A DNA stretch of 64,000 nucleotides. Source: a virus. The notes beneath the pieces were generated by a model. It saw only the letters and a program-made list of their open reading frames with translations, ran no database searches and had not been told where the DNA came from. Every line of letters begins with the position of its first letter. Positions within the stretch are counted from its first letter, which is position 1. Positions 1 through 64,000 of the stretch are shown here, one piece after another. The position numbers and the translations under genes were made by a program. Location: IMG/VR virus record IMGVR_UViG_3300047357_000359, positions 1 to 64,000 of that record; one strand, 5' to 3'.

Positions 1-159
1 ACCCCTCGGGGCCAGCTAAGTCATTGATATCATTGGAGAATTTCAGGCCGACACCATTAGAACTCTAAAGCCAGATCTGACCGACCAGATCACCCCTGAC
101 CACCACCGGTCACCTCGAGGCCATGAGATATCCAATCACAAAGAAGATGAGATTCTATA

Positions 160-263
160 TAGTGAGAACCGTAGTGACCAACGTAGTGAAGAGTCTAGTG
201 ATGCTTATAGTAGTGAGCCTTATATAGCTATAGTGAGGGGTAGTGACTATAGTAGTGTAGTGA
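160..263 (+). repeat. Cluster of TAGTG(A) short direct repeats in a non-coding region
   Basis: TAGTGA at 160, 172, 184, 196 (exact 12-bp period), 211, 231, 241, 258, plus TAGTG at 253; no credible ORF in 1-830. Confidence 0.8.
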
Positions 264-695
264 GCTCTTATAGTAGTATAGAGAGGGGTCAAGGTCCATA
301 CAGTATAGTAGAGTCAGAGTGAGGCCACGGAGTGGCCATTGTGGAATGTGGTTTAAATGGTTATGGCTGAGGCATTTCTGACTGCTCCCGAGGCCACCAT
401 AGGCACCATGGGTGTACGGTTTTGGCTCGATTTTACACGGTATTTCTAATTTTGCAAGAGTAGAATAATTTGATTGACTGAGGTGGCGACAGGCATAGTT
501 TGAATACTCTGACCTCTAATGGACAGTCATACCACTTCCATGCTTGTTCAGTGCCTCTACTATACGCTCAGCACGGTCTCTGTTGACTATAGACCCTATA
601 GCATAGTCTAGCATGGTGTCCCATATGTAGAGTAGGTCTGTGTCACTCTCAAAAATTGTGAATCTAGTCTGTTTCATTGTGCTAACCAATCTGCT

Positions 696-708
696 TACAG
701 CGGGGCCT
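696..708 (+). repeat. 13-bp motif TACAGCGGGGCCT, copy 1 of 3
   Basis: Identical copies at 696, 10455 and 11132, same orientation. Confidence 0.9.
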
Positions 709-958
709 AAGCCCTTCTTAGCTATATTTAGACGCTTATAACAGAGTCAGACGCTAGTTTGACTCTTCTACTATGTAATGGTTGACTCTACTATACCTTT
801 ATCACTATATGGATTATGGGTGTAAATGCTATTTTTCCTCGCTTGTGATAGAAGCTATGGCTGTTAAGGGTTTGATGTATTGAAGCCAATGACTAACATC
901 ATCACATGGATCGTCAACTCTGTATAGTGTAAAGAAGTCTAGATCTTTGTGATAGTCA

Positions 959-1282
959 TCAATTATCGTTGTCGGGGAAGCCATCTGTGTCGTTGTCAAT
1001 AACCAGCTTAGGGCGAAAGTGTCCACGGTCATCCGCTTCTCTTTGCTCCTTTATGGTAAGGGTAAGGTTTCCGTCCCCATCCTCTGACTCTTCTATGTTT
1101 ATGGTGTGATACTCTATGCCGAAGCGTTCTCCTAGTTCACGATTGAGGAGTCGTATATCATCCGCTGAATCGGCGTCCCACTGACAGTCGGCCAGTGTTT
1201 CACTGTTGTTTAAGACTGCTTCGATGAGTTGGCGTGTATCATCGTCTATGGTATAGCGAATGGGATCGTCTTTATCTCGCAT
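959..1282 (-). CDS. Acidic hypothetical protein
   Basis: ORF; start moved to MRDKDD, which has a GGAGG SD. Confidence 0.65.
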   Translation of the reverse strand: MRDKDDPIRYTIDDDTRQLIEAVLNNSETLADCQWDADSADDIRLLNRELGERFGIEYHTINIEESEDGDGNLTLTIKEQREADDRGHFRPKLVIDNDTDGFPDNDN

Positions 1283-1482
1283 GGTAGGTCCTCCTTGGGG
1301 CACCGGAATCAATAACGTGGTAATATGGTTCTGCATAGATGGGTCTGGCGACTTTTGGTGTAGAGAGCCTGCTCTCGGAACAAAAATCGCGACCGCTACC
1401 ACTTCGTGGCTCTAGCTTGTATGACCCTGTCGAAAAATTTGGCTTTCCGACCGTGGGCTCTAAATGGCTTTGTTGGGTGATC

Positions 1483-1974
1483 TTATAAACCTCTTATCTT
1501 GTCTAAATCGGGGGTAATCTTCTTTTTATTCTTAACAAAAGCATCTGGCTGATATCGTTCTGGCCATACGTCTTGTTCTGTTAGTTCTCTAAGACCAAAC
1601 TGAGTTTCAATCACAACAGGTACCACAGAGCTGGGATCTGGCTTAGGATTGTATCCTGTTCTTACTGCTAGACCATCATCTGCTTCACGTCTTAGGTCCA
1701 CAGTCTTTGCAATGTGTCTACCGTATTCGAGTGCTTCATCCATTGTGCTGAAGTGCTTGATTGTGACATCTGTACCTTTGGGTAGGTCTGGATTGTCCCA
1801 TTTAACTGTATAAGCATTGGTAGGTGCTTTGAGTCCGGTCTTTTGACCAAGGACCTGTGTTCTTCTAACTGCCATCTTTTCTTTCCACAGATGACTCAGC
1901 TTGGGTGTTTCCTTTTGAGTTCGTTTGTCTACTAGATTTCGTAGCTCTGGGTCAATTTGAGATAACTTCGCCAT
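1483..1974 (-). CDS. Hypothetical protein
   Basis: 163-aa ORF, AAGGAG SD, upstream ATAAATA motif. Confidence 0.75.
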   Translation of the reverse strand: MAKLSQIDPELRNLVDKRTQKETPKLSHLWKEKMAVRRTQVLGQKTGLKAPTNAYTVKWDNPDLPKGTDVTIKHFSTMDEALEYGRHIAKTVDLRREADDGLAVRTGYNPKPDPSSVVPVVIETQFGLRELTEQDVWPERYQPDAFVKNKKKITPDLDKIRGL

Positions 1975-2000
1975 AATATAGTCTCCTTGTTCTACTATAT

Positions 2001-2180
2001 TTATGACAGTTTGAGTCGCTCTACAGTTTCTTCTGGTAGGTATGCCCTTAGGTGTTTCTGCTCTATGTTTTTAAGCATCTCATCTATGGCTGTGAAATCG
2101 CCCTGTGCCACATCAACTTTGATCTGATCTATCACAGTATCTATGAGCCTTTGGTTAATCAATCCTAGTTTCATCGTCAT
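2001..2180 (-). CDS. Small hypothetical protein (59 aa, not in ORF track)
   Basis: MTMKLGLINQRLIDTVIDQIKVDVAQGDFTAIDEML...; fills the gap, GGGAG SD. Confidence 0.6.
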   Translation of the reverse strand: MTMKLGLINQRLIDTVIDQIKVDVAQGDFTAIDEMLKNIEQKHLRAYLPEETVERLKLS

Positions 2181-2258
2181 GCTCCCTTACACGAATTAAG
2201 ACATACATGACCAAGACTGATACAGGTATGCCCAAAAAGAAAAGACCTAGTAATTCCA

Positions 2259-2828
2259 TTAGGCCATTTCCTCTTCTTCTTGATCCATTTCATCAAACCA
2301 TTCTTCAAGTCCGAAGTCGCCCACTAGTTCATATAGGACCTTGTCTTCATTCCAGGTAGGATCTTTTCTAACTGTTTCTGATACATCATCATAATAAGCA
2401 TCGCCACCTTCTGAATCCCATACGCCGATAAAGTCCATACCTGATTCCCAATACTTGAGCTCTACATATAAACCGTCCATGTCGTCTGCGAGAGTTTGAA
2501 AAGCATTGATGGGTGGTGCCCAGGCAGAGTCTGCCCAACCTGTGATCTCACTAGTTCCGTCACCATTGTCCTTGTATTCTAATCCTTCGACATCCATGTC
2601 CCATTTAGTACCCCAGTTGTCTACTCTCCAGGCATACCAATTGTCATGTCCGTCTACGAGTGGTTGTGGTACACCTTCTTTGGGTGTAGGTGAAGTAGTG
2701 CCATCTAGTTCTTTTGGCATCGGTTTCATCGCTTGAAGAAAACCTACTTCATTTGCGTCATCCCACAGAGTCTTTACAGTTTCTGTTGAACCTTTGATAG
2801 TAATTGTATTATTGCACCAATTTGGCAT
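2259..2828 (-). CDS. DUF1281/YubB-like ferredoxin-fold phage protein
   Basis: MPNWCNN start, WYAWRVDNWGTKW and SAWAPP motifs. Confidence 0.7.
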   Translation of the reverse strand: MPNWCNNTITIKGSTETVKTLWDDANEVGFLQAMKPMPKELDGTTSPTPKEGVPQPLVDGHDNWYAWRVDNWGTKWDMDVEGLEYKDNGDGTSEITGWADSAWAPPINAFQTLADDMDGLYVELKYWESGMDFIGVWDSEGGDAYYDDVSETVRKDPTWNEDKVLYELVGDFGLEEWFDEMDQEEEEMA

Positions 2829-2867
2829 TTTGCCCTCCTAATTGTTCGTTGCCCTTATTGTTCTTAT

Positions 2868-2896
2868 AGTATATGATCATTCGTGCTAGAAGTCAA
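2868..2896 (-). promoter_or_regulatory. Early sigma70-type promoter
   Basis: TTGACT-N17-TATACT on minus strand. Confidence 0.8.
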
Positions 2897-2902
2897 CCCC
2901 TA

Positions 2903-3508
2903 TTAAAGCTCTACTTTCTCCAATCTTGCATGACATTCTGCTCTTGATTCTTCACTCAATTCATTGAAGTAATCCATTAAGATATTGTATCCCACTTCAT
3001 GCTTATTCTCGCTCTTGAAGCCTGTTTCAGAATCAACATTCCAAAGCCTAGCTCTTTTGACCACAGTCATTGCATCGACATTGTCGTAGTCTGTAGTATC
3101 AAACTCGACCTCGTCCTGCCAACGGTTCATGATTTGAAATAGGTATTCGTTGATATGATCGTAATCGTCACCAATCCAATCATACTCATTGTCCTCTATA
3201 TATTTTCTAAGATCTTCATCACTCATTCTCATAAGTTCTGCAAGTCTATGCTCGTCATTGATTTGGTATTCACCTTTGACGTCACTGAACTCTATGCAAT
3301 TATAGAATCTGTTTGACTCTTGGCCAAGTTCTAGTTGCTTTGGATTAGATGAATATGAATCACCTGGATCCATTTCAATAGTTGCTAAGATGTATCTGAT
3401 TCTCTGTTCATCTTGCTGATACCAGTCTTGATTGTTATAAGCATATTCGTCAATGTCTTCAACCTTGCTAACGAATGCCTTTTTAATTTGTTCTCTTGAT
3501 ATATTCAT
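2903..3508 (-). CDS. Acidic hypothetical protein
   Basis: 201-aa ORF with its own promoter and GAGGG SD. Confidence 0.75.
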   Translation of the reverse strand: MNISREQIKKAFVSKVEDIDEYAYNNQDWYQQDEQRIRYILATIEMDPGDSYSSNPKQLELGQESNRFYNCIEFSDVKGEYQINDEHRLAELMRMSDEDLRKYIEDNEYDWIGDDYDHINEYLFQIMNRWQDEVEFDTTDYDNVDAMTVVKRARLWNVDSETGFKSENKHEVGYNILMDYFNELSEESRAECHARLEKVEL

Positions 3509-3541
3509 ATTGCCCTCTATGTTTTTATTGTTATTATATAC

Positions 3542-3570
3542 AGTATAGCCTCAGACTGCCTCAAAGTCAA
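3542..3570 (-). promoter_or_regulatory. Early sigma70-type promoter
   Basis: TTGACT-N17-TATACT. Confidence 0.8.
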
Positions 3571-3579
3571 GCCTATGTC

Positions 3580-3900
3580 TTACCGAAAGTCCATCTCAGG
3601 TTGGCCAAAGATCTCAACAAAATCTAAGTTGATTTGGTGAATCTTCTTGATAATTTCTGTGATCTTATCAGCTGTCTGATAATGGATAACATCGTCACTA
3701 CCTTCTTCGCCGTAGTTAGGATGAACGCCAGGTAGTTGCACGAAATTACCATTTGCAAAGATCGCCACTTCATACAAGGGACCATTGCCTTTCATGTCTA
3801 CCACAGACAGTTCAAACTTACCTAATTCAAGTTGAGCTTGAACTCCTCCTTCTGCAACCGAGTGTGGTTCAAATTTCAAATCAGCAAATGAAGTTGCCAT
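3580..3900 (-). CDS. Hypothetical protein
   Basis: 106-aa ORF, AAGGAG SD. Confidence 0.75.
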   Translation of the reverse strand: MATSFADLKFEPHSVAEGGVQAQLELGKFELSVVDMKGNGPLYEVAIFANGNFVQLPGVHPNYGEEGSDDVIHYQTADKITEIIKKIHQINLDFVEIFGQPEMDFR

Positions 3901-3902
3901 TG

Positions 3903-4571
3903 TTATTCTCCTTCGTGTTCTAATAGACTATAACCTAGTTTGGTCATCAATGTGTCTGCCAAGTTAGGGTAGCGACTTACAATGTCCTCTACGAACTTGT
4001 CTTGTTCTTTTGCTGTCATGCGAGCCACTTGTTCACTTGTTTCACTTATTGAACTCGCATCACTTATCGTTGAGTTGGTTGGCAATGTGATACTACCTAC
4101 AGAACCGTCAATAACTTCCGGTGTCCAACCGTTAAACGCCCTTGAGTTTTTAGACGCCTTTACGACCTTCTTAGAGACCTTCTTAGCGGCCTTTTGCATG
4201 AAGTAGGGCTTGTTCCACTTGCCTATGTTGATATCTGTATAATGTGATCTGTGAAAATAGTCTGTCATCGCATCATCATCACAGAAATAGTTAGGACCTT
4301 TCATTGCGGCCAATAGTTCTGTAAGGAACTTCTCTGCCTTACCACTATAATGATTTTCGATGTGATATGTATTAACTTGAATATAACCATCATCACTTCC
4401 GCCTTGACCCCACGTACCAAACTCTTTGAAGTCAATTGCTCCGCTTTGAATTGTCACTACCAATGTTGAATGATGACGGATTGAAATAGAACCTTTCATA
4501 CCGTATTTAGAAAGCACCTTCTTAATCTCTGGTGCTAGTTTTTTCTTATCTTCTTGTGAAACGTATGCCAT
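3903..4571 (-). CDS. Conserved phage early hypothetical protein
   Basis: MAYVSQEDKKKLAP...HHSTLVV...DAMTDYF N-terminal domain resembling proteins of large myophages. Confidence 0.75.
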   Translation of the reverse strand: MAYVSQEDKKKLAPEIKKVLSKYGMKGSISIRHHSTLVVTIQSGAIDFKEFGTWGQGGSDDGYIQVNTYHIENHYSGKAEKFLTELLAAMKGPNYFCDDDAMTDYFHRSHYTDINIGKWNKPYFMQKAAKKVSKKVVKASKNSRAFNGWTPEVIDGSVGSITLPTNSTISDASSISETSEQVARMTAKEQDKFVEDIVSRYPNLADTLMTKLGYSLLEHEGE

Positions 4572-4590
4572 TTTGTGCCTCTCTGTTTAA

Positions 4591-4646
4591 TTGCCTAATT
4601 GCCTAACTGTTATATACAGTATAAGGTCATAGGGTCAGAAAGTCAA
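4591..4646 (-). promoter_or_regulatory. Early promoter with TTAGGCAA-repeat leader
   Basis: TTGACT-N17-TATACT (4618-4646); 39 bp at 4591-4629 identical to 9715-9753. Confidence 0.85.
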
Positions 4647-4791
4647 CCTTTTTCTTGCCGAAATATACCTTAGGGGAGTTGGCGCAAACGCCACCAACTC
4701 CTTGCTATTGAGCAACCTGACTCATTCCGTCCTTCACCTTCCTGTCGGTGTGGTTGCCGGTCAGCTATGCCGATAAATTACGGTAATGATA

Positions 4792-4881
4792 TGGCGGAAG
4801 TGGTAGGATTCGAACCCACGGTAGAGTCACCCCTACGACGGTTTAGTAAACCGCTCCTTTAAACCACTCAGGCACACTTCC
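4792..4881 (-). tRNA. tRNA-Ser, anticodon ACT (A34)
   Basis: Acceptor GGAAGTG/CACTTCC, G73, encoded CCA, long variable arm, TTCGAAT T-loop, anticodon arm GCGGT-TTACTAA-ACCGT. Confidence 0.9.
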
Positions 4882-4889
4882 TTATCATA

Positions 4890-5060
4890 TCAGTGAATGG
4901 TATCACCCACTGTTGGACAAGAGTATTCCATTACGGATACAATGTCCTTAATCTTTATAGAAGGATCTTGTTCTTCTAGGGTAAGACAAGCGTCTCTGAA
5001 ATCCATTGCATTGACTTCAATTTCTTCAGTCTCTGTTTCAAAGACAAATAATTTTACCAT
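4890..5060 (-). CDS. Small acidic hypothetical protein (56 aa, not in ORF track)
   Basis: MVKLFVFETETEEIEVNAMDFRDAC...; AAGGA SD. Confidence 0.6.
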   Translation of the reverse strand: MVKLFVFETETEEIEVNAMDFRDACLTLEEQDPSIKIKDIVSVMEYSCPTVGDTIH

Positions 5061-5071
5061 GTATTCTATCC

Positions 5072-5269
5072 TTATCTTACTTTGTGAGGTTTCTTCTTAT
5101 TCTTGTTCTTATTGAGCTTGATACCATTTTCTTCTCTATACATTTCACCTGTCATGCCTTCTGGTATCTTTTCGATCTTTCCGCCCTTGTCTAAGAACTC
5201 CTTCATTTTTTTGTTTAGGTATTCCTGTTTATCTAGTTGTTCCTGTGTTGGACTTGGTCCTAATGACAT
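5072..5269 (-). CDS. Small basic protein with SutA-like motif
   Basis: KMKEFLDKGGKIEKIP resembles the FLxxGGxVxxI RNAP-binding segment of SutA. Confidence 0.5.
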   Translation of the reverse strand: MSLGPSPTQEQLDKQEYLNKKMKEFLDKGGKIEKIPEGMTGEMYREENGIKLNKNKNKKKPHKVR

Positions 5270-5331
5270 ATATGCCTTTCTGTTTGTTTAATGTAGCCTA
5301 TACAGTATAGCCTAAACATCAGAAAGTCAAG

Positions 5332-5598
5332 TTATTCTTTTACCAATTCTGCTTCGTCAATATCCCAACATTGATCCCAAGGAACAATCATTTTTCTGTT
5401 TGATTCCTGATCGATAATTTCGAACAATCTCTTTTCAGAATCTCTAGTTTGGATAAGGCCAAATCCTTCGTACCAACCTGGTCCTTTTAATGGTACATCT
5501 GATAGCCCTGGTGGGCGACCGTGAATGTCTAACATCATCTCTGCCTTAAAATGACAGGCATATGATTGACCTGCTTTAATATCTTCTGGCTTAATCAT
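5332..5598 (-). CDS. Hypothetical protein
   Basis: 88-aa ORF, AGGAG SD. Confidence 0.7.
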   Translation of the reverse strand: MIKPEDIKAGQSYACHFKAEMMLDIHGRPPGLSDVPLKGPGWYEGFGLIQTRDSEKRLFEIIDQESNRKMIVPWDQCWDIDEAELVKE

Positions 5599-5776
5599 TC
5601 TTCATATCTCCTATGATTTTATTTATGATCCTCTCAGCATCAGGATAGGTAGACATGGACTCAACAATTCTATCAATAGCATCTAACTCTAGTGAATTAT
5701 AAATCTCACGACAGTTCATGCCCTGATACGGTTGAGTCCATGAATAGCTCATAGACCATTCAGCTTTCTTACTCAT
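5591..5776 (-). CDS. Hypothetical protein
   Basis: 61-aa ORF coupled to its neighbours. Confidence 0.6.
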   Translation of the reverse strand: MSKKAEWSMSYSWTQPYQGMNCREIYNSLELDAIDRIVESMSTYPDAERIINKIIGDMKND

Positions 5777-6211
5777 TTAGAAATCTCCTGGTGCGACTTG
5801 GACTGCTCTCAAGCCTCTACTTCTCCACATATCAACGACACTTGTTCTGTCATCAAATACCAATGTGGGGTTGTATCCTGCTTCAAGCATTGTATCAAGC
5901 ATTCCACTCTTAAGCTCGTAGTCAGGTCTGTAGTCGTTGTCGCTTCTAAGATAAAGCTCATTGAATACTAAACCTTGACCCATTAATTGTTTGAGAGTGA
6001 TTGCTCTTTGTGATTTGTTTCTTCCTGACGCAACCAAAATTCTGTTGCCGGCCTTTTGTAATGCAATGGCTACCGCAAAGACATCTAAGTTCGGAGTGTC
6101 TTCAGAAGTCAAATCACGGAACGAATTCCAATCCTTTGGTTTCTGTTCAACGAACTTTTTTCTATGCTCGATGTCCATTAAAGTGCCATCGATGTCAAAG
6201 ATGATATCCAT
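5777..6211 (-). CDS. HAD-family phosphatase, like the 3'-phosphatase domain of T4 polynucleotide kinase PseT
   Basis: FDIDGT, SGR, D.RPD...K and FDDR...V..WR..G motifs. Confidence 0.85.
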   Translation of the reverse strand: MDIIFDIDGTLMDIEHRKKFVEQKPKDWNSFRDLTSEDTPNLDVFAVAIALQKAGNRILVASGRNKSQRAITLKQLMGQGLVFNELYLRSDNDYRPDYELKSGMLDTMLEAGYNPTLVFDDRTSVVDMWRSRGLRAVQVAPGDF

Positions 6212-6221
6212 ACTCTTGCCT

Positions 6222-6368
6222 CTATTTTTCTGTTAGTTCTTGCACCACGGTTGCACCCTTGTTGACGCCTTCTTTGAGCATCTCAGTTGCACCATCTATG
6301 TCACCTGGGTTCATATAAAGATATGCACCTACGGCTCCAATTGCTATAAACATAATAGCCTTGAACAT
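6222..6368 (-). CDS. Small membrane-anchored protein (48 aa, not in ORF track)
   Basis: MFKAIMFIAIGAVGAYLYMNPG...; AGGAGG SD; promoter at 6406-6434. Confidence 0.65.
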   Translation of the reverse strand: MFKAIMFIAIGAVGAYLYMNPGDIDGATEMLKEGVNKGATVVQELTEK

Positions 6369-6405
6369 ATTTGCCTCCTAATTAAGTTTGCCTCATTACT
6401 CTTAC

Positions 6406-6434
6406 AGTATAAGGCCAGACGTATCAAAAGTCAA
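6406..6434 (-). promoter_or_regulatory. Early sigma70-type promoter
   Basis: TTGACT-N17-TATACT. Confidence 0.8.
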
Positions 6435-6435
6435 C

Positions 6436-6615
6436 CTATTTTGGTGAAGTTTTCTTGGCAGGGACCTTCTTCTTTTTAGGTCTACGACCCCAGGTATAGA
6501 AATTGATATTCTCTGGGTCTGTTCTTTGACATGGTGGGCAGACGGTGACCTCGTTCTTTTTAAGCCATTCGTCCATTAGTTGTCGATCGCTATCGGTTGT
6601 GGTATCTCTACTCAA
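6436..6615 (-). CDS. Small basic hypothetical protein
   Basis: TTG start after AAGGAG gives MSRDTTTDSDRQLMDEWLKKNEVTVCPP... Confidence 0.55.
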   Translation of the reverse strand: MSRDTTTDSDRQLMDEWLKKNEVTVCPPCQRTDPENINFYTWGRRPKKKKVPAKKTSPK

Positions 6616-6841
6616 ATCTGTTTCTCCTTCCGAGTATTTTAAGTCTACAGCCTTTGCGATTCCATGTGACCCAAGTGGTGGGTAGAAATCTATATAAGAT
6701 TGGCCATGGCCGGCTAATTCCGTCACTCCATACCGTAGTTCGGTGTTTACCTTTTCCTATCCATGAAAGTCCTACACAGGCCGGATAATTCCAAGTCAAT
6801 TGAATCTCCAGATCAGGTATTCCGTTCCTTTCATTAGGCAT
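6608..6841 (-). CDS. Trp-rich hypothetical protein
   Basis: 77-aa ORF overlapping the next start. Confidence 0.5.
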   Translation of the reverse strand: MPNERNGIPDLEIQLTWNYPACVGLSWIGKGKHRTTVWSDGISRPWPILYRFLPTTWVTWNRKGCRLKILGRRNRFE

Positions 6842-6935
6842 AGATATTTACTTCTTTCTATCTGGTGGGTCTTCGTTGTCCCACATCAGCATCATTCCAA
6901 TAGGCAGAAGCAAAATGCCTATGACTATAAGAATA

Positions 6936-7223
6936 CTACCGAGCATCATATATCCTATGATTCTTGATGAACCATTTTTCTAAGACAGGCAAACCAAATT
7001 CATCTTCGTCTACCACAATCGTTGCGACTGTCTTGATCACATTAGCAAAACGCCAACCTGTCATACCGCAGACATCTTTGCCACCTACCCATACCTTGTG
7101 AGGAAAGTCTTCGCCTAGGTGATTGTTCAAAGGCTCATCGTTGAGGCTATATTCAAAAACATTGCCTACTGACTTTTCAGTGAATGCTCCTATTGGATCT
7201 TTGGTATAGGTATAGTATGCCAT
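6936..7223 (-). CDS. Hypothetical protein
   Basis: Start MAYYTY after AAGGAGAGG; promoter at 7254-7282. Confidence 0.7.
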   Translation of the reverse strand: MAYYTYTKDPIGAFTEKSVGNVFEYSLNDEPLNNHLGEDFPHKVWVGGKDVCGMTGWRFANVIKTVATIVVDEDEFGLPVLEKWFIKNHRIYDAR

Positions 7224-7253
7224 TTGCCTCTCCTTGTGCCTCATTATTCTCTT

Positions 7254-7282
7254 AGTATAAGGTCAGACCTTGAGTATGTCAA
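7254..7282 (-). promoter_or_regulatory. Early sigma70-type promoter
   Basis: TTGACA-N17-TATACT; spacer contains the palindrome AGGTC-A-GACCT. Confidence 0.8.
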
Positions 7283-7297
7283 CCTTTAATTTATTTC

Positions 7298-7729
7298 TTA
7301 CGCCGCGAACGCTTCGAAGAGCTCTTTGACGTGTCGGCAATTGCCACGAAATTGATGGCCTGGACAAGAGCAGGATGATCTCCCACTCCTTTCGACTTCA
7401 ACTTCATATAGTGTTCCTGTCGAACCTTTAACAGTTCTTTTAAGGACTTCACCGTCACTTCCGGCTTGAAGCGATTGCTCTGACGATTTGGATCTTTCCA
7501 CCCCATCTATCTCTACAATCCTTTCTAGTTGAACGACCCGCATTGGAAAATGGGGTTGATCAGTTGTTAGGCCCACCTCATTAGGTTTGAACCACTTCTC
7601 GTATCGAACTTCGCCTTCATAGAAATTGAACTCGTTTGATACAGAACTGACTCCGGGGGCATACCTATCACGGTAAGGATACATACCATTCTTAACTTTA
7701 ATCCTTACCCATTGACCATGCTTCAGCAT
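7298..7729 (-). CDS. SWIM zinc-finger protein
   Basis: C-terminal Y.V...CSCPGHQFRGNCRH. Confidence 0.8.
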   Translation of the reverse strand: MLKHGQWVRIKVKNGMYPYRDRYAPGVSSVSNEFNFYEGEVRYEKWFKPNEVGLTTDQPHFPMRVVQLERIVEIDGVERSKSSEQSLQAGSDGEVLKRTVKGSTGTLYEVEVERSGRSSCSCPGHQFRGNCRHVKELFEAFAA

Positions 7730-7929
7730 AGAAAATTCACCGGTTGTCTTTTAATATTTGAAAAAATTGCTTTGACTCTTGCATTGTACCTTTCTTCAGT
7801 CATTGCTAAATTACGAGCCTTCTGTTCCCACATTGCTCGAGTAAGCTCGTCGAGTTGTGGATTAGTATCGAGCAACCTCTTAATGGAGGCCGCCCTTTGA
7901 TACTGTTTCTCTTCGGAGTAAGGTCCCAT
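7723..7929 (-). CDS. Hypothetical protein
   Basis: Start MGPYSEE overlaps the upstream stop. Confidence 0.6.
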   Translation of the reverse strand: MGPYSEEKQYQRAASIKRLLDTNPQLDELTRAMWEQKARNLAMTEERYNARVKAIFSNIKRQPVNFLC

Positions 7930-8219
7930 TAAGCACCTATTCCTAATTTTGTAAGATGGTTTCCTGGTACTCTCCATTGCCCTTTAGCACCACAATCAAC
8001 TGTGACATATTTCTGAGCAATTTTCTTAACCTTGCCTGAAACATCAACACCACGTTTACCTGTGAAAGAAACAATGTCGCCAACCATAAATGATCGGACC
8101 GCCTGTTTGGTAAGGTGTGTTCTTTTGAGTTTGATTGCTTCGATAACTTCATTCAATTGATCGTTATCCATTTGGTAGATTAATTCACTTGCCTTGGTTA
8201 CTAGATTTGCCATTTTCAT
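7929..8219 (-). CDS. Hypothetical protein with SH3/KOW-like C-terminus
   Basis: F.VGD.V.F...G...G.V.K...K...V...WRV pattern. Confidence 0.65.
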   Translation of the reverse strand: MKMANLVTKASELIYQMDNDQLNEVIEAIKLKRTHLTKQAVRSFMVGDIVSFTGKRGVDVSGKVKKIAQKYVTVDCGAKGQWRVPGNHLTKLGIGA

Positions 8220-8253
8220 TTTTCCCTCTGGTTATTGCCTAATTGTTATATAC

Positions 8254-8282
8254 AGTATAAGGTCAAAAGACCTAAAAGTCAA
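8254..8282 (-). promoter_or_regulatory. Early sigma70-type promoter
   Basis: TTGACT-N17-TATACT; spacer contains AGGTC-AAAA-GACCT. Confidence 0.8.
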
Positions 8283-8285
8283 CCC

Positions 8286-8516
8286 CTAATTTTTGATAGC
8301 GGTTTCCTTGTTTTCCAATTCTATTTCAAAAGATTGGAGTTTTTCAAACATTTTGAAGAAGTTCAATACCATTGTTTCTTGTTGAGTTTCACCAGCCGGT
8401 ATACACATGGCGGTTTCATCTTGCTTCTTTACTTCGACCAATGCCAAATTACATATAGCTTCGTTGTCGTAGGTAATTGGGCTATTCAACATCAATGTGA
8501 TTAAAATATATTTCAT
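8286..8516 (-). CDS. Small hypothetical protein with signal-like N-terminus and a Cys pair
   Basis: 76-aa ORF, GAGAGG SD. Confidence 0.65.
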   Translation of the reverse strand: MKYILITLMLNSPITYDNEAICNLALVEVKKQDETAMCIPAGETQQETMVLNFFKMFEKLQSFEIELENKETAIKN

Positions 8517-8704
8517 TATTCCTCTCCGTGTTTTAGAATTTCCTCATCTCCATTTGGTAAACGTCTTGAACGAAGATATCCATTCTTGATTAAATTATCA
8601 ATGGTTCTTGCAACGACTTTCTTATTGGCCATTTCAAAACCAAAGTAGATACCTACTACCGTTCCTAGGCAGTAGGTTCCAAATATCCAAACTTCTATCA
8701 TCAT
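8516..8704 (-). CDS. Small membrane protein
   Basis: N-terminal hydrophobic helix. Confidence 0.65.
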   Translation of the reverse strand: MMIEVWIFGTYCLGTVVGIYFGFEMANKKVVARTIDNLIKNGYLRSRRLPNGDEEILKHGEE

Positions 8705-9066
8705 GAACCTGTCTGCAATCTTAGTTCGCCTGCAGGTCCTTGTTTGAACCCTTCAATATAAATGTGATGTAAATCTTCTGAACGAACGATTGCTTTATTG
8801 GCCGCAACCCAAACATCACCCCATGTCTTACCTTTGATCTCTACGAGCTCATTGTAAGGTCCAAAGACATCACATTTATGTCTAATGACAGCATTGTCAC
8901 CGAATGGGTGTGGATTGCCAAACTTGATCTCACCATACTCATCATCGTTATAGATCGACCATACTGTTTCTGCACCAAATGTCTTACCGAATGTTGAATG
9001 GTAATCCATCTCAGCGAAAAACTTTTGGTCTTCTGCACTCATTTGAACTGTTTCTTGATTTGACAT
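8701..9066 (-). CDS. Hypothetical protein
   Basis: 121-aa ORF, GGAGG SD, ends HHIYIEGF...L.TGS. Confidence 0.75.
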   Translation of the reverse strand: MSNQETVQMSAEDQKFFAEMDYHSTFGKTFGAETVWSIYNDDEYGEIKFGNPHPFGDNAVIRHKCDVFGPYNELVEIKGKTWGDVWVAANKAIVRSEDLHHIYIEGFKQGPAGELRLQTGS

Positions 9067-9103
9067 ATATTAGCCCTCCAGCTTTTTAATTGTTAATATG
9101 TAT

Positions 9104-9132
9104 ATTATAGAGTCTTTTTAACCGTTTGTCAA
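9104..9132 (-). promoter_or_regulatory. Consensus sigma70 promoter
   Basis: TTGACA-N17-TATAAT. Confidence 0.85.
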
Positions 9133-9135
9133 CCA

Positions 9136-9351
9136 TTAAATTACCGAAACTTGGTGACCATATGACCAATGACCGTTGTCCATATCAAAGACACATCTGT
9201 CTTTATCTTCTACAAAGATCTTATCCATACCAATACCATACTTGCTACCGTCTTTGGTTAGTTCGATCCCTGTCACTTTGGCCTCTCCGTGTCTTGTTCT
9301 TACCTTAGTTCCGATTTTAATAAATGTTCTTTCCATAATTACATACTCCAA
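9136..9351 (-). CDS. Hypothetical protein
   Basis: 71-aa ORF ending DMDNGHWSYG. Confidence 0.65.
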   Translation of the reverse strand: MEYVIMERTFIKIGTKVRTRHGEAKVTGIELTKDGSKYGIGMDKIFVEDKDRCVFDMDNGHWSYGHQVSVI

Positions 9352-9698
9352 TAAGTTTCTGACCGTGGGCTCATATAGCCTGGGGTGTTAATTGGTTCAA
9401 CAAACCATTCCTTGCTCATCAAGTTCTTTGCCTTGCGAGTTGCTTCAATATTCTTGTGGAAGTATTCAACTTCTGCAATACCAAAACGGAACTGTGGATC
9501 ATTCTCCTCTGGTTCCTGTTGAGCATAATCTGGAATGCCTCTGCGAAACATATCAAACCATTTCTTTGACATCTTGGTTTGTGCCGCCTTAGCCGACGCC
9601 ATAGTCTTATAGTATTGTTTATGATCTGGACGGACCAAACCCTCTTTGTCCATCTTGCCCATTATATATGTAGAACTTTTTTCGTAAATATAAAACAT
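9339..9698 (-). CDS. Hypothetical protein
   Basis: 119-aa ORF ending NTP...SP.SETYWSM. Confidence 0.75.
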   Translation of the reverse strand: MFYIYEKSSTYIMGKMDKEGLVRPDHKQYYKTMASAKAAQTKMSKKWFDMFRRGIPDYAQQEPEENDPQFRFGIAEVEYFHKNIEATRKAKNLMSKEWFVEPINTPGYMSPRSETYWSM

Positions 9699-9714
9699 AA
9701 TTTTCCCTCTGTGG

Positions 9715-9770
9715 TTGCCTAATTGCCTAACTGTTATATACAGTATAAGGTCAGAAGGTTAGAAAGTCAA
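9715..9770 (-). promoter_or_regulatory. Early promoter with TTAGGCAA-repeat leader
   Basis: TTGACT-N17-TATACT (9742-9770); 39-bp identity with 4591-4629. Confidence 0.85.
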
Positions 9771-9797
9771 CCGGTTTTGGTAAATTAAATTGAAAGA

Positions 9798-10064
9798 TTA
9801 ATAATGAAGCACGACCCTATCGGGTGAAGTATCATTCCAATCAAATCCTTCTCTTTTGGCCTGTGCCTGGGCTCCCAATACTTCGTTAGGAATGAAAGTG
9901 AAATTCTCACCACATGATATGCAGACATCGCCATGAGTATCACCGTAGTGAGGACTCTCTGTAGTGAGCCATTCTAATCGTTTTGACTCCATTGTAGAGT
10001 GTAGTGACGAACAGCCTGTAGTGACGAGGCCTATTAGTAAAATTAAACTTGCTTTTTTAATCAT
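9798..10064 (-). CDS. Putative lipoprotein with CxxC
   Basis: Signal peptide plus lipobox-like VTTGC; CISC. Confidence 0.65.
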   Translation of the reverse strand: MIKKASLILLIGLVTTGCSSLHSTMESKRLEWLTTESPHYGDTHGDVCISCGENFTFIPNEVLGAQAQAKREGFDWNDTSPDRVVLHY

Positions 10065-10093
10065 ATGTCTTAGGCCTCCATCCGCCTATTTAA

Positions 10094-10321
10094 TTACTGA
10101 GCCTGTTTATTGAATAAAGATTTAATTGAATTCCAAGTTCTACCTAGTTGTTCTTTACTGTCAGCCCAACTTTCTTTTTGGTATGCAATCGTTTTCTCTT
10201 TTTCATTAGTTGCCCAAGTGTTTACCTTGTCAGCGATAGTATCGTGTGCCATAGCCTTAGTCGTTATCACAACCAAAAACACTATACAAGCGATCCATAT
10301 CATTGTAGTTTTTGTTATCAT
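10094..10321 (-). CDS. Small exported/membrane protein (probably leaderless)
   Basis: Promoter TTGACA-N17-TATATT at 10329-10357 lies just upstream of MITKTT. Confidence 0.6.
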   Translation of the reverse strand: MITKTTMIWIACIVFLVVITTKAMAHDTIADKVNTWATNEKEKTIAYQKESWADSKEQLGRTWNSIKSLFNKQAQ

Positions 10322-10453
10322 ACTATATAATATATACTCACTTGCCGTCATTGTCAACTGTTTTGGTTAAATTAAATCGACAGGCAGAGAAAGACTTCTA
10401 GAATACAACCTAAGATAGTTTTGGTAGTTGTGATACGAGAATTGGGCTAGATG

Positions 10454-11065
10454 CTACAGCGGGGCCTTGGGTAATTCTTTGCCCGGATAGAACTCTGTAG
10501 TGGTCTTCCATTTTTCAACAGTAGGTTCTGCTGATGCCACATGGTGTAAATGGATATTGGCCATGTCGTGTTTCTCTAGTTCTTCTAAGACTAGTGAGCT
10601 GTAGACAAATAGGTTAGTGATGTCTTTTGCTGTAGTGATGACTTTATATAGTGAGGTGTTATTAGCACTCGTAGTGAAGGTCTGTATAGCAGTGACGCCA
10701 TCAAACTTACTAAAGTCTTTGCTGTATCTATTACCATGTAACCAAGTAATCTTATCAGGTATGCTGTTACTGTTCATTTTAATATCTTCTGCAACAAGTC
10801 CATGCATACTAACGTCTTTAAAGCCTGCTTCTATTAGTCTATCATATGTTATAGAGCCAATACAATGCACCTTTTGATCTAACAAAGGTTTAATATCGTG
10901 TTGATAGTGCCTAACGCAATCAATATGCGTGACAAGTAATGGTTGTATTGGTGCTACTATTTGGTCTGCTGTAGGTTCTGTTATTAAACATGGAAACCAT
11001 TTACTATTGGCATCTAAACTAGGCTTGTTTAGCTGTGTGTAAACATTCATATAGGTATTTACCAC
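10454..11065 (-). CDS. Divergent uroporphyrinogen-III synthase (HemD)-like protein
   Basis: LITEP, CIG..T...L...GF, WLHG...DF and FVYSS match the HemD pattern; true start may be 11047. Confidence 0.5.
   Translation of the reverse strand: MVNTYMNVYTQLNKPSLDANSKWFPCLITEPTADQIVAPIQPLLVTHIDCVRHYQHDIKPLLDQKVHCIGSITYDRLIEAGFKDVSMHGLVAEDIKMNSNSIPDKITWLHGNRYSKDFSKFDGVTAIQTFTTSANNTSLYKVITTAKDITNLFVYSSLVLEELEKHDMANIHLHHVASAEPTVEKWKTTTEFYPGKELPKAPL
10455..10467 (+). repeat. 13-bp motif TACAGCGGGGCCT, copy 2
   Basis: Exact match to 696-708. Confidence 0.9.
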
Positions 11066-11131
11066 AAATTTGTAATATTATTAGTCATTATGATTGATGC
11101 AGAACAATCAAAATAGGCCCTTTCCAAACCG

Positions 11132-11144
11132 TACAGCGGGGCCT
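11132..11144 (+). repeat. 13-bp motif TACAGCGGGGCCT, copy 3
   Basis: Exact match; immediately followed by ATAATAAATA late-promoter-like motif. Confidence 0.9.
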
Positions 11145-11196
11145 ATAATAAATACTATTACAAGCTGTTGTTCAACAGCACAAGAAGGAGAATCCC

Positions 11197-11421
11197 ATGT
11201 CAAACTTAAGAAACTTAAACATCAACCTAGAGGTTGGTCAACAGATCCTAGTGGGTCAAAACAACGAGCATGCCAAGATAACAAAGATTGAATACTTCGA
11301 CAAGACTGGAGAGATTAGTATTAATACTACTCGAGGTCCACGCAAAGCTCTAACATTTAAGTTATGTGATAACTCTGACAGTCAATCTTATTCTAGGAAC
11401 CCTGCAGACAAATATAGATAA
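11197..11421 (+). CDS. Hypothetical protein
   Basis: 74-aa ORF, AAGGAG SD. Confidence 0.7.
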   Translation: MSNLRNLNINLEVGQQILVGQNNEHAKITKIEYFDKTGEISINTTRGPRKALTFKLCDNSDSQSYSRNPADKYR

Positions 11422-11429
11422 ATATTTGT

Positions 11430-11669
11430 ATGAAGATATACGAAATAGACATTGAAGCTCTTGAAGAAGCGGCGGCAAGTGCAAAACTTTGTAAAAGCAA
11501 TCGTTCAAACGATTCTTTAGGAGCAAGTGCTTTGGCCTCATGTAAGAGTCAAGGTTACCGAAGACGTGAAGGTGGTAAGTCACACAAGATAGGTGATAAC
11601 CGCAAGAAGGTTGGAGGTAAGAAAATTAAAGGGAAAAAATATGGCGGGCCACTACCAGACTGGAGTTAA
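11430..11669 (+). CDS. Small basic late protein
   Basis: MKIYEI...LEE N-terminus, upstream GATAAATA. Confidence 0.65.
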   Translation: MKIYEIDIEALEEAAASAKLCKSNRSNDSLGASALASCKSQGYRRREGGKSHKIGDNRKKVGGKKIKGKKYGGPLPDWS

Positions 11670-11670
11670 G

Positions 11671-12213
11671 ATGGAAGACCTAAAAGGAAAACTTTTAGTT
11701 GCAACACCGGCGTTGGACAATGACGTTGTATTTCACCATAGTGTTGTTTACGTGTACGAGCATAGGAAAGACGGAGAACATGTAGGTGTTATCCTAAACA
11801 AACCTAGCGAGTTTCGTTGCACAAGCCTTGGAGCCCTTAAAGGAGTTGACTTTGCTCCTGCATTAGAAGATCAAGTTATCCACAAAGGTGGACCTGTTTC
11901 GGATACTTCAATTTTATTACTACACACAAGTGAGTGGACCAGTACAAACACTATGACTGCAACAGAGGAAGTATGCATGACTAGTGATGCTTTAATGCTA
12001 GAAAAATTAGCAATGGGCAACGAGCCTAAGGGCTGGAGAATGTTTGCTGGTATGAGCGTATGGCAACGTGGGCAGTTAGAAGATGAGATCGCAAAAGGCG
12101 GTTGGTTAGTTGCAGAGCCTAGCAATCATAGTATATTTGATTATGCTACTGAAGAACAATATGTTAAGGCAATTGATCTAGCGGCAAGTAAGACATTCTC
12201 TAACTACCTGTAG
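11671..12213 (+). CDS. YqgE/AlgH (DUF179) family protein
   Basis: GKLLVATP...F..SVVY..EH...GVILNKP, GGPV and G.S.W..GQLEDEI..G.W motifs. Confidence 0.9.
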   Translation: MEDLKGKLLVATPALDNDVVFHHSVVYVYEHRKDGEHVGVILNKPSEFRCTSLGALKGVDFAPALEDQVIHKGGPVSDTSILLLHTSEWTSTNTMTATEEVCMTSDALMLEKLAMGNEPKGWRMFAGMSVWQRGQLEDEIAKGGWLVAEPSNHSIFDYATEEQYVKAIDLAASKTFSNYL

Positions 12214-12226
12214 GAAGGACTAAGCT

Positions 12227-12628
12227 ATGAAGAAGTTATTAAAAACATTTTCCACACTCGTCATTGCTTGTCTATTGTCTGGTGCGATGCTTACTCAATT
12301 GACTGCACAGGAACAAGACCAGCAACCACAAGACCCAAATCAATACAAAATGCCAGGTATGATGAAACTACCTACATTTATAGACTGTGGACCATACGAT
12401 GCTATACTAGGAATAGTACAAGGACAGTACGGTGAACAACCATTTGCAATATTTGAGTCATTCATTCAAATACCTAATGGGCAGATTATTACAGGGCCAT
12501 CAGCACTATATGTTAATCAGCAAACAGGTACTTGGTCAGTTGTAGTTGAAATACAATCCGCAGGATTATGTATTGTTCAAATGGGTAAGAACTTTGGCCC
12601 TGCTAAAGCACCCGGCGTATCATTATAA
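12227..12628 (+). CDS. Secreted hypothetical protein
   Basis: Signal peptide; C...GEQP...N..TGTWS...C pattern. Confidence 0.7.
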   Translation: MKKLLKTFSTLVIACLLSGAMLTQLTAQEQDQQPQDPNQYKMPGMMKLPTFIDCGPYDAILGIVQGQYGEQPFAIFESFIQIPNGQIITGPSALYVNQQTGTWSVVVEIQSAGLCIVQMGKNFGPAKAPGVSL

Positions 12629-12701
12629 GCTAATATAATAAATACTCTTGTAGTAGAAATGTTGTTTAAATGCAACAATGCTACACATGGAAGGGTCTCT
12701 T

Positions 12702-12845
12702 ATGAGATTGCACAAGAGTTACGTGGAACATGAAACTCAGCCAAAGAAAACAAGTATAGGGAATAACCATTCAAGAACAAAGTTTTCTTCGATGAATAAA
12801 AGTAAGAAGCGTAGTTATAAAAAATATAGAGGACAAGGAAAATAA
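12702..12845 (+). CDS. Small basic protein ending KKYRGQGK (not in ORF track)
   Basis: 47 aa; KKTS.G...MNK..KRS.KKYRGQG resembles a small protein of T4-like phages. Confidence 0.65.
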   Translation: MRLHKSYVEHETQPKKTSIGNNHSRTKFSSMNKSKKRSYKKYRGQGK

Positions 12846-12849
12846 GAAC

Positions 12850-13290
12850 ATGTACACTTATAGAGCAGAGATAGTAAGAGTAGTAGACGGTGATACAGTT
12901 GATATTAATATTGACTTAGGGTTTGGCGTTTGGTTGAACGATGAACGTGTTAGACTTGCAGGCGTTGATACTCCAGAGTCTCGTACAAGTGATAAGGTTG
13001 AAAAGTTATTTGGTAAAGCCGCAGGTAGGTATGTTGAAGAACGTTTACCTGTTGGAAGTATGCAAGTACTTGTTACTAAGAAGTATGATAGTAAAGGTAA
13101 GTTTGGACGTATACTAGGTGACTTTGCACTAGGAGAATCAAGTATCTGTAAACAGTTAATTGAGTCTGGTAATGCAGTTCCTTACAATGCACAAAACAAA
13201 GCTATGGTGCAAGAACAGCACATGGCTAATAGACAACGTCTTATCAATGAGGGTGTTGTTACACAAGATCAAATCAACGAAGTTAGTTGA
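12850..13290 (+). CDS. Thermonuclease (SNase-like)
   Basis: RVVDGDT, RVRLAGVDTPE, GKFGRILG. Confidence 0.9.
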   Translation: MYTYRAEIVRVVDGDTVDINIDLGFGVWLNDERVRLAGVDTPESRTSDKVEKLFGKAAGRYVEERLPVGSMQVLVTKKYDSKGKFGRILGDFALGESSICKQLIESGNAVPYNAQNKAMVQEQHMANRQRLINEGVVTQDQINEVS

Positions 13291-13340
13291 AAAGAAATGT
13301 ATAACTCCAGCCGTTATAGTTAAGCTGGAGTTATATTATT

Positions 13341-13811
13341 TTATTTAGATGTAGCCATATTACTCAAAGGATTTTCTAAAGCAAGTTTAATTTGCTTTTC
13401 AATCTTTTCCTCTAAGGCTCTCATATCTTCTTTGATAGATTTAACAGCATCATTAATATCTCTATTAAGTTCACGACTGTCTTCTTTAACTTTAGACTCT
13501 GTATCTTCTACAATAGTTTCAATGCGTCTAACATCTCCACGTAAGTCATTCTTTAGTTCTTTAGCTACTCCTGATACAAGTTCTACTTCTGCTAGTACCA
13601 TGTCTAATTCACTTTGAATAACTTCTAGTCTTTTATCAAATCCACTAAGATCAGGTGCCACGTAAGCATCTATCTTCTTTTCCATCATAAGGTATCTGTT
13701 GTAGAGTTCAAAGCCTCCCCAAAGTCCACCTATAATAGTACCAACTAAAGGCAAAACAAGTAACAATTTACTTCCGCCTATTTTGATACCTTTGTATTCT
13801 ACTTCTGCCAT
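13341..13811 (-). CDS. Membrane-anchored coiled-coil protein
   Basis: N-terminal TM helix followed by a heptad-rich region. Confidence 0.75.
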   Translation of the reverse strand: MAEVEYKGIKIGGSKLLLVLPLVGTIIGGLWGGFELYNRYLMMEKKIDAYVAPDLSGFDKRLEVIQSELDMVLAEVELVSGVAKELKNDLRGDVRRIETIVEDTESKVKEDSRELNRDINDAVKSIKEDMRALEEKIEKQIKLALENPLSNMATSK

Positions 13812-13821
13812 TTAGTATCTC

Positions 13822-15924
13822 CTATTGTTGTGTTTCGTATTGTTGCATGATCATCTCGTCCATGATTTTATCTTGCGCCATATCATACAGTATGCCTGCT
13901 GGGTCTAATAGCTGTGGCATGTCCGCATAAATCTGTTCGCTTGTATACCAATCTAATGGTAAAGCGTTTTGTTTGTCTAAGTATGCCTTAAAGTTTTCTT
14001 GATCTGTTAAACTAGACATTAGTGCTATCTTAGTAGCTTCGTTTATAGCACTATAAGTATCTGCCATTGCGGCTAAGATTCTAGTTGCAATCTTTTGTTT
14101 AGCCTTATCTACTGCCTCTTTGATGCGTTTTGCTTTTTGTTCTTTAGACTCAGTTCGTTTGGAAGCATTTCCTTTTTTAGCATCTCCGGATTTTCCTTTA
14201 TCGTCGGCTTTGGATTCGGTTTTTGCTTCTTTGGTATCTCCTCCAGCATCAGACTCTCCACTATCTGACCCTTCACTTTCCTCTCCACTTTTATCCACTG
14301 ACTGTTCCACATCACTACTGGACTCTTGGTCGGTCTCAGTTGTGTTCTCATCCGTCTCGGTTTCGGTTGATTCGCTTCCCTCACTTGTTTCCTCAGTTGA
14401 TGTTTCCGTTTCTGCCGTAGTAGACTCTTCGCTACTTGCTTCACTTGTATTTACTTCTACTTCAGTAGTAGGTTCAGTTGTTTCTGTTGTAGTTGTTTCT
14501 ACTTCAGCTGGTGCTGTCTCTACTTCTGCTACTGTAGTCTCTGGCATGTCTAATTCTGGTAGTTCTATTTCAGCTATAGCATCTGCAACAGCAACGTCAA
14601 CTTGAGCACCAACATCTGCTTCAATTGATTCTACACTAGGCATATCAACAGTTGTACTGCCAGAGTCAAAGCTATCAAGACTTGCTACTAGTGTTACTTC
14701 TGCTATTTGTTCTACTTGTACAACACCTGTTTCTAAGTTTGTTGAACTCATTTCTACAGTTGCTACATTGGCTGTTTCGTCTACTTCAACTGTAAATTCT
14801 AATTCAACGCCACCGCCATTACTGTCTACTATTTCTATTTCAAATGACTCTACTTCTGCGTAGTTAATAGGTTCAATAACAGTATCAGCTACAGGATCGC
14901 CTATGTAAACACTTGTGAGTATTGACTCTTCTGAATTAAAAACTGTTTCTTGATTGCTTAAAATTATGTTTGTGATTGTTTCAGTGACTGACGTAATAGC
15001 ATCATACGTTAATTTTATATAAGGATCAGAGAATATTGGTCCAAACATCTGTTGATGGTATCCTGCGTCAACTCCCCATAGATTCATCTTAGCCCAAACT
15101 GATTCGTATTGGTTCTGTGGTATTGTATAGTTATAAGCGTAGGTTTGTGTTCCTGAATAAGTTAAAGTTTCGCGGTGGGTTAATGAAGCAACTCGAGTTC
15201 CGCCTTGTCCGCCAGGTGCTCCTGAGAACATGTAAATAGATACTTTAATTAGATCTTTACAGTCTCCACTAGTACTAGAACAAACCGGCACAGTTGCGTT
15301 TGATTTGTGTGACTCAACAGTAACACCATAATTTACATCAAAGCCTGCTTGTATCTCAGCTTCTGTCAACAGTTGGGTTATCTCAACATACTCAGAGCCA
15401 ACTTGTCCACCACCTAGTGAATTAGATCCATTAGGTTGCCAATTGATATCAGAGCTGGCATTTGAATTTGGAACATTTGCTTGTGGACCCATGCAGGCTT
15501 CACCTGTTTGTAATGTTCCACTATAGCTACAAGTACCACTGCCAACACTAACAGTACCTTGTGTACTCCAACCATTACTTGTGTCGATGGCTCCTAATTG
15601 ATTAGCTGTGGTTGTTTCTACAGCAGTTGTAGTTGTAACTGTTTGTTGTTCTGATGTTGATATTTGTTCTATTACAGTTTCAGTGAATAGTGTAGTTGTA
15701 GTTGTTTCTTCGAAGCCACCATTTAGACCAACTTCAGTGCCTGTAACAACAGATGTTACATCAACAGATGTTACAGTACCACCATTAGGTCCTGTGTCAC
15801 CTACATTATACTGTTGGTCGTATGCTAAACTAGAGTAAGAATAACAACATAGCAAGACTACCAAGGCCCACGCCCCAAGTCGTTGCTTTGTTCTTCCATT
15901 CTTTTTCGTATGCTTCAAGATCAT
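13822..15924 (-). CDS. Large secreted acidic Thr/Glu-rich protein
   Basis: 700 aa, signal-like N-terminus, beta-rich domain, long acidic linker. Confidence 0.75.
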   Translation of the reverse strand: MILKHTKKNGRTKQRLGAWALVVLLCCYSYSSLAYDQQYNVGDTGPNGGTVTSVDVTSVVTGTEVGLNGGFEETTTTTLFTETVIEQISTSEQQTVTTTTAVETTTANQLGAIDTSNGWSTQGTVSVGSGTCSYSGTLQTGEACMGPQANVPNSNASSDINWQPNGSNSLGGGQVGSEYVEITQLLTEAEIQAGFDVNYGVTVESHKSNATVPVCSSTSGDCKDLIKVSIYMFSGAPGGQGGTRVASLTHRETLTYSGTQTYAYNYTIPQNQYESVWAKMNLWGVDAGYHQQMFGPIFSDPYIKLTYDAITSVTETITNIILSNQETVFNSEESILTSVYIGDPVADTVIEPINYAEVESFEIEIVDSNGGGVELEFTVEVDETANVATVEMSSTNLETGVVQVEQIAEVTLVASLDSFDSGSTTVDMPSVESIEADVGAQVDVAVADAIAEIELPELDMPETTVAEVETAPAEVETTTTETTEPTTEVEVNTSEASSEESTTAETETSTEETSEGSESTETETDENTTETDQESSSDVEQSVDKSGEESEGSDSGESDAGGDTKEAKTESKADDKGKSGDAKKGNASKRTESKEQKAKRIKEAVDKAKQKIATRILAAMADTYSAINEATKIALMSSLTDQENFKAYLDKQNALPLDWYTSEQIYADMPQLLDPAGILYDMAQDKIMDEMIMQQYETQQ

Positions 15925-16390
15925 TTTCCTTTAACCATTTCTCGTAATCGGGACGTTTCTCTGGATTCTCAGCCCATGCTTTCGCGGCTTCAATACCAAT
16001 CTTCCCTTTGTACGGGCAAGGTGTTCCTGCCATCTCCATAGCGTTAAAGACTCTTGCATCTTGACATAATAAACTTACTGCCGCGACCTTCATACCCATA
16101 CCATAAAGTGATCTAGATAGTTTTAGTCTTTCACAGTTTAAATCTCTGATTGTAGTACCACCGGCAATACCAAACACCTGTGTTTGTACTGCGGCACTAG
16201 TTCCTGTAGAACATACGTCTTGATTATTAATCATCACGTTAGGAGCACTTGCTGTAGGCGGTGTTTTATCAACTGTAGTTGTACCAGTAACTGTTGATGT
16301 TACTGTATTAGTCTCAGCACTAACTGTCGTAGCTAGTGAAACAAACAAGCCAATCATCATGGCAGTTGTCAGTGTTACAATCTTATTCAT
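15830..16390 (-). CDS. Exported Cys-containing protein with C-terminal TM
   Basis: Signal peptide; PPTASAP...DVC...NCERLKL...AGTPCP. Confidence 0.75.
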   Translation of the reverse strand: MNKIVTLTTAMMIGLFVSLATTVSAETNTVTSTVTGTTTVDKTPPTASAPNVMINNQDVCSTGTSAAVQTQVFGIAGGTTIRDLNCERLKLSRSLYGMGMKVAAVSLLCQDARVFNAMEMAGTPCPYKGKIGIEAAKAWAENPEKRPDYEKWLKENDLEAYEKEWKNKATTWGVGLGSLAMLLFLL

Positions 16391-16437
16391 AAATTTAAAA
16401 ACCCTATATTAGTAGCCCATACATATTTATCATTTAG

Positions 16438-16455
16438 GTGTAAATATATTTACAC
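16438..16455. promoter_or_regulatory. Perfect 18-bp palindrome GTGTAAATATATTTACAC (candidate operator), copy 1
   Basis: Identical at 25822-25839; lies between divergent genes. Confidence 0.7.
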
Positions 16456-16518
16456 TTCAGCATTAAACACTAGGGTTTATCCAAGAATAAATACACTTAC
16501 AGCCAGAGGATTAGTGAT

Positions 16519-16785
16519 ATGGAACAAACTTATAAGGAAATTAAACAATATACACCACAACAAGAACAAGATATGCTTTGGAGTATGTTTGATGATCTTT
16601 GGCCGGAACATGAGATTGAAGTAGAGCGAACTCTATCAGCAGAATTAGCAGATGTAGAACGTAAAGCAATAGTGTTAGCCTTAGAAACTAACTGCGGAAA
16701 TCAATCAAAAGCGGCAAGACAATTAGGAATGGGACGTACTTTATTAATACATAAGATTAAAAAATACGAATTAAATTCTATCTAA
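16519..16785 (+). CDS. Fis-type (HTH_8) DNA-binding protein
   Basis: L..VER..I..AL....GNQSKAARQLGMGR..L..KIKKY. Confidence 0.85.
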   Translation: MEQTYKEIKQYTPQQEQDMLWSMFDDLWPEHEIEVERTLSAELADVERKAIVLALETNCGNQSKAARQLGMGRTLLIHKIKKYELNSI

Positions 16786-16867
16786 ATTGAACCCCAACCG
16801 GGTTTACAAAACTAAATAATTGTGTTACATTAGTGACACTACACACATACACACAAAGGAGAACATA

Positions 16868-17167
16868 ATGAGCGTAGATACAAAATACGGTGAAGCCATC
16901 TTTAAACAGACCCAAGAGGTTGCAGAAATGTTTAAATCGGCAATGCCAAAAATTACAACAAACAAGAACGGTTACGAAATTCGAGCTGAAGTATTAAAAC
17001 TTGCTAGTGTTTCAGTCTGGAAGGACTATTATGCTAAGTGGGACGGATATACTTTTTCTAAGGAAGGTGACACAGTTAAAGTTCAAATTGATGCACCTGT
17101 AGTACCTGGTACTGAAGAAGTCTTAGAAGCGGCTGAGAAGTTCTATGCTTTCATAAATCAAAAGTGA
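16868..17167 (+). CDS. Conserved phage protein (YEIR motif) with CA-rich leader
   Basis: Start MSVDTK after AAGGAG; NGYEIR..VL..A...P..EEVLEAAEKFYAF. Confidence 0.7.
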   Translation: MSVDTKYGEAIFKQTQEVAEMFKSAMPKITTNKNGYEIRAEVLKLASVSVWKDYYAKWDGYTFSKEGDTVKVQIDAPVVPGTEEVLEAAEKFYAFINQK

Positions 17168-17321
17168 AAGTAGTATAAGCCGAATTATAAGTAGGATATA
17201 CAAAATGGTAGTGCATAGCACGGTACAAAACATATAGAGAGTAGCGAGGTCCTGTTAACACAAACGCATAGAGATTCATTGTTTACATGTCAACATGCAG
17301 TTAACAGGACTAAACCCTATT

Positions 17322-18122
17322 ATGAATGAATTAACACAAAAAGAATTAGATGAAGTATTTGCAAGGCTTGGCGCACAAGCTGAAGATAATATACGAGAAT
17401 CTAAAGTTAAGCCAATGAACCCTGTGCTTAACTTATCACACCCAGACTTCTTTGAACAGTATGTAAAGAACATAGACTGGAAGCCCTTACAGAATCACGG
17501 CCTAGAACAATTACACAATAAATTTAATTTAGAAACTATTGATCAAGACTGGCCAGGACAAATCAATGCGTACTTGGATTTGTTAACAGACATTAATTTA
17601 GATGGAGCCAAGATACTTGATGTTGGTTGTGGATGGGGTCGCGGAATTGATGTCCTTAGAAGATATTATAACATAAAGGTTCACGGCATAGACAATAACA
17701 AAGAGTTTATAGAGTATGCTAGAACTAATTACCCTAACAACATTTACTTTACTAGTGGTAATACAGAGTTGAAAGACTATAACGTGCTATTGTTTTTAGA
17801 TAGTATGCATGTGATGTTTGAGCAAAAACTGTTTCATAGTGTTGCTCCGGATACACTATTAGTTGTATCAGACTTCTTTACAACAGACACATACGAGCAA
17901 TTTAAGAACATGATTGAGATTGAAAAGTTTACTTGTTTGCTCGAAAAAGACCAAACAGAAGAAGTAATGAAAGCTATGACTAGAGACATAGACACACTTA
18001 AAACAAGGTTTAATAGCATAGAGCCACATATCGTTAATACATTTAAGCATATACAACTCAACCAATTACACCAGTTTGAGATAGGTCATACCAAACAATA
18101 CAAGTTCGTTATCCAGACTTAG
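17322..18122 (+). CDS. Class I SAM-dependent methyltransferase
   Basis: ILDVGCGWG and VHGID motifs; start uncertain (17295 or 17322). Confidence 0.8.
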   Translation: MNELTQKELDEVFARLGAQAEDNIRESKVKPMNPVLNLSHPDFFEQYVKNIDWKPLQNHGLEQLHNKFNLETIDQDWPGQINAYLDLLTDINLDGAKILDVGCGWGRGIDVLRRYYNIKVHGIDNNKEFIEYARTNYPNNIYFTSGNTELKDYNVLLFLDSMHVMFEQKLFHSVAPDTLLVVSDFFTTDTYEQFKNMIEIEKFTCLLEKDQTEEVMKAMTRDIDTLKTRFNSIEPHIVNTFKHIQLNQLHQFEIGHTKQYKFVIQT

Positions 18123-18151
18123 TATAAAATACGCACATAAATAGCTGTGCA

Positions 18152-19330
18152 ATGATTGACAAAACCCCATTTGAAAACACAGTTGATGATTTGAAAAAGT
18201 CAGGTAACTATCGAGTCTTTAACGACATCTTACGTGAAAGAGGAGAGTTTCCTAATGCCATCTGGTATGGGAAGTATGCTATAAAAAATATAGTAAACTG
18301 GTGTTCAAATGATTACCTAGGAATGGGTCAGCATAAGGTGGTTCTAGACGCAATGCATACTGCACTTGATCAAACAGGAGCAGGATCAGGCGGGACTAGA
18401 AATATTGCGGGTACAAGTCATTATCACGTTGCCCTAGAGAACGAACTCGCCCAACTGCATAGCAAAGGAGCGGCTTTACTCTATACATCAGCATATGTAG
18501 CAAATGAATGGACTCTAATTGCGTTAAAACGTATCATTCCCGACATTGTTTTTATTAGTGATAGCAAGAATCACGCTTCCCTCATTCAAGGAATACGAAA
18601 CAGTGGTGCAGAAAAGAAAATATTTAGGCACAATGATCTTGAGCATTTAGAAGAACTACTGCGAGACGTCAAAGGCACACCTTGTATTGTCTTTGAGTCC
18701 GTGTATAGCATGGATGGATACGTCAGTGACATACCAGGCATTGTTGCTCTTGCTGAGAAGTACGGTGCTATTACATATCTCGATGAAGTCCACGCCGTTG
18801 GCCTGTATGGTGAAACAGGTGCAGGATATTCTGCAGAGCAAGGATCACAGGACAAAATCGATATACTGAATGGCACCTTAGGGAAAGCCTACGGAGTGCA
18901 GGGAGGATACATTGCAAGTGATAGTATTATCATTGATGCTATTCGCTCTGTTGCTTCGGGGTTTATTTTTACTACTTCAATGAGTCCTGTTATTTGTGCA
19001 GGAGCATTAGCTAGTGTAAAATATTTGAGAGACCATAACGAACTACGAGAACAACACCAGGAACGAGCCAAAAGACTTAAGAAACTTCTTACCAACAGGG
19101 ACATCCCTATCTTCGAAAATGTGACCCACATCGTTCCTATTAAGATCGGAGATGCTAAGAAGTGTAAAGCTATAAGTGACGAACTTATAAATGAGTATGG
19201 AATTTACTGTCAAGCAATCAACTATCCAACAGTTGAAGTAGGTACGGAGCGCCTACGACTTGCGCCGACACCTTTCCATTCGAATGCAATGATGCATCAA
19301 TTAATTGAAGCTCTACAGAAAGTACTATAA
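18152..19330 (+). CDS. hemA: 5-aminolevulinate synthase
   Basis: WCSNDYLGM, GAGSGGTRNIAGT, FESVYSMDG, LDEVHAVG, GTLGKAYG, INYPTV..GTERLR. Confidence 0.95.
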   Translation: MIDKTPFENTVDDLKKSGNYRVFNDILRERGEFPNAIWYGKYAIKNIVNWCSNDYLGMGQHKVVLDAMHTALDQTGAGSGGTRNIAGTSHYHVALENELAQLHSKGAALLYTSAYVANEWTLIALKRIIPDIVFISDSKNHASLIQGIRNSGAEKKIFRHNDLEHLEELLRDVKGTPCIVFESVYSMDGYVSDIPGIVALAEKYGAITYLDEVHAVGLYGETGAGYSAEQGSQDKIDILNGTLGKAYGVQGGYIASDSIIIDAIRSVASGFIFTTSMSPVICAGALASVKYLRDHNELREQHQERAKRLKKLLTNRDIPIFENVTHIVPIKIGDAKKCKAISDELINEYGIYCQAINYPTVEVGTERLRLAPTPFHSNAMMHQLIEALQKVL

Positions 19331-19332
19331 CA

Positions 19333-19761
19333 ATGATGAAAAACTTTAATATAAAGAAAGCGTTTTGGTTTACGCTAGGATGTCTACTATTAGGTGTAGC
19401 GTTTGTAGGAATCTACCTACCAGGCTTACCTTGGAGTACACCCGCAGTTGGTGCCGCATATTGTTTTGCGAAGTCAAGTGATAGAATGCACAACTGGATT
19501 ATGAACCATAAACTATTTGGTCCGTTTCTACGTGGCTGGAGCGAGAAGAGAGTATTTCCAACTAAAGGAAAATATTTAATGATCGTAACAATGTGTTCAA
19601 GTTTAGTTATTATGTGGTTTACTACAGGTAACTTAAAAGCAATAGCATGGACTGGCGGCTTCATGGTCCTTGTTGCTATTTGGGCGTGGAGATATCCAGG
19701 TTCACATAAAGAACATGCTCTTAGAAAAGCAGAAGGCCGAAAGATAGCATGGCTGAAGTAG
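19333..19761 (+). CDS. ybaN: YbaN (DUF454) membrane protein
   Basis: G..LPGLP.STP...A..CFAKSS.R.H.W...H..FGP.L..W. Confidence 0.85.
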   Translation: MMKNFNIKKAFWFTLGCLLLGVAFVGIYLPGLPWSTPAVGAAYCFAKSSDRMHNWIMNHKLFGPFLRGWSEKRVFPTKGKYLMIVTMCSSLVIMWFTTGNLKAIAWTGGFMVLVAIWAWRYPGSHKEHALRKAEGRKIAWLK

Positions 19762-19931
19762 ACTTTAATCAAATGAACGGCTTGGAGGTATTAGTGTATC
19801 TCCTTGCCAACGAACCAGCACTATGGGGAATAATTGGACTTGGTGTTATTGCATTTATAGGTAGTATGATATTTGATAAATGGAATGACAGAGAGCAAGT
19901 AAATCAAGATAACTACCCACATATGCATTAA
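19749..19931 (+). CDS. Small membrane protein
   Basis: Single TM helix. Confidence 0.55.
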   Translation: MAEVDFNQMNGLEVLVYLLANEPALWGIIGLGVIAFIGSMIFDKWNDREQVNQDNYPHMH

Positions 19932-20056
19932 TAGTTGGTAACCCACCTAGCTTTAACATACCTTAGACCATTTATGCTAGTTTAACTTATAAACTTCCTT
20001 CTTTAAATAATTGACTGAGTCGACGTTGACTTAGTATTTTAGAAAGGAGATCTTAT

Positions 20057-20290
20057 ATGGAAATCTTAAATAAAGTAAAAACTTGGGCAAGTGCCATTAC
20101 TGAGGTAGGTGTATCACTTATCGCTTTAGGTATCGTGCTTGAAGTTTTATTCAACGGGCAGAACATTCCGTTCTGGCCAAACATCAGCGTAGTAGACAAC
20201 ATCACTGGAATGATAACAGCGTTATCTGCACAGGGCTTAGTTGGTCTAGTTGCTGTATGGGTGTTATATTCAATTTACAATCGCAAGTAA
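20057..20290 (+). CDS. Small two-TM membrane protein
   Basis: AAGGAG SD; two hydrophobic segments. Confidence 0.8.
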   Translation: MEILNKVKTWASAITEVGVSLIALGIVLEVLFNGQNIPFWPNISVVDNITGMITALSAQGLVGLVAVWVLYSIYNRK

Positions 20291-20312
20291 GAAAGCATAA
20301 CACTTTTAAGTT

Positions 20313-20350
20313 ATGGCAGAGCCGTCTTGGCGGACAGCTCTGTCATTTTT
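20313..20350 (+). terminator. Intrinsic terminator
   Basis: ATGGCAGAGC...GCTCTGTCAT stem followed by a T-tract, between convergent genes. Confidence 0.7.
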
Positions 20351-20353
20351 AAT

Positions 20354-20401
20354 TTATCTTCCTGATACCCAGTCTTGTTCGTCTTCAGTGTAAGGCCACA
20401 T
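20354..20401 (-). CDS. 15-aa micropeptide MWPYTEDEQDWVSGR
   Basis: TAATG stop/start overlap with the upstream ORF and a GGAGG SD. Confidence 0.4.
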   Translation of the reverse strand: MWPYTEDEQDWVSGR

Positions 20402-20505
20402 TAGTGAAAATACCCTCCCCAGAACAATCCGTTAACAAGCATTACGCCTACTAGGATTGACATCATAATACTAAATGGAATTAGTGCAGATATAACATTA
20501 CGCAT
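20401..20505 (-). CDS. 34-aa hydrophobic micro-protein
   Basis: MRNVISALIPFSIMMSILVGVMLVNGLFWGGYFH, overlaps the DUF1127 stop. Confidence 0.5.
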   Translation of the reverse strand: MRNVISALIPFSIMMSILVGVMLVNGLFWGGYFH

Positions 20506-20740
20506 GAGCTTTACCTTTCCAAGTTGCTACAGGTTTCCCTCGCATATAATGGTCGCCAGCTTCATATTTGTCCTTGGCTTCCATATCACGAATTGGTTCA
20601 TCAGCAATATAATCTATATCACCACGTTTGATTCCTATATCTCTCAAGTCATGATCAGTTAGGCTATGTAATACTGCTCTAGTATTTCTAGCACGAGTGT
20701 GGGCTTTTGAAATTTTAAATAATCTAGCGAAGAATGACAT
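20498..20740 (-). CDS. DUF1127 (YjiS-like) small protein
   Basis: R.TR..L..LTDHDLRDIGI.RGDI. Confidence 0.9.
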   Translation of the reverse strand: MSFFARLFKISKAHTRARNTRAVLHSLTDHDLRDIGIKRGDIDYIADEPIRDMEAKDKYEAGDHYMRGKPVATWKGKAHA

Positions 20741-20955
20741 TACTTAATCCTCCCTTGATCAACCATTAAGTTACGTGCTTGTTCGTGATAGCCTTGACGT
20801 GATAGTTCAGCGGCCGCTCTAGCTCTGCCTGCTGATTCACCAAACGCAATCAGTCCAATCCACATACCTAATAGTACGTTTCTAATTACTACACACGTTT
20901 TGCATGTAAAGTCCCAAGTTGTTTCTCTTAATTCTATAGCAGTCATTATACCCAT
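20740..20955 (-). CDS. Small protein in DUF1127 operon
   Basis: GRARAAAELSRQGY helix; translationally coupled. Confidence 0.65.
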   Translation of the reverse strand: MGIMTAIELRETTWDFTCKTCVVIRNVLLGMWIGLIAFGESAGRARAAAELSRQGYHEQARNLMVDQGRIK

Positions 20956-21209
20956 CCTCTTAAATTTTTGTTAGTTGTAGCGTTGCTCATTCTTTTATCA
21001 TGAAAATTGCCTAAAGCAATTGATGTAATATCAGAACGTCCAATGCCTAAATCACGTAGTTCGTGATCTGTTAGTTGGGATAATTCCTTGTGTGTTCTAC
21101 GAATCGCGGCTTTGTTAGCTCTGTTTCGTTTCCATTCCTTTACTAAATCCATCAAGCCAGCTATAGCGTCTTGAATCACAGTTGATACTGTCATAATTGC
21201 TTGTGTCAT
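20946..21209 (-). CDS. DUF1127 (YjiS-like) small protein
   Basis: RRT..ELSQLTDHELRDLGIGRSDI. Confidence 0.9.
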   Translation of the reverse strand: MTQAIMTVSTVIQDAIAGLMDLVKEWKRNRANKAAIRRTHKELSQLTDHELRDLGIGRSDITSIALGNFHDKRMSNATTNKNLRGWV

Positions 21210-21388
21210 TAGTTATGTACTCCCATCTTAGGACCTTTGCCCTGGTGGGTTAACATATAGTGAAAGGCATATTGCCAATCTTTTCCGTACTCTGTTTTGG
21301 CGTAAGTGAGCATCTCTTTTTCGAAAGCCTTGGACGGGCTTGGGTTTCCAAGTAAACTCACAAGGCCGTTGAATAGCATAGTAGCCAT
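21209..21388 (-). CDS. Small hypothetical protein, first gene of DUF1127 operon
   Basis: Start MATMLF after AAGGAG; YAKTEYGKDWQYA. Confidence 0.7.
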   Translation of the reverse strand: MATMLFNGLVSLLGNPSPSKAFEKEMLTYAKTEYGKDWQYAFHYMLTHQGKGPKMGVHN

Positions 21389-21414
21389 TTTACTTCTCCT
21401 TATATAAGTTTTGT

Positions 21415-21535
21415 GGATGCTTGAGGAAAGCAATACCCCGGAACTTCCCCGGCGGTGCGTGAACCTTTGGTCCCCGTCAATCACTTGTAACGGATGGATA
21501 ATCCGCATTGTCTATCCAATGTGTCTGTGTGTGGA
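21415..21535 (-). ncRNA. Unclassified multi-hairpin structured 5' leader
   Basis: Five consecutive GC-rich hairpins between an ATAAATA motif (about 21572) and the SD. Confidence 0.6.
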
Positions 21536-21811
21536 AGCTTCAAAATCATTGCAACTTTTCTACTTCACCTGTATTTATTAAATACGCACAAAAGTCGGGC
21601 CTTAAAAGAGTGTGATTTCCATGTTTTTTTTGTAAAGGCTGTTATGCTCTTAGTGCATGGATAAGTTGTTGCTAATATTAGCATGTTCTTATAAGAACCG
21701 TGTTTTTGCTTTGGTAGTATAAGTATTAATATGCACTTGACTTTTTAAGTTATTGTGTTACTATAATAAACATTGTGATTAACTATCAGGTGAAAGCCGG
21801 GAGACAACACA

Positions 21812-22876
21812 ATGAATAAACTTTTCGTAAACATAAGGTACTTCATTGCACCATTGTTAATACTTGTAACACTCGCAGGAGTGTTGGCAGGTGGAGCATG
21901 GGCATGGACAGGTGTAGGCTTATTGGGAGTAGGCATTATACTTGACACACTTATCACTAAACACACTCGTGGAGCAGTTGATGAGAATGGAGAGACCTTA
22001 GGTATCCCCTGGTTACAGAATACAGTAATGTATTTGATGTTACCAGTCTTTGTAGCATTACAGTTAGCTCTTGCTTACCAAATATTTAATGGTATGGCAG
22101 GTGCAGAACTATTAGGTGCTACACTATCAACAGGTATATTTGCAGGCATAGGTATAATCTATGGGCATGAACTATCGCACACCAAAGGCATTGCATTTGT
22201 AATAAGCCGCTGGATGATGGGACTATCAGGTTCAGCACATTTCTGTTATGCTCATGTGTACAATCATCATTTGGAATTAGCAAGTGAAGATGATCCTGCA
22301 ACTGCACCAAGAGGACGTGATATCTATTCACACTATATCAAATCACACTTAGGACAATCTAAGTTCTTGTTTGAAATGGAAAGAGGTAGATTGAAACGTT
22401 TAGGTAAACCTTTCTTGTCCGTAAGTAACAGATGGATAAGAGGTTACATGATGAGTGTACCTACACTTGCATTGTTCTTCTTTGCAGGTGGTTGGTTAGG
22501 TGTCGCATGTATCGGACTTGTTTGGTTAATATCAAACTTCGAACTTGAAGCACTTAACTATCTAGAACACTATGGTTTGATTCGTGTTAAAAGCGAACCA
22601 ATAGACTATAGACACTCATGGGATAACTCAACATTATTCACAAGCTGGTTCTTCATAGAGATTGGTCGCCAGGCTGATCATCATGACAGAGGTGAAACAC
22701 ACTTCTGGGAACTTGACGAAGTAGGTGCACCTAACACAGGTGTAGGTTACTTCACACTCTTTGCATTAGCATTAGTACCACCAGTGTTCAATAGCTTTAT
22801 GAAAAAGCATTTGGACAAATGGGATAAAGAAATGGCTACTGAAGCAGAAAGAGAAATAGGAAAACAGTTCGTTTAA
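21812..22876 (+). CDS. alkB: Alkane 1-monooxygenase (membrane di-iron)
   Basis: HELSH, HVYNHH..., DPATAPRG, NYLEHYG, RQADHH His boxes. Confidence 0.9.
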   Translation: MNKLFVNIRYFIAPLLILVTLAGVLAGGAWAWTGVGLLGVGIILDTLITKHTRGAVDENGETLGIPWLQNTVMYLMLPVFVALQLALAYQIFNGMAGAELLGATLSTGIFAGIGIIYGHELSHTKGIAFVISRWMMGLSGSAHFCYAHVYNHHLELASEDDPATAPRGRDIYSHYIKSHLGQSKFLFEMERGRLKRLGKPFLSVSNRWIRGYMMSVPTLALFFFAGGWLGVACIGLVWLISNFELEALNYLEHYGLIRVKSEPIDYRHSWDNSTLFTSWFFIEIGRQADHHDRGETHFWELDEVGAPNTGVGYFTLFALALVPPVFNSFMKKHLDKWDKEMATEAEREIGKQFV

Positions 22877-22882
22877 CCCTGT

Positions 22883-22914
22883 TGGGGTGCAATCACAAGT
22901 TGCACCCTTTCTTT
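22883..22914 (+). terminator. Intrinsic terminator
   Basis: GGGTGCAA...TTGCACCC followed by TTTCTTT. Confidence 0.75.
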
Positions 22915-22940
22915 CTAATTGCTGGATAAATACATATACA

Positions 22941-22990
22941 ACGTTCAGCCGATATAGGCCGGAAGTAAGCAACTATGCTGAAGGAACGCA
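22941..22990 (+). ncRNA. Glutamine riboswitch (glnA-type motif)
   Basis: P1 CGTTC/GAACG, P2 GCC/GGC, junction CGGA, E-loop AGTA/GAA, P3 AGCA/TGCT. Confidence 0.8.
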
Positions 22991-23014
22991 CTTAACTGTA
23001 AAAAGGAGAGTGTA

Positions 23015-23206
23015 ATGAACAGATACGATTACCTACTTAAATCATACCGTGAGCAAAAAATGAGAGAACGCAAGGAGAAAATCCTTATGAAAACTCGTAG
23101 TGAAGTAAACGTGTATGGAAATGGTACGACTGGATATACTGTTACTGCTGGAGAAAATTCTGGTAAAGTTTTAAAACATATATCTATTAACCACGACAAC
23201 AAATAA
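23015..23206 (+). CDS. Small basic protein under glutamine riboswitch
   Basis: 63 aa, AAGGAG SD; terminator GATAGGCGAGT...GCTCGCCTATTTT follows. Confidence 0.7.
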   Translation: MNRYDYLLKSYREQKMRERKEKILMKTRSEVNVYGNGTTGYTVTAGENSGKVLKHISINHDNK

Positions 23207-23298
23207 ATTGGATAGGCGAGTTAACTCAGCTCGCCTATTTTATCTTGACATAATAGATAATTAAGTATATACTAGTAGCACATTACGAGGATTGCTTA

Positions 23299-24054
23299 AT
23301 GAAACTAATCATTGCAGGGTATGGGTATGTTGGTAAGGCATACCATGCTATACTTAAAGAGTCTTGGGACGTTGAAATTCATGACCCGCGGCTTGGGTAT
23401 GTCGCTGATTTTGATAAAGTTTGCCAAGGAATCATTTGTTGTGTGTCAACGCCGTCTAACGCAGACGGATCATGTGATGGCAGTAGTGTCATTGACGTTG
23501 TTAATCAAGCAAGACAGTTAGATAATATTCCTGTGCTTGTTAAAAGTACTATTGATCTTCAAGTCTGGGATCAAATCAAAGAGTTCAACACAACCTTTAG
23601 TCCAGAGTTCCTACGTGCTGAAACAGCCGTAAAGGATCTGTGCAATGCAGAAACACACTATCTTGCTAAAGGCGATACAAACTTTTGGGCAACTATATTA
23701 ATAGAAGCTCTTGGTAAGATTAACGTGAATACTAAAAACTCCCCTGAAGAACTTATACTAATAAAGTATCTAAGAAATAGTTTCTTAGCGACTAAGGTAA
23801 GTTTCTTCAATCAAGTGTATGACTTATGTGAAGCAAGTGGTGTTAACTATACTTCAGTTGCTAATGGTGTAAGTGTAGACAAACGTATTGGTGAAAGCCA
23901 TACAAGTATAACGACAGAGCGTGGCTTTGGAGGACATTGTTTTCCTAAAGACACACTAGCTCTAACAAAGTTGGCAGAACAACATGGTGTTGATCTGTCG
24001 TTAATTGAATGTGCTATTAAGTACAATTACCAAGTAAGGAAGGACAACGTTTGA
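23299..24054 (+). CDS. ugd: UDP-glucose/GDP-mannose dehydrogenase family (short form)
   Basis: [41 protein letters not shown]. Confidence 0.85.
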
Positions 24055-25010
24055 AAATGAAAATTATCACAGGAAATGCTAATCCAGATTTAGCACAACA
24101 GATTGCAGAACATTGTTTTGCAACACTAGTACCGGCTAACGTATCGACGTTTGCTGATGGAGAAAGTAGCGTAGAGTTTTTAGAAAATGTACGTGGCGAA
24201 GATGTGTTTATTATACAGAGTACCTGTACACCTGTTAATGATAGTGTTATGGAACTTATGATTATGATTGATGCGGCACGTAGATCAAGTGCAAGTAGAA
24301 TTACAGCAGTCATTCCTTACTTTGGTTACGCAAGACAAGATCGTAAGAGTGCTTCACGTACTCCTATCACAGCAAAACTTGTTAGTAACTTATTAACAAC
24401 AGCAGGTGCAGATAGAATCTTAACAATGGATTTACATGCAGGACAGATACAAGGCTTCTTTGATATTCCTGTGGACGATTTAACAAGCCGTGTAGTCTTT
24501 GCAAAAGATATCAAACGTTCAATTGGTTGGAGAGATGATCCAGAAGTACAACAACAAGGAACAGTATTTGTATCACCAGACGCAGGTGGTGTTGTTCGTG
24601 CTAGGAAGTTTGCTGATATGTTTGGTGGCGACATTGCTATAGTAGACAAACGTAGACCAGAAGCAGGTAAGAGCGAAGTAATGAATCTAATTGGCGATGT
24701 ACAAGGCAAACATGCTATCCTAGTAGATGACATTGTAGACTCAGGCGGGACATTATGCAATGCGGCCAAAGCAATTATGGATGCAGGTGCTAGTAGTGTT
24801 CGTGCTTATATTACACACGGAGTATTAAGTAACGAAGCATGTCAAAAGGTTGAGAAGTCAGTACTAGATGAATTAGTAGTTACTGATACTATTCCTAATC
24901 GTTGTCCTAAGAACTGTAAGAAAACTAGACAAGTAAGTGTTAGTAACCTATTTGGCGAAGCAATACGCAGAGTTACTAATGAAGAATCAGTAAGTAGTCT
25001 GTTTGTATAA
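24051..25010 (+). CDS. prs: Ribose-phosphate pyrophosphokinase
   Basis: [45 protein letters not shown]. Confidence 0.97.
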
Positions 25011-25234
25011 TGAATTGGGAAGTACAAGATTTTAGACCAAAGAAACCAGTACCAAGTTGGGCTGAATGGATTTGGCCAAGAGACATGGCTATGTTTATCC
25101 TATGGCGATTATTCTTTTGGACTGTAATAATTCCTTTTGTTTTATTTGGTGCAGTACTAACTCCATTAGGACTCTTAATACAAATTCTCGTAATAGATTA
25201 CTTTACATATCTTCAGTGGAAGAACCAACAGTAA
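25010..25234 (+). CDS. Small membrane protein
   Basis: Hydrophobic 74-aa ORF coupled to prs. Confidence 0.6.
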   Translation: MNWEVQDFRPKKPVPSWAEWIWPRDMAMFILWRLFFWTVIIPFVLFGAVLTPLGLLIQILVIDYFTYLQWKNQQ

Positions 25235-25270
25235 TAAATACATACACAGCATAGCAAAGGAGACAATGAT

Positions 25271-25780
25271 TTGTCTGACGTACTTGTACTTAATGCAGAC
25301 GCACAACCATTATCATATCTACCCCTATCAGCAATTCAATGGAAAGAAGCAATAACCTATCTGTGGATGGATAAGGTTACAGTATTAGATTGGTATGATG
25401 ATTGGATTGTAAGTTCTCCTACTTGGGAAACTCGTGTACCGGCTGTGATCATGCTAAAGCAACAACAACGTAAACGGCGGAAGCCTCGCTTCTCTAAAGT
25501 AAACTTATACATTCGTGACTTATACACTTGCCAATACTGCGACATACAATTAATTAAAAAAGAACTTACCCTTGATCATGTTATACCTTTGAGTAAAGGT
25601 GGACGTACATCTTGGGAAAACATTGTGGCGGCTTGTATGCCTTGTAACACTCGTAAGGGTAACAAAACTGCAATGAAACCTAAACGTGAACCATATGCTC
25701 CAGACTATTACGATCTAGTTAACAAGCGTAAACAAATGGATCTAAAGATCAAACACCCTTCCTGGACCAACTACATATAA
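25271..25780 (+). CDS. HNH endonuclease (McrA-like)
   Basis: VLVLNA..., RD.YTCQYC, TLDHVIP.SKGG...WENIVAAC..CN..KG. Confidence 0.9.
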   Translation: MSDVLVLNADAQPLSYLPLSAIQWKEAITYLWMDKVTVLDWYDDWIVSSPTWETRVPAVIMLKQQQRKRRKPRFSKVNLYIRDLYTCQYCDIQLIKKELTLDHVIPLSKGGRTSWENIVAACMPCNTRKGNKTAMKPKREPYAPDYYDLVNKRKQMDLKIKHPSWTNYI

Positions 25781-25821
25781 TAGTAGTATTTAATTATACA
25801 ACTTAAAGCCATTAAATAAGA

Positions 25822-25839
25822 GTGTAAATATATTTACAC
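25822..25839. promoter_or_regulatory. Perfect 18-bp palindrome GTGTAAATATATTTACAC, copy 2
   Basis: Identical to 16438-16455. Confidence 0.7.
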
Positions 25840-25860
25840 CTAACATGAGAGGGCTCTAGG

Positions 25861-26004
25861 ATGGATTTTCGTTTTACATTGATACTTCTATTTGCTCTTG
25901 CCATGTTAGCATTATTTGTCAAGCCAGGACATGTCCCCCAAGAAAAAATTTATGATCCAGACGAAAAGGCTTGGAACGAAGTTGACGAAATAATAAACAA
26001 ATAA
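25861..26004 (+). CDS. Small membrane-anchored protein (47 aa, not in ORF track)
   Basis: MDFRFTLILLFALAMLALFVKPG...; GAGGG SD. Confidence 0.55.
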   Translation: MDFRFTLILLFALAMLALFVKPGHVPQEKIYDPDEKAWNEVDEIINK

Positions 26005-26032
26005 GAATGCCCCCGAACACTTCCGAGTGTTC

Positions 26033-26070
26033 AGAAAACCCTCTATAATGATGTAGAGGGTTTTCTTTTT
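26033..26070 (+). terminator. Intrinsic terminator
   Basis: AGAAAACCCTCTA...TAGAGGGTTTTCT followed by a T-tract. Confidence 0.75.
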
Positions 26071-26229
26071 GTTTCACTCTTGACTTTTGCTAAAACCTGT
26101 GCTATAAATAAAACTGTTTGTATAATTGTTCGAATTATGCAAAGCATGGAAGTTGGGCAACGTTGAGCCCAATCTCTTTTAACTTGTGAGCGATGTGGTA
26201 AAAGCATCAAGCAGATAGGAGAAATAATA

Positions 26230-27189
26230 ATGGACGCACTCACCCTATGGATGGCAATCGGATTTCTTTTCGCGGCCTATTCAGTAATAGCAAATGATTC
26301 AGTACAAACACTAGGTACATGGATCGCAAGTAATAACGATAAATTCAATTGGAAAATTATGTGGGGGTGTGCAAGTGCAGTTCTCCTTTATACATTGTGG
26401 TACGGTTGGACAGTAAATGGTGGAGACATCAGTTACGGTAGACTTAACAAGATACCGTTCCAAGAAATACAATGGTACCATGCGGCGGCACCAGGACTAC
26501 TATTAATACTAACAAGAATTGGCGTACCAGTGAGTACGTCATTTTTAGTTTTAAGTGCCTTTGCAAGTACATTTGTATTAGAGAAGATGCTCGTAAAGAG
26601 TATGATGGGATATGCAGTCGCGGCTGTGGCGGCATATTGTATTTGGATAGTGGTTACTAAACTACTAGATGAAGCAAAGCCTGTTAAAGAAGAACATAAG
26701 AAAGCATGGCGTGTAGCACAATGGGTAACAACAGGCTTCCTGTGGTTTACTTGGCTCAGTCATGACATGGCAAACATTGCCGTGTTCCTACCTAGAGAGA
26801 TACCTTGGGACTTAATGGTTATTATCTCACTTGTATTTGTAGGCGGACTTGCTTATATGTTTAAAGAAGGCGGAGGTAAGATACAAAAGATTGTTATTGA
26901 AAAGCACAATACAAGATATGTTCGTAGTGCTACTATCATTGACGGTGTGTATTGGTTGATCCTTTGGTTCTTCAAAGAGTATAACGATATACCTATGTCG
27001 ACAACTTGGGTGTTCGTTGGACTATTATGTGGACGTGAACTTGCTATGGCAACTATGACAGGCAAGGAAAAGTTCAAGACAGTATTTCCACTTGTAACTA
27101 AAGACTTCATTAAGATGATGATTGGCTTGGGTGCTTCTGTGGGAGTAGTGTTAATGATACACTATGTTATCGTACCAAACGGATATTAA
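26230..27189 (+). CDS. PiT/PHO4-like inorganic phosphate transporter-related membrane protein
   Basis: Duplicated signatures ANDSVQ...GVPVSTS and HDMAN...PMSTT; multiple TMs. Confidence 0.7.
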   Translation: MDALTLWMAIGFLFAAYSVIANDSVQTLGTWIASNNDKFNWKIMWGCASAVLLYTLWYGWTVNGGDISYGRLNKIPFQEIQWYHAAAPGLLLILTRIGVPVSTSFLVLSAFASTFVLEKMLVKSMMGYAVAAVAAYCIWIVVTKLLDEAKPVKEEHKKAWRVAQWVTTGFLWFTWLSHDMANIAVFLPREIPWDLMVIISLVFVGGLAYMFKEGGGKIQKIVIEKHNTRYVRSATIIDGVYWLILWFFKEYNDIPMSTTWVFVGLLCGRELAMATMTGKEKFKTVFPLVTKDFIKMMIGLGASVGVVLMIHYVIVPNGY

Positions 27190-27557
27190 AGTTTAATTTC
27201 TGTTAAACCATTTTCCCTATCAAGGTATTTAAAATCTATCTTGGTAGGGTTATATTTTTGCAACCAATCAAATACTATATTAGGATCAAATACTCCGCAA
27301 GTATATACATCAAGTTGTATCATAGCAGGATCTGTTTCATCCCATGTGTGTATTATAACATGACTAGTTTCTATAATAGTAGCAACAGTCAACCCTCTAT
27401 TACCTTTCATATTACAATATTTGGCATATGGTCCCATTAGGATCTTCATACCTATTGCTTCTATCAAGGCTTTTACATCATTACTTGTAAGGGTTTCATC
27501 TGTTGGCGGATTAGTAACTTCCGCTCGAATTATCACATGTTTGTGAACTAACTGCAT
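27186..27557 (-). CDS. speD: S-adenosylmethionine decarboxylase proenzyme
   Basis: IIETSHVIIHTW.E...LDVYTCG. Confidence 0.85.
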   Translation of the reverse strand: MQLVHKHVIIRAEVTNPPTDETLTSNDVKALIEAIGMKILMGPYAKYCNMKGNRGLTVATIIETSHVIIHTWDETDPAMIQLDVYTCGVFDPNIVFDWLQKYNPTKIDFKYLDRENGLTEIKL

Positions 27558-27619
27558 TTATGTCAGAGTTATTTATAACAAAGTTCTAATAAATACTCAT
27601 ATTACTGAGAGGGAAAACG

Positions 27620-28414
27620 ATGATACCAGAACAAGGGATTATGACTATGAACTTCAAGCAAAGAAGTTTATTGTTTGCAAAAATAAGCCAAATTGCTTAC
27701 TTAAATAAAGCCAATGCTACAAAGCAGGCTAAAAAAATAGGTTTTACAACTGTAGAGTACTACGATGTAAAAGGAGCTCAATCTTACCGTTTTATGAATA
27801 AACGTGATTTAGTTATAGCTTGTAGGGGAACAGAGCCAACACAATATGCTGATATTAAAGCTGATGCCAATGCATTGCCAGTTATAGCAGAAACAGTTAG
27901 TAGAGTACACAAAGGATTCAAAGGGCAAGTAGACGAGCTATGGCCAGCTATTAGAGAAGACTTAACTCGTACACAAAATAAAAATAAAGATGTGTGGTTT
28001 ACAGGACACAGTTTAGGAGCGGCAATGGCAACTATTATGGCTAGTCGTTGTATGTTCTTTGAGCTAGTACCTAACCCAGAAGAACTTTACACATACGGAT
28101 CACCAAGAGTAGGTTGGAAAGGTTACGTTGATAGTTTAGGCATTACCCATCATCGTTGGAAGAACAATAACGATATAGTAACAACTGTTCCTCTTGCAAT
28201 TATGGGTTTCAAACATCACGGAACTATGCACTACCTAAACAGTTATGGAAATGTACGTAGACCTACTGGTTGGCAAATGATTAAAGATAGATTACGTGGC
28301 ATGTGGACAGGAATCAAAAAAGGAAAAATAGATAACTTTTCAGATCATTTGATTCATAACTACATTGAACATTTACAAAACTACAAAGACGGAAAAGAAA
28401 ACCCACAAAAATAA
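27620..28414 (+). CDS. Class 3 lipase
   Basis: RGTE, VHKGF, TGHSLGAA, YTYGSPRVG, NNDIV..VP, DH. Confidence 0.9.
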   Translation: MIPEQGIMTMNFKQRSLLFAKISQIAYLNKANATKQAKKIGFTTVEYYDVKGAQSYRFMNKRDLVIACRGTEPTQYADIKADANALPVIAETVSRVHKGFKGQVDELWPAIREDLTRTQNKNKDVWFTGHSLGAAMATIMASRCMFFELVPNPEELYTYGSPRVGWKGYVDSLGITHHRWKNNNDIVTTVPLAIMGFKHHGTMHYLNSYGNVRRPTGWQMIKDRLRGMWTGIKKGKIDNFSDHLIHNYIEHLQNYKDGKENPQK

Positions 28415-28417
28415 AAT

Positions 28418-28606
28418 ATGACTCGTAAAACAAATACCATGTTGATAGGCCTACTTGGTACTATACTTCTAGGCTTAGCTTCATGGACATTGATTACATT
28501 GATGGAGTTACAGATACTAGTTAGTATGATTGAACAAGACCTAATAAGTATTGACAAACAGTTTGGTCGTGTGTACAACTTTATAGATAGTATTAGACAA
28601 CGTTAA
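28418..28606 (+). CDS. Small membrane protein
   Basis: TM helix plus short coil. Confidence 0.6.
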   Translation: MTRKTNTMLIGLLGTILLGLASWTLITLMELQILVSMIEQDLISIDKQFGRVYNFIDSIRQR

Positions 28607-28608
28607 GT

Positions 28609-28682
28609 TGGCATAGGTGGAGGGAATCGAACCCCCATTAACTGGTTTGGAATCAGTTGTGTTACCATTACACCACACCCAT
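28609..28682 (-). tRNA. tRNA-Trp (CCA)
   Basis: Acceptor ATGGGTG/CACCTAT, G73, encoded CCA, anticodon loop TTCCAAA. Confidence 0.9.
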
Positions 28683-28719
28683 AAAAAAAGCCCCTAATAA
28701 AATTAATTACTAGGGGCTT
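28683..28719 (-). terminator. Intrinsic terminator directly upstream of tRNA-Trp (attenuator)
   Basis: AAGCCCCTAGTAA-TTAATT-TTATTAGGGGC-T7, abutting tRNA position 1. Confidence 0.85.
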
Positions 28720-28748
28720 CGCAATATAACTTTTTTTAGAAAGTCACA

Positions 28749-28802
28749 TCAAGACATACCCCTCAAGGGCCAACATAATTGTGTTCTGATAGTCTTTGAC
28801 AT
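28749..28802 (-). CDS. Putative leader peptide MSKTIRTQLCWPLRGMS (one Trp codon)
   Basis: 17-codon ORF with AGGA SD between the promoter (TTGACA-N17-TATATT, about 28838-28866) and the terminator. Confidence 0.65.
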   Translation of the reverse strand: MSKTIRTQLCWPLRGMS

Positions 28803-28862
28803 GTTTGAAATTTTCCTGTGTTCTTAGTTATACATATAATATAACATCTGTATTTAGTGTTG

Positions 28863-29243
28863 TCAACCTTTTATTTTAGATTTATAATCTTTTATTGCAG
28901 ATTTAATTGCATCTTCGGCTAGAACTGAACAATGTATTTTAACTGGCGGTAATGCAAGTTCTTCTACAATGTCCATATTCTTTACTGCTGATGCTTCGTC
29001 TAGTGTCATACCTTTAACCATCTCAGTTACTAAACTTGAACTTGCTATTGCACTACCGCAACCATAAGTTTTAAATTTAGCATCTGTTATTATACCTTCT
29101 TCAACTTCTATCTGTAGACGCATAACATCACCACATGCTGGTGCACCTACCATTCCTGTTCCTATATTATCTTTCTTTGGATCAAATGTTCCGACGTTGC
29201 GTGGGTTTTCGTAATGGTCAAGTACCTTTTCAGAGTATGCCAT
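28863..29243 (-). CDS. iscU: Fe-S cluster scaffold IscU
   Basis: MAYSEKVLDHYENPRNVG, GAPACGDVM, FKTYGCGSAIASSS, LPPVKIHCSVLAEDA. Confidence 0.97.
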   Translation of the reverse strand: MAYSEKVLDHYENPRNVGTFDPKKDNIGTGMVGAPACGDVMRLQIEVEEGIITDAKFKTYGCGSAIASSSLVTEMVKGMTLDEASAVKNMDIVEELALPPVKIHCSVLAEDAIKSAIKDYKSKIKG

Positions 29244-29286
29244 ATTAGCCTCGTGTAGTTATACTACATCTATTTATAACTTATAT

Positions 29287-29386
29287 TGGCTCTGGGGGAA
29301 GGACTCGAACCTCCACGATAAATAATTTGCCGTCATTTACCACACGAGAAACAATCGTGCGTGTCTACCAATTTCACCACCCCAGA
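29287..29386 (-). tRNA. Atypical 100-nt tRNA-Asn (GTT) with very long variable arm
   Basis: Acceptor TCTGGGG/CCCCAGA, G73, CCA; D-arm GTGAAATTGGTAGACAC; anticodon arm CACGA-TTGTTTC-TCGTG; 28-nt variable region; T-arm GGAGG-TTCGAGT-CCTTC. Confidence 0.85.
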
Positions 29387-29392
29387 TTATTC

Positions 29393-30223
29393 TTATACTT
29401 TGTTAATCTTTTCTAGTGCAGGAATCATACGTGTTATACCTATGCCTCCGCCTACTCTTTGAAAGAAGTCAAACTCTAAGAACTTTTCTAGTTCCGCTTC
29501 AACTCTTTCCTTACCGAATAGTTTGAATAGTAACTCTGAATAAGCACCGTCTGTAATACTATGGAATGTATCACGCATCATATCAACATCACATGAACGT
29601 TCTGCTGATCCAATAGTTTCCATACCACCTAGTATAACGTCCATCTTCTTTGCAGTATTTCCGTCATCGTTTCTAGCCATGTTCCAGAAAGGTGATGTTA
29701 GTTCAGGGAAGTTTGTAATAAGTGTTTGACCAAACTCTTTTTCCATTGCAAGTTCGTGTTCTGCTTCCATTTCTGTATCAGCACTTAGTCCAAAGTGTTG
29801 TTGCCATTCAGCATAAGTCTTTTCTGTAATGTTGCCAAAGCCTAAGTATTCACATAGTTCATACTCCATTGCTTTTAGATCATCTACATTACCTGGCATT
29901 TCAAATTCAAACATTGGAAATATTATATCATGTCTGCCTGGTATTGCGTTTGGTTCCTGTCTATAGGAAGTGGAGACACAAAAAAACCCCTTACTATCGG
30001 GGCTACTTAATAATTCATGTTCTAACCACATCTGGCCTGTTTGCGGCAATGGCCAAACCTGGCCTGCGTAATTGTATGTTGCTACATTGAATGGATCTTC
30101 ACATGCGGCAAGTATGCTTAGTCTGTTTTGGGTATGGACTTCTAAAAATCCTTTATCCAAAAAAAATGACCTTAAAAGGCCAACTGTCTTCGTAAATTTA
30201 TTTGGGGATATCAACTGCGTCAT
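29393..30223 (-). CDS. Class IIb aminoacyl-tRNA synthetase paralogue (AsnRS/AspRS-like), catalytic domain only
   Basis: Motif 1 LRSFFLDKGFLEVHT, LPQTGQMWLE, motif 2 SYRQEP...RH...FPMFEFE, ETIGSAER, motif 3 GGGIGITR; no N-terminal OB-fold. Confidence 0.85.
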   Translation of the reverse strand: MTQLISPNKFTKTVGLLRSFFLDKGFLEVHTQNRLSILAACEDPFNVATYNYAGQVWPLPQTGQMWLEHELLSSPDSKGFFCVSTSYRQEPNAIPGRHDIIFPMFEFEMPGNVDDLKAMEYELCEYLGFGNITEKTYAEWQQHFGLSADTEMEAEHELAMEKEFGQTLITNFPELTSPFWNMARNDDGNTAKKMDVILGGMETIGSAERSCDVDMMRDTFHSITDGAYSELLFKLFGKERVEAELEKFLEFDFFQRVGGGIGITRMIPALEKINKV

Positions 30224-30277
30224 TTTCTTTTTTTCCTTTTCATTAGTCAAAAAAAATTTGCTCAACAAGTGCCGAGC

Positions 30278-30448
30278 TTAATTTTCCTTCTCATTATTTA
30301 TCCTCGCGCCTCCTGTTTTGCCGCAATGCGGACAATGGAAAGTGTAACGTTCAATACGTAACTTTTCTTCCATTGTCGCATAGGTGAACCAGTTAGAACA
30401 ACTAGTGCAAGTTAAATGCCATATGATCTCTTTAACAGCATTAAACAT
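30278..30448 (-). CDS. Zinc-ribbon protein (56 aa, not in ORF track)
   Basis: MFNAVKEIIWHLTCTSCSNWF...FHCPHCGK. Confidence 0.7.
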   Translation of the reverse strand: MFNAVKEIIWHLTCTSCSNWFTYATMEEKLRIERYTFHCPHCGKTGGARINNEKEN

Positions 30449-30610
30449 CTAATCTTGTAATCCTATACAAGGAATAAGAATAGATTGCTTACAGTTATCT
30501 GGATAAGCAATAGCTGAACCAAGTATAGGCATACCTACCATACCAATAATGATAATCAAGAACGCCCATCCTAGTCCTTTTAGTGTGCAATAATTAGTTT
30601 GCTCACTCAT
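30449..30610 (-). CDS. Small membrane protein
   Basis: MSEQTNYC...TM...YPDNCKQSILIPC. Confidence 0.6.
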   Translation of the reverse strand: MSEQTNYCTLKGLGWAFLIIIIGMVGMPILGSAIAYPDNCKQSILIPCIGLQD

Positions 30611-30896
30611 GTTCGCCACCTGCTCCGCGACCAAAGCCGCCAAAGTACTCTGGCTTACGTTTTGCAGTTTCAAATGTTGCAACAGTGACCGCTATGGCAC
30701 CAAGTAATAATGTGTGTAGTACCATACTGAACACACCCATGTACATGCTACCTACAATGATACCAAATACTGTACACCACATCCATGCAAGAACTTGCAT
30801 AATCATATGTCGTGTACTAAAGTCTGGAATAACACTTAACGGATTCTTTTCATGATCCATTACTACATTCCAACTGTCGTATACCCATTTCCTCAT
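30603..30896 (-). CDS. Small two-TM membrane protein
   Basis: MRKWVYDSWNVVMD..KNPL..IPD...RH.IMQVLAWMWC; AAGGAG SD; promoter at about 30931-30959. Confidence 0.75.
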   Translation of the reverse strand: MRKWVYDSWNVVMDHEKNPLSVIPDFSTRHMIMQVLAWMWCTVFGIIVGSMYMGVFSMVLHTLLLGAIAVTVATFETAKRKPEYFGGFGRGAGGEHE

Positions 30897-30967
30897 AAGA
30901 GTCTCCTTTTGCTTGTCTATACGTACGACTAATGTAACATAGGAATTGACGGTTGTCAACCTAAAAG

Positions 30968-31043
30968 TGGTGCCGGCACACGGACTCGAACCGCGGACCT
31001 ACTGATTACAAATCAGTTGCTCTACCAACTGAGCTATGCCGGC
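30968..31043 (-). tRNA. tRNA-Thr (TGT)
   Basis: Canonical cloverleaf, ACTGA-TTTGTAA-TCAGT, encoded CCA. Confidence 0.95.
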
Positions 31044-31045
31044 CT

Positions 31046-31119
31046 TGGAGCGGGTGAGGAGAATCGAACTCCTATCATTAGCTTGGAAGGCTAAGGTCTT
31101 ACCATTACACAACACCCGC
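31046..31119 (-). tRNA. tRNA-Gly (TCC)
   Basis: GCGGGTG/CACCCGC, U73, TTAGC-CTTCCAA-GCTAA, encoded CCA. Confidence 0.95.
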
Positions 31120-31226
31120 TCATGTGTTTAATATACATACTATATAGCATGTGTTCGGCTTAGTCAATCTCTTTATGAACAAGTTTGTTTATTTCTTTAC
31201 TAAATACAACATAGGAACTGGATAAT

Positions 31227-31502
31227 ATGAGAAAACGTACAAGATCAATACTAGAAGAACTTAGTAGCTTTAGACAAACTACAGACAATGAAGCACTCGT
31301 ACAAACTACGGGTAATAACCTTATTGAAAGTTCTATTAACTTACTTAATCGCATTGCAGAACAATACGATGCTGAAACTGCTTCGGACTTAGAAAGACGA
31401 TTCATTAACAGTATACGTAGTGGCGACCCTCGCAAGTTCAAACGTGGTGTAGATAAAATTGTTGAATCACGCAACAAAAAGGATACAAACAATGATTCTT
31501 AA
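31227..31502 (+). CDS. Conserved phage hypothetical protein
   Basis: M.KRTRSILEEL...ERRFINSIR..DP.KF.RG; CTAAATA upstream. Confidence 0.8.
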   Translation: MRKRTRSILEELSSFRQTTDNEALVQTTGNNLIESSINLLNRIAEQYDAETASDLERRFINSIRSGDPRKFKRGVDKIVESRNKKDTNNDS

Positions 31503-32196
31503 TGAAGGCGGAAACATATTCAAAGATCCAGAGACTAAAGAACCTGTAACACAGCGTATCAATCAAGCTGACGTTGATCCTACACTTGCATGGTTAGAAA
31601 AGATTACAGGACTACCACATAAAGATTTTAAATTAGGTAGCACAGGAATTAGAAGTACAAGTGGCGATATGGATATTGCTGTTAACCAAGATGAAGTTAC
31701 CAAAGATGAAATGGTTGCTAAACTTGCGGCATGGGTACAAAAGAATCACCCAGGAGACGATCTTAAAAAATGGATTAGAAAAAGTGGCATCAACGTACAC
31801 TTCCTAACTCCAATCAATGGCAACCCTGAAGAAGGCTATGTACAAACAGATTTAATGTTTGGTGAGCCTGAGTTCATGAAGTTCGCACTCAAAGGCAGTG
31901 GCGACAACACACCATACAAAGGACAACATAGAATGATCCTTATTAGCAGTATTGCTAAAGCACAAGGATACAAGTTTAGTAGTGGAGCAGGATTAGTAGA
32001 TAGAATTACAAATCAAACTATATCTAAAAACCCAGATGAGATTGCAAAAACATTAATGGGCGATACTGCTACAGCAAAAGATATGGATAGTGTTGAAACA
32101 ATCATTGCAAAAATTAAAACAGACCCTAACTACGAAAACTTAGTTAAAGACGCTAGAGACAACTTCGAAAAGAACGGACTAGAGTTACCCAAATGA
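31492..32196 (+). CDS. Pol-beta-type nucleotidyltransferase-like protein
   Basis: LGSTG...SGDMDIAV and VQTDLM acidic motifs. Confidence 0.65.
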   Translation: MILNEGGNIFKDPETKEPVTQRINQADVDPTLAWLEKITGLPHKDFKLGSTGIRSTSGDMDIAVNQDEVTKDEMVAKLAAWVQKNHPGDDLKKWIRKSGINVHFLTPINGNPEEGYVQTDLMFGEPEFMKFALKGSGDNTPYKGQHRMILISSIAKAQGYKFSSGAGLVDRITNQTISKNPDEIAKTLMGDTATAKDMDSVETIIAKIKTDPNYENLVKDARDNFEKNGLELPK

Positions 32197-33335
32197 GATT
32201 TAACGAAATAATAAACGAAGCAGAAGCTCGAATACAACATGCTGAAGACTTAATCTTCTTCCATGGTAGTGCAGGTGCCAAACGTGCATTGGATTCAATT
32301 GCCAGCATGGGTACAGGAGGACATACTAATGCAACAATTAAATGGGATGGATCTCCCGCAGTCATTTTTGGCCGCGATGAAAATGGAGAGTTCATACTTA
32401 CAGACAAGTCAGGCTTTGGTGCAAAAGGATACGACGGCAAATCAAAAAGTGCTGATGACCTTGAGCAAATGTTCCTCAACCGTAGTGGTGGAAAGAACAG
32501 AGATAAACCAGGCTATGTAGCATTCGCAGGTAGAATGAAAGCTCTGTTTCCTATTGCAGAAAAAGCTGTTCCAATTGAACACAGAGGATTCTTTAAAGGC
32601 GACATGCTTTACTTTGATACACCAACTAACAACAAAGGCGTATTACAGTTTACTCCTAACACAGTAACTTACACAGTACAAGCAGACAGCGATGTAGGTA
32701 AGAAGATACTAGCAAGTCAAGCTGGTGTAGTTATTCACAGAGTAGTAGATGCGGCAGGTGCTGAAAGTCCTTTAAAAGATTACGACATGTTCCAAGGATC
32801 AAAACTATTAGTGTTACCTCCAGTAGTTGCACAAACGGCTCCAGAGGTTGACCTAACTAAACTAAAAAGTTTACAAGGTGTTGTTGCTAAGAATGGTCCT
32901 GCTATTGATAGTCTGTTAGACACAGCTACATTACAGCAAATGCAAGTTAGTGACTTTGCACAAATACTTTATGCTTATACAAATAGTAAAGTAGACTCAG
33001 GATTAGCCAACTTAGGTAAAGACTTTGTACAATGGTTAACAACTAGCAAAGTATCTAAGAAGAAACAAGCAAAAATTATTGAGTATATTAAAACGCACAT
33101 GAAGGCGTTTCAGGCAATGTGGCAAACTGTTTCAGGGATAATGGAAGTCAAGGACGACATTATTACACAAATGGAAAGCAAACAAACAGACATTAAGGCA
33201 TCTATCGCAGGGAAGCCAGGTGGCGAGGGCTATGTATTAGCCAACCCAGGCGGCGATATTAAATTAGTAAACCGCTCTGAATTTAGTAAAGCTAACAGAG
33301 CAATTAAACGGGAGAGTAAACATGAAAGCATCTGA
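32193..33335 (+). CDS. DUF6267-like protein with ligase-type nucleotidyltransferase motifs
   Basis: H.ED, TIKWDGSPAVIFG, FKGD, FTPNT..Y, GEGYV, IKLVNR..FS..N. Confidence 0.7.
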   Translation: MRFNEIINEAEARIQHAEDLIFFHGSAGAKRALDSIASMGTGGHTNATIKWDGSPAVIFGRDENGEFILTDKSGFGAKGYDGKSKSADDLEQMFLNRSGGKNRDKPGYVAFAGRMKALFPIAEKAVPIEHRGFFKGDMLYFDTPTNNKGVLQFTPNTVTYTVQADSDVGKKILASQAGVVIHRVVDAAGAESPLKDYDMFQGSKLLVLPPVVAQTAPEVDLTKLKSLQGVVAKNGPAIDSLLDTATLQQMQVSDFAQILYAYTNSKVDSGLANLGKDFVQWLTTSKVSKKKQAKIIEYIKTHMKAFQAMWQTVSGIMEVKDDIITQMESKQTDIKASIAGKPGGEGYVLANPGGDIKLVNRSEFSKANRAIKRESKHESI

Positions 33336-33729
33336 TTTTGATAGCGACTTCGCCGACATGAAAAAAGGGTTTGACCCAGCGGACGATGATAATGCAGATA
33401 TGGATAAAGAATTTAAGCAAATGCCAATGATTACACAGATTGGTAAGATTTTAGATTCAAGAGGTAACCCTAATCCAGTTACACATTTAACAAGTGAAAC
33501 TGGCAAGAAATACAAAGCTAGTGTTACACATGCACAAACACTTAAAATGATGTTAACAACTGATGCAGTTAAGCCTGCAATCAAACGTGAGTTTACATTA
33601 GACATTGCACAAGACGAACTGTTAGGTAAAATGTTAAGTGCTAAGAGTCAAGAAGAAATGGTCAACATCTTTAAAGACAAGTATATGAAAGATGGTGGCA
33701 ACACAGAACGCAGAAGTAATTACGCATAA
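33322..33729 (+). CDS. Hypothetical late protein
   Basis: 135-aa ORF, GGAG SD. Confidence 0.7.
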   Translation: MKASDFDSDFADMKKGFDPADDDNADMDKEFKQMPMITQIGKILDSRGNPNPVTHLTSETGKKYKASVTHAQTLKMMLTTDAVKPAIKREFTLDIAQDELLGKMLSAKSQEEMVNIFKDKYMKDGGNTERRSNYA

Positions 33730-34601
33730 TGGAACTTAACTTTTTAACAGAACTACACGAAGCGAGGATGACTCGCAACACGTCTGATAACTCTAAATTA
33801 AGTTATACAGATTGTTGTGAGCGTCTTTACTTGATGACATTAGTGTTAGAACTGTTAAGAAAGTTTTCAGAGTTCAATGGTACCGTAGCAGGATACGCAA
33901 CAAAGACTACACAGAATCAAAACTATAGACAGTTTAGGATGCATGGCACTGATCTCTATAACTTAATATATTTTGTTAGTGGAGACGATGATGCAATGAT
34001 GAAACTCAAAGACTTTGAAAGTGCAAAGAAAGTTAGAGCTAGTACATTTTTACCTGTAATGGGATTAAACAGATGGCTAATAACTTTAAAAGGTACAAGC
34101 AAAACATCAGGCAGTGAAATGCTTATGTCAATTGAACGTGCTTGTAAAATTACTAATACTGATTACAAAACAATTAGACGAGCAGTAACTAATTGGGATA
34201 GGCTTAGTGGCGCAGATAAAAAGAAATGGGTAACTAAACTATTACTTGCTTCAAGAGCTAAACTTCGTAACAGTGATATTATTATGTACCTTGAAGAACT
34301 AGCAAGAAAAGCTAACCTTGAAGATACTAAAGTAAAAGACAACGAACCTACAGTAAGTAAGCCAGACATGGTTCCAACTACTGCACAAGACCTAGCACTA
34401 TACAGATACATTGTTGGTGCAAAGAACGTAATGGGAACTAAAAAGTTTTTAGATGCGGCAAAGAAAGGTCAAAGTATGTCACCTGCATTCGTTAAAGCAT
34501 ATCTACCAGCAGTAGAATTAATAGACGATATCGTAAAAGCAGGCCCAGGATACATACAAATGCTACGAGCATTGCAAAAAAGAGCTAAAAACAGCCGATA
34601 A
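33729..34601 (+). CDS. Hypothetical late protein
   Basis: 290-aa ORF starting MELNFLTELHEARM. Confidence 0.8.
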   Translation: MELNFLTELHEARMTRNTSDNSKLSYTDCCERLYLMTLVLELLRKFSEFNGTVAGYATKTTQNQNYRQFRMHGTDLYNLIYFVSGDDDAMMKLKDFESAKKVRASTFLPVMGLNRWLITLKGTSKTSGSEMLMSIERACKITNTDYKTIRRAVTNWDRLSGADKKKWVTKLLLASRAKLRNSDIIMYLEELARKANLEDTKVKDNEPTVSKPDMVPTTAQDLALYRYIVGAKNVMGTKKFLDAAKKGQSMSPAFVKAYLPAVELIDDIVKAGPGYIQMLRALQKRAKNSR

Positions 34602-34710
34602 TCCACCCATTTTCCTAAAACGGATAAATAAAAGTAACCACAATACACGAGAAAAAGTGTGTGGCCATTAGAGCCGAGGGAAACCTCATTTATAACATAG
34701 GAGAAATAAA

Positions 34711-35049
34711 ATGGCTGGAGTAGCAAGAACAACTGGACTAGGACATGCACACGCAACGTTATATAGTACAGCAAATTTAGGATTTTACGTAGTTGACGCA
34801 GGAGCTTCATTAGCGGCTGAAGGCGGAATTGGTAAAGCATTAGAACTAATTGCACAAGCAATTAACCCAATCGCAATGAACAGTGAAGGTACTGCTGGAT
34901 TGTTAAACATTGTAGTTGACGACACACAGTGGGACGCGGCTTCTTTACAAGCGGCAATCAGACACTTAGGTGCGGCGGCTGGATCAGGCGACTATGACGC
35001 GACTGGTGCAACTGTAACTGCAGGTGGACAATTCATCGTAAGTGCATAA
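34711..35049 (+). CDS. Small Ala/Gly-rich putative virion structural protein
   Basis: GATAAATA promoter, strong SD, own terminator. Confidence 0.7.
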   Translation: MAGVARTTGLGHAHATLYSTANLGFYVVDAGASLAAEGGIGKALELIAQAINPIAMNSEGTAGLLNIVVDDTQWDAASLQAAIRHLGAAAGSGDYDATGATVTAGGQFIVSA

Positions 35050-35075
35050 TAGTACTAACGTAAATTAAAACTTAG

Positions 35076-35108
35076 AAAGGGCTCAGTTTTTACTGGGCCC
35101 TTTTTTTA
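35076..35108 (+). terminator. Intrinsic terminator
   Basis: GGGCTCAGT-TTTT-ACTGGGCCC followed by a T-tract. Confidence 0.85.
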
Positions 35109-35125
35109 TGGCCATAAATAGATGC

Positions 35126-35530
35126 ATGGACACATTCATCATTGAAACACTCGTAGACATAACCAATACTGGATTGAACAAGTTCAAAACTGAAGATCGT
35201 CATTTGATTAATCAACAGTCTAACTGGAATACAGCACAGCAAGTTATGAGTATGAGAGCAAACATATACTTTGATACAAAGCCCACAGTTGAAAAAAGAG
35301 ATATTAAAGACTTTGGTACAGCGTTTAAGGGCAAACATAATGTATGGTCGTTTCGTTTTGATGTTGAACAAGAAGGTGCCCTAAGTGTTGATGCACTAAA
35401 AGATGACTTTGATTTAATACCAGTTATACCTGGTTTAGATAGCACAATTACTATAAATAATAGTGCGTTCAGAACAAAAGATTCAGAGCGTATTAATATT
35501 ATTTTTAAAGTAGTAGATAAAGACGTATAA
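35126..35530 (+). CDS. Conserved phage hypothetical protein
   Basis: TLVDIT.TG...QQSNWNT..Q...R...W.F.F..E...PVI.GL. Confidence 0.75.
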   Translation: MDTFIIETLVDITNTGLNKFKTEDRHLINQQSNWNTAQQVMSMRANIYFDTKPTVEKRDIKDFGTAFKGKHNVWSFRFDVEQEGALSVDALKDDFDLIPVIPGLDSTITINNSAFRTKDSERINIIFKVVDKDV

Positions 35531-35647
35531 ACTGCTAATAAATACTATAGTAAAAAGGCACATATAACATCTCGCATATAAACACATTAGGCTAACAGAA
35601 AAGTTTACTAATCACCATTTGAGCAATGGGTTTAAAGGATAAAATAT

Positions 35648-35881
35648 ATGGCAACGCCGTTAGAAAAAAAGAACTTAGAAGCACACGTTGATTTGTGCGA
35701 ACAACGATATATACGTTTAGAGTCACGTTTAGCCAGCGTTGAGGACAAGCTAGAGCATGTCCATAATGATATTACACATGGCAACAAAGCTATGTTTAAA
35801 GTTTTAATTGGTGCAACAGGAACCATTGTTGCAGGACTACTTAGTACTATTGTAGTCATACTAATGAACTTTACCAACTAA
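35648..35881 (+). CDS. Small coiled-coil plus C-terminal TM protein
   Basis: EKKNLEAHVDLCEQRY..L..RL plus hydrophobic tail. Confidence 0.75.
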   Translation: MATPLEKKNLEAHVDLCEQRYIRLESRLASVEDKLEHVHNDITHGNKAMFKVLIGATGTIVAGLLSTIVVILMNFTN

Positions 35882-35915
35882 TTACACTTCCCTACTTACA
35901 TAGATAAATACACGT

Positions 35916-36200
35916 ATGCTGATACGTGAAGTCACATCAATAGACGAAAAACAAATTTGGGCACGTTCTGGAAAGAAAGTAGTCCGCAAGTACCGTTGTA
36001 CCCAAGGTCCTCGTAAAGGACGTATAGTGAAGAAGATGTCGCAATGTTTTGCGGCACCTAATATTAAAGCAAGAATTAACATGAAACGCTTACGAGCTAA
36101 GATAGGCGGCAAGATGATGCGTAAGGCTCGCAGAACTAAACGTGTTAATCCTGTTTCACGCAGAGTACAAGCGTTAAATAAAGCTGGACGCAGAAGATGA
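35916..36200 (+). CDS. Highly basic protein, paralogue A
   Basis: W...GKKVVRKYRCT.G.RKGRIV....C. Confidence 0.8.
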   Translation: MLIREVTSIDEKQIWARSGKKVVRKYRCTQGPRKGRIVKKMSQCFAAPNIKARINMKRLRAKIGGKMMRKARRTKRVNPVSRRVQALNKAGRRR

Positions 36201-36526
36201 AGATAGCAGAGATTAAAGAAGGCGTTATCGGCATATGGGGCAAGACAAAAGGCAAGTTAGTACGTAAATACAGATGTACAAGCGGAACACGTAAAGGGCG
36301 TATTGTTGCTAAGCCGGCAACATGTAACGCAACTAAAAGAGTTGGAAGTGCGTTAAATATTAAACGTGCTAAGGCTAAAAGAGGTAGTACAATGCAAGTC
36401 AGATCCTCTCGTACTAAACGTGCAAGTGGATTAAGTAAGAGAGTTGCTGGGGCAAATAAGCCACAGTCACAAGCAAGGTATAAAAAGCCTACAAGAAAAA
36501 AGAGTTTTAAAAAGAGATCTAAATAA
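36197..36526 (+). CDS. Highly basic protein, paralogue B
   Basis: W....GKLVRKYRCTSGTRKGRIV....C. Confidence 0.8.
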   Translation: MKIAEIKEGVIGIWGKTKGKLVRKYRCTSGTRKGRIVAKPATCNATKRVGSALNIKRAKAKRGSTMQVRSSRTKRASGLSKRVAGANKPQSQARYKKPTRKKSFKKRSK

Positions 36527-36984
36527 TGAGAGCAGACGAGTTTACAAAACCAAAACAAGAACAACAGGTTGTTGAAGTAGTTCCGGCTATTGCGGCGGCA
36601 GTTGGTAGAGTCGGTGCTCAAATGGGTACAGCGGCCGCGAAGGCCGGTATGAAAGTTGCTACTGCTGGAATGAAAGCAGGTGCTAAAGCTGGAGCCAATC
36701 TAGCTAAAGGTGCAGGTAAAGCGGCAATGAAATCAATTGGCAAGGCACAGGCTAACATAACAAAGAGCATACTTAAAAAAGGTGCCAAGTTAGCAATGCC
36801 AACAGCAGGGCCAGGTGGCAAAGAACAAGAATTTGATATAGATGACGTCCAAGGCGATCAAGTCATCTTAAAGAATCCAAAACCAAAAGCAGGTGAACCA
36901 CAGTCGTTTGTCTATAACAAAAAAGACTTAGACGATGTAGTAAAACAAAAAGCTGATGCAATAGCACAAATGGGTAAAAGTTAA
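36526..36984 (+). CDS. Ala/Gly/Lys-rich late protein
   Basis: MRADEF start; amphipathic AGAK repeats. Confidence 0.7.
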   Translation: MRADEFTKPKQEQQVVEVVPAIAAAVGRVGAQMGTAAAKAGMKVATAGMKAGAKAGANLAKGAGKAAMKSIGKAQANITKSILKKGAKLAMPTAGPGGKEQEFDIDDVQGDQVILKNPKPKAGEPQSFVYNKKDLDDVVKQKADAIAQMGKS

Positions 36985-37199
36985 TGAAACTAAAACAAGT
37001 GCTAGAGGGATTTACAATACAAGTAAGCAATGAGGAACAGGAAATTCTAGATAGAATGACTCATATTACTCCTCTCAATGCTTTTCCTCAGAGGGAACAA
37101 TTTATTATTGAGAATTTGATTAGAAAAGCGTTGGTAACAAAAGTTGCTAACAAAGGTATGACAATGGTGATCGCAAATGAACTCGAAACGTATAATTGA
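36984..37199 (+). CDS. Hypothetical late protein
   Basis: 71-aa coupled ORF. Confidence 0.7.
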   Translation: MKLKQVLEGFTIQVSNEEQEILDRMTHITPLNAFPQREQFIIENLIRKALVTKVANKGMTMVIANELETYN

Positions 37200-37605
37200 A
37201 GATTTAGATAGTATTATGGAAGAAGGCCTTAATAGGGTACATGTTCCATATGCAAAGGGTAAGAGTGTTCGTATAAAGAACACCGTGATTAGACAGACGA
37301 AACAAGGATTTTTAGTGTTTGACGTAAAGACACATACAAGAATAGCAGAAACATTTAGTAAGCGTGGAGCCATTGCTTATGCAAAAGCTCGTGCTAAAGG
37401 ATATGATGCAAAGTGTAGTGAAATACTAGATTTAGATGCAGGATTAAGCAAACATTACATGGATAGCTTGTTCCATAAGCATAGCATTGAACAAACGAAC
37501 GACGAAATGCGTAAAATGGCGTTAGAAACTAGGTTTGAGATAGCAAAAGACCGTACTTTTCAATATATGGACCAAATCGACAGGTTCATCTTTAACGAAG
37601 AATGA
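37177..37605 (+). CDS. Hypothetical protein
   Basis: 142-aa coupled ORF. Confidence 0.7.
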   Translation: MNSKRIIEDLDSIMEEGLNRVHVPYAKGKSVRIKNTVIRQTKQGFLVFDVKTHTRIAETFSKRGAIAYAKARAKGYDAKCSEILDLDAGLSKHYMDSLFHKHSIEQTNDEMRKMALETRFEIAKDRTFQYMDQIDRFIFNEE

Positions 37606-37635
37606 TAAATAATATTAATGTAAGGAACAACTGAT

Positions 37636-38577
37636 ATGAAACTTAACGATTTGAAAAAACCTTTAACAGCTAATGCTTTAAATGAAAGCCTAGCTAAAAC
37701 TTTTGGAACAAGAATTGCTCTTGATAAATTTACTGTGGAGCAACTAGAAGATGCACGTAATAAATTACGTACACAGCTAAGCCAAGTTGAAACAAGCGAA
37801 CAGTTTGAAAGCGTACATTCAAGTGATACATATCAGAAAGCTAAAATGTTCCTAGACGTTATCAATCAAGAGATGCTTGAAAGAGAAACTGCTAACGAAG
37901 CGAAACCAGACTTTTTAGATTTAGACAAAGACGGCGACAAGAAAGAGCCAATGAAGAAAGCCGCAAAAGAAAAAGGCGATTCAAAAGATTCAGACTCAAA
38001 AGGCTTATCAGCAAAACAAAAGAAACTTCCAGCAGGTTTGCAAAAAGCTATTGCAGGCAAAAAGAAAACTAATGAAGGCGCAGAAGAAGCGGCCACTTTA
38101 GTTATGGCGGCCAAAGACATGGTAGACCGTGTTACAGGTTGGATGGAAGACACAGCAGAAATGCAAACAGAAAGTATGCTAGAACTAGGCGACAAAATTA
38201 GAGATGAGATGGGTTCAGAAGCATCTGAAACATTTATTGGAACTGTAAAACCAGCACTAGAAAATCTTTACACAGTATTTGAAACAACCAGAGAAGCATT
38301 AACAGGTGGCGTAGCTATCGTAACAGGCGAAGGCGCTCCAGAGACTATGGGAACAGACGTTGAGGCTCCTGCAGAGGACCCAGCTATGGAACCAACAGTT
38401 GACCAAGACGCCGATGCTGAAGCACCAGTAGATGATGAATTTGGAGCAAGTGAACCTGCAACAGGCGGAGAAGAAATTGCGGACAGAGGTAAACGAGAAA
38501 GTGTTTTACGCTCACGCAGACTAGCTCAGTTATTAACTGATTCAAAAAAAAAGGTAGTACCTCAAGCAAAAAAGTAG
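37636..38577 (+). CDS. Acidic/helical late protein, possible prohead core or scaffold
   Basis: GATAAATA promoter; KPDFLDLDKDGDKKEPMKKA motif; many Glu sites. Confidence 0.65.
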   Translation: MKLNDLKKPLTANALNESLAKTFGTRIALDKFTVEQLEDARNKLRTQLSQVETSEQFESVHSSDTYQKAKMFLDVINQEMLERETANEAKPDFLDLDKDGDKKEPMKKAAKEKGDSKDSDSKGLSAKQKKLPAGLQKAIAGKKKTNEGAEEAATLVMAAKDMVDRVTGWMEDTAEMQTESMLELGDKIRDEMGSEASETFIGTVKPALENLYTVFETTREALTGGVAIVTGEGAPETMGTDVEAPAEDPAMEPTVDQDADAEAPVDDEFGASEPATGGEEIADRGKRESVLRSRRLAQLLTDSKKKVVPQAKK

Positions 38578-38912
38578 CTGAGGCTTCCGATTCAGACACC
38601 AAGTCTTCCTTAATAAACGTATTTAGAAATGTGATAGGTAGTGCCGATACTCAAAATCAGCCTGCCTATCTTTCATTTGATGCAATGAACACTATCATGA
38701 AGAACTTAAAAAAGCCACAGTTTGATTACGATGGCTTCAAAAGAATTTATGATGAGAATCCAGAGATACAACCATTAGTTAAAAACTTTGATTCAAAAGG
38801 TATTACTCTTTACACAAAGAAAGAAGCACCTAGCGATGCACCAAAAGGTCAAAAGACTGACGGCGAAGTAGATAAAATGGCTCAACGTGCAACATCAAAA
38901 GCAACTGCATAA
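38541..38912 (+). CDS. Downstream ORF open from the A9 run; probable -1 frameshift extension of 37636..38577
   Basis: Frame is open from 38541 (after TGA at 38538); the GTG at 38631 lacks an SD. Confidence 0.6.
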   Translation, partial: FKKKGSTSSKKVAEASDSDTKSSLINVFRNVIGSADTQNQPAYLSFDAMNTIMKNLKKPQFDYDGFKRIYDENPEIQPLVKNFDSKGITLYTKKEAPSDAPKGQKTDGEVDKMAQRATSKATA

Positions 38913-38972
38913 CAAAACCACTTGACAACGTAGAACACTTCCTGTATACTATATAATGTATAGGAGGAAACT

Positions 38973-39566
38973 ATGAATGAAGTATCTATTGTACCTAATC
39001 TAGTTTGGAAATATAATTATAGTCCAGGCTTTGATGTACAAGCATTTAAAGACTACCAATCCACAGAAGCACAGTTACATCAAACAGAAGCTGATGGTGG
39101 CAAGAGTACGGCAGGTCATGCTAACCCTCCTCACGAATGGGAATGTAATAGAGATTTTATGATTTGGTTACGTCCAAAGATTGAAATAGCTCTAGCTGAA
39201 TGGGATATACAGTACACAGATATTATTGCTACAGGTAGTTGGACTAATTTACACAAACGAGATGCACATACATTACCACATGATCATGGTAGTGCAAACG
39301 TAGTAGTGTCTGCATACGTACAAGTTCCACCACAAAGTGGTAACATAGAGTTTGAACAGTTACTAAGAACTAACTGGTCAGGTTATTCACGTATTCCTAC
39401 TAACACAATACACGATTACTGGAAAGAAGTAAGTGTACAAACTAATGACGTTGTAATATTTCCGGGTTGGCTAACACACAAGACTCAAGCAAGTAACAGC
39501 GATGAAGATAGAATTACATTTACTATTAATACCAACGGCAGAGATAGGAACGATATACCACTATGA
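38973..39566 (+). CDS. Putative 2OG-Fe(II) oxygenase (TIGR02466-like)
   Basis: W.N...PHDH...S.Y..VP..SG.I.F...IFPGWL.H...RIT..IN; promoter TTGACA-N17-TATACT at 38922. Confidence 0.8.
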   Translation: MNEVSIVPNLVWKYNYSPGFDVQAFKDYQSTEAQLHQTEADGGKSTAGHANPPHEWECNRDFMIWLRPKIEIALAEWDIQYTDIIATGSWTNLHKRDAHTLPHDHGSANVVVSAYVQVPPQSGNIEFEQLLRTNWSGYSRIPTNTIHDYWKEVSVQTNDVVIFPGWLTHKTQASNSDEDRITFTINTNGRDRNDIPL

Positions 39567-40324
39567 CACAACGTATGGACCTAGGCACATTAATGAGTGC
39601 AAGTAATCAATGGATAGTAGATATTAGATGTCCTTTCCATGAACAGTTTTTACAGCTATTTGAAAATGACAAGTTTAGGGGTGAAGACCAAAGCAAAGTT
39701 AAAACAACATTCAATGGTTACCAATATGATATTACTCCTCCTAACTTACCTGCATGGGGTGGCAAAGTTGTAAGGTCAGATAAGATGAATCCTGACACAC
39801 CTGAACAACAAGGCTTTCCAAGCAGTAAACTTCTTAAAGAAACAAGATTTGAACCATCAGTACAGTCAAACTTTCCTCCTATAGACAAAGAAAAGTTTGA
39901 TAACATTGATTGGAAACAACTAATGGAATGGGTAATGAAAGTTGTTAGACGCAACGGCATTCCTGTTAAAACTATTAAAGTAAGTAAGACTTGGTGTGTT
40001 GACTATAGTGATGGCGGATACCAAGCAATACACAATCACGGAAGTGCATGTATTAGTATGGTAATGGCTATGGATGAAACTCCTGTTAACGACAGTGACC
40101 ATAAAACTATGTCACCTGACAACGGTATGCTTTACACACTAATGCCTAATCCAGATGGTACACAAGAATACAATCAATTTGCACCATATCCAGGTAGAAC
40201 AGTTATTATGGATGGTAGAGTGTGGCACGGAGTTTATCCTTGTAAAGCACCAAGGCGTACATGGGTAGTTGACTTTGACTTTGATTACTTTGCACCAGAC
40301 GAGGAGTTTGATCCTAATGAGTGA
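39563..40324 (+). CDS. Putative 2OG-Fe(II) oxygenase-like protein
   Basis: WCV.Y..GGYQ.IHNH...P.PG...WHGVYP...RR. Confidence 0.65.
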   Translation: MTQRMDLGTLMSASNQWIVDIRCPFHEQFLQLFENDKFRGEDQSKVKTTFNGYQYDITPPNLPAWGGKVVRSDKMNPDTPEQQGFPSSKLLKETRFEPSVQSNFPPIDKEKFDNIDWKQLMEWVMKVVRRNGIPVKTIKVSKTWCVDYSDGGYQAIHNHGSACISMVMAMDETPVNDSDHKTMSPDNGMLYTLMPNPDGTQEYNQFAPYPGRTVIMDGRVWHGVYPCKAPRRTWVVDFDFDYFAPDEEFDPNE

Positions 40325-40484
40325 AACATGTGAAACATGTCGTATTGCAATCAGCGAGGACGGCATTGAAATAGATTCAAGTCAAGGTGATATTATATTA
40401 GAAGCAACAGTACTTGGTGGTATTGTAATTGTTATAGCATTATTATATGTAGGCAAGAAGTGGATAGACAGGAAATTTAAGTAA
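40317..40484 (+). CDS. Small membrane protein with CxxC
   Basis: MSETCETC...C-terminal TM. Confidence 0.55.
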   Translation: MSETCETCRIAISEDGIEIDSSQGDIILEATVLGGIVIVIALLYVGKKWIDRKFK

Positions 40485-41026
40485 TGGATAAAGTATACAC
40501 AGGATACAATCAAGCTGTAATTGAAACACACTATGACGGATGGTCTGTTGTACATCAACAAGCAAACAATCACGTTACAGAAGTTAAAGACTATCCTAGA
40601 CGAATACAAAGTACTATTGATCCTAACTGTTTTGTAGGTATGGAAAACTGGGTTAGAGATAAAATGAATGAACATAACATACCCGTAAAGAAAGTAACAG
40701 TAGACGAAAGCTGGTTGCACAACTACAAACCACACGAGTATCAGAGTGTACATAATCATACAGGCAAACCTAATCTAATTAGTTTAGTAATGTATGCACA
40801 AGATTTAGAATTAGATCTACCAAACGATAATTCGGGTTCGTTATACACGATTATTGCAGAAAGAGATCTTACCCTTAGTATTAATGAAGTAGTACCTACA
40901 CCAGGTAAGACAGTACTAATGACAGGCAACGTTAATCATGGAACGTACCCTTACCACAACGTAAGGAGTGCATTGGTTATCAATTTTGTAACAGAATGGC
41001 TAGAGCCAGAGGAAGAAATTAAATGA
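40484..41026 (+). CDS. Putative 2OG-Fe(II) oxygenase-like protein
   Basis: SW...Y..EYQ.VHNH...P.PG...NHGTYP...RS.LVINF. Confidence 0.65.
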   Translation: MDKVYTGYNQAVIETHYDGWSVVHQQANNHVTEVKDYPRRIQSTIDPNCFVGMENWVRDKMNEHNIPVKKVTVDESWLHNYKPHEYQSVHNHTGKPNLISLVMYAQDLELDLPNDNSGSLYTIIAERDLTLSINEVVPTPGKTVLMTGNVNHGTYPYHNVRSALVINFVTEWLEPEEEIK

Positions 41027-41703
41027 GTTTAATAACCGAACAGTATGATTATAAAGAGCTAAAAAGAGAAAGCGTAAACGGCAAGCGTTTGTACGCTTGT
41101 CCAGATGGTAACCATGTAGCAAGTGTTACAACAATCCTTAGTAAAACGAAGGATATGACGCATTTAAACGCATGGCGTAAGCGTGTTGGAGAAAAGAAAG
41201 CACAAGAGATTGTAACAGAAGCCGCTAGTGTTGGAACACGTATGCACAAGTTCTTAGAGGATTACATACTAGAAGGCGAATGGCCACAACCAGGCAGTAA
41301 CCCTTACAGTCAACAAGCAAACAAGATGGGTGAACAAATCCGTGATAATGCTATGGTTGACGTAGATGCTATATGGGGTACAGAAGTGATGCTTTATCAC
41401 CCTCAAATCTACGCAGGAACGACTGATCTTGTAGGAACATACAAAGGCCAGCCTTGTATTATGGACTTTAAACAATCTAACAAGCCTAAGAAGAAAGAAT
41501 GGATTGAAGATTACTATTTGCAGTTAACAGCCTATGCCTTAGCACATAACGAAATATACGGCACAGACATTAAAGAAGGGCATGTATTTGTATGCTGTCG
41601 CGACTTAACGTATCAGCAGTTTGATCTATGGCCAGACGAATTTAAGGAGTGGGAATCTAAGTGGTGGGACCGTGTATATCAATATTATGACTCCATGAAG
41701 TGA
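41023..41703 (+). CDS. PD-(D/E)XK exonuclease (Cas4/RecB-like)
   Basis: SVTTIL, L.AWRKRVG, GT.MH...E, YAGTTD, MDFKQ, QL.AY. Confidence 0.85.
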   Translation: MSLITEQYDYKELKRESVNGKRLYACPDGNHVASVTTILSKTKDMTHLNAWRKRVGEKKAQEIVTEAASVGTRMHKFLEDYILEGEWPQPGSNPYSQQANKMGEQIRDNAMVDVDAIWGTEVMLYHPQIYAGTTDLVGTYKGQPCIMDFKQSNKPKKKEWIEDYYLQLTAYALAHNEIYGTDIKEGHVFVCCRDLTYQQFDLWPDEFKEWESKWWDRVYQYYDSMK

Positions 41704-41734
41704 TAAATACTAATAGCAAATTAGGAGAAATATA

Positions 41735-43363
41735 GTGGCGATTGTACAAATTTCACGTATACAGGTTAGACGCGGACAAAAGAATGCAGGTACTGGCATA
41801 CCGCAATTAGCTGGCGGTGAGTTTGGCTGGGCTGTAGATGCTAGAGAACTTTACATTGGTAACGGTTCAGTATCAGAAGGTGCACCAGCAGTTGGTAATA
41901 CAAAGATTATTACACAACATGATAACTTGTTTACGTTTGCAGACACATACAAGTACAAAGCAACGGATGAAACAATCCAAACAGGTGCTACTGCTACAAC
42001 TCCAGTTACTAGAACATTACAAGAAAGACTAGACGAAACAGTAAATGTATTGTCGTTTGGTGCATTAGGTGATGGTTCAGATCAAACAACAGTTTTACAA
42101 AGAGCTATTGATCAACTATACCTAAACAATGCATCAAAAGGAAGTGTTACAAGTAGAGTAAAATTATATTTTCCAGCAGGTAATTACACATTATCAAACA
42201 GTTTAAAAGTTCCGCCACATGCTACACTAGTTGGTGAAGGCAGTGAAAGAACAATCATTACACAGACTGGTGCGTTTCCAATTATAGAAACTGTTAATAG
42301 CACAAGTACTCCAGGTACATATGCCAGTGATGCAACTAGCTCATTTATTAATCAAGCACAAGATATTAAAGTGTCAGGCTTTACACTAGTACAACAAACT
42401 GTTAATACAGGACTAGCATTGACTAGTTGTAGAAACAGTACGTTTGAAGATATTACTATTAAAGGCACTTGGTCAACAGGTACAGTAGTAACAGCAACAC
42501 AAGTTGGTGTACTATTAAACAGTTTATCAACAGCAGTAAGTTCAAACAATAATACGTTTACTAACTGTACTATCGAAGGACACTCATATGGTGTGTTTAG
42601 TGATTTTGATATTAAAGAAAATACGTTTAGTAATACAACATTTAAAACTTTAGACAGAGGTGTTGTATTTGGACAAGGAACTACTATTGGTGCTCAAGGA
42701 CAATTAACAGGTCCACAGAAAAATACAATTACTAGTAGTACATTTACAGACATTGACGAATACGGTATATTTGTTAACAAGGGTAACTATAATAGAAGCA
42801 CACATAACACATTTACTAGTGTTGGTAACAATGGTGGAGCAAACTCAAATGCTTCATTTGCTATTATTAAGTTTACAGACGGTACTGCATTAACTAATAG
42901 CAGTGACGGTGACTTCTTTGACAGAACAGCAGATTTGTCATATAACCAAACATTGATTTCAGGCTACAAATATGTACCAGAAGTTGAAGGGCCAGGATTA
43001 TTTAAAAATGAGTTTTCATATAGAATTCCTGTAGCACAACAGAATACATTTGTAAGAGTATTAAAGTGTAGTGGCGAAGTTAGTAAAAACGTACAAATTG
43101 CGTATGTATACAAATCAACAGCCGTTAACGCAATTAGAGAAGGTGTACTAAACATCTTTGTTAACCTTGCAGACGGAACTACGCAAACAACAGACGAGTT
43201 TACATTTTTAGGAACTGACGCATACAGACCTAATTTAGAATTTCAAACAGCATTAGCTGATGAGGATGGAGATGCAACTAACGAAACAATAGTTGTGCAG
43301 ATGAAGAATACAACAACTAGTGATACAGGGTCAATATCCTTTAACGTTACATATAAGACTTAA
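41735..43363 (+). CDS. Virion tail/baseplate-associated protein with pectate-lyase-like beta-helix
   Basis: MAIVQISRIQVRRG...PQLAGGEFGW N-terminus; V..FGA.GDG...Q.AID...LYFPAG.Y; Thr/Asn-rich repeats. Confidence 0.7.
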   Translation: MAIVQISRIQVRRGQKNAGTGIPQLAGGEFGWAVDARELYIGNGSVSEGAPAVGNTKIITQHDNLFTFADTYKYKATDETIQTGATATTPVTRTLQERLDETVNVLSFGALGDGSDQTTVLQRAIDQLYLNNASKGSVTSRVKLYFPAGNYTLSNSLKVPPHATLVGEGSERTIITQTGAFPIIETVNSTSTPGTYASDATSSFINQAQDIKVSGFTLVQQTVNTGLALTSCRNSTFEDITIKGTWSTGTVVTATQVGVLLNSLSTAVSSNNNTFTNCTIEGHSYGVFSDFDIKENTFSNTTFKTLDRGVVFGQGTTIGAQGQLTGPQKNTITSSTFTDIDEYGIFVNKGNYNRSTHNTFTSVGNNGGANSNASFAIIKFTDGTALTNSSDGDFFDRTADLSYNQTLISGYKYVPEVEGPGLFKNEFSYRIPVAQQNTFVRVLKCSGEVSKNVQIAYVYKSTAVNAIREGVLNIFVNLADGTTQTTDEFTFLGTDAYRPNLEFQTALADEDGDATNETIVVQMKNTTTSDTGSISFNVTYKT

Positions 43364-43788
43364 TGCAAGAATTAAATTTTGAGAGCAGGCTCTTTGACTG
43401 GTCTAGATTTAGAAAGAAACTAGAAACAAGTAATAAGCCCTTCCAGGACGCAATCTCCTACTATGATAGACACGAACGCTGTAAATTAAGCATTGATCCT
43501 TGGGATCGTGCAACATGGCCTAGTCCGTGGGAGATATTACTCCAAAATAAAATTTGTGACTTGACACATAGCCTAGCTGTGTGTTATACTTTACAATTAA
43601 CTGATAGGTTTTCCCAAAGTGATTTTGAGATACATATCAGTACAGATAAGACAAGTGAGGTATTTTTTTATCCTGTATTCGTAGATAACCATGTATTGTG
43701 TTATGAATTTGACGAGGTTTGCCAAAGAGCAGATTTACCAACAGAATTTATATCACAACGCATATATCGAATGCCCCGGCTTCAATAA
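43363..43788 (+). CDS. Conserved phage hypothetical protein
   Basis: RL..W..FR..L...DP.D...WP.PWE.L. Confidence 0.7.
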   Translation: MQELNFESRLFDWSRFRKKLETSNKPFQDAISYYDRHERCKLSIDPWDRATWPSPWEILLQNKICDLTHSLAVCYTLQLTDRFSQSDFEIHISTDKTSEVFFYPVFVDNHVLCYEFDEVCQRADLPTEFISQRIYRMPRLQ

Positions 43789-43839
43789 ATACACTTACAT
43801 TAATATTAAAGATTAAGATTAAAGATTAGGAGATAGAGA

Positions 43840-46194
43840 ATGACAAACGGCTTGGGAATCCAAATCCAAAAAAGAGATGGGTCAAGTGTACCACTAGACA
43901 TCAATAAAATTCACTTTGTTGTAGAAGAAGCGTGTGAAGGACTAGCAGGAGTTAGTAGTAGTCAAATTGAAATGAATGCAAACATTCAATTCTATGACGA
44001 CATGAGTACAGCAGAGATTCAAGAAATCCTAGTTAAAAGTGCAAACGATTTAATTACATTAGAAAATCCTAACTATCAGTTTGTTGCGGCACGTTTATTA
44101 TTATACCCTATCTACAAAGAGTCATTTGGCCAATACAATCCTATTCCTTTAATTGATGTAATCAAACGTAACATTGACCGTGGTGTATACGATCCAGCTA
44201 TCTTAGAAAAGTATACCGAAGACGAACTTTCAACATTAAACAAATACATTAAGCATAAACGTGATGAGAACTTTACGTATGCAGGACTTCGTCAAGTAGT
44301 TGACAAGTACCTTGTACAAGATAGAAGCAGTGGTGACATTTATGAATCTCCACAAATGATGTACATGATGATCGCGGCAACATTGTTCGCAGAATATCCA
44401 GCACAATCACGTATGCAATATGTAAGGAGATACTACGATGCGACCTCCCTTTTTAAAATCAATATCCCGACGCCCGTTATGGCCGGCGTCCGCACACCTC
44501 TTAGACAATTTGCTTCTTGCGTACTTGTTGATAGCGATGATACCCTTAATTCCATTTTTAGTTCTGATATGGCTATTGGGCGTTATACCGCACAAAGAGC
44601 AGGAATAGGAATTAACGCAGGACGTATTAGAGCAGTAAACAGTAAAATTAGAGGTGGTGAAGTAGCACACACAGGTGTTGTCCCATTCCTAAAGAAGTTT
44701 GAAGCAACAGTACGTTGTTGTACACAAAATGGTGTACGTGGTGGTAGTGCAACTACACACTTCCCAATATGGCATTACGAAATTGAAGACATCCTTGTGC
44801 TAAAGAATAACAAAGGTACAGAGGATAACAGAGTACGTAAGTTAGATTATTCAATTCAGCTTAATAAAACTATGTATGAAAGATTATTATCCGGCGGCGA
44901 TATAACTTTGTTCTCGCCACATGAAGTGCCAGACTTATACGAAGCATTTTATTCAGACCAAGATAAGTTTGCAGAGTTGTATGCAAAATATGAACGTAGC
45001 AAAACATTACGTACAAAAACTATTTCAGCAATGGACTTGTTTAGTGCATTAATTAAAGAACGTGCAGAAACAGGACGTATCTATATTATGAATGTTGATC
45101 ATGCTAATACACACAGTTCATTTAAGGACACAGTTTACATGAGTAACTTGTGTCAAGAGATTACATTACCAACTAAGCCACTACAACACATTGACGATCC
45201 AGAAGGTGAAATTGCATTGTGTATTCTTAGTGCTATTAACGTAGGTAAAATTAACAATCTAGATGAACTAGAAGACTTGTGTGATATGGCAGTAAGAGCA
45301 TTAGATGAAATTATTGACTATCAGAAGTATCCAATTTTAGCCGCAGAAAAAAGTACTAAAGCAAGACGTAGCTTAGGTGTAGGTTACATTGGACTAGCAC
45401 ATTACCTAGCTAAGAATCAAGTTAAGTATAGCGACAAAAAAGCATTAACAAAAGTACACGAGCTAACAGAAGCATTTCAATATTATCTGTTACAAGCGTC
45501 AAACAATCTAGCTAAAGAAAAAGGCAAGTGTGAATATTTTGACCGTACTAAATATAGCGATGGAGTACTACCCATTGACACATATAAAAAGGACTTGGAT
45601 GACGTATGCAAGATTACACTAAAATATGATTGGGAGACTCTTAGATCTTCAATTGTTAAGGACGGACTTAGGCACTCAACGTTGTCCGCACAGATGCCAT
45701 CGGAAAGCAGTTCCATTGTGTCGAATGCCACAAACGGTATTGAGCCACCTAGAGGATTCTTGTCCATTAAGAAAAGCAAAAAAGGGCCTCTTAAGCAGAT
45801 TGTTCCACAGTATCAGTCATTAAAGAACTATTACACATTGCTATGGGATATGCCTAGCAACGAAGGCTATATTAACATAGTAGCAGTAATGCAAAAGTTC
45901 TTTGATCAAGCAATTTCAGGTAACTGGAGTTACAACCCAACACACTTTGAAAACAATGAAGTTCCAATGAGTGTAATGCTACAAGATATGTTAACTACAT
46001 ATAAGCTAGGTTGGAAAACTTCATACTACCAAAACACCTATGACTTCAAGTCTGATCCTAACGATTTAGAAGATGAACAAGAAGAAGTTAAGTTAGAAAG
46101 CCCTATTAACGGCTTTGAACCACAGATTGGACGTGCGGAGTTTAACGGCACAGACGATGAGTACGAAGAATATTGCGACAGTTGTGCAATTTAG
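43840..46194 (+). CDS. nrdA: Class Ia ribonucleotide reductase alpha subunit (ATP cone)
   Basis: KRDG ATP cone, PTP, QFASC, SNLCQE, MPSESSS..SNATNGIEP, KTSYY, C-terminal CDSC. Confidence 0.97.
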   Translation: MTNGLGIQIQKRDGSSVPLDINKIHFVVEEACEGLAGVSSSQIEMNANIQFYDDMSTAEIQEILVKSANDLITLENPNYQFVAARLLLYPIYKESFGQYNPIPLIDVIKRNIDRGVYDPAILEKYTEDELSTLNKYIKHKRDENFTYAGLRQVVDKYLVQDRSSGDIYESPQMMYMMIAATLFAEYPAQSRMQYVRRYYDATSLFKINIPTPVMAGVRTPLRQFASCVLVDSDDTLNSIFSSDMAIGRYTAQRAGIGINAGRIRAVNSKIRGGEVAHTGVVPFLKKFEATVRCCTQNGVRGGSATTHFPIWHYEIEDILVLKNNKGTEDNRVRKLDYSIQLNKTMYERLLSGGDITLFSPHEVPDLYEAFYSDQDKFAELYAKYERSKTLRTKTISAMDLFSALIKERAETGRIYIMNVDHANTHSSFKDTVYMSNLCQEITLPTKPLQHIDDPEGEIALCILSAINVGKINNLDELEDLCDMAVRALDEIIDYQKYPILAAEKSTKARRSLGVGYIGLAHYLAKNQVKYSDKKALTKVHELTEAFQYYLLQASNNLAKEKGKCEYFDRTKYSDGVLPIDTYKKDLDDVCKITLKYDWETLRSSIVKDGLRHSTLSAQMPSESSSIVSNATNGIEPPRGFLSIKKSKKGPLKQIVPQYQSLKNYYTLLWDMPSNEGYINIVAVMQKFFDQAISGNWSYNPTHFENNEVPMSVMLQDMLTTYKLGWKTSYYQNTYDFKSDPNDLEDEQEEVKLESPINGFEPQIGRAEFNGTDDEYEEYCDSCAI

Positions 46195-46260
46195 TACTTG
46201 ACAAATACATAAGACTAGTGTATATTAATAAATACGCTATTAGAGAAAAAAGAGAGAGAC

Positions 46261-47364
46261 ATGGCAAAGACAGTATTTAATCGTGAAGCTGTAGACTTCA
46301 CAAAGCAACATATGTTCTTCGGAGCAGATCAAAACACACAGAGATACGATACATTTCGTTTCCCTGTATTTGACAAACTTAACCAAACAATGCTTGGTTA
46401 CTTTTGGCGTCCTGAGGAAGTATCGTTACAAAAAGATAGAGCTGACTTCCAAAACTTTCGTCCAGAAGAAAAACACATTTTTACAAGTAACCTAAAGTAT
46501 CAAACACTACTAGATAGTGTACAAGGAAGAGGACCATGTCTTGCTTTCTTGCCTCATGTATCTTTACCAGAACTAGAAGGTTGTATTGTTACTTGGGACT
46601 TCTTTGAAACTATTCACTCACGTAGTTATACACACATTATGAAGAATGTATATCCTAATCCAAGTGAAGTATTAGATCATATTTTAAATGACGATGAAAT
46701 TATTAAACGTGCAGTTAGTGTAACTAAAAACTATGATGCATTTACAGGTGCGGCAGACGCATTCATTCATCGTAAAGAAGGAACCATGCGTGACGTTAAG
46801 AAAAAAATGTTCCTTGCTATGATGAACGTAAACATCTTAGAAGGATTACGTTTTTATGTTTCGTTTGCATGTACATTTGCATTTGGTGAGCTAAAGAAAA
46901 TGGAAGGCTCAGCAAAGATTATTAGTCTTATTGCTCGTGATGAAAGTCAACACCTTGCATTAAGTTCACACGTTCTTAAGAATTGGATGCGTGGCGATGA
47001 CGATCCAGAGATGGCTAAGATTGCAAAAGAATGTGAAGCAGAAGTTTATGAAATGTGGAAGGCATGTGTTAACGAAGAAAAAGCATGGGCTAAACATTTA
47101 ATGAAAGACGGATCAATTATTGGTCTGAACGAAAGACTGTTAGGCGATTACGTAGAGTACATTGCCAACCGTAGGCTTAAAGCATTAGGATACTCAACTA
47201 TCTTTGATGCATCATCAACCCAAAACCCGCTACCGTGGACACAACATTGGCTATCTAGCTCAGGCTTGCAAGTTGCACCTCAAGAGACAGAAGTTGAAAG
47301 TTATATCATCGGTGGGATTAAACAAGACGTGTCAACAGACAGTCTAAAAGGATTTAAACTATAA
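46261..47364 (+). CDS. nrdB: Class Ia ribonucleotide reductase beta subunit
   Basis: FWRPEE, LDSVQ, ETIHSRSY, LEG.RFYVSF, RDESQH, APQE.E..SY. Confidence 0.97.
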   Translation: MAKTVFNREAVDFTKQHMFFGADQNTQRYDTFRFPVFDKLNQTMLGYFWRPEEVSLQKDRADFQNFRPEEKHIFTSNLKYQTLLDSVQGRGPCLAFLPHVSLPELEGCIVTWDFFETIHSRSYTHIMKNVYPNPSEVLDHILNDDEIIKRAVSVTKNYDAFTGAADAFIHRKEGTMRDVKKKMFLAMMNVNILEGLRFYVSFACTFAFGELKKMEGSAKIISLIARDESQHLALSSHVLKNWMRGDDDPEMAKIAKECEAEVYEMWKACVNEEKAWAKHLMKDGSIIGLNERLLGDYVEYIANRRLKALGYSTIFDASSTQNPLPWTQHWLSSSGLQVAPQETEVESYIIGGIKQDVSTDSLKGFKL

Positions 47365-47627
47365 TGCAAAAGGCAGACAACAACACCACAGTAGTATATT
47401 CAAAACCAAATTGTAGCTATTGTGTAAAAGCAAAACATCTATTAAAAAGTAAAGGCGTAGACTTTATCGAAATGATTATTGGTAAAGACATTCCAGTTGA
47501 ACAGTTGATGGAAGAATTCAAAGTTAATAATCTTCCAATGCCACGAACTGCTCCGCAAATTATTTTCAAGGGTAAGTATATGGGTGGTTATCACGAATTA
47601 GAAAAACACTTAGAAACTGGAGAATAA
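47364..47627 (+). CDS. nrdC: Glutaredoxin
   Basis: YSKPNCSYC...TAPQI...GGY. Confidence 0.9.
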   Translation: MQKADNNTTVVYSKPNCSYCVKAKHLLKSKGVDFIEMIIGKDIPVEQLMEEFKVNNLPMPRTAPQIIFKGKYMGGYHELEKHLETGE

Positions 47628-47630
47628 TAT

Positions 47631-47948
47631 ATGTTAATTGAAGCACCTTACAAAAAAGGCGATATTGTTACTATTAAACTTATGTCAGGCGAAGAGCTTG
47701 TAGGTAGGTTTGAAAAAGAAGATGATAAACAAATCCAACTTCATTATCCACTAACACTAGTTGCTAGTGAAAAAGGTATTGGCTTACAACAGTTCTTGTT
47801 TACAGCAGAAGTAAACAGAAGCTATACTGTTAAGCATACTGCTATTTCTTTATGTGTACCTACTGCAAAACAGTTTGCTGAAGCATACGAAAAACAAACA
47901 TCACCAATCATCAAAGCACCTGCAGGATTAGCTGACATCATTAAATAG
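47631..47948 (+). CDS. Sm-like fold phage protein
   Basis: GDIVTIKL.SGEELVG pattern. Confidence 0.6.
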   Translation: MLIEAPYKKGDIVTIKLMSGEELVGRFEKEDDKQIQLHYPLTLVASEKGIGLQQFLFTAEVNRSYTVKHTAISLCVPTAKQFAEAYEKQTSPIIKAPAGLADIIK

Positions 47949-47979
47949 CAGATAAATACTTTGTAAGAGGAGTATTAAT

Positions 47980-48945
47980 ATGCCAGAAATGATTTATAGA
48001 CGTATTCAAGACAATGGTAGTATTGTTAACTTTAATGTTGAAAAAGAAGGTACACCATTTATTATTGTTACATATTTAGGAAAAGAAACAAGGGTACATG
48101 GCCCACAAGCCGCTCTTGATAAAAAGTTTGCAGGTGGAACACCTAAGTATGTTGATGATACTGTAGATGCTAAAGCAGTTAAACTTGAAACTGCCTGTGA
48201 TGCTACAATGGCAACTGCAACAGATGCCTGTGCAGTTATGGGTAGTATTGGTTCATTAGCACCTGATGTTGAAACAGCTATATCAGCCTCCGAAACAGAA
48301 GAAAAAATTAACGAGTTACTAACAGAGTCTATGGACGTGGCAGGTGAGGCAACTGAAAAGATTTCTGAAATCAATACTAACATTACAGATGCAACAGCTA
48401 AGACAGAAGAAGTTAATGCTCTTATCGAACGTTTAGAAGCAATAGAACTTGACGATGATACTCCGGATCCGCAACTGTACACAGTAGCAAGAGAAGAATT
48501 AGAAACTGCCTTAGACAATTATATTAATGGTGTGTCTGAGACAATGAACGACTTAAATGAAGTACTAGGTGATGAAGCACCAGACGTTGGACAAGAGATT
48601 AACGATGCGTGTGCAGTAGTGTCAGAAAACATTGGTGCATGTCAAGGTGAACTAAGTGCAATGGTTGCCGCAGTTAAAACAGGTAACTGTAAAGGAATAA
48701 CAACTGCACTACAAAATACAAAGTTTACACCTAGTGGACAAGCAGGTGAGATTAAAGAGAAAATGAAAAGCGATGTTCCGGCACAAACAAGAACTATACA
48801 ATCAAATGGTAGTATTGTTAACTGGAATATTGACAAGAAGAAACCTTTCAGAGATGTTATGCACCAAGGTAAGCTAACAAGAGTATATGCTACAACAGAA
48901 CAACTAGACAAAGCATTTCCTGAATCAATATTGGTAGCAGTATAA
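47980..48945 (+). CDS. Protein with two terminal copies of a roughly 45-aa IVNFNV repeat around an acidic helical core
   Basis: IQDNGSIVNFNV...TRVHG..LDKKF and IQSNGSIVNWNI...TRVY...LDKAF. Confidence 0.75.
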   Translation: MPEMIYRRIQDNGSIVNFNVEKEGTPFIIVTYLGKETRVHGPQAALDKKFAGGTPKYVDDTVDAKAVKLETACDATMATATDACAVMGSIGSLAPDVETAISASETEEKINELLTESMDVAGEATEKISEINTNITDATAKTEEVNALIERLEAIELDDDTPDPQLYTVAREELETALDNYINGVSETMNDLNEVLGDEAPDVGQEINDACAVVSENIGACQGELSAMVAAVKTGNCKGITTALQNTKFTPSGQAGEIKEKMKSDVPAQTRTIQSNGSIVNWNIDKKKPFRDVMHQGKLTRVYATTEQLDKAFPESILVAV

Positions 48946-49592
48946 TGAGTGCTATACCTAAAGTTCAATTAAAAGCTAACAGTCAACTTGTTAACTTTAA
49001 TGTTAATACTAAGTTGAATAGTGAAATCAAAGTTATAAATGGTGTAGAAACAGAAGTGTTTGGTGATCCTTCAATGATTGCTGAACGATTTCCTGACCTA
49101 CCAGAAGCATCGTTACCCGACTTTGGCATTCCTGATCCTGCGGCAGACTTACCTGTAATACCATCTGATCTAGGTGGACTTATACCAGATTCAATTAAAA
49201 ATGCTACAGCTAACAAATTAGAACTAGCTAAACAATCAACAGCAAGTGCAAGTTCTAAGATAGGTAATTTGTTTACTAGCTTTGCTGGTTTAGATACAAG
49301 AAAGATATCTGAACTTGCATCATTAGGAGAACTAGAAGCAAAGATTCATAACGCTAAAGTATTACTTGGTGATGTTCCTGCATCAGCAGAACCTAAGTCA
49401 GCTGAACCAAGTAACAAGCCTGCGAAGTCATTACAGATACAAAGCGGTGGTGGCATTGTTAACTTTAATGTTAATAAGAAACTTCCGTACAAAGATGTTA
49501 TGTATGATTACATGAGCGAAGGTTTAAAACTGTACAGAATATACGGTACACAAGCACAACTAGATTCACAATTTCCAACAGGGTCAGCATAG
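48945..49592 (+). CDS. Protein with two terminal copies of the same IVNFNV repeat
   Basis: SQLVNFNV...EVFG..IAERFP and IQSGGGIVNFNV...RIYG..LDSQFP. Confidence 0.75.
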   Translation: MSAIPKVQLKANSQLVNFNVNTKLNSEIKVINGVETEVFGDPSMIAERFPDLPEASLPDFGIPDPAADLPVIPSDLGGLIPDSIKNATANKLELAKQSTASASSKIGNLFTSFAGLDTRKISELASLGELEAKIHNAKVLLGDVPASAEPKSAEPSNKPAKSLQIQSGGGIVNFNVNKKLPYKDVMYDYMSEGLKLYRIYGTQAQLDSQFPTGSA

Positions 49593-50642
49593 ATGGGACA
49601 ACCAATAGCAAGAATTGGCGACAGGACACAAGGTACTTGTTATCATCCTAGTCATCCACCTTTAGACATTGGTGGTACTATTATAACAGGTAGTCCGAAC
49701 GTGTTTACTAACAACATTCCTACAGCAAGACTAGGAGACCTAGTTGAAACTGACTGTGGGCATATAGGTAAAATTATAACAGGATCAACAATAGACATTA
49801 CTAATGAGTTACTTACAGCAAGGATTGGTGATGTAATTGATACAGACGCTCCTTACAAGGCAGTTATTGTTACAGGTAGTACAGACGTAGCAGGTGATCC
49901 ACAAGCAACAGCAGAAGAACAAGCGAACGCAATAGGTAACGTAGTTGCACAAGCAATGGGCTTTGAAAAGGTTACACTTGATCCAGTAGAAGCCGCAGAC
50001 ATTATTATTGGTCGTAAGATTGAAAGAGATAACGGAGTTGATCCAGATACAACAGAAGCAGTAGAATATGGCGATGGTGGTATTCCAACTGCTAGACGTG
50101 GTAATGAAAGTCCTGTACTTACAGGTGGAGAATCCGGAGTAACAAATACAGCAGGACCACAACCGGCTCCAGCAAGTTCATCGTCAGATGGAGAGTTAGT
50201 TGAAGAAGTTCCAAGTAAACAACCATCAAATGCAGATGGACAATTTATTAAATGGTTACCACACGTTGACAGTAGAGTGAAACCACAAGTTGTAACAGGC
50301 TTAGAAAGAATATCTAGAGAGATGGGTTTCCAATTAGTTTGTACTAGTGGATATAGAAGTCCAGAATACAATTCAAGAGTTGGTGGATCTAAGAAAAGTC
50401 AACACATGTTAGGAAATGCTGTCGACATTGTTCAGACAGGACTAACAACAGCACAACGTCAAAAGTTCATTCAAGCGGCTATTGACGCAGGGTTTACTGC
50501 AATTGGCATATACAATACATTTACGCACATTGATATTAGAGGTGCAAAAGTGGCTTGGGGTTCCAATGGAAGTAGAACTGGCCTACCAAAATATCCATGG
50601 GCACAACAGACCTTAAAAGCTAATGGATATGCTACTAGTTAA
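49593..50642 (+). CDS. PAAR spike-tip protein fused to M15-family Zn peptidase
   Basis: PIARIGD, PTARLGD, LTARIGD with C/H ligands; C-terminal TSGYRS..YN..VGG...SQH..G.AVD...GIY..F.HID.R. Confidence 0.85.
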   Translation: MGQPIARIGDRTQGTCYHPSHPPLDIGGTIITGSPNVFTNNIPTARLGDLVETDCGHIGKIITGSTIDITNELLTARIGDVIDTDAPYKAVIVTGSTDVAGDPQATAEEQANAIGNVVAQAMGFEKVTLDPVEAADIIIGRKIERDNGVDPDTTEAVEYGDGGIPTARRGNESPVLTGGESGVTNTAGPQPAPASSSSDGELVEEVPSKQPSNADGQFIKWLPHVDSRVKPQVVTGLERISREMGFQLVCTSGYRSPEYNSRVGGSKKSQHMLGNAVDIVQTGLTTAQRQKFIQAAIDAGFTAIGIYNTFTHIDIRGAKVAWGSNGSRTGLPKYPWAQQTLKANGYATS

Positions 50643-50745
50643 ACCACTTTAAAGATAAATGCACTCAAAGATAGCATAAATAAGCTCGAAGACTCTCCCG
50701 GAGTCTTTTTATGTTATAATATAGATAAGGATATAATAAAATAAA

Positions 50746-51819
50746 ATGAAAAAAGTAACGATGGTGTTAGCCGTCTTGTTCGCAACTCTTGCGACAGGAA
50801 CCTTGGCTGACGATGCAGGTCTCGAAAGTAGAGTACAGGCCCTTGAAAGTAGTATGCCAAATTTACCAGCTGGACTTTATGTCAATGGTGAAATTGAGGG
50901 TATATATGACGATAAAACTTATGACTCTGGTTGGGACTCACGTGCTGAATTGCAAGTTGGTATTAGCCAAGACTTAGATATTGACAAGAACATGCTTAAC
51001 CTTAACTGGGTTGGTGCAACTATGACGTATGATAGTGATTATGCATTAGATAGTACTCTTGACAATACTATTGTTGAAAAGCAATTAGGTTTTGGTAATG
51101 ACTTCGCAACAATCTATGTTGGTGAAACTGATGCACAACGCATTGGCTTTGCAAAAACATCAAAGATTGGAGCACCAATTATCATTACTGAATCAAGTAG
51201 TAGGTTGGATCACAATGAAAAGACTGTTTTAGTATTAGGCGGATTTGAAAAAGAAACTGAATTCGAATTTGATGCGTACAGACTTAAAAGAGAAAAGCCA
51301 TGGGGTGTAGTTGTTGGTTACGATAACAACGAAGACTCATTGTATGCAAGTGCAACAGTTAGCTTATTAGGTTTAGCTGATGTATCATACATGATCATTG
51401 ACACAACTGCGGCAGGTTCAGCAAGTTACACAACAGACACTCGTCAAGAAGGATACGCTATTGGCGGAACACTTCGTAGATGGGATATCCCAATGCAATG
51501 GGGTGTTGAGTTGTGGGACGACAAAGACACAGGTCTTGCAAGTGATGACAGAATTGATATGGGTGTAATGTATAATGTTACTCCAGCAACTTATGTTACT
51601 GCTCATAGAACTATGAATGATGACTTAGGTTACGATGGTAACTATTACGGTGTTGTTCATAACGTGTATGCTAACTATGACGCTGGCAAACGTGCTGATA
51701 AGCAAGATGGATTAGAGATTGGTTTATATCTACACGATAAGAGTGGAACATCAACTATCACTGGTGCAGATTATGCTGATACAACATCAATCCTGGGATC
51801 TGTGAAATATAAATTCTAA
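50746..51819 (+). CDS. Porin-like outer-membrane beta-barrel protein
   Basis: Signal peptide, short coil (LESRVQALE), amphipathic strands, C-terminal VKYKF beta-signal. Confidence 0.7.
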   Translation: MKKVTMVLAVLFATLATGTLADDAGLESRVQALESSMPNLPAGLYVNGEIEGIYDDKTYDSGWDSRAELQVGISQDLDIDKNMLNLNWVGATMTYDSDYALDSTLDNTIVEKQLGFGNDFATIYVGETDAQRIGFAKTSKIGAPIIITESSSRLDHNEKTVLVLGGFEKETEFEFDAYRLKREKPWGVVVGYDNNEDSLYASATVSLLGLADVSYMIIDTTAAGSASYTTDTRQEGYAIGGTLRRWDIPMQWGVELWDDKDTGLASDDRIDMGVMYNVTPATYVTAHRTMNDDLGYDGNYYGVVHNVYANYDAGKRADKQDGLEIGLYLHDKSGTSTITGADYADTTSILGSVKYKF

Positions 51820-51888
51820 ACCACATTTAACACGCCTTAAATGCTATGATAGTAAATAAAAGCGTGTTAAACACAATAGGAGATAATT

Positions 51889-52068
51889 ATGTCACAACAT
51901 CACGAAGCGATTAAAGCGGCAATGGAATCATACTTAGCTGAAAGCGAGTCTTTCGAAACTAAGGGTGTTAAAGCGGCCGCGGCAAGAGCAAGAAAAGCAC
52001 TAGGTGAACTTGGTAAACTTACTAAGGCAAGACGTGCTGAAATTCAGGAAAAAAAGAACTCAATGTAG
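51889..52068 (+). CDS. Histone H1-like (Hc1-type) small protein (59 aa, not in ORF track)
   Basis: F..KGVKAAAARARKAL.EL.KL.K.RR; AGGAG SD; own terminator. Confidence 0.75.
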   Translation: MSQHHEAIKAAMESYLAESESFETKGVKAAAARARKALGELGKLTKARRAEIQEKKNSM

Positions 52069-52076
52069 TTTATAAT

Positions 52077-52112
52077 ATAGCACGGCCCCTCAAAAGGCCG
52101 TGCTATTTTTTT
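52077..52112 (+). terminator. Intrinsic terminator
   Basis: ATAGCACGGCC...GGCCGTGCTAT followed by a T-tract. Confidence 0.85.
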
Positions 52113-52196
52113 GGCTTAATTTTGACATAAAGCTATAAATACACTATACAACAGTAGCAATAATTAACATTGTTATATTAAGGAAATAATAAACTT

Positions 52197-52424
52197 ATGA
52201 GCGATAGAATACATGGCATTCTAAAGTGGTTTGATGCGAAAAAAGGTTACGGATTTATTACTCCGTCATCCGGTGGACAAGATGTGTTTGTACATGTCAG
52301 TGCTTTTAACGCCGCACAGATTACAAATATCCAAAACAAGATGCAACTTGAATTTGAAATGGTTGATAACCGTGGACGAATGATAGCTGGTAACTTGGCA
52401 ATACCCGACAGTTTTAATAGGTAA
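52197..52424 (+). CDS. Cold-shock domain protein
   Basis: G.LKWFD.KKGYGFI...DVFVH.SA (RNP1/RNP2). Confidence 0.92.
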   Translation: MSDRIHGILKWFDAKKGYGFITPSSGGQDVFVHVSAFNAAQITNIQNKMQLEFEMVDNRGRMIAGNLAIPDSFNR

Positions 52425-52427
52425 CAA

Positions 52428-52682
52428 TTAACGTAAGGCTTGTTTAGCCTTTAATGCCGCTCTCTTCTTCTCAGCTTCAATTGATTGTCTTACTTTTCTA
52501 CCCCAAGGTAATTTAATTGTTTCTGCAATTTCTTTACCTTTCTTACTGATATACTCAACACCAATAAACATATCTTTGAAGTCACTTTGCACAGCCTTAA
52601 CTGCTCTTGTTAAACTTAATTGCTCTGTATCTTTTTCATCACCTGCTTCATTCCAAAAATGGAACTTTCTCATTTTAGCCAT
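52428..52682 (-). CDS. Small basic hypothetical protein
   Basis: 84-aa ORF, divergent from 52722. Confidence 0.7.
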   Translation of the reverse strand: MAKMRKFHFWNEAGDEKDTEQLSLTRAVKAVQSDFKDMFIGVEYISKKGKEIAETIKLPWGRKVRQSIEAEKKRAALKAKQALR

Positions 52683-52721
52683 AACGACCTTTCTTTTAGT
52701 TTCTACTTATTAAATATAGAC

Positions 52722-53027
52722 ATGAAGTGTACTAAAGGCGACTTAGCCCAAATCATATATTCAGTACGTCCTGAGAATATTGGACGAATTGTCAAATGCG
52801 TAGATTATATTGGTAAATTCAAACAAGGAGAACAGTTTGAGTTTAGAGGTATGCCCTGCCAATGCCCTGTTACAGATCACTATTGGTGGATTGAAGCAGA
52901 AGACTTATCAAGCCTGTTTGGACCTAGCCCAAGAGCATACATTGCCGACAGTTGGTTAGAGCCTTTAAAGAATCCAAATTCCAAAACAAAAGAAAAAGTA
53001 GAAAAAGAACTTGACATAGCCGCATAA
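52722..53027 (+). CDS. Hypothetical protein
   Basis: MKC.KGDLA.I...N.G.IV...D.WL.P. Confidence 0.7.
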   Translation: MKCTKGDLAQIIYSVRPENIGRIVKCVDYIGKFKQGEQFEFRGMPCQCPVTDHYWWIEAEDLSSLFGPSPRAYIADSWLEPLKNPNSKTKEKVEKELDIAA

Positions 53028-53048
53028 TGAGTGTATAAATATACTCAT

Positions 53049-53310
53049 AACGTTGAAGCAATTCAAACGCTATACAGGACTCGGGGGCAGTACCCGACGC
53101 CTCCACCATAAACACATTAAGCACAGGAGTGTGCTTATGATGGGGGCGAACTAGGATCGACTGGTAGTTAATAGAGTTAGTGGAGTTATCCGGATCTAAG
53201 CACGGTTATCGCGAAGAAAACTACAGACGCAAACGAAAACTTTGCTCTTGCGGCCTAGTAATTAACTAGGTTACGGGGTTGGCAACTTACCTGGCAACAG
53301 AAAAGTTGCG
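53049..53310 (+). ncRNA. ssrA: Circularly permuted two-piece tmRNA (alphaproteobacterial type), tag ANENFALAA
   Basis: Acceptor piece ...TCGGG-GGCAGTA-CCCGA-CGCCTCC-ACCA ends at 53108; coding piece starts GGGGGCG at 53142 (G3:U70); tag ORF 53229-53258; outer boundaries approximate. Confidence 0.92.
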
Positions 53311-53330
53311 TTTTTACTATTGGGGGCAAT

Positions 53331-53519
53331 GTGAAAGAACCTGGGCAAACAACACAAGATGCTATTAAAGATCTAAAGATGGTTATAATGTCTTTAGGAA
53401 TAACATTTTCAGTACTAATGTTCTTTGAGCCAGAAGACCCAGAGACAGTAGGTTTCTTAGTTGGCCTTCCTAGCTACATAATACTTCGTTGGTTACAGTT
53501 AGAAAATATTGGCTTATAG
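53331..53519 (+). CDS. Small membrane protein
   Basis: 62-aa ORF, GTG start. Confidence 0.45.
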   Translation: MKEPGQTTQDAIKDLKMVIMSLGITFSVLMFFEPEDPETVGFLVGLPSYIILRWLQLENIGL

Positions 53520-53586
53520 ACACAGCCTATTAGACTTAGGCATTTTTCTGTGTTATAATAATTTAAATATAGCATAAGGAGAAAAC

Positions 53587-54642
53587 ATGCCACCACGTAA
53601 TCATAAGAGTTGGTTAGCACAACCAAACGTAGAATCAATCAGCAGTTCAGCATATAACGATCCAGAAATATTTGCACAAGAGCAAGAACGTATCTTTAGT
53701 AAAGTATGGGTACCTATGTGCCACATCTCTGAGATGTATAACAAACTAGACTACCGAACAACACAGATAGCAGGTGTTAATGTTATTGCATACAACACAG
53801 GCGATGGTGTTCGAGCATATCGTAACTATGGCAGTTGGGCACCTAGTGGTACTCTTGGAGCACCTATTGTAACTGTTGAACCACAGTTGCATTGTGAAGT
53901 AAAGCACGGAGGCATGGTATGGGTAACACTTGATCCTAATCCAACGCAGAGTGTTGAGGAATGGACAGCAGGTGCATTTGATTGTATTGCTGATGCTATT
54001 GACACAGAAGAAATGGAAGTGTTTCATTATCACAAAGCAATTATAAATACCAATTATAAGTTATGGCATGATACCAATAGTGAATTCTATCACGACTTCA
54101 TGCACTACTTCAATAGAGTAAGTGGGTTCAATGATGAGTACTTCGCACGTAAGAATATACCTTTTGATAATGGGCATGTTAATGTGTCTAGTTTTACTGT
54201 CAACTATGAGGAGTACGAAGGCTTTGAAGATAGAGGAGAATTATCATTCCCAAACTTGCCACCCAATCAATGGTACATGGTTGATCTGTTCCCTGGATTC
54301 AACTTCAACCTTCGAGGCTCCGCCTACCGTAGTGATTCAGTTACTCCCCTAAGTTGTAACAAAGTTCTTATTGAGTTTAGAGGTTATGGACTGCGTAAGG
54401 ATACACCTGAAGAAAGACTAACACGTATCAAACATCACAACAGCATATGGGGACCGTTTGGACGTAACCTACATGAAGACCTAATTGGTGTAGCAGGACA
54501 AGGTACTACAATGCGTGAAGGTACAGAAGCACGTAACATATTACATGGTAGACATGAAAATGGAACTATACATGATGAAGTAGGTATGCGTCATTACTAT
54601 TCAGAATGGGGCAAGTATTTGGATGTTGACCCGTATCAGTAA
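53587..54642 (+). CDS. Ring-hydroxylating oxygenase alpha-subunit-like protein (MsmA-like) lacking Rieske ligands
   Basis: Y.DPEIF.QE.ERIF.KVW; NYKLWHDTNSEFYHDFMH; HED; no CxH...CxxH. Confidence 0.75.
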   Translation: MPPRNHKSWLAQPNVESISSSAYNDPEIFAQEQERIFSKVWVPMCHISEMYNKLDYRTTQIAGVNVIAYNTGDGVRAYRNYGSWAPSGTLGAPIVTVEPQLHCEVKHGGMVWVTLDPNPTQSVEEWTAGAFDCIADAIDTEEMEVFHYHKAIINTNYKLWHDTNSEFYHDFMHYFNRVSGFNDEYFARKNIPFDNGHVNVSSFTVNYEEYEGFEDRGELSFPNLPPNQWYMVDLFPGFNFNLRGSAYRSDSVTPLSCNKVLIEFRGYGLRKDTPEERLTRIKHHNSIWGPFGRNLHEDLIGVAGQGTTMREGTEARNILHGRHENGTIHDEVGMRHYYSEWGKYLDVDPYQ

Positions 54643-54721
54643 ATTGGTAAACTAACTCTTGACATAATGTTAACTCTGCGTTACAATAATAGTATTAAAG
54701 TAAAGTAGAGGTAACATTATT

Positions 54722-55174
54722 ATGACTATGAGTTTGGTACGTGGAATGACTTCCCTTAATACTAAGAAACGTAAAGCTACCAAGATGACTAAAGGCAGAC
54801 TCGAACGTCTTGTCAAAGAGCATCGTGAACATAATAAGTCTATGAAACGTATTCATGCACACAGTAATATAATGACATTTGATGAATATGTTGAATACGT
54901 AAGTGGTAACTTTAAACCCAAAACAAAAACATCTACTAAGGCATGGACTTGGGAAGGTCCAAAAGTACGTGAAACAGAATACATTCCTAGTCGTGTTACT
55001 AAGGATAGTTTCGCTCCAGCAACCAAAAAAGAATCTATGCAATACACAGGTGAACGTAAACTTGTAGGTATTGCTATGATGCATAAAAGTAACTTGGTTC
55101 CTGTGTTTGCAGACGACGATGACAAAACAGGATCAAAACAAGCAACTGAAATCGCACAGATGAGGAGAAATTAA
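54722..55174 (+). CDS. Conserved T4-like phage hypothetical protein
   Basis: YTG..LVGIA.MHKSNLVPV...IA.MRR; promoter TTGACA-N17-TACAAT at 54659. Confidence 0.75.
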   Translation: MTMSLVRGMTSLNTKKRKATKMTKGRLERLVKEHREHNKSMKRIHAHSNIMTFDEYVEYVSGNFKPKTKTSTKAWTWEGPKVRETEYIPSRVTKDSFAPATKKESMQYTGERKLVGIAMMHKSNLVPVFADDDDKTGSKQATEIAQMRRN

Positions 55175-55352
55175 AATGGTTGAATTTATTGGTTTTGCAC
55201 TTGTAGTTCGATTATTGAACGCACAAGATTTACTAATGATTTGTGTGGCAAATTGTGGTTAAACATTTTGGTAAACAAAAGGTTGACCATTTGAATTAAT
55301 GGTGCTATAGTATATACATAATTAACAAATAGGCAAAAATAGGAGGCTTATA

Positions 55353-55832
55353 ATGAAGGCAATAATGAAACTAGCAATGGCAGGTACCCTAGTATCTATG
55401 TTGGGTGCTTGTTCAAGTATGACTACCATTGCTGAAAGAGACACGTATGCACAACCTAAGTGGTATGCATCATGTGCCCAAGCAGGAACCGAAGGTTGGT
55501 TCTGGTGGAAAGAAGAGTATGCATATGCATGTGGGGCAGGAGAAAGTATTTTCCAACAAGCCGCAGAAGAGCAAATGTATGCTATTGCAATGAATAACTT
55601 TGCAAAACGTATTAATGGTAGAGTGAATAGTGAAACAACTATGAATTTTACAAATGATACTAAAGATACAAACACGTTTATTTCGTACAAGGTAAATGAT
55701 ACGGCAATTACACAACACCTTGAAGAAGAACGTTCAACGTTTGTATATGCAGGTAAACAGTATACCTTTGTCAAACTAAGAATGCCAAAGGCAGTATTCG
55801 ATTCACTCGTAGCACAATCAAAGAGTCAGTAA
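55353..55832 (+). CDS. Lipoprotein (LPP20-like)
   Basis: Lipobox LGAC; P.WY...Y..G.G.S...A...A. Confidence 0.75.
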   Translation: MKAIMKLAMAGTLVSMLGACSSMTTIAERDTYAQPKWYASCAQAGTEGWFWWKEEYAYACGAGESIFQQAAEEQMYAIAMNNFAKRINGRVNSETTMNFTNDTKDTNTFISYKVNDTAITQHLEEERSTFVYAGKQYTFVKLRMPKAVFDSLVAQSKSQ

Positions 55833-55833
55833 C

Positions 55834-56169
55834 ATGAGGATACTCCTGTTACTTGGACTAATCCTCGGAGTGTCGGCTTGTAGCACGACACCTCCTTTGG
55901 GTAAAACTCAGATGCAGTATTGTGAAACAGATCAAATCATTAAAAAATCTAATGATAAAACTGTTAGCAGTGAAACGACACTTACCTGTTCAGACAGCCC
56001 AGTAAAGAAGTTGATTCCTCCTAAAATGGGATTAGGATCTAACTGTAGAGAACACTGGTATTCCGTTAATATTAATGGCAAGATGGTTGAAAGAAAAGGC
56101 TATGCTTGTTTATTCAAAGGAAAAGATTATGAGAGCTCTCGTTGGTATATTGTTGATAGCCCTTACTAG
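55834..56169 (+). CDS. Cys-rich lipoprotein
   Basis: Lipobox VSAC. Confidence 0.75.
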   Translation: MRILLLLGLILGVSACSTTPPLGKTQMQYCETDQIIKKSNDKTVSSETTLTCSDSPVKKLIPPKMGLGSNCREHWYSVNINGKMVERKGYACLFKGKDYESSRWYIVDSPY

Positions 56170-56557
56170 TGCATGTAGCACAACTGGGTCTGACGTAACA
56201 ACTTCTCAAACTACTAATGCAAGTGTACAGTCAACATATCAGCCTAATAATGGATATGTTAATATATTAGTAAACGTTACTAAATGGCATTGGTATAGAC
56301 TTCCAACTGAAGACCGTATGAAACAAGAACGAGCATTGTTCTTTGCACTAGATAACTCTGAAAACGGACAAACAACTAGTTGGTATAATAATACTACAGG
56401 AACAAATGGTGTAGTACAAATATTATCTACATTCCCACAAGGGTCAGGTTATTGTAGAACTGTAGTGACACGTTTACACTACAAAAGTAAAGAACGAATC
56501 TTCAAAGAAATTGCTTGTAAAGAATCAGGACACCCAGGTTGGCGGTTTCAAACTTAA
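56129..56557 (+). CDS. Lipoprotein with 17-kDa surface antigen-like (RT0821/Lpp0805) domain
   Basis: Lipobox TSAC; AL.....G....W.N..TG..G...YCR...AC....W. Confidence 0.75.
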   Translation: MRALVGILLIALTSACSTTGSDVTTSQTTNASVQSTYQPNNGYVNILVNVTKWHWYRLPTEDRMKQERALFFALDNSENGQTTSWYNNTTGTNGVVQILSTFPQGSGYCRTVVTRLHYKSKERIFKEIACKESGHPGWRFQT

Positions 56558-56615
56558 ATAGTAACTTAATTAACAATAAAAAGGCAGGTAAATAGTGTAT
56601 ACAAAAGGAAACCAT

Positions 56616-58580
56616 ATGTTAATAGGAATACTAACTTTTTTATCTGCTATATCTATATCAGCAGTAGCAATATATTACTCCATAGCAGGACTAGTGGCTA
56701 TCTTTGCCGCGGCGGCTATACCTATTATGATTATGGGTGGTGTACTTGAAGTTGGTAAACTTGTTACCGCAGTATGGCTACACAGGTATTGGAGTCAAGC
56801 AACATGGTGGCTTAAAACTTATTTAAGTATAGCTGTCGTAGTACTCATGTTTATTACAAGTATGGGTATTTTTGGTTTCTTAAGTAAAGCTCACATCGAA
56901 CAAACAAGTGCAGGCGAAGAAAGCATTGCAAAAGTAGAACAAATTGAAAATGAGATTGTAAGACTTAATGCAGTTATTGATAGAGCTGATGATAAAATTG
57001 AAGCATTAGAAACTAGTGGTTCAGGTAGTGACGCTAACATACAATCACAGATTGATAAAGAACAAGATCGTATTGACAAAGCATTTGAACGTATCAAACC
57101 TGCTATTGAACAACAGAACAAAATTATTGAAGACGCTAGAGAAACTGACTCAGCACGTACTAAACCTTATGAAGAACAACTTGCAACTATTAGTGCAGAA
57201 GTCCTTCGTTTAGAAGCTAGTGCAAGAGAGTACGAAGATAAGATTGCATCACTAGAACAAGATACAAGTGCAGTACAACCATTATTAGATAGTATTGATA
57301 CTATTGAAGCAGAGATTATTCGTGTTACTAATCAACTACAATCAACAGAACAAAGCGAAGTAAGAGCAGGCCAGGCTATCATTGGTGTAAGTAGTGATGG
57401 ACTATTTGGTGGCAACACTCGTTCAGCTCTTGCTAAATGGGTCAAAGCTCAACGTGATAGAATTACACAAATACAAAATGATGTATCTCAACTACGTGCT
57501 GATGCTAAGAAAACTGTTGACATGGAACGTTTCCGTTTAGGCAACGTAATTAAAGATATTAGAGAAAAACAAATACCTGCACTCAAAGAACGTGAACTTG
57601 TAATGCTAGGTAAGATTGACGAAGTACGTCAAACAGAATCTCCTGTTATACAGACAGCAAGAGATGAAATTAATAGACTACGTCAAAGTGCTGAAGATTC
57701 AGTTAAGAACAGTCAAGAACTAATTGAAAGACTACGTTCTCAATTAGCTGACACAAGTAATGCAGATGATATTGATGCACAAGTTGAAGAACAACTAGCT
57801 AAGATTAAAAATGCTGAAACAGAACTAGATACTATTATTGAAGAAAAATATAAACTACAAGGTGAGTATCGTCAGTTAGAAGCAGAAGTAGGACCTATCA
57901 AATACATTGCTGAATTTGTTTATGGCGAAACAGCCGATAACAATATGCTTGAAGAAGCAGTACGTTGGGTTATTATAATTATTATATTTGTATTTGATCC
58001 ATTAGCAGTATTAATGCTTATTGCTTCACAGTATACATTCCATTGGGTAAACAGTGGTAGTACAGGTGGAGGCGGCCGCCCAAAGTCAGACGAGGACGAT
58101 CCACAAGACGATCCTGAGTTTGAAGATGTTAGCCCAGAAGAACTAGCAGAAGAAGAACGTAGGGAATACGAACAAGCAAGAGCCCAAGCTATTGCTGACA
58201 ATGTTCCACCAGACTTTGAAAAAGAAGAAGAACCAACTAAGAGTGAACATAGTGATCAATTATTATTGTTCCCAGACATTGACCCAGAACCTGTAGTACC
58301 TACAAAAATTGAAACTCCTGAAGTAGTTGCTGACCCAAATCAATTAGAGCTTGACTTTAATAAAAAACCTAGTCAAGAAGAACTTAATAACGAGATGATT
58401 GAAACGGACGATCTAGATAAATGGAATGACTGGGTAGAGGCCGCTAACAAAGAAGCTGAATTAGAAGTTACCCAACTAGGTGAAGGCGAACAAGGTACTA
58501 GACAAAAGCTACCTCAAAAAAAAACTTCGTACATAACCAAAGTAGAGAACAAACAAGTCAGACTCAAGACTCAAGAATAA
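56616..58580 (+). CDS. Inner-membrane protein with long coiled coil and acidic tail
   Basis: N-terminal TMs (YYSI.GL..IF, LEVGKLV, ITSMGIFGFLSKAH), coiled coil, EVGPIKYIA...IFVFDPLAV. Confidence 0.85.
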   Translation: MLIGILTFLSAISISAVAIYYSIAGLVAIFAAAAIPIMIMGGVLEVGKLVTAVWLHRYWSQATWWLKTYLSIAVVVLMFITSMGIFGFLSKAHIEQTSAGEESIAKVEQIENEIVRLNAVIDRADDKIEALETSGSGSDANIQSQIDKEQDRIDKAFERIKPAIEQQNKIIEDARETDSARTKPYEEQLATISAEVLRLEASAREYEDKIASLEQDTSAVQPLLDSIDTIEAEIIRVTNQLQSTEQSEVRAGQAIIGVSSDGLFGGNTRSALAKWVKAQRDRITQIQNDVSQLRADAKKTVDMERFRLGNVIKDIREKQIPALKERELVMLGKIDEVRQTESPVIQTARDEINRLRQSAEDSVKNSQELIERLRSQLADTSNADDIDAQVEEQLAKIKNAETELDTIIEEKYKLQGEYRQLEAEVGPIKYIAEFVYGETADNNMLEEAVRWVIIIIIFVFDPLAVLMLIASQYTFHWVNSGSTGGGGRPKSDEDDPQDDPEFEDVSPEELAEEERREYEQARAQAIADNVPPDFEKEEEPTKSEHSDQLLLFPDIDPEPVVPTKIETPEVVADPNQLELDFNKKPSQEELNNEMIETDDLDKWNDWVEAANKEAELEVTQLGEGEQGTRQKLPQKKTSYITKVENKQVRLKTQE

Positions 58581-58682
58581 GACCTGACTTTACTGAAGTA
58601 ATAGAACCAAACTATAAACAAAATTCAGAACAGAGCCAGAATAGTGTTTGGCAAACAATCCACAAGAATAAGTAATATTACT

Positions 58683-59114
58683 ATGTCTAAGCCAACAGTA
58701 AATCTAATTACCTCACCTGACAAGTTATTAAACGATAACCTTAGTTTCTTATTGCTTAATCCGTCTGTTACAGTTAAAGAACAATTTAACGATATGTTAA
58801 AAGAACTTTCAGACGCACCTATCAATTTGTATCTTTCGGAAGACGAGAATGACATTGCTTGGGTACTAGACGTTGCTCAAAGTGTTAACTATATTATTAT
58901 TGATATTGATAACACTAAAGAGTCGCAATGGATAATTGGTCATTTGTTAAGTTTTGATAAAACATATTACTTGACAAACCAGGCAGAGATGCAGTATAAT
59001 ATACTTAATATCAATAGAGTTTATGATATTAGACAGATAGCAGAAGGAGAAAACTATTTTGTCAAAGTACAGCAACGACAGGCCAAAGACGGGTCTAAAA
59101 GTAGAAGTGCGTAA
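58683..59114 (+). CDS. Hypothetical protein
   Basis: MSKPTVNLITSPD... Confidence 0.7.
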   Translation: MSKPTVNLITSPDKLLNDNLSFLLLNPSVTVKEQFNDMLKELSDAPINLYLSEDENDIAWVLDVAQSVNYIIIDIDNTKESQWIIGHLLSFDKTYYLTNQAEMQYNILNINRVYDIRQIAEGENYFVKVQQRQAKDGSKSRSA

Positions 59115-59298
59115 TGGTGACTTTGCAGGGGCTTTAAGAAAGTTCAAAAAGAAAGTTGCATTAGAAGGTGTGTTGATCGAATACAAAGAAAAACAACACT
59201 ATGAGAAGCCAAGTTTAAAGCGAAAGAAAGCCAAGGCGGCTGGACGAGCTAGACACTTGAAAGCGATGAGAGAACGTAATAAAGAACTAGGATTTTAA
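59059..59298 (+). CDS. rpsU: Ribosomal protein bS21
   Basis: V.VRNG....ALRKFKKKV..EG.L.E.KEKQHYEKPS.KRK; TTG start after AAGGAG. Confidence 0.92.
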   Translation: MSKYSNDRPKTGLKVEVRNGDFAGALRKFKKKVALEGVLIEYKEKQHYEKPSLKRKKAKAAGRARHLKAMRERNKELGF

Positions 59299-59299
59299 T

Positions 59300-59902
59300 A
59301 TGAGTTTAAAAGCTGACCTTTGGTTTCCATCGATTGTATTTGCAGGTTATGTAGAATCAATTGATAGAGATTCATTAAAACAAATTGCTCTTGCATGGCA
59401 GGCAAAAGAACCTAACCTTGGTGGCAACAGTAATATGAATGGTTGGCATAGTCGCAGTATTGAGAACATTAATTTAGTTGATCCTAACTATGTGTTTGCT
59501 CTTAATACGTTTGTAAAAGAACTAGATGCACAAGTAGACTACTGTCGCAAAACTATGGGACTACCTGAATTAGAATTCCAAAACTTCTGGATTAACATTA
59601 ATGGTCCGGGAGCATATCATACATTACACAACCACCAAGATGCTATGTTGAGTGGTGTATTTTATATAGACGTTCCTGCAGAGAATATGGGTGACTTACA
59701 ATTTTTTAGAGGCGATGATGCACAGTATTATATTCCAGATAACTTTGATTCATATAATACAATAACAAGTACAATGGCAACGTATCCTCCAAAAGACGGA
59801 ATGATAGTAATCTTTCCTAGCTGGGTCAAACATCAAGTTAAATCAAACCAAAGTGATTTGCAACGGATTGCAGTCTCTTTTAATTACGGAGTTAAAAAGT
59901 GA
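59300..59902 (+). CDS. TIGR02466-like 2OG-Fe(II) oxygenase
   Basis: FPS, SN..GW.S, WININ..G..H..HNH...SGVFY, IFPSW..H.V..N...RIAVSFN. Confidence 0.85.
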   Translation: MSLKADLWFPSIVFAGYVESIDRDSLKQIALAWQAKEPNLGGNSNMNGWHSRSIENINLVDPNYVFALNTFVKELDAQVDYCRKTMGLPELEFQNFWININGPGAYHTLHNHQDAMLSGVFYIDVPAENMGDLQFFRGDDAQYYIPDNFDSYNTITSTMATYPPKDGMIVIFPSWVKHQVKSNQSDLQRIAVSFNYGVKK

Positions 59903-61014
59903 GAATTGAACAAGACATTAAGTTAGACTATAAAGACGTACTGTTTAAACCTAAGAGATCAAAATTAGAAAGCAGACGTGATGTGGATCTAACTCGTACA
60001 TTTAGATTTCATCACGGTAATGAATGGACTGGTGTACCTATCATGTCAAGTAACATGGACGGTGTTGGTACATTTGAAATGGCCAAAGTATTACAAGAAC
60101 ACAAAATGCTTACTATTATGAGAAAGCATTACTCCGTTGATGACTGGAAAGAACAGAGTCAAGGTGTTAAGATGAAGTACCTAAGTGTTTGCACAGGTAC
60201 AGGAGTTATTTGGGATAAAGATGCAAAAGACTATGCTACTATGAAAGCAGTCTTAGAAATGTATCCAGACATTAAATTTATTACAGTTGATGTTGCAAAT
60301 GCTTATCATGAAAACTATGCAGACTTTATTGCACGTTTACGTGATGCATATCCAGACAAAACTATTATTGCTGGTAATGTTATTTCAGCAGAGATGACAG
60401 AAGAACTTATTATTAAAGGTGCTGACATTGTTAAGTGTGGTATTGGTCCAGGATCAGTATGTACTACACGACTAATGACAGGTGTTGGTGTGCCACAACT
60501 ATCAGGCATTATTGAATGTGCTGATGCGGCCAACGGTATTGGTGGACACATTATTGCTGATGGCGGTTGTGTGTATCCAGGAGATGTAAGTAAAGCCTTT
60601 GGAGCAGGTGCTCACTTTGTTATGCTTGGCGGTATGTTAGCAGGACACAAAGAAGGTGGCGGTAACATTATTACAAAACATACTGCAACAGGTGGTGCTC
60701 ACAAGTTAGACAACGGAACTTATGTTCCACGTTTTGAAGAACAAAACTTTGTTGAGTTCTACGGTATGAGTTCAGATGCGGCAATGGCAACACATGGTAC
60801 ACGTAAAGATGGATACAGAGGTGCTGAAGGCAAACTTGTTTCTATTCCTTACAAAGGAGAAGTAGAAGGTACACTAACAGAGATACTTGGTGGACTAAGA
60901 TCTACTTGTACTTACATTGGTGCTAAACGTATTAAGGACATGCCAAAGTGTACTACATTCGTAAGATGTACACAACAGGTAAATCAAGTGTTCAATCAGT
61001 TTAATGCAAGTTAA
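59899..61014 (+). CDS. guaC: GMP reductase
   Basis: LDYKDVL..PKRS, SNMDGVGT, DVANAY, GIGPGSVCTTR, ADGGC, FYGMSS, YRGAEGK. Confidence 0.95.
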   Translation: MRIEQDIKLDYKDVLFKPKRSKLESRRDVDLTRTFRFHHGNEWTGVPIMSSNMDGVGTFEMAKVLQEHKMLTIMRKHYSVDDWKEQSQGVKMKYLSVCTGTGVIWDKDAKDYATMKAVLEMYPDIKFITVDVANAYHENYADFIARLRDAYPDKTIIAGNVISAEMTEELIIKGADIVKCGIGPGSVCTTRLMTGVGVPQLSGIIECADAANGIGGHIIADGGCVYPGDVSKAFGAGAHFVMLGGMLAGHKEGGGNIITKHTATGGAHKLDNGTYVPRFEEQNFVEFYGMSSDAAMATHGTRKDGYRGAEGKLVSIPYKGEVEGTLTEILGGLRSTCTYIGAKRIKDMPKCTTFVRCTQQVNQVFNQFNAS

Positions 61015-61561
61015 ACATTTCAAAGAACCCTTTTATCATACGATTATATACGATTACTTTTCACCAAGTGAACTATCAGAAGTATGGCAAGAAATAGATG
61101 AGTTGCAACAGTATTGCAAGGACACTAGAGATGAAGGTGATCCTAGAGCAATGAATATGACTAGTGTGCATGTGGATAGACACTTTGCTGATAATCGTGG
61201 CAAAAGTAAAATCCTTAAACACAATAGAAAAATATTCAATTTAGAAGAAGAATTAAAAGAAAACATATTTTCACAGTTTATTTGGCAAAGTAATTTTGAT
61301 GTTACTCAGCTGAATATGTACGAAAATGGACTATACCATGGGCATAGAGATAGTGCAGTTATGTCAGCAGTTAGCTTGTTTTATAGGGAACCAAAGCCCT
61401 ATAAAGGCGGAGAACTAGTGTTTACGGAGCATCGTTACACACCTGATATAGTAAACAATAGCATTATGATATTCCCTAGTTTTGAGCTACATGCTGTCAA
61501 TCCTGTACAAGGACCAGGCAGATTTAGCCTAAATCAGTTCTTTTTTGTCAATATCTCGTAA
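61004..61561 (+). CDS. 2OG-Fe(II) oxygenase (prolyl-hydroxylase-like)
   Basis: Y..H.D...GGELVF...IFPS..LH.V..V...R. Confidence 0.8.
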   Translation: MQVKHFKEPFYHTIIYDYFSPSELSEVWQEIDELQQYCKDTRDEGDPRAMNMTSVHVDRHFADNRGKSKILKHNRKIFNLEEELKENIFSQFIWQSNFDVTQLNMYENGLYHGHRDSAVMSAVSLFYREPKPYKGGELVFTEHRYTPDIVNNSIMIFPSFELHAVNPVQGPGRFSLNQFFFVNIS

Positions 61562-61579
61562 ATCCGAGATAAATAAATG

Positions 61580-61667
61580 TGTACAAAGAGAAGAGCTCAA
61601 TGTACATGATGTGTCCAAAAGGAACATCGTAATATAAATCTTGCTTATTATAAGGAGAAACAAAATG
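61580..61667 (+). promoter_or_regulatory. ROSE-like RNA thermometer in hsp20 5' UTR
   Basis: TCTTGCT-TATTATA-AGGAGA hairpin with bulged G over the SD, preceded by two hairpins. Confidence 0.7.
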
Positions 61668-62123
61668 ACAAGACAAAGACTAACAACTCTAGACCTACCA
61701 CACTTCCACAGAGCAACAATTGGCTTCGACCAAATGTTTACCGAACTTGAAAGACAGTTTGCTAATAGCCCTAACGGAAATGGTTATCCCCCATACAACA
61801 TTGCACAAATCAACGAAGATGAGTATATGATCTCATTAGCAGTTGCAGGATTTGGCATGGACAACTTAGAAATCGAAAAAGATGGAAAGATGTTACGTAT
61901 TGAAGGGACTGCTCCTAAAGGAGATGACGAAGTTAATTACCTACACAAGGGTATTGGCGGACGCAACTTCCGTAGAGAGTTCACACTTGCTGACCACGTT
62001 GAAGTAGAAAGTGCAGGCCTTGAACTAGGTATGCTTAATGTACACTTAAAACGTAATGTACCAGAAGAACTACAACCAAAGAAGATTAAGATTGTAGATA
62101 ATTCAGTTATCGACAGTAAGTAA
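61665..62123 (+). CDS. ibpA: Small heat-shock protein (IbpA/Hsp20)
   Basis: IGFD, YPPYNI, LAVAGF, YLHKGI..R.F.R.F.LA, L..GML. Confidence 0.95.
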   Translation: MTRQRLTTLDLPHFHRATIGFDQMFTELERQFANSPNGNGYPPYNIAQINEDEYMISLAVAGFGMDNLEIEKDGKMLRIEGTAPKGDDEVNYLHKGIGGRNFRREFTLADHVEVESAGLELGMLNVHLKRNVPEELQPKKIKIVDNSVIDSK

Positions 62124-62130
62124 TCAAGTC

Positions 62131-62158
62131 TAGGGGGAGGGCAACTTCCCCCTAATTA
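62131..62158 (+). terminator. Hairpin after hsp20
   Basis: TAGGGGGAG-GGCAA-CTTCCCCCTA; weak U-tract. Confidence 0.55.
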
Positions 62159-62175
62159 CTACCAACGGAGCAAAC

Positions 62176-62487
62176 ATGATGATAAGTAATAGTATGGACG
62201 TAGAAATAGACGAAAAGATCAAGATTAAGGTTACTGAACCAAATATGTATAAAGTAATCTTCCTCAATGATAACGCAACCCCAATGGATTTCGTGATTGA
62301 GATACTTACTGGAATTTTTAGGCATTCGCCAGATACTGCTAGAGATATAACTATGGAGATACACGAGCAAGGCTCGTCTGTAGTTGGTATTTACAACTTT
62401 GAAATAGCAGAACAGAAAGCCGTAGAAGCAACCACTTTGAGTAGAAGTCATGGATTTCCATTACAAATCAAAGTGGAGCAAGAATGA
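62176..62487 (+). CDS. clpS: ClpS adaptor
   Basis: P.MYKVIFLND..TPMDFV..IL..IF...A...EIH..G..VVG.Y..EIAEQK...FPL. Confidence 0.92.
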   Translation: MMISNSMDVEIDEKIKIKVTEPNMYKVIFLNDNATPMDFVIEILTGIFRHSPDTARDITMEIHEQGSSVVGIYNFEIAEQKAVEATTLSRSHGFPLQIKVEQE

Positions 62488-63032
62488 GCTTAAAAGACCT
62501 TACTTGGGAACATCATAAGAACGCAGAAAGACAAGAATTTGTAAAAGTCTTAATGGGCGGAGATATTAGCCCTGAGACTTATGCTACATTTTTATTCAAT
62601 CAACACCCGTGTTATAACCTATTAGAAGTAATTGCTATGACACATGGATTGTTCGACGACATTCCTGAAGTGCGTAGAGCACCTCGTATCTTTGCAGACT
62701 ATGAAGAACTATGGGAAGATAAAGATAATACGCCAACGTTATTAAACGTAACAAAAGAATACACCGATCACATTATGTCTATTAAAGACGATAAAGAAAA
62801 AATTATGGCTCACTTGTATGTTAGGCATATGGGCGACCTAAGTGGTGGTCAAATGATTAAGAAGAAAGTTCCTGGTAAAGGAACTATGTACGAGTTCGAT
62901 GGAGAAGTCAACGACCTTAAAACAAAGATTAGAGCAAAGATACACGACGAGTTGGCTGACGAAGCTAAAATATGTTTTGACTTTGCAACTAAGGCATTTA
63001 AGGAAATGATGGAACACGAACGCAATGACTAA
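62484..63032 (+). CDS. Biliverdin-producing heme oxygenase
   Basis: LK..T.EHH..AE, AHLYVRHMGDLSGGQMI, EA..CF. Confidence 0.9.
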   Translation: MSLKDLTWEHHKNAERQEFVKVLMGGDISPETYATFLFNQHPCYNLLEVIAMTHGLFDDIPEVRRAPRIFADYEELWEDKDNTPTLLNVTKEYTDHIMSIKDDKEKIMAHLYVRHMGDLSGGQMIKKKVPGKGTMYEFDGEVNDLKTKIRAKIHDELADEAKICFDFATKAFKEMMEHERND

Positions 63033-64000
63033 CGTATCAAGTATTTGTATTGTTGGAGGTGGCACAGCAGGTTGGATGACAGCCGCTTATGCTTTATATA
63101 ACTTACCCAACGTAAACGTTACCCTTGTAGAAAGTCCTAACATTCCAACAGTAGGAGTAGGTGAAGCAACTATACTAGGCTTTGACCATTACTTAAAAGA
63201 CTGTGGCATTCCAATGGAGTTATGGACCAAGGCATCAGACGCAACTATTAAATGCGGAACATACTTTCCTAATTGGAAAGGCGACAATACAAATATTTGG
63301 CAACCGTTTTATTTTCCAGTAGGTACTAGTGACGAAGGACACATGGGCGACATTGTAAACTTAGCTCTTGATGCTGGTGCTACACAAACTGATATGGAAA
63401 CGTACATGTCATGGTACAACACTTGTATTACAAACAACGTTGTTCCAGAGAACACAAGTGTTAAAGGCGGCAACGCTCATGTAGGATATCATTTAGATGC
63501 TATCAAACTTGCAAACTTCTTATCAGAATATCTAAACAAAAAGTATACTAAACTAACACACATTAAAAAACATATTAGTAAGCCTGTAATTAATAAATGT
63601 CAAGTTGAAAAAGTTATATTAGAAGATGGACAAGAACTTGTTGCTGACTTCTTTGTTGACTGTACAGGATTTAAGAAACTATTATCAAACGCAATACCAG
63701 GTGCAGACTGGGTTGACAGAAGTCATATGCTGTTTACTAATGCCGCGGTTGCAAGTCAAATTGATTACGAAACAGATGACGAACCACAAGTACCTTATGT
63801 TACTGCACAAGCAACTGACCTAGGTTGGATATGGAAAACTCCTGTTAGAGATAGAATAGGTAGTGGGCTATGTTACAACAGTGACCTAACAACTAAACAA
63901 GAAGCAGAAGATCACTTTGTACAACATTGGGGAGAACATAGACTACGTACAGGTAAGTTTAACCACATACCGTTTGAGCCTAAGTATAATAGAAAGAATT
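63025..64000 (+). CDS. Tryptophan halogenase-like flavoprotein (runs off window end)
   Basis: MTNVSSICIVGGGTAGWMTAA, VGVGEAT, DATIK.G..F..W, YHLDA, DCTGF, GWIW..P...RIG.G. Confidence 0.88.
   Translation, partial: MTNVSSICIVGGGTAGWMTAAYALYNLPNVNVTLVESPNIPTVGVGEATILGFDHYLKDCGIPMELWTKASDATIKCGTYFPNWKGDNTNIWQPFYFPVGTSDEGHMGDIVNLALDAGATQTDMETYMSWYNTCITNNVVPENTSVKGGNAHVGYHLDAIKLANFLSEYLNKKYTKLTHIKKHISKPVINKCQVEKVILEDGQELVADFFVDCTGFKKLLSNAIPGADWVDRSHMLFTNAAVASQIDYETDDEPQVPYVTAQATDLGWIWKTPVRDRIGSGLCYNSDLTTKQEAEDHFVQHWGEHRLRTGKFNHIPFEPKYNRKN

Follow-up and report, generated by a model that had tools for sequence, protein, structure and literature searches.

A type 1 glutamine riboswitch that probably controls translation of a 63-aa micro-protein from a compact, late-type unit in a marine phage

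Riboswitches are rare in phages, and the locus described here raises the question of what a glutamine riboswitch controls, and in which direction, in a virus that does not appear to infect cyanobacteria. We addressed this computationally in a stretch of 64,000 nt, positions 1 to 64,000 of IMG/VR record IMGVR_UViG_3300047357_000359 (hereafter the window, whose coordinates are used throughout). The parent record measures 73,727 bp, with a completeness of 23% as estimated by CheckV; the contig is not recognisably Melnitz-like, and its genome of origin may be much larger. The stretch is found in many marine metagenomes. Our analysis indicates that positions 22925-23246 very probably constitute a self-contained late unit of a marine phage with a SAR11-type host, in which a glutamine-ON translational switch governs a 63-aa micro-protein. 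The span proposed in the preliminary description, 22941-23206, does hold the aptamer and the open reading frame (ORF) but omits a promoter-like box at 22925-22932 and a terminator at 23210-23240. The unit and its surroundings comprise the following features.

21812-22876: desaturase gene (PF00487), the upstream neighbour
22884-22918, plus strand: intrinsic terminator of the desaturase gene, a 10-bp stem (22884-22908) followed by TTCTTTCT
22925-22932, plus strand: T4-late-promoter-like box GATAAATA
22940-22992, plus strand: glutamine riboswitch aptamer, type 1, glnA motif (RF01739, 54.6 bits)
22942-22946 with 22984-22988, plus strand: aptamer stem P1, CGTTC with GAACG
22948-22950 with 22957-22959, plus strand: aptamer stem P2, GCC with GGC
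22960-22967, plus strand: aptamer junction CGGAAGTA, given also as CGGAAGUA
22968-22970 with 22977-22979, plus strand: aptamer stem P3, AGC with GCT, then GAAG at 22980-22983
22989, plus strand: linchpin C, the conserved base after P1
22988-23013, plus strand: expression platform, 5' arm GCACUU (22988-22993) and 3' arm GAGUGU (23008-23013)
23004-23008, plus strand: Shine-Dalgarno (SD) sequence AGGAG, in the platform loop, its last G in the 3' arm
23015-23206, plus strand: 63-aa ORF, family phrog_32989, with its ATG at 23015
23210-23246, plus strand: intrinsic terminator closing the unit, a 13-bp stem (23210-23240) followed by UUUUAUCUU
23245-23273, plus strand: σ70-like promoter serving the next gene

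The preliminary description had named a glnA-type riboswitch and proposed an Infernal search against Rfam as the check. Run against all 4227 families of Rfam 15, this search matched RF01739 over model positions 1-53 of 53 with a score well above the gathering score of 35 (E 3e-9 for the window), and the copy is the only one in the 73,727-bp record. Every sequence element quoted earlier for a three-way junction with an E-loop was found in its place: the conserved junction and E-loop nucleotides (CGGAAGUA ... GAAGGAACGC) are intact, with 0 mismatches, at 22960-22967 and 22980-22989, and both the G and the C of the predicted ligand-dependent long-range pair are present. The covariance model thus confirms a type 1 glutamine riboswitch, which is predicted to bind glutamine. 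A scan of IMG/VR for the exact pattern of the aptamer's conserved blocks returned at least 119 loci. In the 97 distinct phage copies among the matches listed, P1 is nearly invariant, while 3/3 pairs of P2 and 3/3 pairs of P3 have changed on both sides; compensatory changes in P2 and P3 are seen in the RNAs of the 63-aa family too.

Among the matches listed, the aptamer nearly always stands 20-30 nt upstream of an ORF of 26-65 aa (about 115 units), and about eleven loci (L014, L018, L034, L056, L071, L094, L101, L107, L110, L114, and L120) carry tandem aptamers 6-10 nt apart before a single micro-ORF. The downstream ORFs of the listed matches cluster into at least ten families, among them a 28-48-aa "W-C" family (at least 29 units), the 63-65-aa family to which the window's protein belongs (at least 18), and a 50-aa "...DPRLQGI" family (at least 12). 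Another family, built of YRGV repeats, matches DUF4278 just under its cut-off (19.9 compared to 25.3 bits). At one locus (L030, 5536-5667, plus strand), a riboswitch-linked ORF of 43 aa has a YRGV motif at its N-terminus and, joined to it, the basic helix "QLLK...QAQMQM" seen in a different family, which hints that some of the helical micro-proteins may derive from DUF4278-like ancestors. A homologous N-terminal helix shared across the riboswitch-linked families was also considered and set aside, as hhalign comparison of the 63-aa family with three others gave no relation.

The 63-aa ORF is present as it had been described, and several observations on its family indicate that it is a real gene under selection: the family comprises 22 clusters at 90% identity and 124 representative clusters at 50% identity, six residues (R3, R28, G37, T38, G40, and G46) are invariant in its alignment, and pairwise dN/dS ranges from 0.08 to 0.49 with a median of 0.26. 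The protein matches phrog_32989 over residues 8-54 (E 6e-9) and has two parts, a basic helix at the N-terminus (residues 3-27) and a small Gly-rich beta segment of the form NGxGTSGY...G.N.GKV..H. AlphaFold2, given the family alignment, returned a model with a mean pLDDT of 71, in which helix 3-27 reaches 80-85 and three short strands 60-70; a Foldseek search of the PDB with this model gave no fold match with E below 0.001. Searches of Pfam (even at E up to 10) and NCBIfam assigned no family, and the ESM Atlas returned just unnamed viral clusters (scores 0.79-0.83). With the window's own protein, tblastn against 50,697 phage records found no match even at E 10; with a more typical member of the family as query, homologues appeared in 25 of these records, namely, 24 Pelagibacter phages and 1 uncultured Mediterranean phage. 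The Pelagibacter phages in question span three morphotypes (HTVC019P, HTVC011P, and related podoviruses; siphovirus Kolga; and myovirus HTVC008M), and full-length hhalign comparison gave probabilities of 96.9% to HTVC019P gp53 and 96.1% to Kolga gp9. Within 600 nt of the homologue gene, none of the five cultured Pelagibacter phages checked (5/5) carries a glutamine riboswitch.

What such a protein might do is suggested mainly by analogy. It is presumably a host-directed effector, and by analogy with IF17 its target may lie in host nitrogen or carbon metabolism. The parallel with gifB drawn in the preliminary description has to be narrowed to one of function: descent from IF17 or IF7 (gifB/gifA, PF14105) was tried and rejected, given that the protein has no PF14105 (DUF4278) match, its alignment contains no YRG motif, and the profile of its family resembles that of the phage YRGV proteins with an hhalign probability of 0.06%. 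It is quite possible that the aptamer is real while the protein is unconnected with nitrogen metabolism, and that glutamine acts only as a cue of metabolic state that times or doses a general late function, be it that of a structural, assembly, lysis-timing, or nucleic-acid-binding micro-protein. The homologues in Pelagibacter podo- and siphoviruses, which do without the riboswitch, mean that the protein's job need not concern nitrogen; those of HTVC019P, HTVC011P, Kolga, and HTVC008M are found among late or small genes, in HTVC008M between the genes for the DNA end protector and the tail tube. The same switch is, moreover, common to at least ten apparently unrelated micro-ORF families, and Buchholz et al. 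2022 (PMC9004378) speculated on lysis timing. Against this, nothing direct can be set; however, the sole experimentally studied case of the switch, in cyanobacteria, regulates an inhibitor of glutamine synthetase, and the basic N-terminal helix with its invariant arginines loosely recalls binders of the IF7/IF17 type.

How the aptamer would reach this ORF is seen in the 22-nt gap that separates it from the ATG. The preliminary description had suggested that GCACTT pairs with GAGTGT over the SD and start region, and both the minimum-free-energy fold (ViennaRNA), which contains this helix, and compensatory changes in the phage copies uphold the suggestion. The helix is short, with 5-6 bp including two G-U pairs; on its 3' side it takes up the final G of the SD plus the spacer, stopping 2 nt short of the ATG. 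Within the 63-aa family, 15 distinct RNAs were compared; all five central positions pair in every one (100%), and at one of them C-G gives way to U-A. To follow it across families, we built a covariance model that includes the anti-SD helix and used it to align 106 phage copies from the matches listed, which comprise 97 distinct sequences. The helix is 97.9% paired in the 97 distinct copies, a share of paired cells that is inflated by the fitting of the alignment to the model, and four of its five pairs (4/5) show changes on both sides, with counts of CG:40/UA:25/UG:5 at one pair and CG:58/UA:7/UG:6 at another; slid controls fall to 32-54% paired. An alignment-free script likewise found a mean of 4.95 of 6 pairs, compared to 4.73 ± 0.035 (sd) when partners were swapped between sequences, and matched arm types recur (GCACCU/GGGUGU, GCACUU/GAGUGU, and GCAUCU/AGAUGU). 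For gifB, Klahn et al. 2018 (PMC6212724) reported that glutamine enhances protein synthesis and postulated that the C after P1 pairs with the ribosome-binding site (RBS) in a mutually exclusive arrangement; crystal-structure work, as summarised in that paper, has this C forming a ligand-dependent long-range pair. Since the covarying helix uses both the SD and the linchpin C, and in view of the gifB precedent, we regard a glutamine-ON translational switch as the best reading of the locus, with ligand binding and polarity as predicted properties. A switch that is instead glutamine-OFF, or that works through transcription or RNA stability rather than translation initiation, seems improbable. It draws on the polarity being a prediction, and on an alternative coupling to initiation in the minimum-free-energy fold, where the start-codon segment AUGAAC is paired to the 5' strand of P1; yet that pairing is not kept in families with other start codons, no terminator hairpin with a U-tract was found between aptamer and ATG, and a covarying helix that takes in the SD together with the ligand-dependent linchpin C predicts ON.

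Under the favored translational ON switch, transcription would start about 6 nt downstream of GATAAATA, placing the RNA 5' end 1-2 nt before the aptamer. In the absence of glutamine, C22989-U22993 would pair with G23008-G23012, burying the 3' end of the SD and the spacer and keeping translation of the 63-aa protein low. Once L-glutamine is bound, C22989 would instead serve in the aptamer's own long-range G-C pair, the linchpin of its folded state; the short helix would then open, exposing the SD and allowing synthesis of the protein. The effector would then be produced late in infection and only in a nitrogen-replete cell.

As to the host, the window encodes a two-piece (permuted) tmRNA at 53007-53312 (plus strand) that Infernal assigned to the Rfam models alpha_tmRNA RF01849 (124 bits) and RF04321 (103 bits), the cyano_tmRNA model reaching 21 bits, under its cut-off; ARAGORN made no call at 53007-53312. 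A second indication is the gene at 18152-19330, which encodes 5-aminolevulinate synthase (TIGR01821, 572 bits), the Shemin-pathway enzyme typical of Alphaproteobacteria. Its nearest relatives, at 60-98% identity, are few and lie on mostly short contigs of metagenome-assembled genomes (MAGs) with mixed labels, and the remaining ones are alphaproteobacterial (51-58%). NrdA does not discriminate the host, being 69% identical to cyanomyovirus and 68% to Pelagibacter phage Mosig homologues, and the 73.7-kb record contains no psbA. Because the alpha-type tmRNA and 5-aminolevulinate synthase coincide with a protein family restricted to Pelagibacter phages, an alphaproteobacterial host, of SAR11 type or related, is far likelier than a cyanobacterial one, which supports the earlier designation of a non-cyanobacterial phage. 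The alternative, a cyanophage whose unit is the usual glutamine riboswitch of cyanobacteria or their phages in front of an IF17-like gene, is very improbable: cyanobacteria commonly carry glutamine riboswitches, NrdA sits marginally closer to cyanomyoviruses than to Mosig, and YRGV proteins in some IMG/VR units match DUF4278 under its cut-off, but the tmRNA scores 124 bits with the alphaproteobacterial compared to 21 bits with the cyanobacterial model, a Shemin-pathway enzyme is encoded, psbA is missing from 73.7 kb, and the 63-aa protein is not DUF4278 and belongs to a family that, in 50,697 phage records, turned up just in 24 Pelagibacter phages and a single uncultured marine phage.

Several side observations concern the wider record and the distribution of the riboswitch. 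The 98%-identical 5-aminolevulinate synthase lies on a 20-kb contig (L134) binned as a Flavobacteriales MAG, probably as mis-binned phage DNA. In the window, a DUF454/YbaN gene follows the synthase (tetrapyrrole-related genes at 18152-19761, plus strand), and a heme oxygenase (PF01126; 62484-63032, plus strand) is a further tetrapyrrole-related auxiliary gene. Other genes encode a tryptophan-halogenase-like flavoenzyme (PF04820, E 6e-61; 63025-63999, plus strand), a ring-hydroxylating oxygenase alpha-like protein (53587-54642, plus strand), a pectate-lyase-fold beta-helix protein (41735-43363, plus strand), and a class II (D/K/N) aminoacyl-tRNA-synthetase-like core (PF00152; 29393-30268, minus strand). 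The last adjoins an unusually long tRNA of 100 nt at 29287-29386 (minus strand), called tRNA-Glu(ctc) by ARAGORN and probably a mis-called tRNA with a long variable arm; the same program found a tRNA-Ser with anticodon ACT at 4792-4881 (minus strand). Outside cyanobacteria and phages, RF01739 was detected in 1 of 151 sampled Alphaproteobacteria (G011). In the order of that genome, whose AT-rich genomes measure 0.8-2.0 Mb, it occurs in 28 of 42 genomes at 50-66 bits; the riboswitches there have a TAGTTATAAT box upstream and a CUCUUUCC/GAAAGAG platform, and 11 of 12 fetched loci (L214, L216-L225) place the aptamer about 40 nt before a conserved 468-aa circularly permuted ATP-grasp protein (PF14403, 511 bits). 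Assigning the host by BLAST of the tmRNA against 42 + 301 alphaproteobacterial genomes proved uninformative, with just the universally conserved T-arm matched except on contigs of two small genomes of the same order: those in G165, which resemble the window tmRNA at 77-87% over most of its length, and tmRNA-like ones in G163, a genome that also has four glutamine riboswitches (50-59 bits). These contigs may be mis-binned phage DNA or a hint of the host; none of our conclusions draws on the unpublished genome G283.

Intrinsic terminators stand on both sides of the unit, with stems at 22884-22908 and 23210-23240, and the riboswitch and 63-aa ORF therefore form a monocistronic unit insulated at both ends; the closing hairpin, a strong one (-17.6 kcal/mol, z -4.7), was overlooked by the consensus scan. 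The preliminary description had the aptamer right after a promoter, and what stands there is a late-promoter-like box. The late promoters of phage T4, which depend on gp55 and do without a -35 element, have the consensus TATAAATA at about -10, and the box GATAAATA matches it at 7 of 8 positions. Among the matches listed, 65 of 109 distinct IMG/VR aptamers have [AC]TAAATA ending 4-12 nt ahead of their CGTTCA, compared to 0.66 expected from the loci's own composition, whereas TAAATA shows no enrichment window-wide (76 found compared to 88 expected); since the motif recurs before CGTTCA without being enriched across the window, the argument for a promoter rests on the position of the box and not on its abundance. 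A scan for σ70 promoters found none for the unit, its single match (23245-23273) belonging to the next gene. Four RNA libraries yielded contigs that overlap the stretch in part, one identical over 22963-23195 and a relative's spanning 22927-23395; DNA carry-over is possible, and the contigs show neither 5' ends nor a start or regulation. A DNA search of window positions 20000-27000 against phages yielded weak PRPP-synthetase matches and nothing else.

The closest copies among the matches listed share 97% (L072), 94% (L097), and 92.5% (L086) nucleotide identity with the window. For L097 and L086, the similarity runs from 22927, in the promoter box, to the stop codon at 23206, and for L072 to the end of its locus at 23153; the flanking sequence is unrelated, and none of the window's neighbouring genes is found around the three copies. 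L086 and L097 come from related phages, in which the cassette's neighbour is a homologue, at 92% identity, of the window gene at 53587-54642; in the window, that gene and the cassette are about 30 kb apart. Because identity stops at these borders and the position in L086 and L097 differs, the module of promoter, riboswitch, and ORF relocates as a unit, and the sequences point to a movable, moron-like cassette of about 280-320 bp. Classic morons are usually expressed from a prophage. Like them, the unit is discrete, with its own promoter and terminator, and occupies different genomic positions in related phages; it differs in its late-type promoter and in the gate provided by a metabolite riboswitch. 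A bolder reading, which we put forward tentatively and consider rather doubtful as a whole, is that a late promoter, a glutamine riboswitch, and a micro-ORF travel together, as a mobile cassette of some 280 bp, among marine phages of heterotrophic bacterioplankton. The payload would have been exchanged among at least ten apparently unrelated families, the 63-aa one included, of effectors that shut down or redirect host nitrogen assimilation only when glutamine is plentiful, the micro-proteins being independently evolved functional analogues of IF7 and IF17.

If the unit works as proposed, the virus has placed translation of a late micro-protein directly under host glutamine, the cell's central signal for nitrogen status. 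At 320 bp, it is compact and experimentally tractable, and it ties a riboswitch to a protein family of cultured SAR11 phages. Should it be true that the micro-proteins target nitrogen assimilation, this would bear on how viruses reshape nitrogen flow in the most abundant ocean bacteria.

Comparison with known systems defines what the locus adds. Klahn et al. 2018 (PMC6212724) described glutamine riboswitches as exclusive to cyanobacteria, mostly before gifB. The switch of gifB (IF17) in Synechocystis PCC 6803 (PMC6212724) shares with ours the RF01739 three-stem aptamer with its conserved junction, the location in the 5' untranslated region of a small protein gene, and the proposed platform joining the C after P1 to the RBS. 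It differs in belonging to a cyanobacterium and an NtcA-regulated promoter, compared to a heterotroph's phage and a late-type promoter; the window's protein is, moreover, not DUF4278/IF17-like. The Glutamine-II (Downstream-peptide) riboswitch of marine picocyanobacteria (Weinberg et al. 2010, PMC2864571) likewise places its aptamer directly before short conserved ORFs (17-100 aa) but is a pseudoknotted RNA of another family (RF01704), found on cyanobacterial chromosomes and with DUF4278-like products (PMC2864571).

The nearest relatives are those of Buchholz et al. 2022 (PMC9004378), who reported glutamine riboswitches in OM43 phage Melnitz, Pelagibacter phage Mosig, and pelagimyophage MAVGs, so that a riboswitch of this type in a non-cyanobacterial phage, the novelty implied by the preliminary description, was already published. 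Their hosts are likewise streamlined marine heterotrophs, and their genomes also encode a two-piece alpha-type tmRNA (PMC9004378); the Melnitz copy has a nearly identical platform, with 79.5% nucleotide identity over aptamer and platform. The downstream micro-protein belongs to a different family: in the window it has 63 aa, whereas Melnitz has an ORF of 32 aa that its record leaves unannotated and Mosig has the 51-aa Mosig_00116. The Melnitz copy was read as controlling ssrA (PMC9004378), which the window's riboswitch cannot do because its tmRNA lies 30 kb away. On re-examination, the Mosig aptamer (50 bits) stands before Mosig_00116, a member of the "DPRLQGI" family, and the Melnitz aptamer (52.8 bits; L133 800-970, about 46398-46568 of MZ577097.1) follows ssrA and lies 25 nt upstream of the 32-aa "W-C" ORF (plus strand, MTLYQQWCY...) with the same platform, where the record annotates a minus-strand ORF instead. 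As both aptamers precede one, the conserved partner of the phage riboswitch is the downstream micro-ORF; the Melnitz riboswitch thus probably controls the 32-aa micro-ORF and not the tmRNA, and we suggest that the published ssrA reading be revisited. The kind of system is therefore already known, and the window is a well-supported further example of it; what is new is the 63-aa regulated protein family, the borders and mobility of the cassette, and the covariation support for its expression platform.

Follow-up and report, generated by a model that had tools for sequence, protein, structure and literature searches.

A putative leader-peptide attenuator in front of the tRNA-Trp gene of uncultured, mostly marine phages

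Leader-peptide attenuators of amino-acid operons, including his, leu, phe, thr and ilv, form a described class of regulators (PMC1183508). In the trpL attenuator, a short promoter-proximal ORF contains two cognate codons in tandem, ribosome position serves as the signal, and four RNA segments form the mutually exclusive pairings 1:2, 2:3 and 3:4, the last being the intrinsic terminator. The pheST attenuator of Escherichia coli, with its pheM leader, places a cellular gene for an aminoacyl-tRNA synthetase under leader-peptide control. T-box riboswitches report the state of one tRNA through transcription attenuation and bind the uncharged tRNA directly, without a ribosome or an ORF; we know of no described T-box that controls tRNA genes. 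Silent extra tRNA genes are found in the cryptic trn operon of Anabaena sp. PCC 7120, which is induced when translation is impaired (PMC8421152; PMC10272220).

Here, we present a locus from the uncultured virus record IMGVR_UViG_3300047357_000359, of which positions 1–64,000 were analyzed (the window, 64,000 nucleotides). The locus probably controls the phage's own tRNA-Trp by ribosome-mediated (leader-peptide) transcription attenuation, for which there is no experimental evidence. Its mechanism would be that of a classical attenuator; as far as we found, a tRNA, the sensed molecule, as the product and the phage setting are new. The locus shares with trpL the short promoter-proximal ORF with a cognate codon, the putative use of ribosome position as the signal, and four segments with predicted exclusive pairings that end in an intrinsic 3:4 terminator. 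However, it differs from trpL in that its output is a tRNA gene and not biosynthetic enzymes, and the product would therefore act directly on the sensed step. It has one Trp codon and not two in tandem, its segment 1 is the start-codon region, and the regulatory codon is located in the loop enclosed by the 1:2 helix. It is also phage-borne and lacks sequence or model similarity to trpL: neither Trp_leader (RF00513) nor other leader families of Rfam matched it at E up to 1, and nothing except tRNAs was detected near it at this threshold. The only Rfam leader match in the window is at 26030–26127, away from the locus and far below threshold. As in pheST, a part of the translation machinery for the sensed amino acid would be under leader-peptide attenuation, but the pheST output is a synthetase protein. 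A T-box, defined by a stem I with a specifier loop and by the T-box sequence, gave no Rfam match, and the locus is too short for one and bears an ORF. The Anabaena trn operon, in contrast, is controlled at the promoter by direct repeats and a repressor (PMC8421152), its description names no leader, attenuator or terminator (PMC8421152), and it sits on a cellular megaplasmid. No paper on a leader-peptide attenuator upstream of tRNA genes was found in the literature.

The minus strand of the window carries, in order, iscU, a promoter, a Shine-Dalgarno sequence, a 17-codon ORF, the P2 hairpin, a terminator and tRNA-Trp, which is the sole tRNA downstream in the window. We refer to the elements from promoter to terminator as the cassette. 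The features are as follows.

28838–28866, minus strand: sigma-70-type promoter, 11/12 match, TG ahead of the -10 box
28866–28861 and 28843–28838, minus strand: promoter boxes, -35 TTGACA and -10 TATATT, with a 17-nt spacer that contains CTAAATA
28814–28817, minus strand: Shine-Dalgarno sequence AGGA, 11 nt 5' of the ATG; AAGGA at similar spacing in relatives
28749–28802, minus strand: leader ORF of 17 codons plus TGA (28751–28749), start codon ATG at 28802–28800, encoding MSKTIRTQLCWPLRGMS
28792–28803, minus strand: 5' strand of P0, the start-codon region CAUGUCAAAGAC, pairing with 28755–28745; proposed region 1, anti-antiterminator
28772–28785, minus strand: P1 hairpin in the leader ORF (AACA / UGUU), ending in the UG of UGG
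28770–28772, minus strand: single Trp codon UGG, the candidate regulatory codon, invariant in the cassette family
28758–28769, minus strand: C-run and G-run, with CCC at 28769–28767 after UGG and AGGGGU at 28763–28758 as the core of proposed region 2
28745–28755, minus strand: segment B GUCUUGAUGUG, containing the stop codon; its partner is the start region (in P0) or the 3' arm of the middle hairpin
28722–28751, minus strand: middle hairpin P2, 12 pairs in the window; top of the antiterminator
28683–28720, minus strand: intrinsic terminator, 5' arm with GCCCC at 28720–28707, loop, 3' arm at 28700–28687, T7 tract at 28689–28683
28609–28682, minus strand: tRNA-Trp, anticodon CCA, CCA end encoded; found by ARAGORN, Rfam tRNA 62 bits

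The promoter, Shine-Dalgarno sequence, ORF, TGG codon, terminator and tRNA-Trp match the positions given in the first-pass annotation base for base, and the CTAAATA motif it noted is present in the promoter spacer. The iscU gene (TIGR01999 match, 218 bits) ends at 28866, and its stop codon shares bases with the -35 box. The terminator stem at 28720–28687 has 14 pairs, of which five are G-C, and a predicted energy of -19.3 kcal/mol. The T7 tract directly adjoins nucleotide 1 of tRNA-Trp and therefore leaves no room for a separate tRNA promoter; the first-pass annotation had noted that, as written, the tRNA can only be made by read-through. Folding of the leader is more stable than expected by chance (z = -3.6, 200 shuffles).

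Relatives of the cassette were first reached via IscU and have the same promoter, small ORF, hairpin and terminator upstream of tRNA-Trp. A scan of viral contigs with a pattern made from P2 and the terminator arm only returned 88 contigs. A metagenome scan with the P2 pattern yielded more variants and many chance matches, which were used as controls, and an ORF-anchored scan recovered variants with a different P2. In total, about 85 distinct cassettes were collected, all of them on contigs of uncultured, mostly marine, phages. At the equivalent site, 69 of 74 relatives have a promoter that matches at least 10 of 12 positions. A covariance model of the cassette detected exactly one copy per locus, with neither a second copy nor a copy before another tRNA in 0.8 Mb. 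In cultured phages the cassette was without a match, and only iscU, tRNA-Trp and a generic terminator-like stretch were matched; the conserved core of the cassette had no match in bacterial and archaeal genomes. The variants are related, and the family statistics given here therefore overstate independence.

Diversity among the tRNA-Trp genes behind the cassettes is high: the 46 distinct sequences share a median identity of 68% and fall into about 17 clusters at 85% identity, and some forms measure 85–91 nt. At locus L119, ARAGORN called no tRNA-Trp before tRNA-Cys; the DNA there starts like tRNA-Trp.

The cassette is linked exclusively to tRNA-Trp. The first tRNA 3' of the cassette is tRNA-Trp(CCA) in every variant with sufficient downstream DNA, and no tRNA-Trp is located behind the 86 chance matches to the hairpin pattern. 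A strong hairpin followed by T6 abuts the tRNA in 42 of the 82 distinct tRNA-Trp contexts at the cassette loci and in none of the 307 contexts of other tRNAs in the same loci. Since the tRNA-Trp sequences are diverse, and the neighboring genes and the tRNAs after tRNA-Trp differ between contigs, the link outlasts synteny.

The hairpin and T tract could instead be no more than a terminator of iscU or a processing signal, next to a small ORF that arose by chance. The terminator is indeed 3' of iscU in the window, and RNA contigs from two studies, covering 28755–28946 and 28810–29007, extend from iscU into the leader with zero mismatches. These contigs indicate that the leader is reachable from upstream as well. 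The RNA data consist of assembled contigs only, provide no informative cover of the terminator or the tRNA, and prove nothing either way. In relatives, however, the whole cassette moves off iscU together with tRNA-Trp; additional genes separate iscU from the cassette in some of them, and the cassette therefore accompanies the tRNA, not iscU. Conservation also extends to the ORF, its frame and the Trp codon. This explanation appears already refuted as far as a comparison of sequences allows, and we give it almost no weight.

The leader ORF bears marks of a translated sequence. A Shine-Dalgarno sequence, a start codon, an ORF of 15–24 codons and a Trp at codon 10–12 are present in all 77 distinct variants first collected; relatives therefore do conserve an upstream small ORF with an invariant Trp codon, together with a terminator and a predicted competing antiterminator, before tRNA-Trp, a positive outcome of the test suggested in the first-pass annotation. 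UGG is the only invariant sense codon apart from the start. L150 has it in tandem, and in many relatives the G-run contains another UGG, whereas the window leader has a single one, as the same annotation cautioned. Although the stretch from UGG to the G-run is highly variable in sequence and length, 32 of 37 length classes preserve the reading frame that joins TGG to the conserved stop (p = 3e-11 for an expectation of one third, uncorrected for relatedness). In the exceptions, the end of the ORF shifts by a few codons in either direction and remains on or beside the same RNA segment. Trp and the stop are separated by residues that show no conservation. Because the G-run persists in more than one reading frame, it is an RNA signal.

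Both strands of P0 are altered in L293, L313 and L317, yet the start is GUG and the stop is UAA. The U and G of UGG form the closing pairs of P1 and never covary, while the inner P1 pairs change on both sides in many sequences, which points to a constraint on the codon that goes beyond base pairing. From these comparisons we infer selection for translation of the small ORF; the changes in L293, L313 and L317 are the strongest argument. Read-through of the UGA stop by abundant tRNA-Trp was rejected as a candidate. Across variants, the UAG in the terminator arm falls at random into the three frames relative to UGA (22/16/14), and therefore no read-through frame is conserved.

With Trp at residue 11–12 and a UGA stop in most variants, the leader recalls TnaC (PMC8429421), a type of peptide with Rho-dependent termination and a fixed spacing from the conserved Trp to the C-terminal Pro and the stop. 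An arrest peptide of this type would respond to free tryptophan, which would hold the ribosome at UGA through the Trp-bearing nascent chain and so set termination. However, the distance from Trp to the stop ranges from 5 to 12 codons, the intervening C-terminal residues are those without conservation, and some variants stop at UAA or UAG. The cassette terminator is intrinsic and not Rho-dependent, and the logic of such a peptide provides no tie to a tRNA gene. TnaC-like arrest is thus a highly improbable explanation of the cassette.

The terminated RNA, or off fold, is composed of P0, P1 in the ORF, a small hairpin of the C-run with the G-run, the top of P2, and the terminator. RNAalifold alone recovers the C:G hairpin, P2 and the terminator. 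In P0, a helix absent from the earlier description, the start region CAUGxUCAAGAC is base-paired to the stop region GUCUUGACAUG. The P0 duplex forms in all 62 distinct start/stop versions, with energies of -8.4 to -14.9 kcal/mol, and its changes are compensatory, as in L293, L313 and L317, in which the GUG start accompanies the UAA stop. We take P0 as the main anti-antiterminator, which competes with the antiterminator. The AGGGG segment was previously proposed to pair with the CCC after UGG; this pairing exists, but it is not the main anti-antiterminator.

In an alignment of 72 sequences, 96% of the off-fold cells are paired. Double changes occur in nine pairs and 70 cells, compared to 24 ± 6 cells in shuffles, and none of the 500 shuffles reaches 70. 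With a covariation score of 0.142, the fold exceeds the maximum of 0.044 reached with slid partners. Four of the six P1 pairs have double changes in relatives, as do two pairs of the terminator, whose family mean is -18.8 kcal/mol. Covariation in the alignment supports the putative off fold of P0, the P1 hairpin and the terminator. Of the two elements whose covariation the first-pass annotation suggested to check, the terminator covaries and the antiterminator does not.

This conserved and covarying fold (P0, P1 and terminator) also raises the possibility that the cassette, with a promoter and terminator of its own, is an independent gene for a micropeptide or for a structured small RNA (about 135 nt), the tRNA being made from a constant leak through the terminator and Trp kept for the peptide or the RNA fold. 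There are known examples of trans-acting leader peptides and of small RNAs derived from attenuators (PMC6614838, PMC7298713), and a CWPP motif is frequent in the relatives. A separate gene, however, leaves unexplained why the next gene is constant, even with very diverse tRNA-Trp sequences, why the terminator abutment is limited to tRNA-Trp, and why the G-run copies the terminator 3' arm and is kept across frames. The lack of conservation in the peptide between Trp and the stop also speaks against it. We therefore consider this an unlikely account, which retains about one chance in ten.

The putative attenuator requires an alternative, on fold. This antiterminator is a single long irregular hairpin, in which the G-run pairs with the terminator C-run and the stop region with the lower 3' arm of P2, with P2 on top. 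The pairing on which it depends, of AGGGGU (28763–28758) with GCCCCU in the 5' arm of the terminator, was pointed out in the first-pass annotation and is present. Before the terminator 3' arm is made, the antiterminator is the minimum-energy nascent fold in 72 of 74 variants (-12 to -24 kcal/mol), and it is also the predicted nascent fold in all nine variants with another P2 sequence. Variants found without the P2 pattern have P2 arms that differ yet are complementary (UUGACGU/ACGUCAA vs UUGACAU/AUGUCGA). On the main alignment, 95% of the cells of antiterminator pairs are paired, and the pairs are invariant; covariation therefore neither supports nor contradicts the antiterminator. It can only be said that the antiterminator is compatible with the sequences and is itself the predicted nascent-RNA fold.

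When the transcript reaches the P2 loop, P0 is predicted in 74/74 variants. In the full-length RNA, P0 is predicted in 71 of the 74 and the terminator in all of them. The predicted folding order fits the 1:2, 2:3, 3:4 scheme. In the absence of a ribosome and before the 3' arm, the antiterminator is slightly more stable in 67/74 variants, and because thermodynamics slightly favors it, the default state without translation is uncertain. P2 was also considered, and rejected, as a hidden promoter (TTGAC..TATTTT). Variants found without the P2 pattern lose the -10-like box and keep a hairpin with other, complementary arms, and a hidden start in P2 would leave the terminator intact anyway.

We propose that transcription begins at the sigma-70-type promoter or enters from iscU upstream, and that the 17-codon leader is translated. 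After prompt decoding of UGG, the ribosome would proceed to UGA and cover the G-run and the stop region. The terminator C-run would then be free to pair with the 3' arm, and RNA polymerase would halt in the T7 tract before the tRNA. A ribosome that awaits charged tRNA-Trp at UGG would instead separate the start and stop regions and prevent P0. Without P0, the G-run and the stop region may pair with the terminator C-run and the P2 3' arm to form the antiterminator. The polymerase would continue into tRNA-Trp, from which RNase P would release the tRNA. The product would relieve the stall, resulting in a self-limiting supply loop. The translation of the leader, the stalling at UGG, the switch itself and the rise of read-through under scarce charged tRNA-Trp are inferred. 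So is the trigger, which may be the loss of host tRNA-Trp during infection or through a tRNA-cleaving defense. Starvation for Trp would stall the ribosome too, but extra tRNA would not help then, which counts against the proposal, as does the presence of only one regulatory codon.

By established footprints, a ribosome covers about 12 nt past the first base of the A-site codon. In 60 of 74 variants the G-run starts 13 or 16 nt past the U of UGG, and in 66 of 74 it ends 7 nt 5' of the stop. Judged from these distances, in most relatives the C-run would lie under a ribosome that pauses at UGG, with the G-run only just exposed, and a ribosome at the stop would cover both the G-run and the stop region. 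From the short free linkers we infer that a ribosome located between the P0 strands should also hold them apart. The window variant has the shortest distance in the family, with a G-run that starts only 10 nt past the U of UGG. The caution that a stalled ribosome may partly cover AGGGGU is therefore justified. The window is thus a borderline case: stalling at UGG would leave about two of the four G's under the ribosome, and the predicted antiterminator falls to -12 kcal/mol and rests mostly on the long P2.

The leader codons can be compared with the tRNAs that follow tRNA-Trp. In complete arrays, the amino acid of the following tRNA is present in the leader in 76 of 82 cases, compared to 65.5 ± 2.4 when leaders and arrays are re-paired at random (p < 1e-4). 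Among leaders with a Cys codon, tRNA-Cys is present in 26 and absent from 20, and it is absent from all ten without the codon (0/10; p = 8e-4). For tRNA-Ile(UAU) and the AUA codon, the corresponding counts are 5 and 10 with the codon and 0 and 41 without it (p = 8e-4). No such matching was detected for the Glu, Arg(GCG), Gly, Lys and Ala tRNAs. A full matching of leader codons to tRNA arrays was thus rejected: it holds for Cys and Ile(AUA) only, is trivial for Pro and Ser, and fails for the other five. Owing to relatedness among the sequences, and to the location in P1 of the codon that precedes UGG, we regard the matching as a lead and not as a result. The first-pass annotation had asked whether other tRNAs possess leaders with their own cognate codon. 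No other tRNA type has an abutting terminator, and there is no second cassette, but Cys and AUA codons in the leader do accompany tRNA-Cys and tRNA-Ile(UAU) behind tRNA-Trp.

This co-occurrence also fits a switch that senses translation in general and not tRNA-Trp in particular, in which any slowing in codons 5–12 or failed ribosome loading would open the terminator. Few ribosomes, translation stress, a slow Pro-Pro bond or missing EF-P are possible causes. Structurally, it would make no difference where in the middle of the leader the ribosome stalls, Pro-Pro directly follows Trp in most relatives, and the nearest published on-demand tRNA genes respond to translation stress (PMC8421152). However, UGG is the one sense codon besides the start that never varies, tRNA-Trp is always the first gene after the cassette, and the window leader reads Pro-Leu after Trp, not Pro-Pro. 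A general sensor of translation is improbable, although it deserves to be kept in mind at somewhat better than one chance in ten. The Trp-specific attenuator remains our preferred reading. The interpretation given in the first-pass annotation, with its structural model amended as above, is supported by comparison, not by experiment.

We speculate, tentatively and with the odds rather against it, that the cassettes form a marine-phage family of leader-peptide sensors of the tRNA pool, which always read Trp and, where encoded, Cys and the AUA-reading Ile. Such leaders would provide a codon-by-codon readout and replacement tRNAs on demand, for example, after host tRNA decay or cleavage by defense nucleases. 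If true, the family would represent the first attenuator to make the very molecule it senses, and a built-in counter-defense circuit.

The purpose of phage tRNA genes has long been debated, over decades, with codon compensation, replacement of a decaying host pool, and escape from tRNA-cleaving defense as the candidates (PMC10264068, PMC11555353). Tryptophan has a single codon, and a phage tRNA-Trp therefore cannot correct codon bias. A demand-driven switch before tRNA-Trp points to supply or defense as the reason for the gene, and makes this question testable by a simple reporter. The attenuator would extend classical attenuation to tRNA genes, in a closed feedback loop of about 180 nt that could also be used as a compact device to sense how fast a chosen codon is decoded.

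The promoter of the tRNA-Trp cassette carries a motif in its spacer, at a site that is shared with related phages.
28844-28860, minus-strand promoter spacer: conserved NTAAATA motif, present at the same site in relatives

The sequence TATAAATA, which is similar to a T4-type late promoter, lies within or just after the cassette promoter in 32 of the 74 relatives compared.

The terminator is separated from tRNA-Trp by an element of 75-95 nt in about half of the related loci, which is not present in the window.
L004:2612-2703, related locus, not in the window: putative tRNA-like element

The fold of the element is a cloverleaf-like four-way junction, the stems of which covary. Its 7-nt loop, CUGCAAU, resembles a GCA (Cys) anticodon loop. 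ARAGORN called no tRNA in the element in the related loci, and it looks like a tRNA-like RNA lacking the D arm.

Other tRNA genes and a tmRNA gene lie in the window and its relatives.
29287-29386, minus strand: tRNA-Glu(CUC), 100 nt, called by ARAGORN with the anticodon at position 39
4792-4881, minus strand: tRNA-Ser with anticodon ACU, a tRNA call
L008:3420-3794, related phage contig: tmRNA gene with tag ANNNYAPEMALAA

The Rfam tRNA model matches tRNA-Glu(CUC) at 29290-29386 with only 44.7 bits, and the gene may contain an insertion or intron. The ACU anticodon of tRNA-Ser, with an unmodified A34, is unusual, and the same tRNA occurs in related loci L002 and L008. The tmRNA gene of L008 is positioned immediately behind iscU. 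The tRNA-Trp(CCA) genes downstream of the cassette are 85-91 nt long in L087, L150, L158, L137, and other related loci, and appear to have a long extra arm, unusual for tRNA-Trp.

Other features of the window are protein-coding genes and a junction of convergent genes.
26010-26066, both strands: terminator-like hairpins between convergent genes
27186-27557, minus strand: S-adenosylmethionine decarboxylase-like gene
28863-29243, minus strand: iscU, Fe-S scaffold gene
29393-30268, minus strand: 291-aa ORF

A far sub-threshold Rfam Phe_leader match at 26030-26127 overlaps the terminator-like hairpins and is most likely due to chance. The 291-aa ORF, located amid the tRNA genes, shows distant similarity to class II Asn/Asp-tRNA ligases or AsnA over their catalytic core. 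It shares 64-67% identity with the annotated 'tRNA ligase' proteins of Prochlorococcus myophages P-SSM2, P-SSM5, and P-SSM7. The S-adenosylmethionine decarboxylase-like gene and iscU are auxiliary metabolic genes adjoining the tRNA region.

What the first reader, a model, noticed from the sequence alone, without database searches (positions are those of the whole stretch)
29287..30448. Minimal AsnRS-like enzyme without an anticodon-binding domain, paired with a giant-variable-arm tRNA-Asn: candidate self-contained synthetase/tRNA system
Seen: a 276-aa class IIb synthetase catalytic core (motifs 1-3 intact, AsnRS-like LPQTGQMWLE and ETIGSAER) with no N-terminal OB-fold. Its stop is only 6 nt from a 100-nt tRNA. 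That tRNA has Asn hallmarks (U1-A72, G73, GUU anticodon) but a Leu-type D-arm, a 28-nt variable region (9-bp stem, 7-nt loop CGGCAAA), and U37-C38 where bacterial tRNA-Asn has A37 (t6A). A 56-aa Zn-ribbon gene lies just upstream. Established: tRNA-Asn is normally class I (short variable loop). Catalytic-only AsnRS paralogues are known as archaeal-type asparagine synthetases, and EpmA is a catalytic-only LysRS paralogue. Most alphaproteobacteria lack AsnRS and use ND-AspRS plus GatCAB. Inference: the enzyme may recognise this tRNA through its acceptor stem and long arm instead of the anticodon, giving an orthogonal, nuclease-evading Asn pathway. Alternatively the tRNA donates an amino acid for non-ribosomal chemistry, or acts as a decoy.
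Basis: partly seen in the sequence, partly recalled or inferred. Interest (0 to 1): 0.88.

Follow-up and report, generated by a model that had tools for sequence, protein, structure and literature searches.

The report
Phage AsnRS-like enzyme with private tRNA
A marine phage carries a cut-down asparagine-tRNA-synthetase look-alike followed six bases later by a hybrid tRNA (leucine-type body, asparagine-type ends); the tRNA is never seen without the enzyme, yet the enzyme's bacterial relatives have no such tRNA and sit with late pyrimidine-synthesis genes, so the pair may not simply serve translation.

Summary
Window 29393-30223(-) encodes a 276-aa class IIb synthetase core with no anticodon-binding domain. 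Six bases after its stop lies a 100-nt tRNA (29287-29386, -) with a GUU anticodon, U1-A72, G73, U37 and a 9-bp variable arm.

The pairing is far beyond chance:
- 79 of 83 testable phage loci with the enzyme have this tRNA 4-10 nt downstream; a further one has it 133 nt downstream.
- 68 of 68 testable long-arm tRNA(GUU) genes have the enzyme upstream.
- Covariation supports every arm.
- Cultured cyanophages P-SSM2, P-SSM5 and P-SSM7 carry the pair; in P-SSM2 it is the only tRNA.

This scan had flagged the pair before on other DNA.

The enzyme is not a reduced translation enzyme. Homologues 55-62% identical occur in Patescibacteria, Rickettsiales and Bacteroidota, without the tRNA. They often sit in operons with a DHO-dehydrogenase-like gene, OMP decarboxylase and a phosphoribosyltransferase. 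All eight host genomes tested lack PyrB, and six have PyrF. tRNA-linked and tRNA-less enzymes are almost identical at conserved sites.

Best reading (about 0.45): an asparagine-activating enzyme working on the 3' end of a private tRNA. Whether this feeds translation or pyrimidine synthesis is open. No biochemistry exists. The Zn-ribbon gene is not a conserved partner.

The parts
29393..30223 (-). 276-aa AsnRS-derived class IIb catalytic core (stop included), without an anticodon-binding domain; member of phrog_29758
   Evidence: ORF. Pfam PF00152 E 1.5e-16. phrog_29758 E 1.3e-128. AF2 model pLDDT 96.8. Best structural matches are AsnRS at Z 27-27.8. AsnRS-type QxxQ(M/L)(W/Y)LE signature.
29287..29386 (-). 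100-nt chimeric class-II-shaped tRNA(GUU) with encoded CCA (29287-29289), 6 nt after the enzyme's stop
   Evidence: Rfam tRNA 44.7 bits. Own covariance model 103.4 bits. Covariation in all arms. U1-A72, G73 and GUU invariant in 45 distinct sequences.
29350..29352 (-). Anticodon G34-U35-U36. The loop is UUGUUUC, with U37 where tRNA-Asn normally has A37.
   Evidence: Rfam alignment and family alignment: GUU invariant; position 37 is U, A or C across the family.
29317..29341 (-). Variable-arm hairpin: 9-bp stem plus 7-nt loop CGGCAAA
   Evidence: Fold. The stem pairs covary or vary on one side (helix 4). Relatives have either this long form (loop with GCAA) or a shorter stem with a small loop.
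30250..30277 (-). Terminator-like hairpin plus T-run between the Zn-ribbon ORF and the enzyme gene. It marks the upstream edge of the enzyme-tRNA transcription unit.
   Evidence: Consensus scan. RNA-library contigs from one study end at 30256 and 30269. This is a weak hint only.

Best explanation
This is a two-gene phage module.

The enzyme is a catalytic-core-only descendant of asparaginyl-tRNA synthetase. It most likely binds L-asparagine and ATP and makes asparaginyl-adenylate (inferred from the conserved AsnRS-type pocket and ATP motifs).

The tRNA is a chimera. Its body (D-arm, long variable arm) is of the tRNA-Leu type. Its ends are tRNA-Asn-like (U1-A72, G73) and its anticodon is GUU. 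It appears to be transcribed with the enzyme.

I think the two work together at the tRNA's 3' end, with the asparaginyl group passing between AMP and A76 in the enzyme's active site. The enzyme has no anticodon-binding domain, so it can read only the acceptor end.

What is shown: the anatomy, the near-obligate linkage, the covariation, presence in RNA libraries, and the family's link to pyrimidine genes in cells.

What is inferred: the amino acid, any contact between enzyme and tRNA, and the purpose. On purpose I lean slightly to a metabolic role over plain translation. In that role the tRNA carries asparagine into a pyrimidine-precursor reaction performed by this enzyme family.
For: Linkage:
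- Enzyme to tRNA: 79 of 83 testable phage loci have the tRNA 4-10 nt after the stop, counting one cut at a contig end. One more has it 133 nt later.
- tRNA to enzyme: 68 of 68 testable long-arm tRNA(GUU) genes have the enzyme upstream. The 9 pattern hits without the enzyme are ordinary 72-76-nt tRNA-Asn genes.
- The flanks differ from locus to locus, so the pair moves as a unit.
- P-SSM7, P-SSM2 and P-SSM5 carry it. It is P-SSM2's only tRNA.

The tRNA is real: 98% of cells paired, 18 pairs with changes on both sides, 0 of 500 shuffles as high.

Conservation pattern: U1-A72, G73 and GUU are invariant, while the anticodon-stem pairs all change on both sides.

Enzyme:
- Confident class IIb fold (pLDDT 96.8), nearest to AsnRS (Z 27-27.8).
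- AsnRS-type signature, with the motif-2 Arg, motif-3 Arg and the side-chain Arg of the SAER motif conserved.
- Canonical AsnRS is the nearest outgroup in the tree.

Expression hint: a metatranscriptome contig spans the enzyme, the tRNA and the start of the next gene (29088-30256). The scan found no terminator-like site between the enzyme and the tRNA.
Against: - No direct evidence that the enzyme touches the tRNA.
- Homologues in cells and in two huge phages work without such a tRNA. Three phage loci of the tRNA-linked clade have lost it.
- tRNA-linked enzymes show no added basic surface. They are very acidic (median pI 4.7, net charge -19). They differ from tRNA-less ones at only 7 mildly group-specific positions.
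- The motif-1 proline is absent.
- Contigs from RNA libraries cannot prove a single transcript or exclude carried-over DNA.
- The linkage could be partly transcriptional, if the tRNA has no promoter of its own, rather than catalytic.
Confidence: 0.45

Rival explanations
1. Orthogonal translation pair. The mini-enzyme charges only its private tRNA with asparagine through the acceptor end and long arm. The Asn-tRNA then decodes AAY codons on the ribosome, independently of host AsnRS or of ND-AspRS plus GatCAB.
For: - Canonical T-loop, G18G19, encoded CCA and invariant GUU.
- It often lies near phage tRNA clusters.
- The tRNA is never found without the enzyme.
- AsnRS-type pocket.
- From general knowledge: class II synthetases approach the tRNA from the variable-loop side. 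A long arm could therefore exclude full-length host enzymes yet fit a core-only enzyme.
Against: - A pyrimidine at position 37 in most sequences, and C33 in two, is odd for a decoder of A-starting codons.
- One phage contig has an ordinary tRNA-Asn(GUU) as well.
- The enzyme is essentially unchanged from cellular relatives that sit in pyrimidine operons and have no such tRNA.
- Asn codon use in the window is ordinary at 4.9%.
- The enzyme is very acidic.
Confidence: 0.2
2. tRNA-independent metabolic enzyme with a passenger tRNA. The enzyme does in phages what it does in cells, which is probably to supply the substrate of dihydroorotate dehydrogenase. The tRNA merely rides on its transcript and is charged by host enzymes, or is a processing or stability element.
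For: - Cellular and huge-phage homologues lack the tRNA.
- Catalytic residues are identical in both groups.
- A DHO_dh-like gene lies beside the enzyme in six phage loci.
- P-SSM2 also carries pyrE (PMC1079782).
- The scan found no promoter-like site placed to serve the tRNA on its own.
Against: - It is hard to explain why this odd tRNA is never found away from the enzyme (68 of 68).
- It is also hard to explain why the 4-10 nt spacing survives so many changes of flanks.
- There is no reason given for a passenger decoder to have a Leu-type body, a long arm and U37.
Confidence: 0.2
3. Asparagine synthetase of the archaeal AS-AR or AsnA kind. The core makes free asparagine from aspartate, ammonia and ATP, and the neighbouring tRNA-Asn simply uses it.
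For: - Same architecture as AS-AR (core only, about 290 aa).
- Structural Z 23-24 to AS-AR entries 3REU, 3REX and 3P8T.
Against: - The profile scores 31 bits to AS-AR against 61-62 to AsnRS/AspRS.
- NF005055 (asparagine synthetase A) scores 19 bits against a cut-off of 389.
- No AsnA Pfam match.
- The Asp-binding Lys of AspRS is Leu, as in AsnRS.
- Holder genomes G006, G007 and G008 already have AsnB. G004-G006 lack AsnRS, so they do not need free Asn for translation.
Confidence: 0.07
4. Regulatory or decoy RNA. The tRNA-like RNA binds the enzyme or a host factor (anticodon nuclease, AsnRS, GatCAB) to tune or protect it, without being aminoacylated.
For: - Relaxed positions 33 and 37.
- The long arm has a recurrent GCAA loop motif.
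Against: - The encoded CCA, the perfect acceptor stem and the strict conservation of the discriminator and first base pair point to use of the 3' end.
- Nothing points to a specific target.
Confidence: 0.08

Closest known systems
Asparaginyl-tRNA synthetase (class IIb), catalytic domain (e.g. PDB 8H53, 2XTI/2XGT, 1X54, 9SH8)
   Same: - Same fold (Z 27-27.8, rmsd 2.2-2.5 over about 250 residues).
- Motifs 2 and 3.
- AsnRS-type QxxQLYLE-like signature and side-chain Arg.
- Nearest outgroup in the tree.
   Different: - No OB-fold anticodon-binding domain.
- TIGR00457 scores 34.7 bits against a cut-off of 342.6.
- About 20% identity, and a very long stem branch.
- The motif-1 Pro is replaced by Gln.
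- Cellular members sit in pyrimidine operons, not in translation contexts.
Archaeal asparagine synthetase A (AS-AR; PDB 3P8T, 3REU, 3RL6, 1NNH)
   Same: Core-only AsnRS/AspRS paralogue of about 290 aa; Z 23-24.
   Different: - Much weaker sequence relation (31 bits against 61-62).
- Different phyletic logic: holders have AsnB and/or lack AsnRS.
- AS-AR has no linked tRNA.
EpmA/GenX (PoxA), the LysRS-like core that lysylates EF-P
   Same: Core-only class IIb paralogue that keeps the acceptor-binding face for a tRNA-shaped substrate; Z 24.
   Different: - NF006828 scores 17 bits against a cut-off of 264.
- The pocket is AsnRS-like, not LysRS-like.
- The partner here is an RNA, not EF-P.
GluQRS (YadB), the GluRS core without an anticodon domain that glutamylates queuosine of tRNA-Asp (from my own knowledge)
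   Same: A truncated synthetase paralogue whose substrate is still a tRNA, used for something other than standard charging.
   Different: It is class I, acts on the anticodon wobble base, and has no dedicated tRNA gene.
tRNA-dependent asparagine biosynthesis (ND-AspRS plus GatCAB; U1-A72 identity: PMC1635274, PMC2811023)
   Same: The phage tRNA keeps exactly the elements this pathway reads (GUU anticodon, G73, U1-A72), and they are invariant.
   Different: The body is class II with a large Leu-type D-loop, which may not suit GatCAB. Use by this pathway was not tested.
Bacterial class II tRNAs (Leu, Ser, Tyr) and phage tRNA-Leu
   Same: - D-arm nearly identical to a tRNA-Leu(UAG) of a related phage.
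- Long base-paired variable arm.
- tRNA-Leu genes are the best non-family hits of the model, at 57 and 48 bits.
   Different: - G73 instead of A73.
- U1-A72.
- GUU anticodon.
- Variable arm up to 9-10 bp.

Membership tests
Canonical AsnRS (TIGR00457 / NF003037) | Class II catalytic core with motifs 2 and 3 | tested here: met
   PF00152 E 1.5e-16. Motif-2 R88/E90 and motif-3 GGGIGxxR265 are conserved.
Canonical AsnRS (TIGR00457 / NF003037) | N-terminal OB-fold anticodon-binding domain | tested here: not met
   The protein starts at the catalytic core. The model aligns only to residues about 120-420 or 230-531 of AsnRS chains. No OB-fold Pfam hit.
Canonical AsnRS (TIGR00457 / NF003037) | Score over the curated family cut-off | tested here: not met
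   34.7 bits against 342.6; 33.3 against 414.
Canonical AsnRS (TIGR00457 / NF003037) | Asparagine-type amino-acid pocket | tested here: met
   The profile alignment to Brugia AsnRS puts QTGQMWLE on QSSQLYLE. AspRS has QSPQLY-KQ there. This is by sequence only.
Canonical AsnRS (TIGR00457 / NF003037) | Aminoacylates tRNA-Asn with Asn | not testable with these tools
   Needs an in vitro assay.
Archaeal asparagine synthetase AS-AR (NF005055) | Sequence membership | tested here: not met
   NF005055 scores 19.3 bits against a cut-off of 389. The profile scores 31 bits to 3P8T against 61-62 to AsnRS/AspRS.
Archaeal asparagine synthetase AS-AR (NF005055) | Occurs where AsnRS is present and no other Asn synthetase exists | tested here: not met
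   G004-G006 lack AsnRS. G006, G007 and G008 have AsnB.
AsnA (PF03590) | Pfam AsnA domain | tested here: not met
   Only PF00152 was reported at E <= 0.01.
EpmA/GenX (NF006828) | Sequence membership | tested here: not met
   17.1 bits against a cut-off of 264.
tRNA-Asn (bacterial) | GUU anticodon, G73, U1-A72 | tested here: met
   Invariant in 45 distinct sequences.
tRNA-Asn (bacterial) | Class I body (4-5-nt variable loop) and A37 | tested here: not met
   28-nt variable region and U37 in the window. Ordinary phage tRNA-Asn genes score only 46-56 bits with the family model, against 74 bits or more for family members.
Class II (long-arm) tRNA, Leu type | Base-paired long variable arm and 3-bp D-stem with a large D-loop | tested here: met
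   Helices 2 and 4. D-arm nearly identical to tRNA-Leu(UAG).
Class II (long-arm) tRNA, Leu type | A73 discriminator and a Leu anticodon | tested here: not met
   G73 and GUU are invariant.
phrog_29758 (phage family of unknown function) | Full-length profile match | tested here: met
   E 1.3e-128, profile positions 1-266 of 267.

The most novel reading that the evidence does not exclude
The enzyme family may be an unrecognised entry into pyrimidine synthesis. Asparagine is adenylated as in AsnRS. CO2 adds to the free alpha-amine to give the N-carboxyanhydride. The side-chain amide nitrogen then closes the ring to L-dihydroorotate. Together with AsnB this would replace CarAB, PyrB and PyrC.

In marine phages the private tRNA(GUU) keeps exactly the elements read by host ND-AspRS and GatCAB. 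It would serve as a dedicated carrier on which asparagine is built and handed to the enzyme. That would be tRNA-dependent pyrimidine-precursor synthesis during infection.

The chemistry is my inference. It rests on two things recalled from memory: the CO2 reactivity of aminoacyl adenylates, and the chemical cyclisation of N-alkoxycarbonyl-asparagine to dihydroorotate. It has not been tested.
Probability: 0.25. Interest if true: 0.95.

Novelty: new variant of a known kind. Interest (0 to 1): 0.8.

Why it matters
- A synthetase-like core with a co-inherited, purpose-built chimeric tRNA would be a natural example of a private enzyme/tRNA pair. It is abundant in the ocean: more than 587 IMG/VR hits and over 8000 protein clusters.
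- It is present in cultured cyanophages (P-SSM2, P-SSM5, P-SSM7), so it can be tested at the bench now.
- If the pair charges asparagine for translation, it would show that a class IIb core can work without anticodon reading. That would offer a compact orthogonal pair.
- If the family makes a pyrimidine precursor, it would fill a real pathway gap. Several bacterial lineages have PyrF but lack PyrB, and CarB and PyrC where tested.
- It would also reveal a new kind of phage auxiliary metabolic gene, and possibly a new non-ribosomal use of an aminoacyl-tRNA.

Tried and rejected
- **Zn-ribbon ORF (30278-30448) as a third partner:** rejected. Homologues lie near the enzyme in only 3 of 85 loci, and a terminator-like hairpin separates it from the enzyme.
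- **DNA search for the tRNA in cultured phage records:** no match. The protein search found the relatives instead.
- **ARAGORN alone:** unreliable here. It misses the long-arm forms or calls them Glu, Asp, Gly, Stop or Asn(att). I therefore built a covariance model.
- **The look-up of encoding contigs:** The contexts of the most distant metagenomic representatives (P0229, P0260, P0263 and others) were not seen. The listing of cluster members gave no organism names for them.
- **The search for related loci with the 70-sequence alignment:** A 13-sequence alignment worked.
- **Search for a tRNA-binding signature in tRNA-linked enzymes:** none found for extra basic charge or group-specific residues.
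- **Literature:** four full-text searches and three papers gave only the GenBank-style label 'tRNA ligase, T4-GC 194' (PMC3037559). There was no functional study and no paper on an asparagine-based or PyrB-less pyrimidine route.
- **Host of the window's phage:** not determined. Most large ORFs have no PHROG match, and the record is about 23% complete.
- **Not run:** Complex prediction, because I make no claim about protein-protein binding.
- **RNA-library contigs:** they show presence only. Parts of the stretch without cover carry no meaning.
Full report
**1. What is in the window**

On the minus strand, an ORF runs from 30268 or 30223 down to 29393. A tRNA follows at 29386-29287, 6 nt after the stop.

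The ORF matches only the class II (D, K, N) synthetase core, PF00152, at E 1.5e-16. It scores far below the curated cut-offs of every named family: asnS 34.7 against 342.6, asparagine synthetase A 19 against 389, EpmA 17 against 264. It is a full-length member of the phage family phrog_29758, whose function is unknown (E 1.3e-128).

The tRNA reaches 44.7 bits with Rfam's tRNA model. Its anticodon loop is UUGUUUC, giving GUU with U37. It folds with a 9-bp variable stem and the loop CGGCAAA. ARAGORN misreads it as tRNA-Glu.

A terminator-like hairpin (30277-30260) lies between the upstream 56-aa Zn-ribbon ORF and the enzyme gene, and it overlaps the alternative TTG start. Contigs from marine metatranscriptome libraries end at 30256 and 30269, and one of them runs through the enzyme, the tRNA and into the next gene (29088-30256). 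I therefore take the ATG at 30223 as the start (276 aa) and the enzyme plus tRNA as one transcription unit. The RNA evidence is weak because these are assembled contigs.

**2. The pairing is real and close to obligate**

Cultured cyanophages P-SSM7, P-SSM2 and P-SSM5 encode homologues 64-67% identical, annotated 'tRNA ligase'. Each is followed at once by an 85-88-nt tRNA(GUU).
- In P-SSM2 the GenBank tRNA feature is misplaced. The gene is at 162083-162168, directly after the ligase.
- It is the only tRNA in that 252-kb genome.

IMG/VR holds more than 587 relatives, and the protein database holds more than 8000 clusters.

Starting from the enzyme, I examined 85 phage loci. Two end at the gene and cannot be tested. 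Of the other 83:
- 79 have the tRNA 4-10 nt after the stop (one of these is cut by a contig end);
- one has it 133 nt later;
- three IMG/VR loci and two huge-phage genomes lack it, even when the whole record is searched.

Starting from the tRNA instead, I scanned for a pattern on its T-arm and acceptor strand and obtained 80 loci:
- 68 of the 68 testable long-arm tRNAs have the enzyme upstream;
- the 9 hits without the enzyme are ordinary 72-76-nt tRNA-Asn genes.

The flanking genes differ widely between loci, and the Zn-ribbon ORF recurs in only 3 of 85 loci. The two genes therefore travel together as a cassette.

**3. The tRNA is a working fold and a chimera**

In 45 distinct sequences, 98% of cells form standard pairs. 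Eighteen of 29 pairs change on both sides. No shuffle out of 500 reaches the observed values, and slid controls fall to 40-60% paired.

What is invariant: U1-A72, G73 and G34-U35-U36.

What varies:
- position 37 is U in most sequences, A in nine and C in two;
- position 33 is C in two;
- the variable arm is either a short stem with a small loop (82-86-nt genes) or 9-10 bp with a 7-nt loop containing GCAA (96-100 nt).

The best non-family hits of the covariance model are phage tRNA-Leu genes, at 57 and 48 bits against 74 or more for family members. Within one phage contig, the D-arm of the long-arm tRNA is almost identical to that of tRNA-Leu(UAG). Its first base pairs, its discriminator and its anticodon are those of tRNA-Asn.

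That same contig also carries an ordinary 76-nt tRNA-Asn(GUU) in its tRNA cluster. The long-arm tRNA is therefore not simply that phage's asparagine decoder.

**4. The enzyme**

The AlphaFold model is confident (pLDDT 96.8). Structural matches by Z-score:
- AsnRS, 27-27.8;
- archaeal AspRS, 26.5;
- GenX/EpmA, 24;
- archaeal asparagine synthetase, 23-24;
- LysRS, 23-24.

A family profile scores 61-62 bits to AsnRS and AspRS but only 31 bits to the archaeal asparagine synthetase.

In the profile alignment the family's PQTGQMWLE lies on AsnRS QSSQLYLE. AspRS has QSPQLY-KQ there, so the aspartate-binding Lys is Leu, as in AsnRS. The Arg of ETIGSAER lies on the side-chain Arg of AsnRS. Motif 2, motif 3 and an ACEDP segment at the position of the amino-group-binding loop are conserved. 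The motif-1 Pro is Gln.

By sequence, then, the pocket looks built for asparagine with its alpha-carboxylate facing ATP.

**5. Relatives in cells change the picture**

A scan of one genome per prokaryotic species found 332 relatives. The closest few (60-82% identical) are phage contigs binned into MAGs, and most of these carry the long-arm tRNA.

The rest, 55-62% identical, are in these groups, none of them with the long-arm tRNA:
- Saccharibacteria and other Patescibacteria, including complete chromosomes;
- Rickettsiales (Midichloriaceae, Candidatus Bandiella) and other alphaproteobacteria;
- Aureispira, Saprospiraceae and Chitinophagales;
- Weeksellaceae (Moheibacter).

Gene neighbourhoods:
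- In alphaproteobacteria the gene sits in operons with a diverged DHO-dehydrogenase-like gene, OMP decarboxylase, and a phosphoribosyltransferase or PRPP synthase.
- In Aureispira and Chitinophagales a full-length DHO dehydrogenase lies just upstream.
- In Patescibacteria the order Dus-enzyme-DnaX is conserved.

The same diverged DHO_dh-like gene also lies beside the enzyme and its tRNA in six phage loci (L083, L085, L094, L104, L238, L247). P-SSM2 carries pyrE (PMC1079782).

**6. Phyletic test**

All eight enzyme-bearing genomes tested lack PyrB. All 14 control genomes have it.

| Sample | Genomes lacking PyrB | Enzyme-positive genomes | Chance that all of these lack PyrB |
|---|---|---|---|
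| Family of G008 | 18 of 81 | 2 (both lack PyrB) | about 0.05 |
| Order of G006 | 18 of 101 | 3 (all lack PyrB) | about 0.005 |

Other genes in the enzyme-bearing genomes:
- Six of them have PyrF; in one it is adjacent to the enzyme. Two enzyme-negative, PyrB-negative relatives lack PyrF.
- G004, G006, G008 and G136 also lack CarB and a PyrC-type dihydroorotase.
- G006, G007 and G008 have AsnB. G004-G006 lack AsnRS and have GatB. The enzyme is therefore not needed as an asparagine synthetase, and it does not track with either route to Asn-tRNA.

The samples are small and many genomes are MAGs, so this is suggestive and not proof. Together with the operons, it points to a role in supplying the substrate of DHO dehydrogenase.

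**7. Evolution**

In a maximum-likelihood tree:
- The family is one clade on a very long stem, with canonical AsnRS as the nearest outgroup.
- The tRNA-linked enzymes form one marine-phage clade (SH-aLRT 97), nested among tRNA-less cellular enzymes. Their nearest cellular neighbours are the alphaproteobacterial operon enzymes.
- Two tRNA-less phage rows inside the clade look like secondary losses.

The tRNA was therefore added to an enzyme that already worked without it.

About 100 positions are at least 95% conserved across both groups. Only seven positions differ mildly between the groups, two of them in or next to the motif-2 loop (Q89/N, A93/P). The tRNA-linked enzymes are, if anything, more acidic (pI 4.7, net charge -19).

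**8. Reading**

The linkage in both directions is best explained if the tRNA needs the enzyme. The invariant acceptor end and the encoded CCA point to use of the 3' end. I put about 0.45 on the enzyme acting on this tRNA's 3' end, with asparaginyl transfer between AMP and A76 in either direction.

For the purpose, two versions compete.

Against it stand:
- U37 and C33;
- the co-resident ordinary tRNA-Asn;
- the unchanged enzyme;
- the pyrimidine context.

*Metabolic.* The family turns asparagine into dihydroorotate. I propose Asn-AMP, then CO2 capture to the N-carboxyanhydride, then ring closure by the side-chain amide. With AsnB this uses the same atoms as the CarAB-PyrB-PyrC route. This is my inference from chemistry recalled from memory.

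In phages the tRNA keeps exactly what ND-AspRS (GUU, G73) and GatCAB (U1-A72; PMC1635274, PMC2811023) read. It could then be a carrier on which host enzymes build asparagine for the phage enzyme. The weak points are:
- the unexplained Leu-type body;
- a D-loop that GatCAB may dislike;
- the lack of any assay.

A tRNA-independent enzyme with a passenger tRNA remains possible, at about 0.2.

**9. Standing**

The scan had already flagged this pair on other genomes. I re-tested the co-occurrence and the pyrimidine lead here, and added:
- the tRNA-first sampling;
- the phyletic test;
- the tree;
- the comparison of tRNA-linked and tRNA-less enzymes;
- the co-resident ordinary tRNA-Asn;
- the RNA-library evidence.

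In the literature held here I found only the annotation 'tRNA ligase' (PMC3037559) and no functional work.

Noticed in passing
window 4792-4881 (-); also L070:6703-6792, L293, L294, L295, L296: A 90-nt tRNA-Ser with anticodon ACU (A34) recurs in this phage group. An unmodified A at the wobble position is unusual outside tRNA-Arg(ACG).
   Followed up: no
L032:2567-2953, L035, L039-L041, L060, L061, L071, L072: ARAGORN calls tmRNA genes (marked tmRNA*, tags ending ...ALAA) close to the enzyme gene in several related phage contigs. These are phage-borne tmRNA-like genes.
   Followed up: no
L012:4495-4588, L075:4382-4475, L084:2855-2948: Unusually long (94-nt) tRNA-Ile(UAU) genes in phage tRNA clusters. 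They may hold an intron or a long arm.
   Followed up: no
L002 (AY939844.2 P-SSM2): The GenBank tRNA-Asn feature PSSM2_199 is placed at 164094-164179, inside a CDS. The real gene is at 162083-162168, right after the 'tRNA ligase'. It is the only tRNA of the genome.
   Followed up: yes
L004:3940-5502 (LR756501.1, 735-kb phage): In this huge phage the enzyme homologue (49% identical, no long-arm tRNA) is followed by a 520-aa RimK-like ATP-grasp protein and preceded by a family B DNA polymerase fragment.
   Followed up: partly
L099, L100, L109, L113, L120, L121, L127, L128, L164, L169 and others: The gene order Dus (tRNA dihydrouridine synthase family) - enzyme - DnaX is conserved across very diverse Patescibacteria. 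The two Patescibacteria genomes tested (G004, G005) lack PyrF. The enzyme's role there may differ from the pyrimidine-operon lineages, or may be tRNA-related.
   Followed up: partly
window 27186-29243: Auxiliary metabolic genes lie beside the pair: S-adenosylmethionine decarboxylase (27186-27557), a class 3 lipase (27620-28414) and an IscU Fe-S scaffold (28863-29243). Ribonucleotide reductase subunits lie at 43840-47364. P-SSM2 and P-SSM5 also have a lipase next to the pair.
   Followed up: partly
G006 (Midichloriaceae genome behind L150): This genome lacks AsnRS yet has two AsnB-type asparagine synthetase genes and the enzyme-PyrD-like-PRT-PyrF operon. It makes free asparagine that translation cannot use directly.
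   Followed up: partly
G282:C13:19003-19700: In one genome of the same order as G006 (Midichloriaceae), the enzyme gene is split and has internal stops (2 TGA, 1 TAA). It is probably a decaying copy.
   Followed up: no
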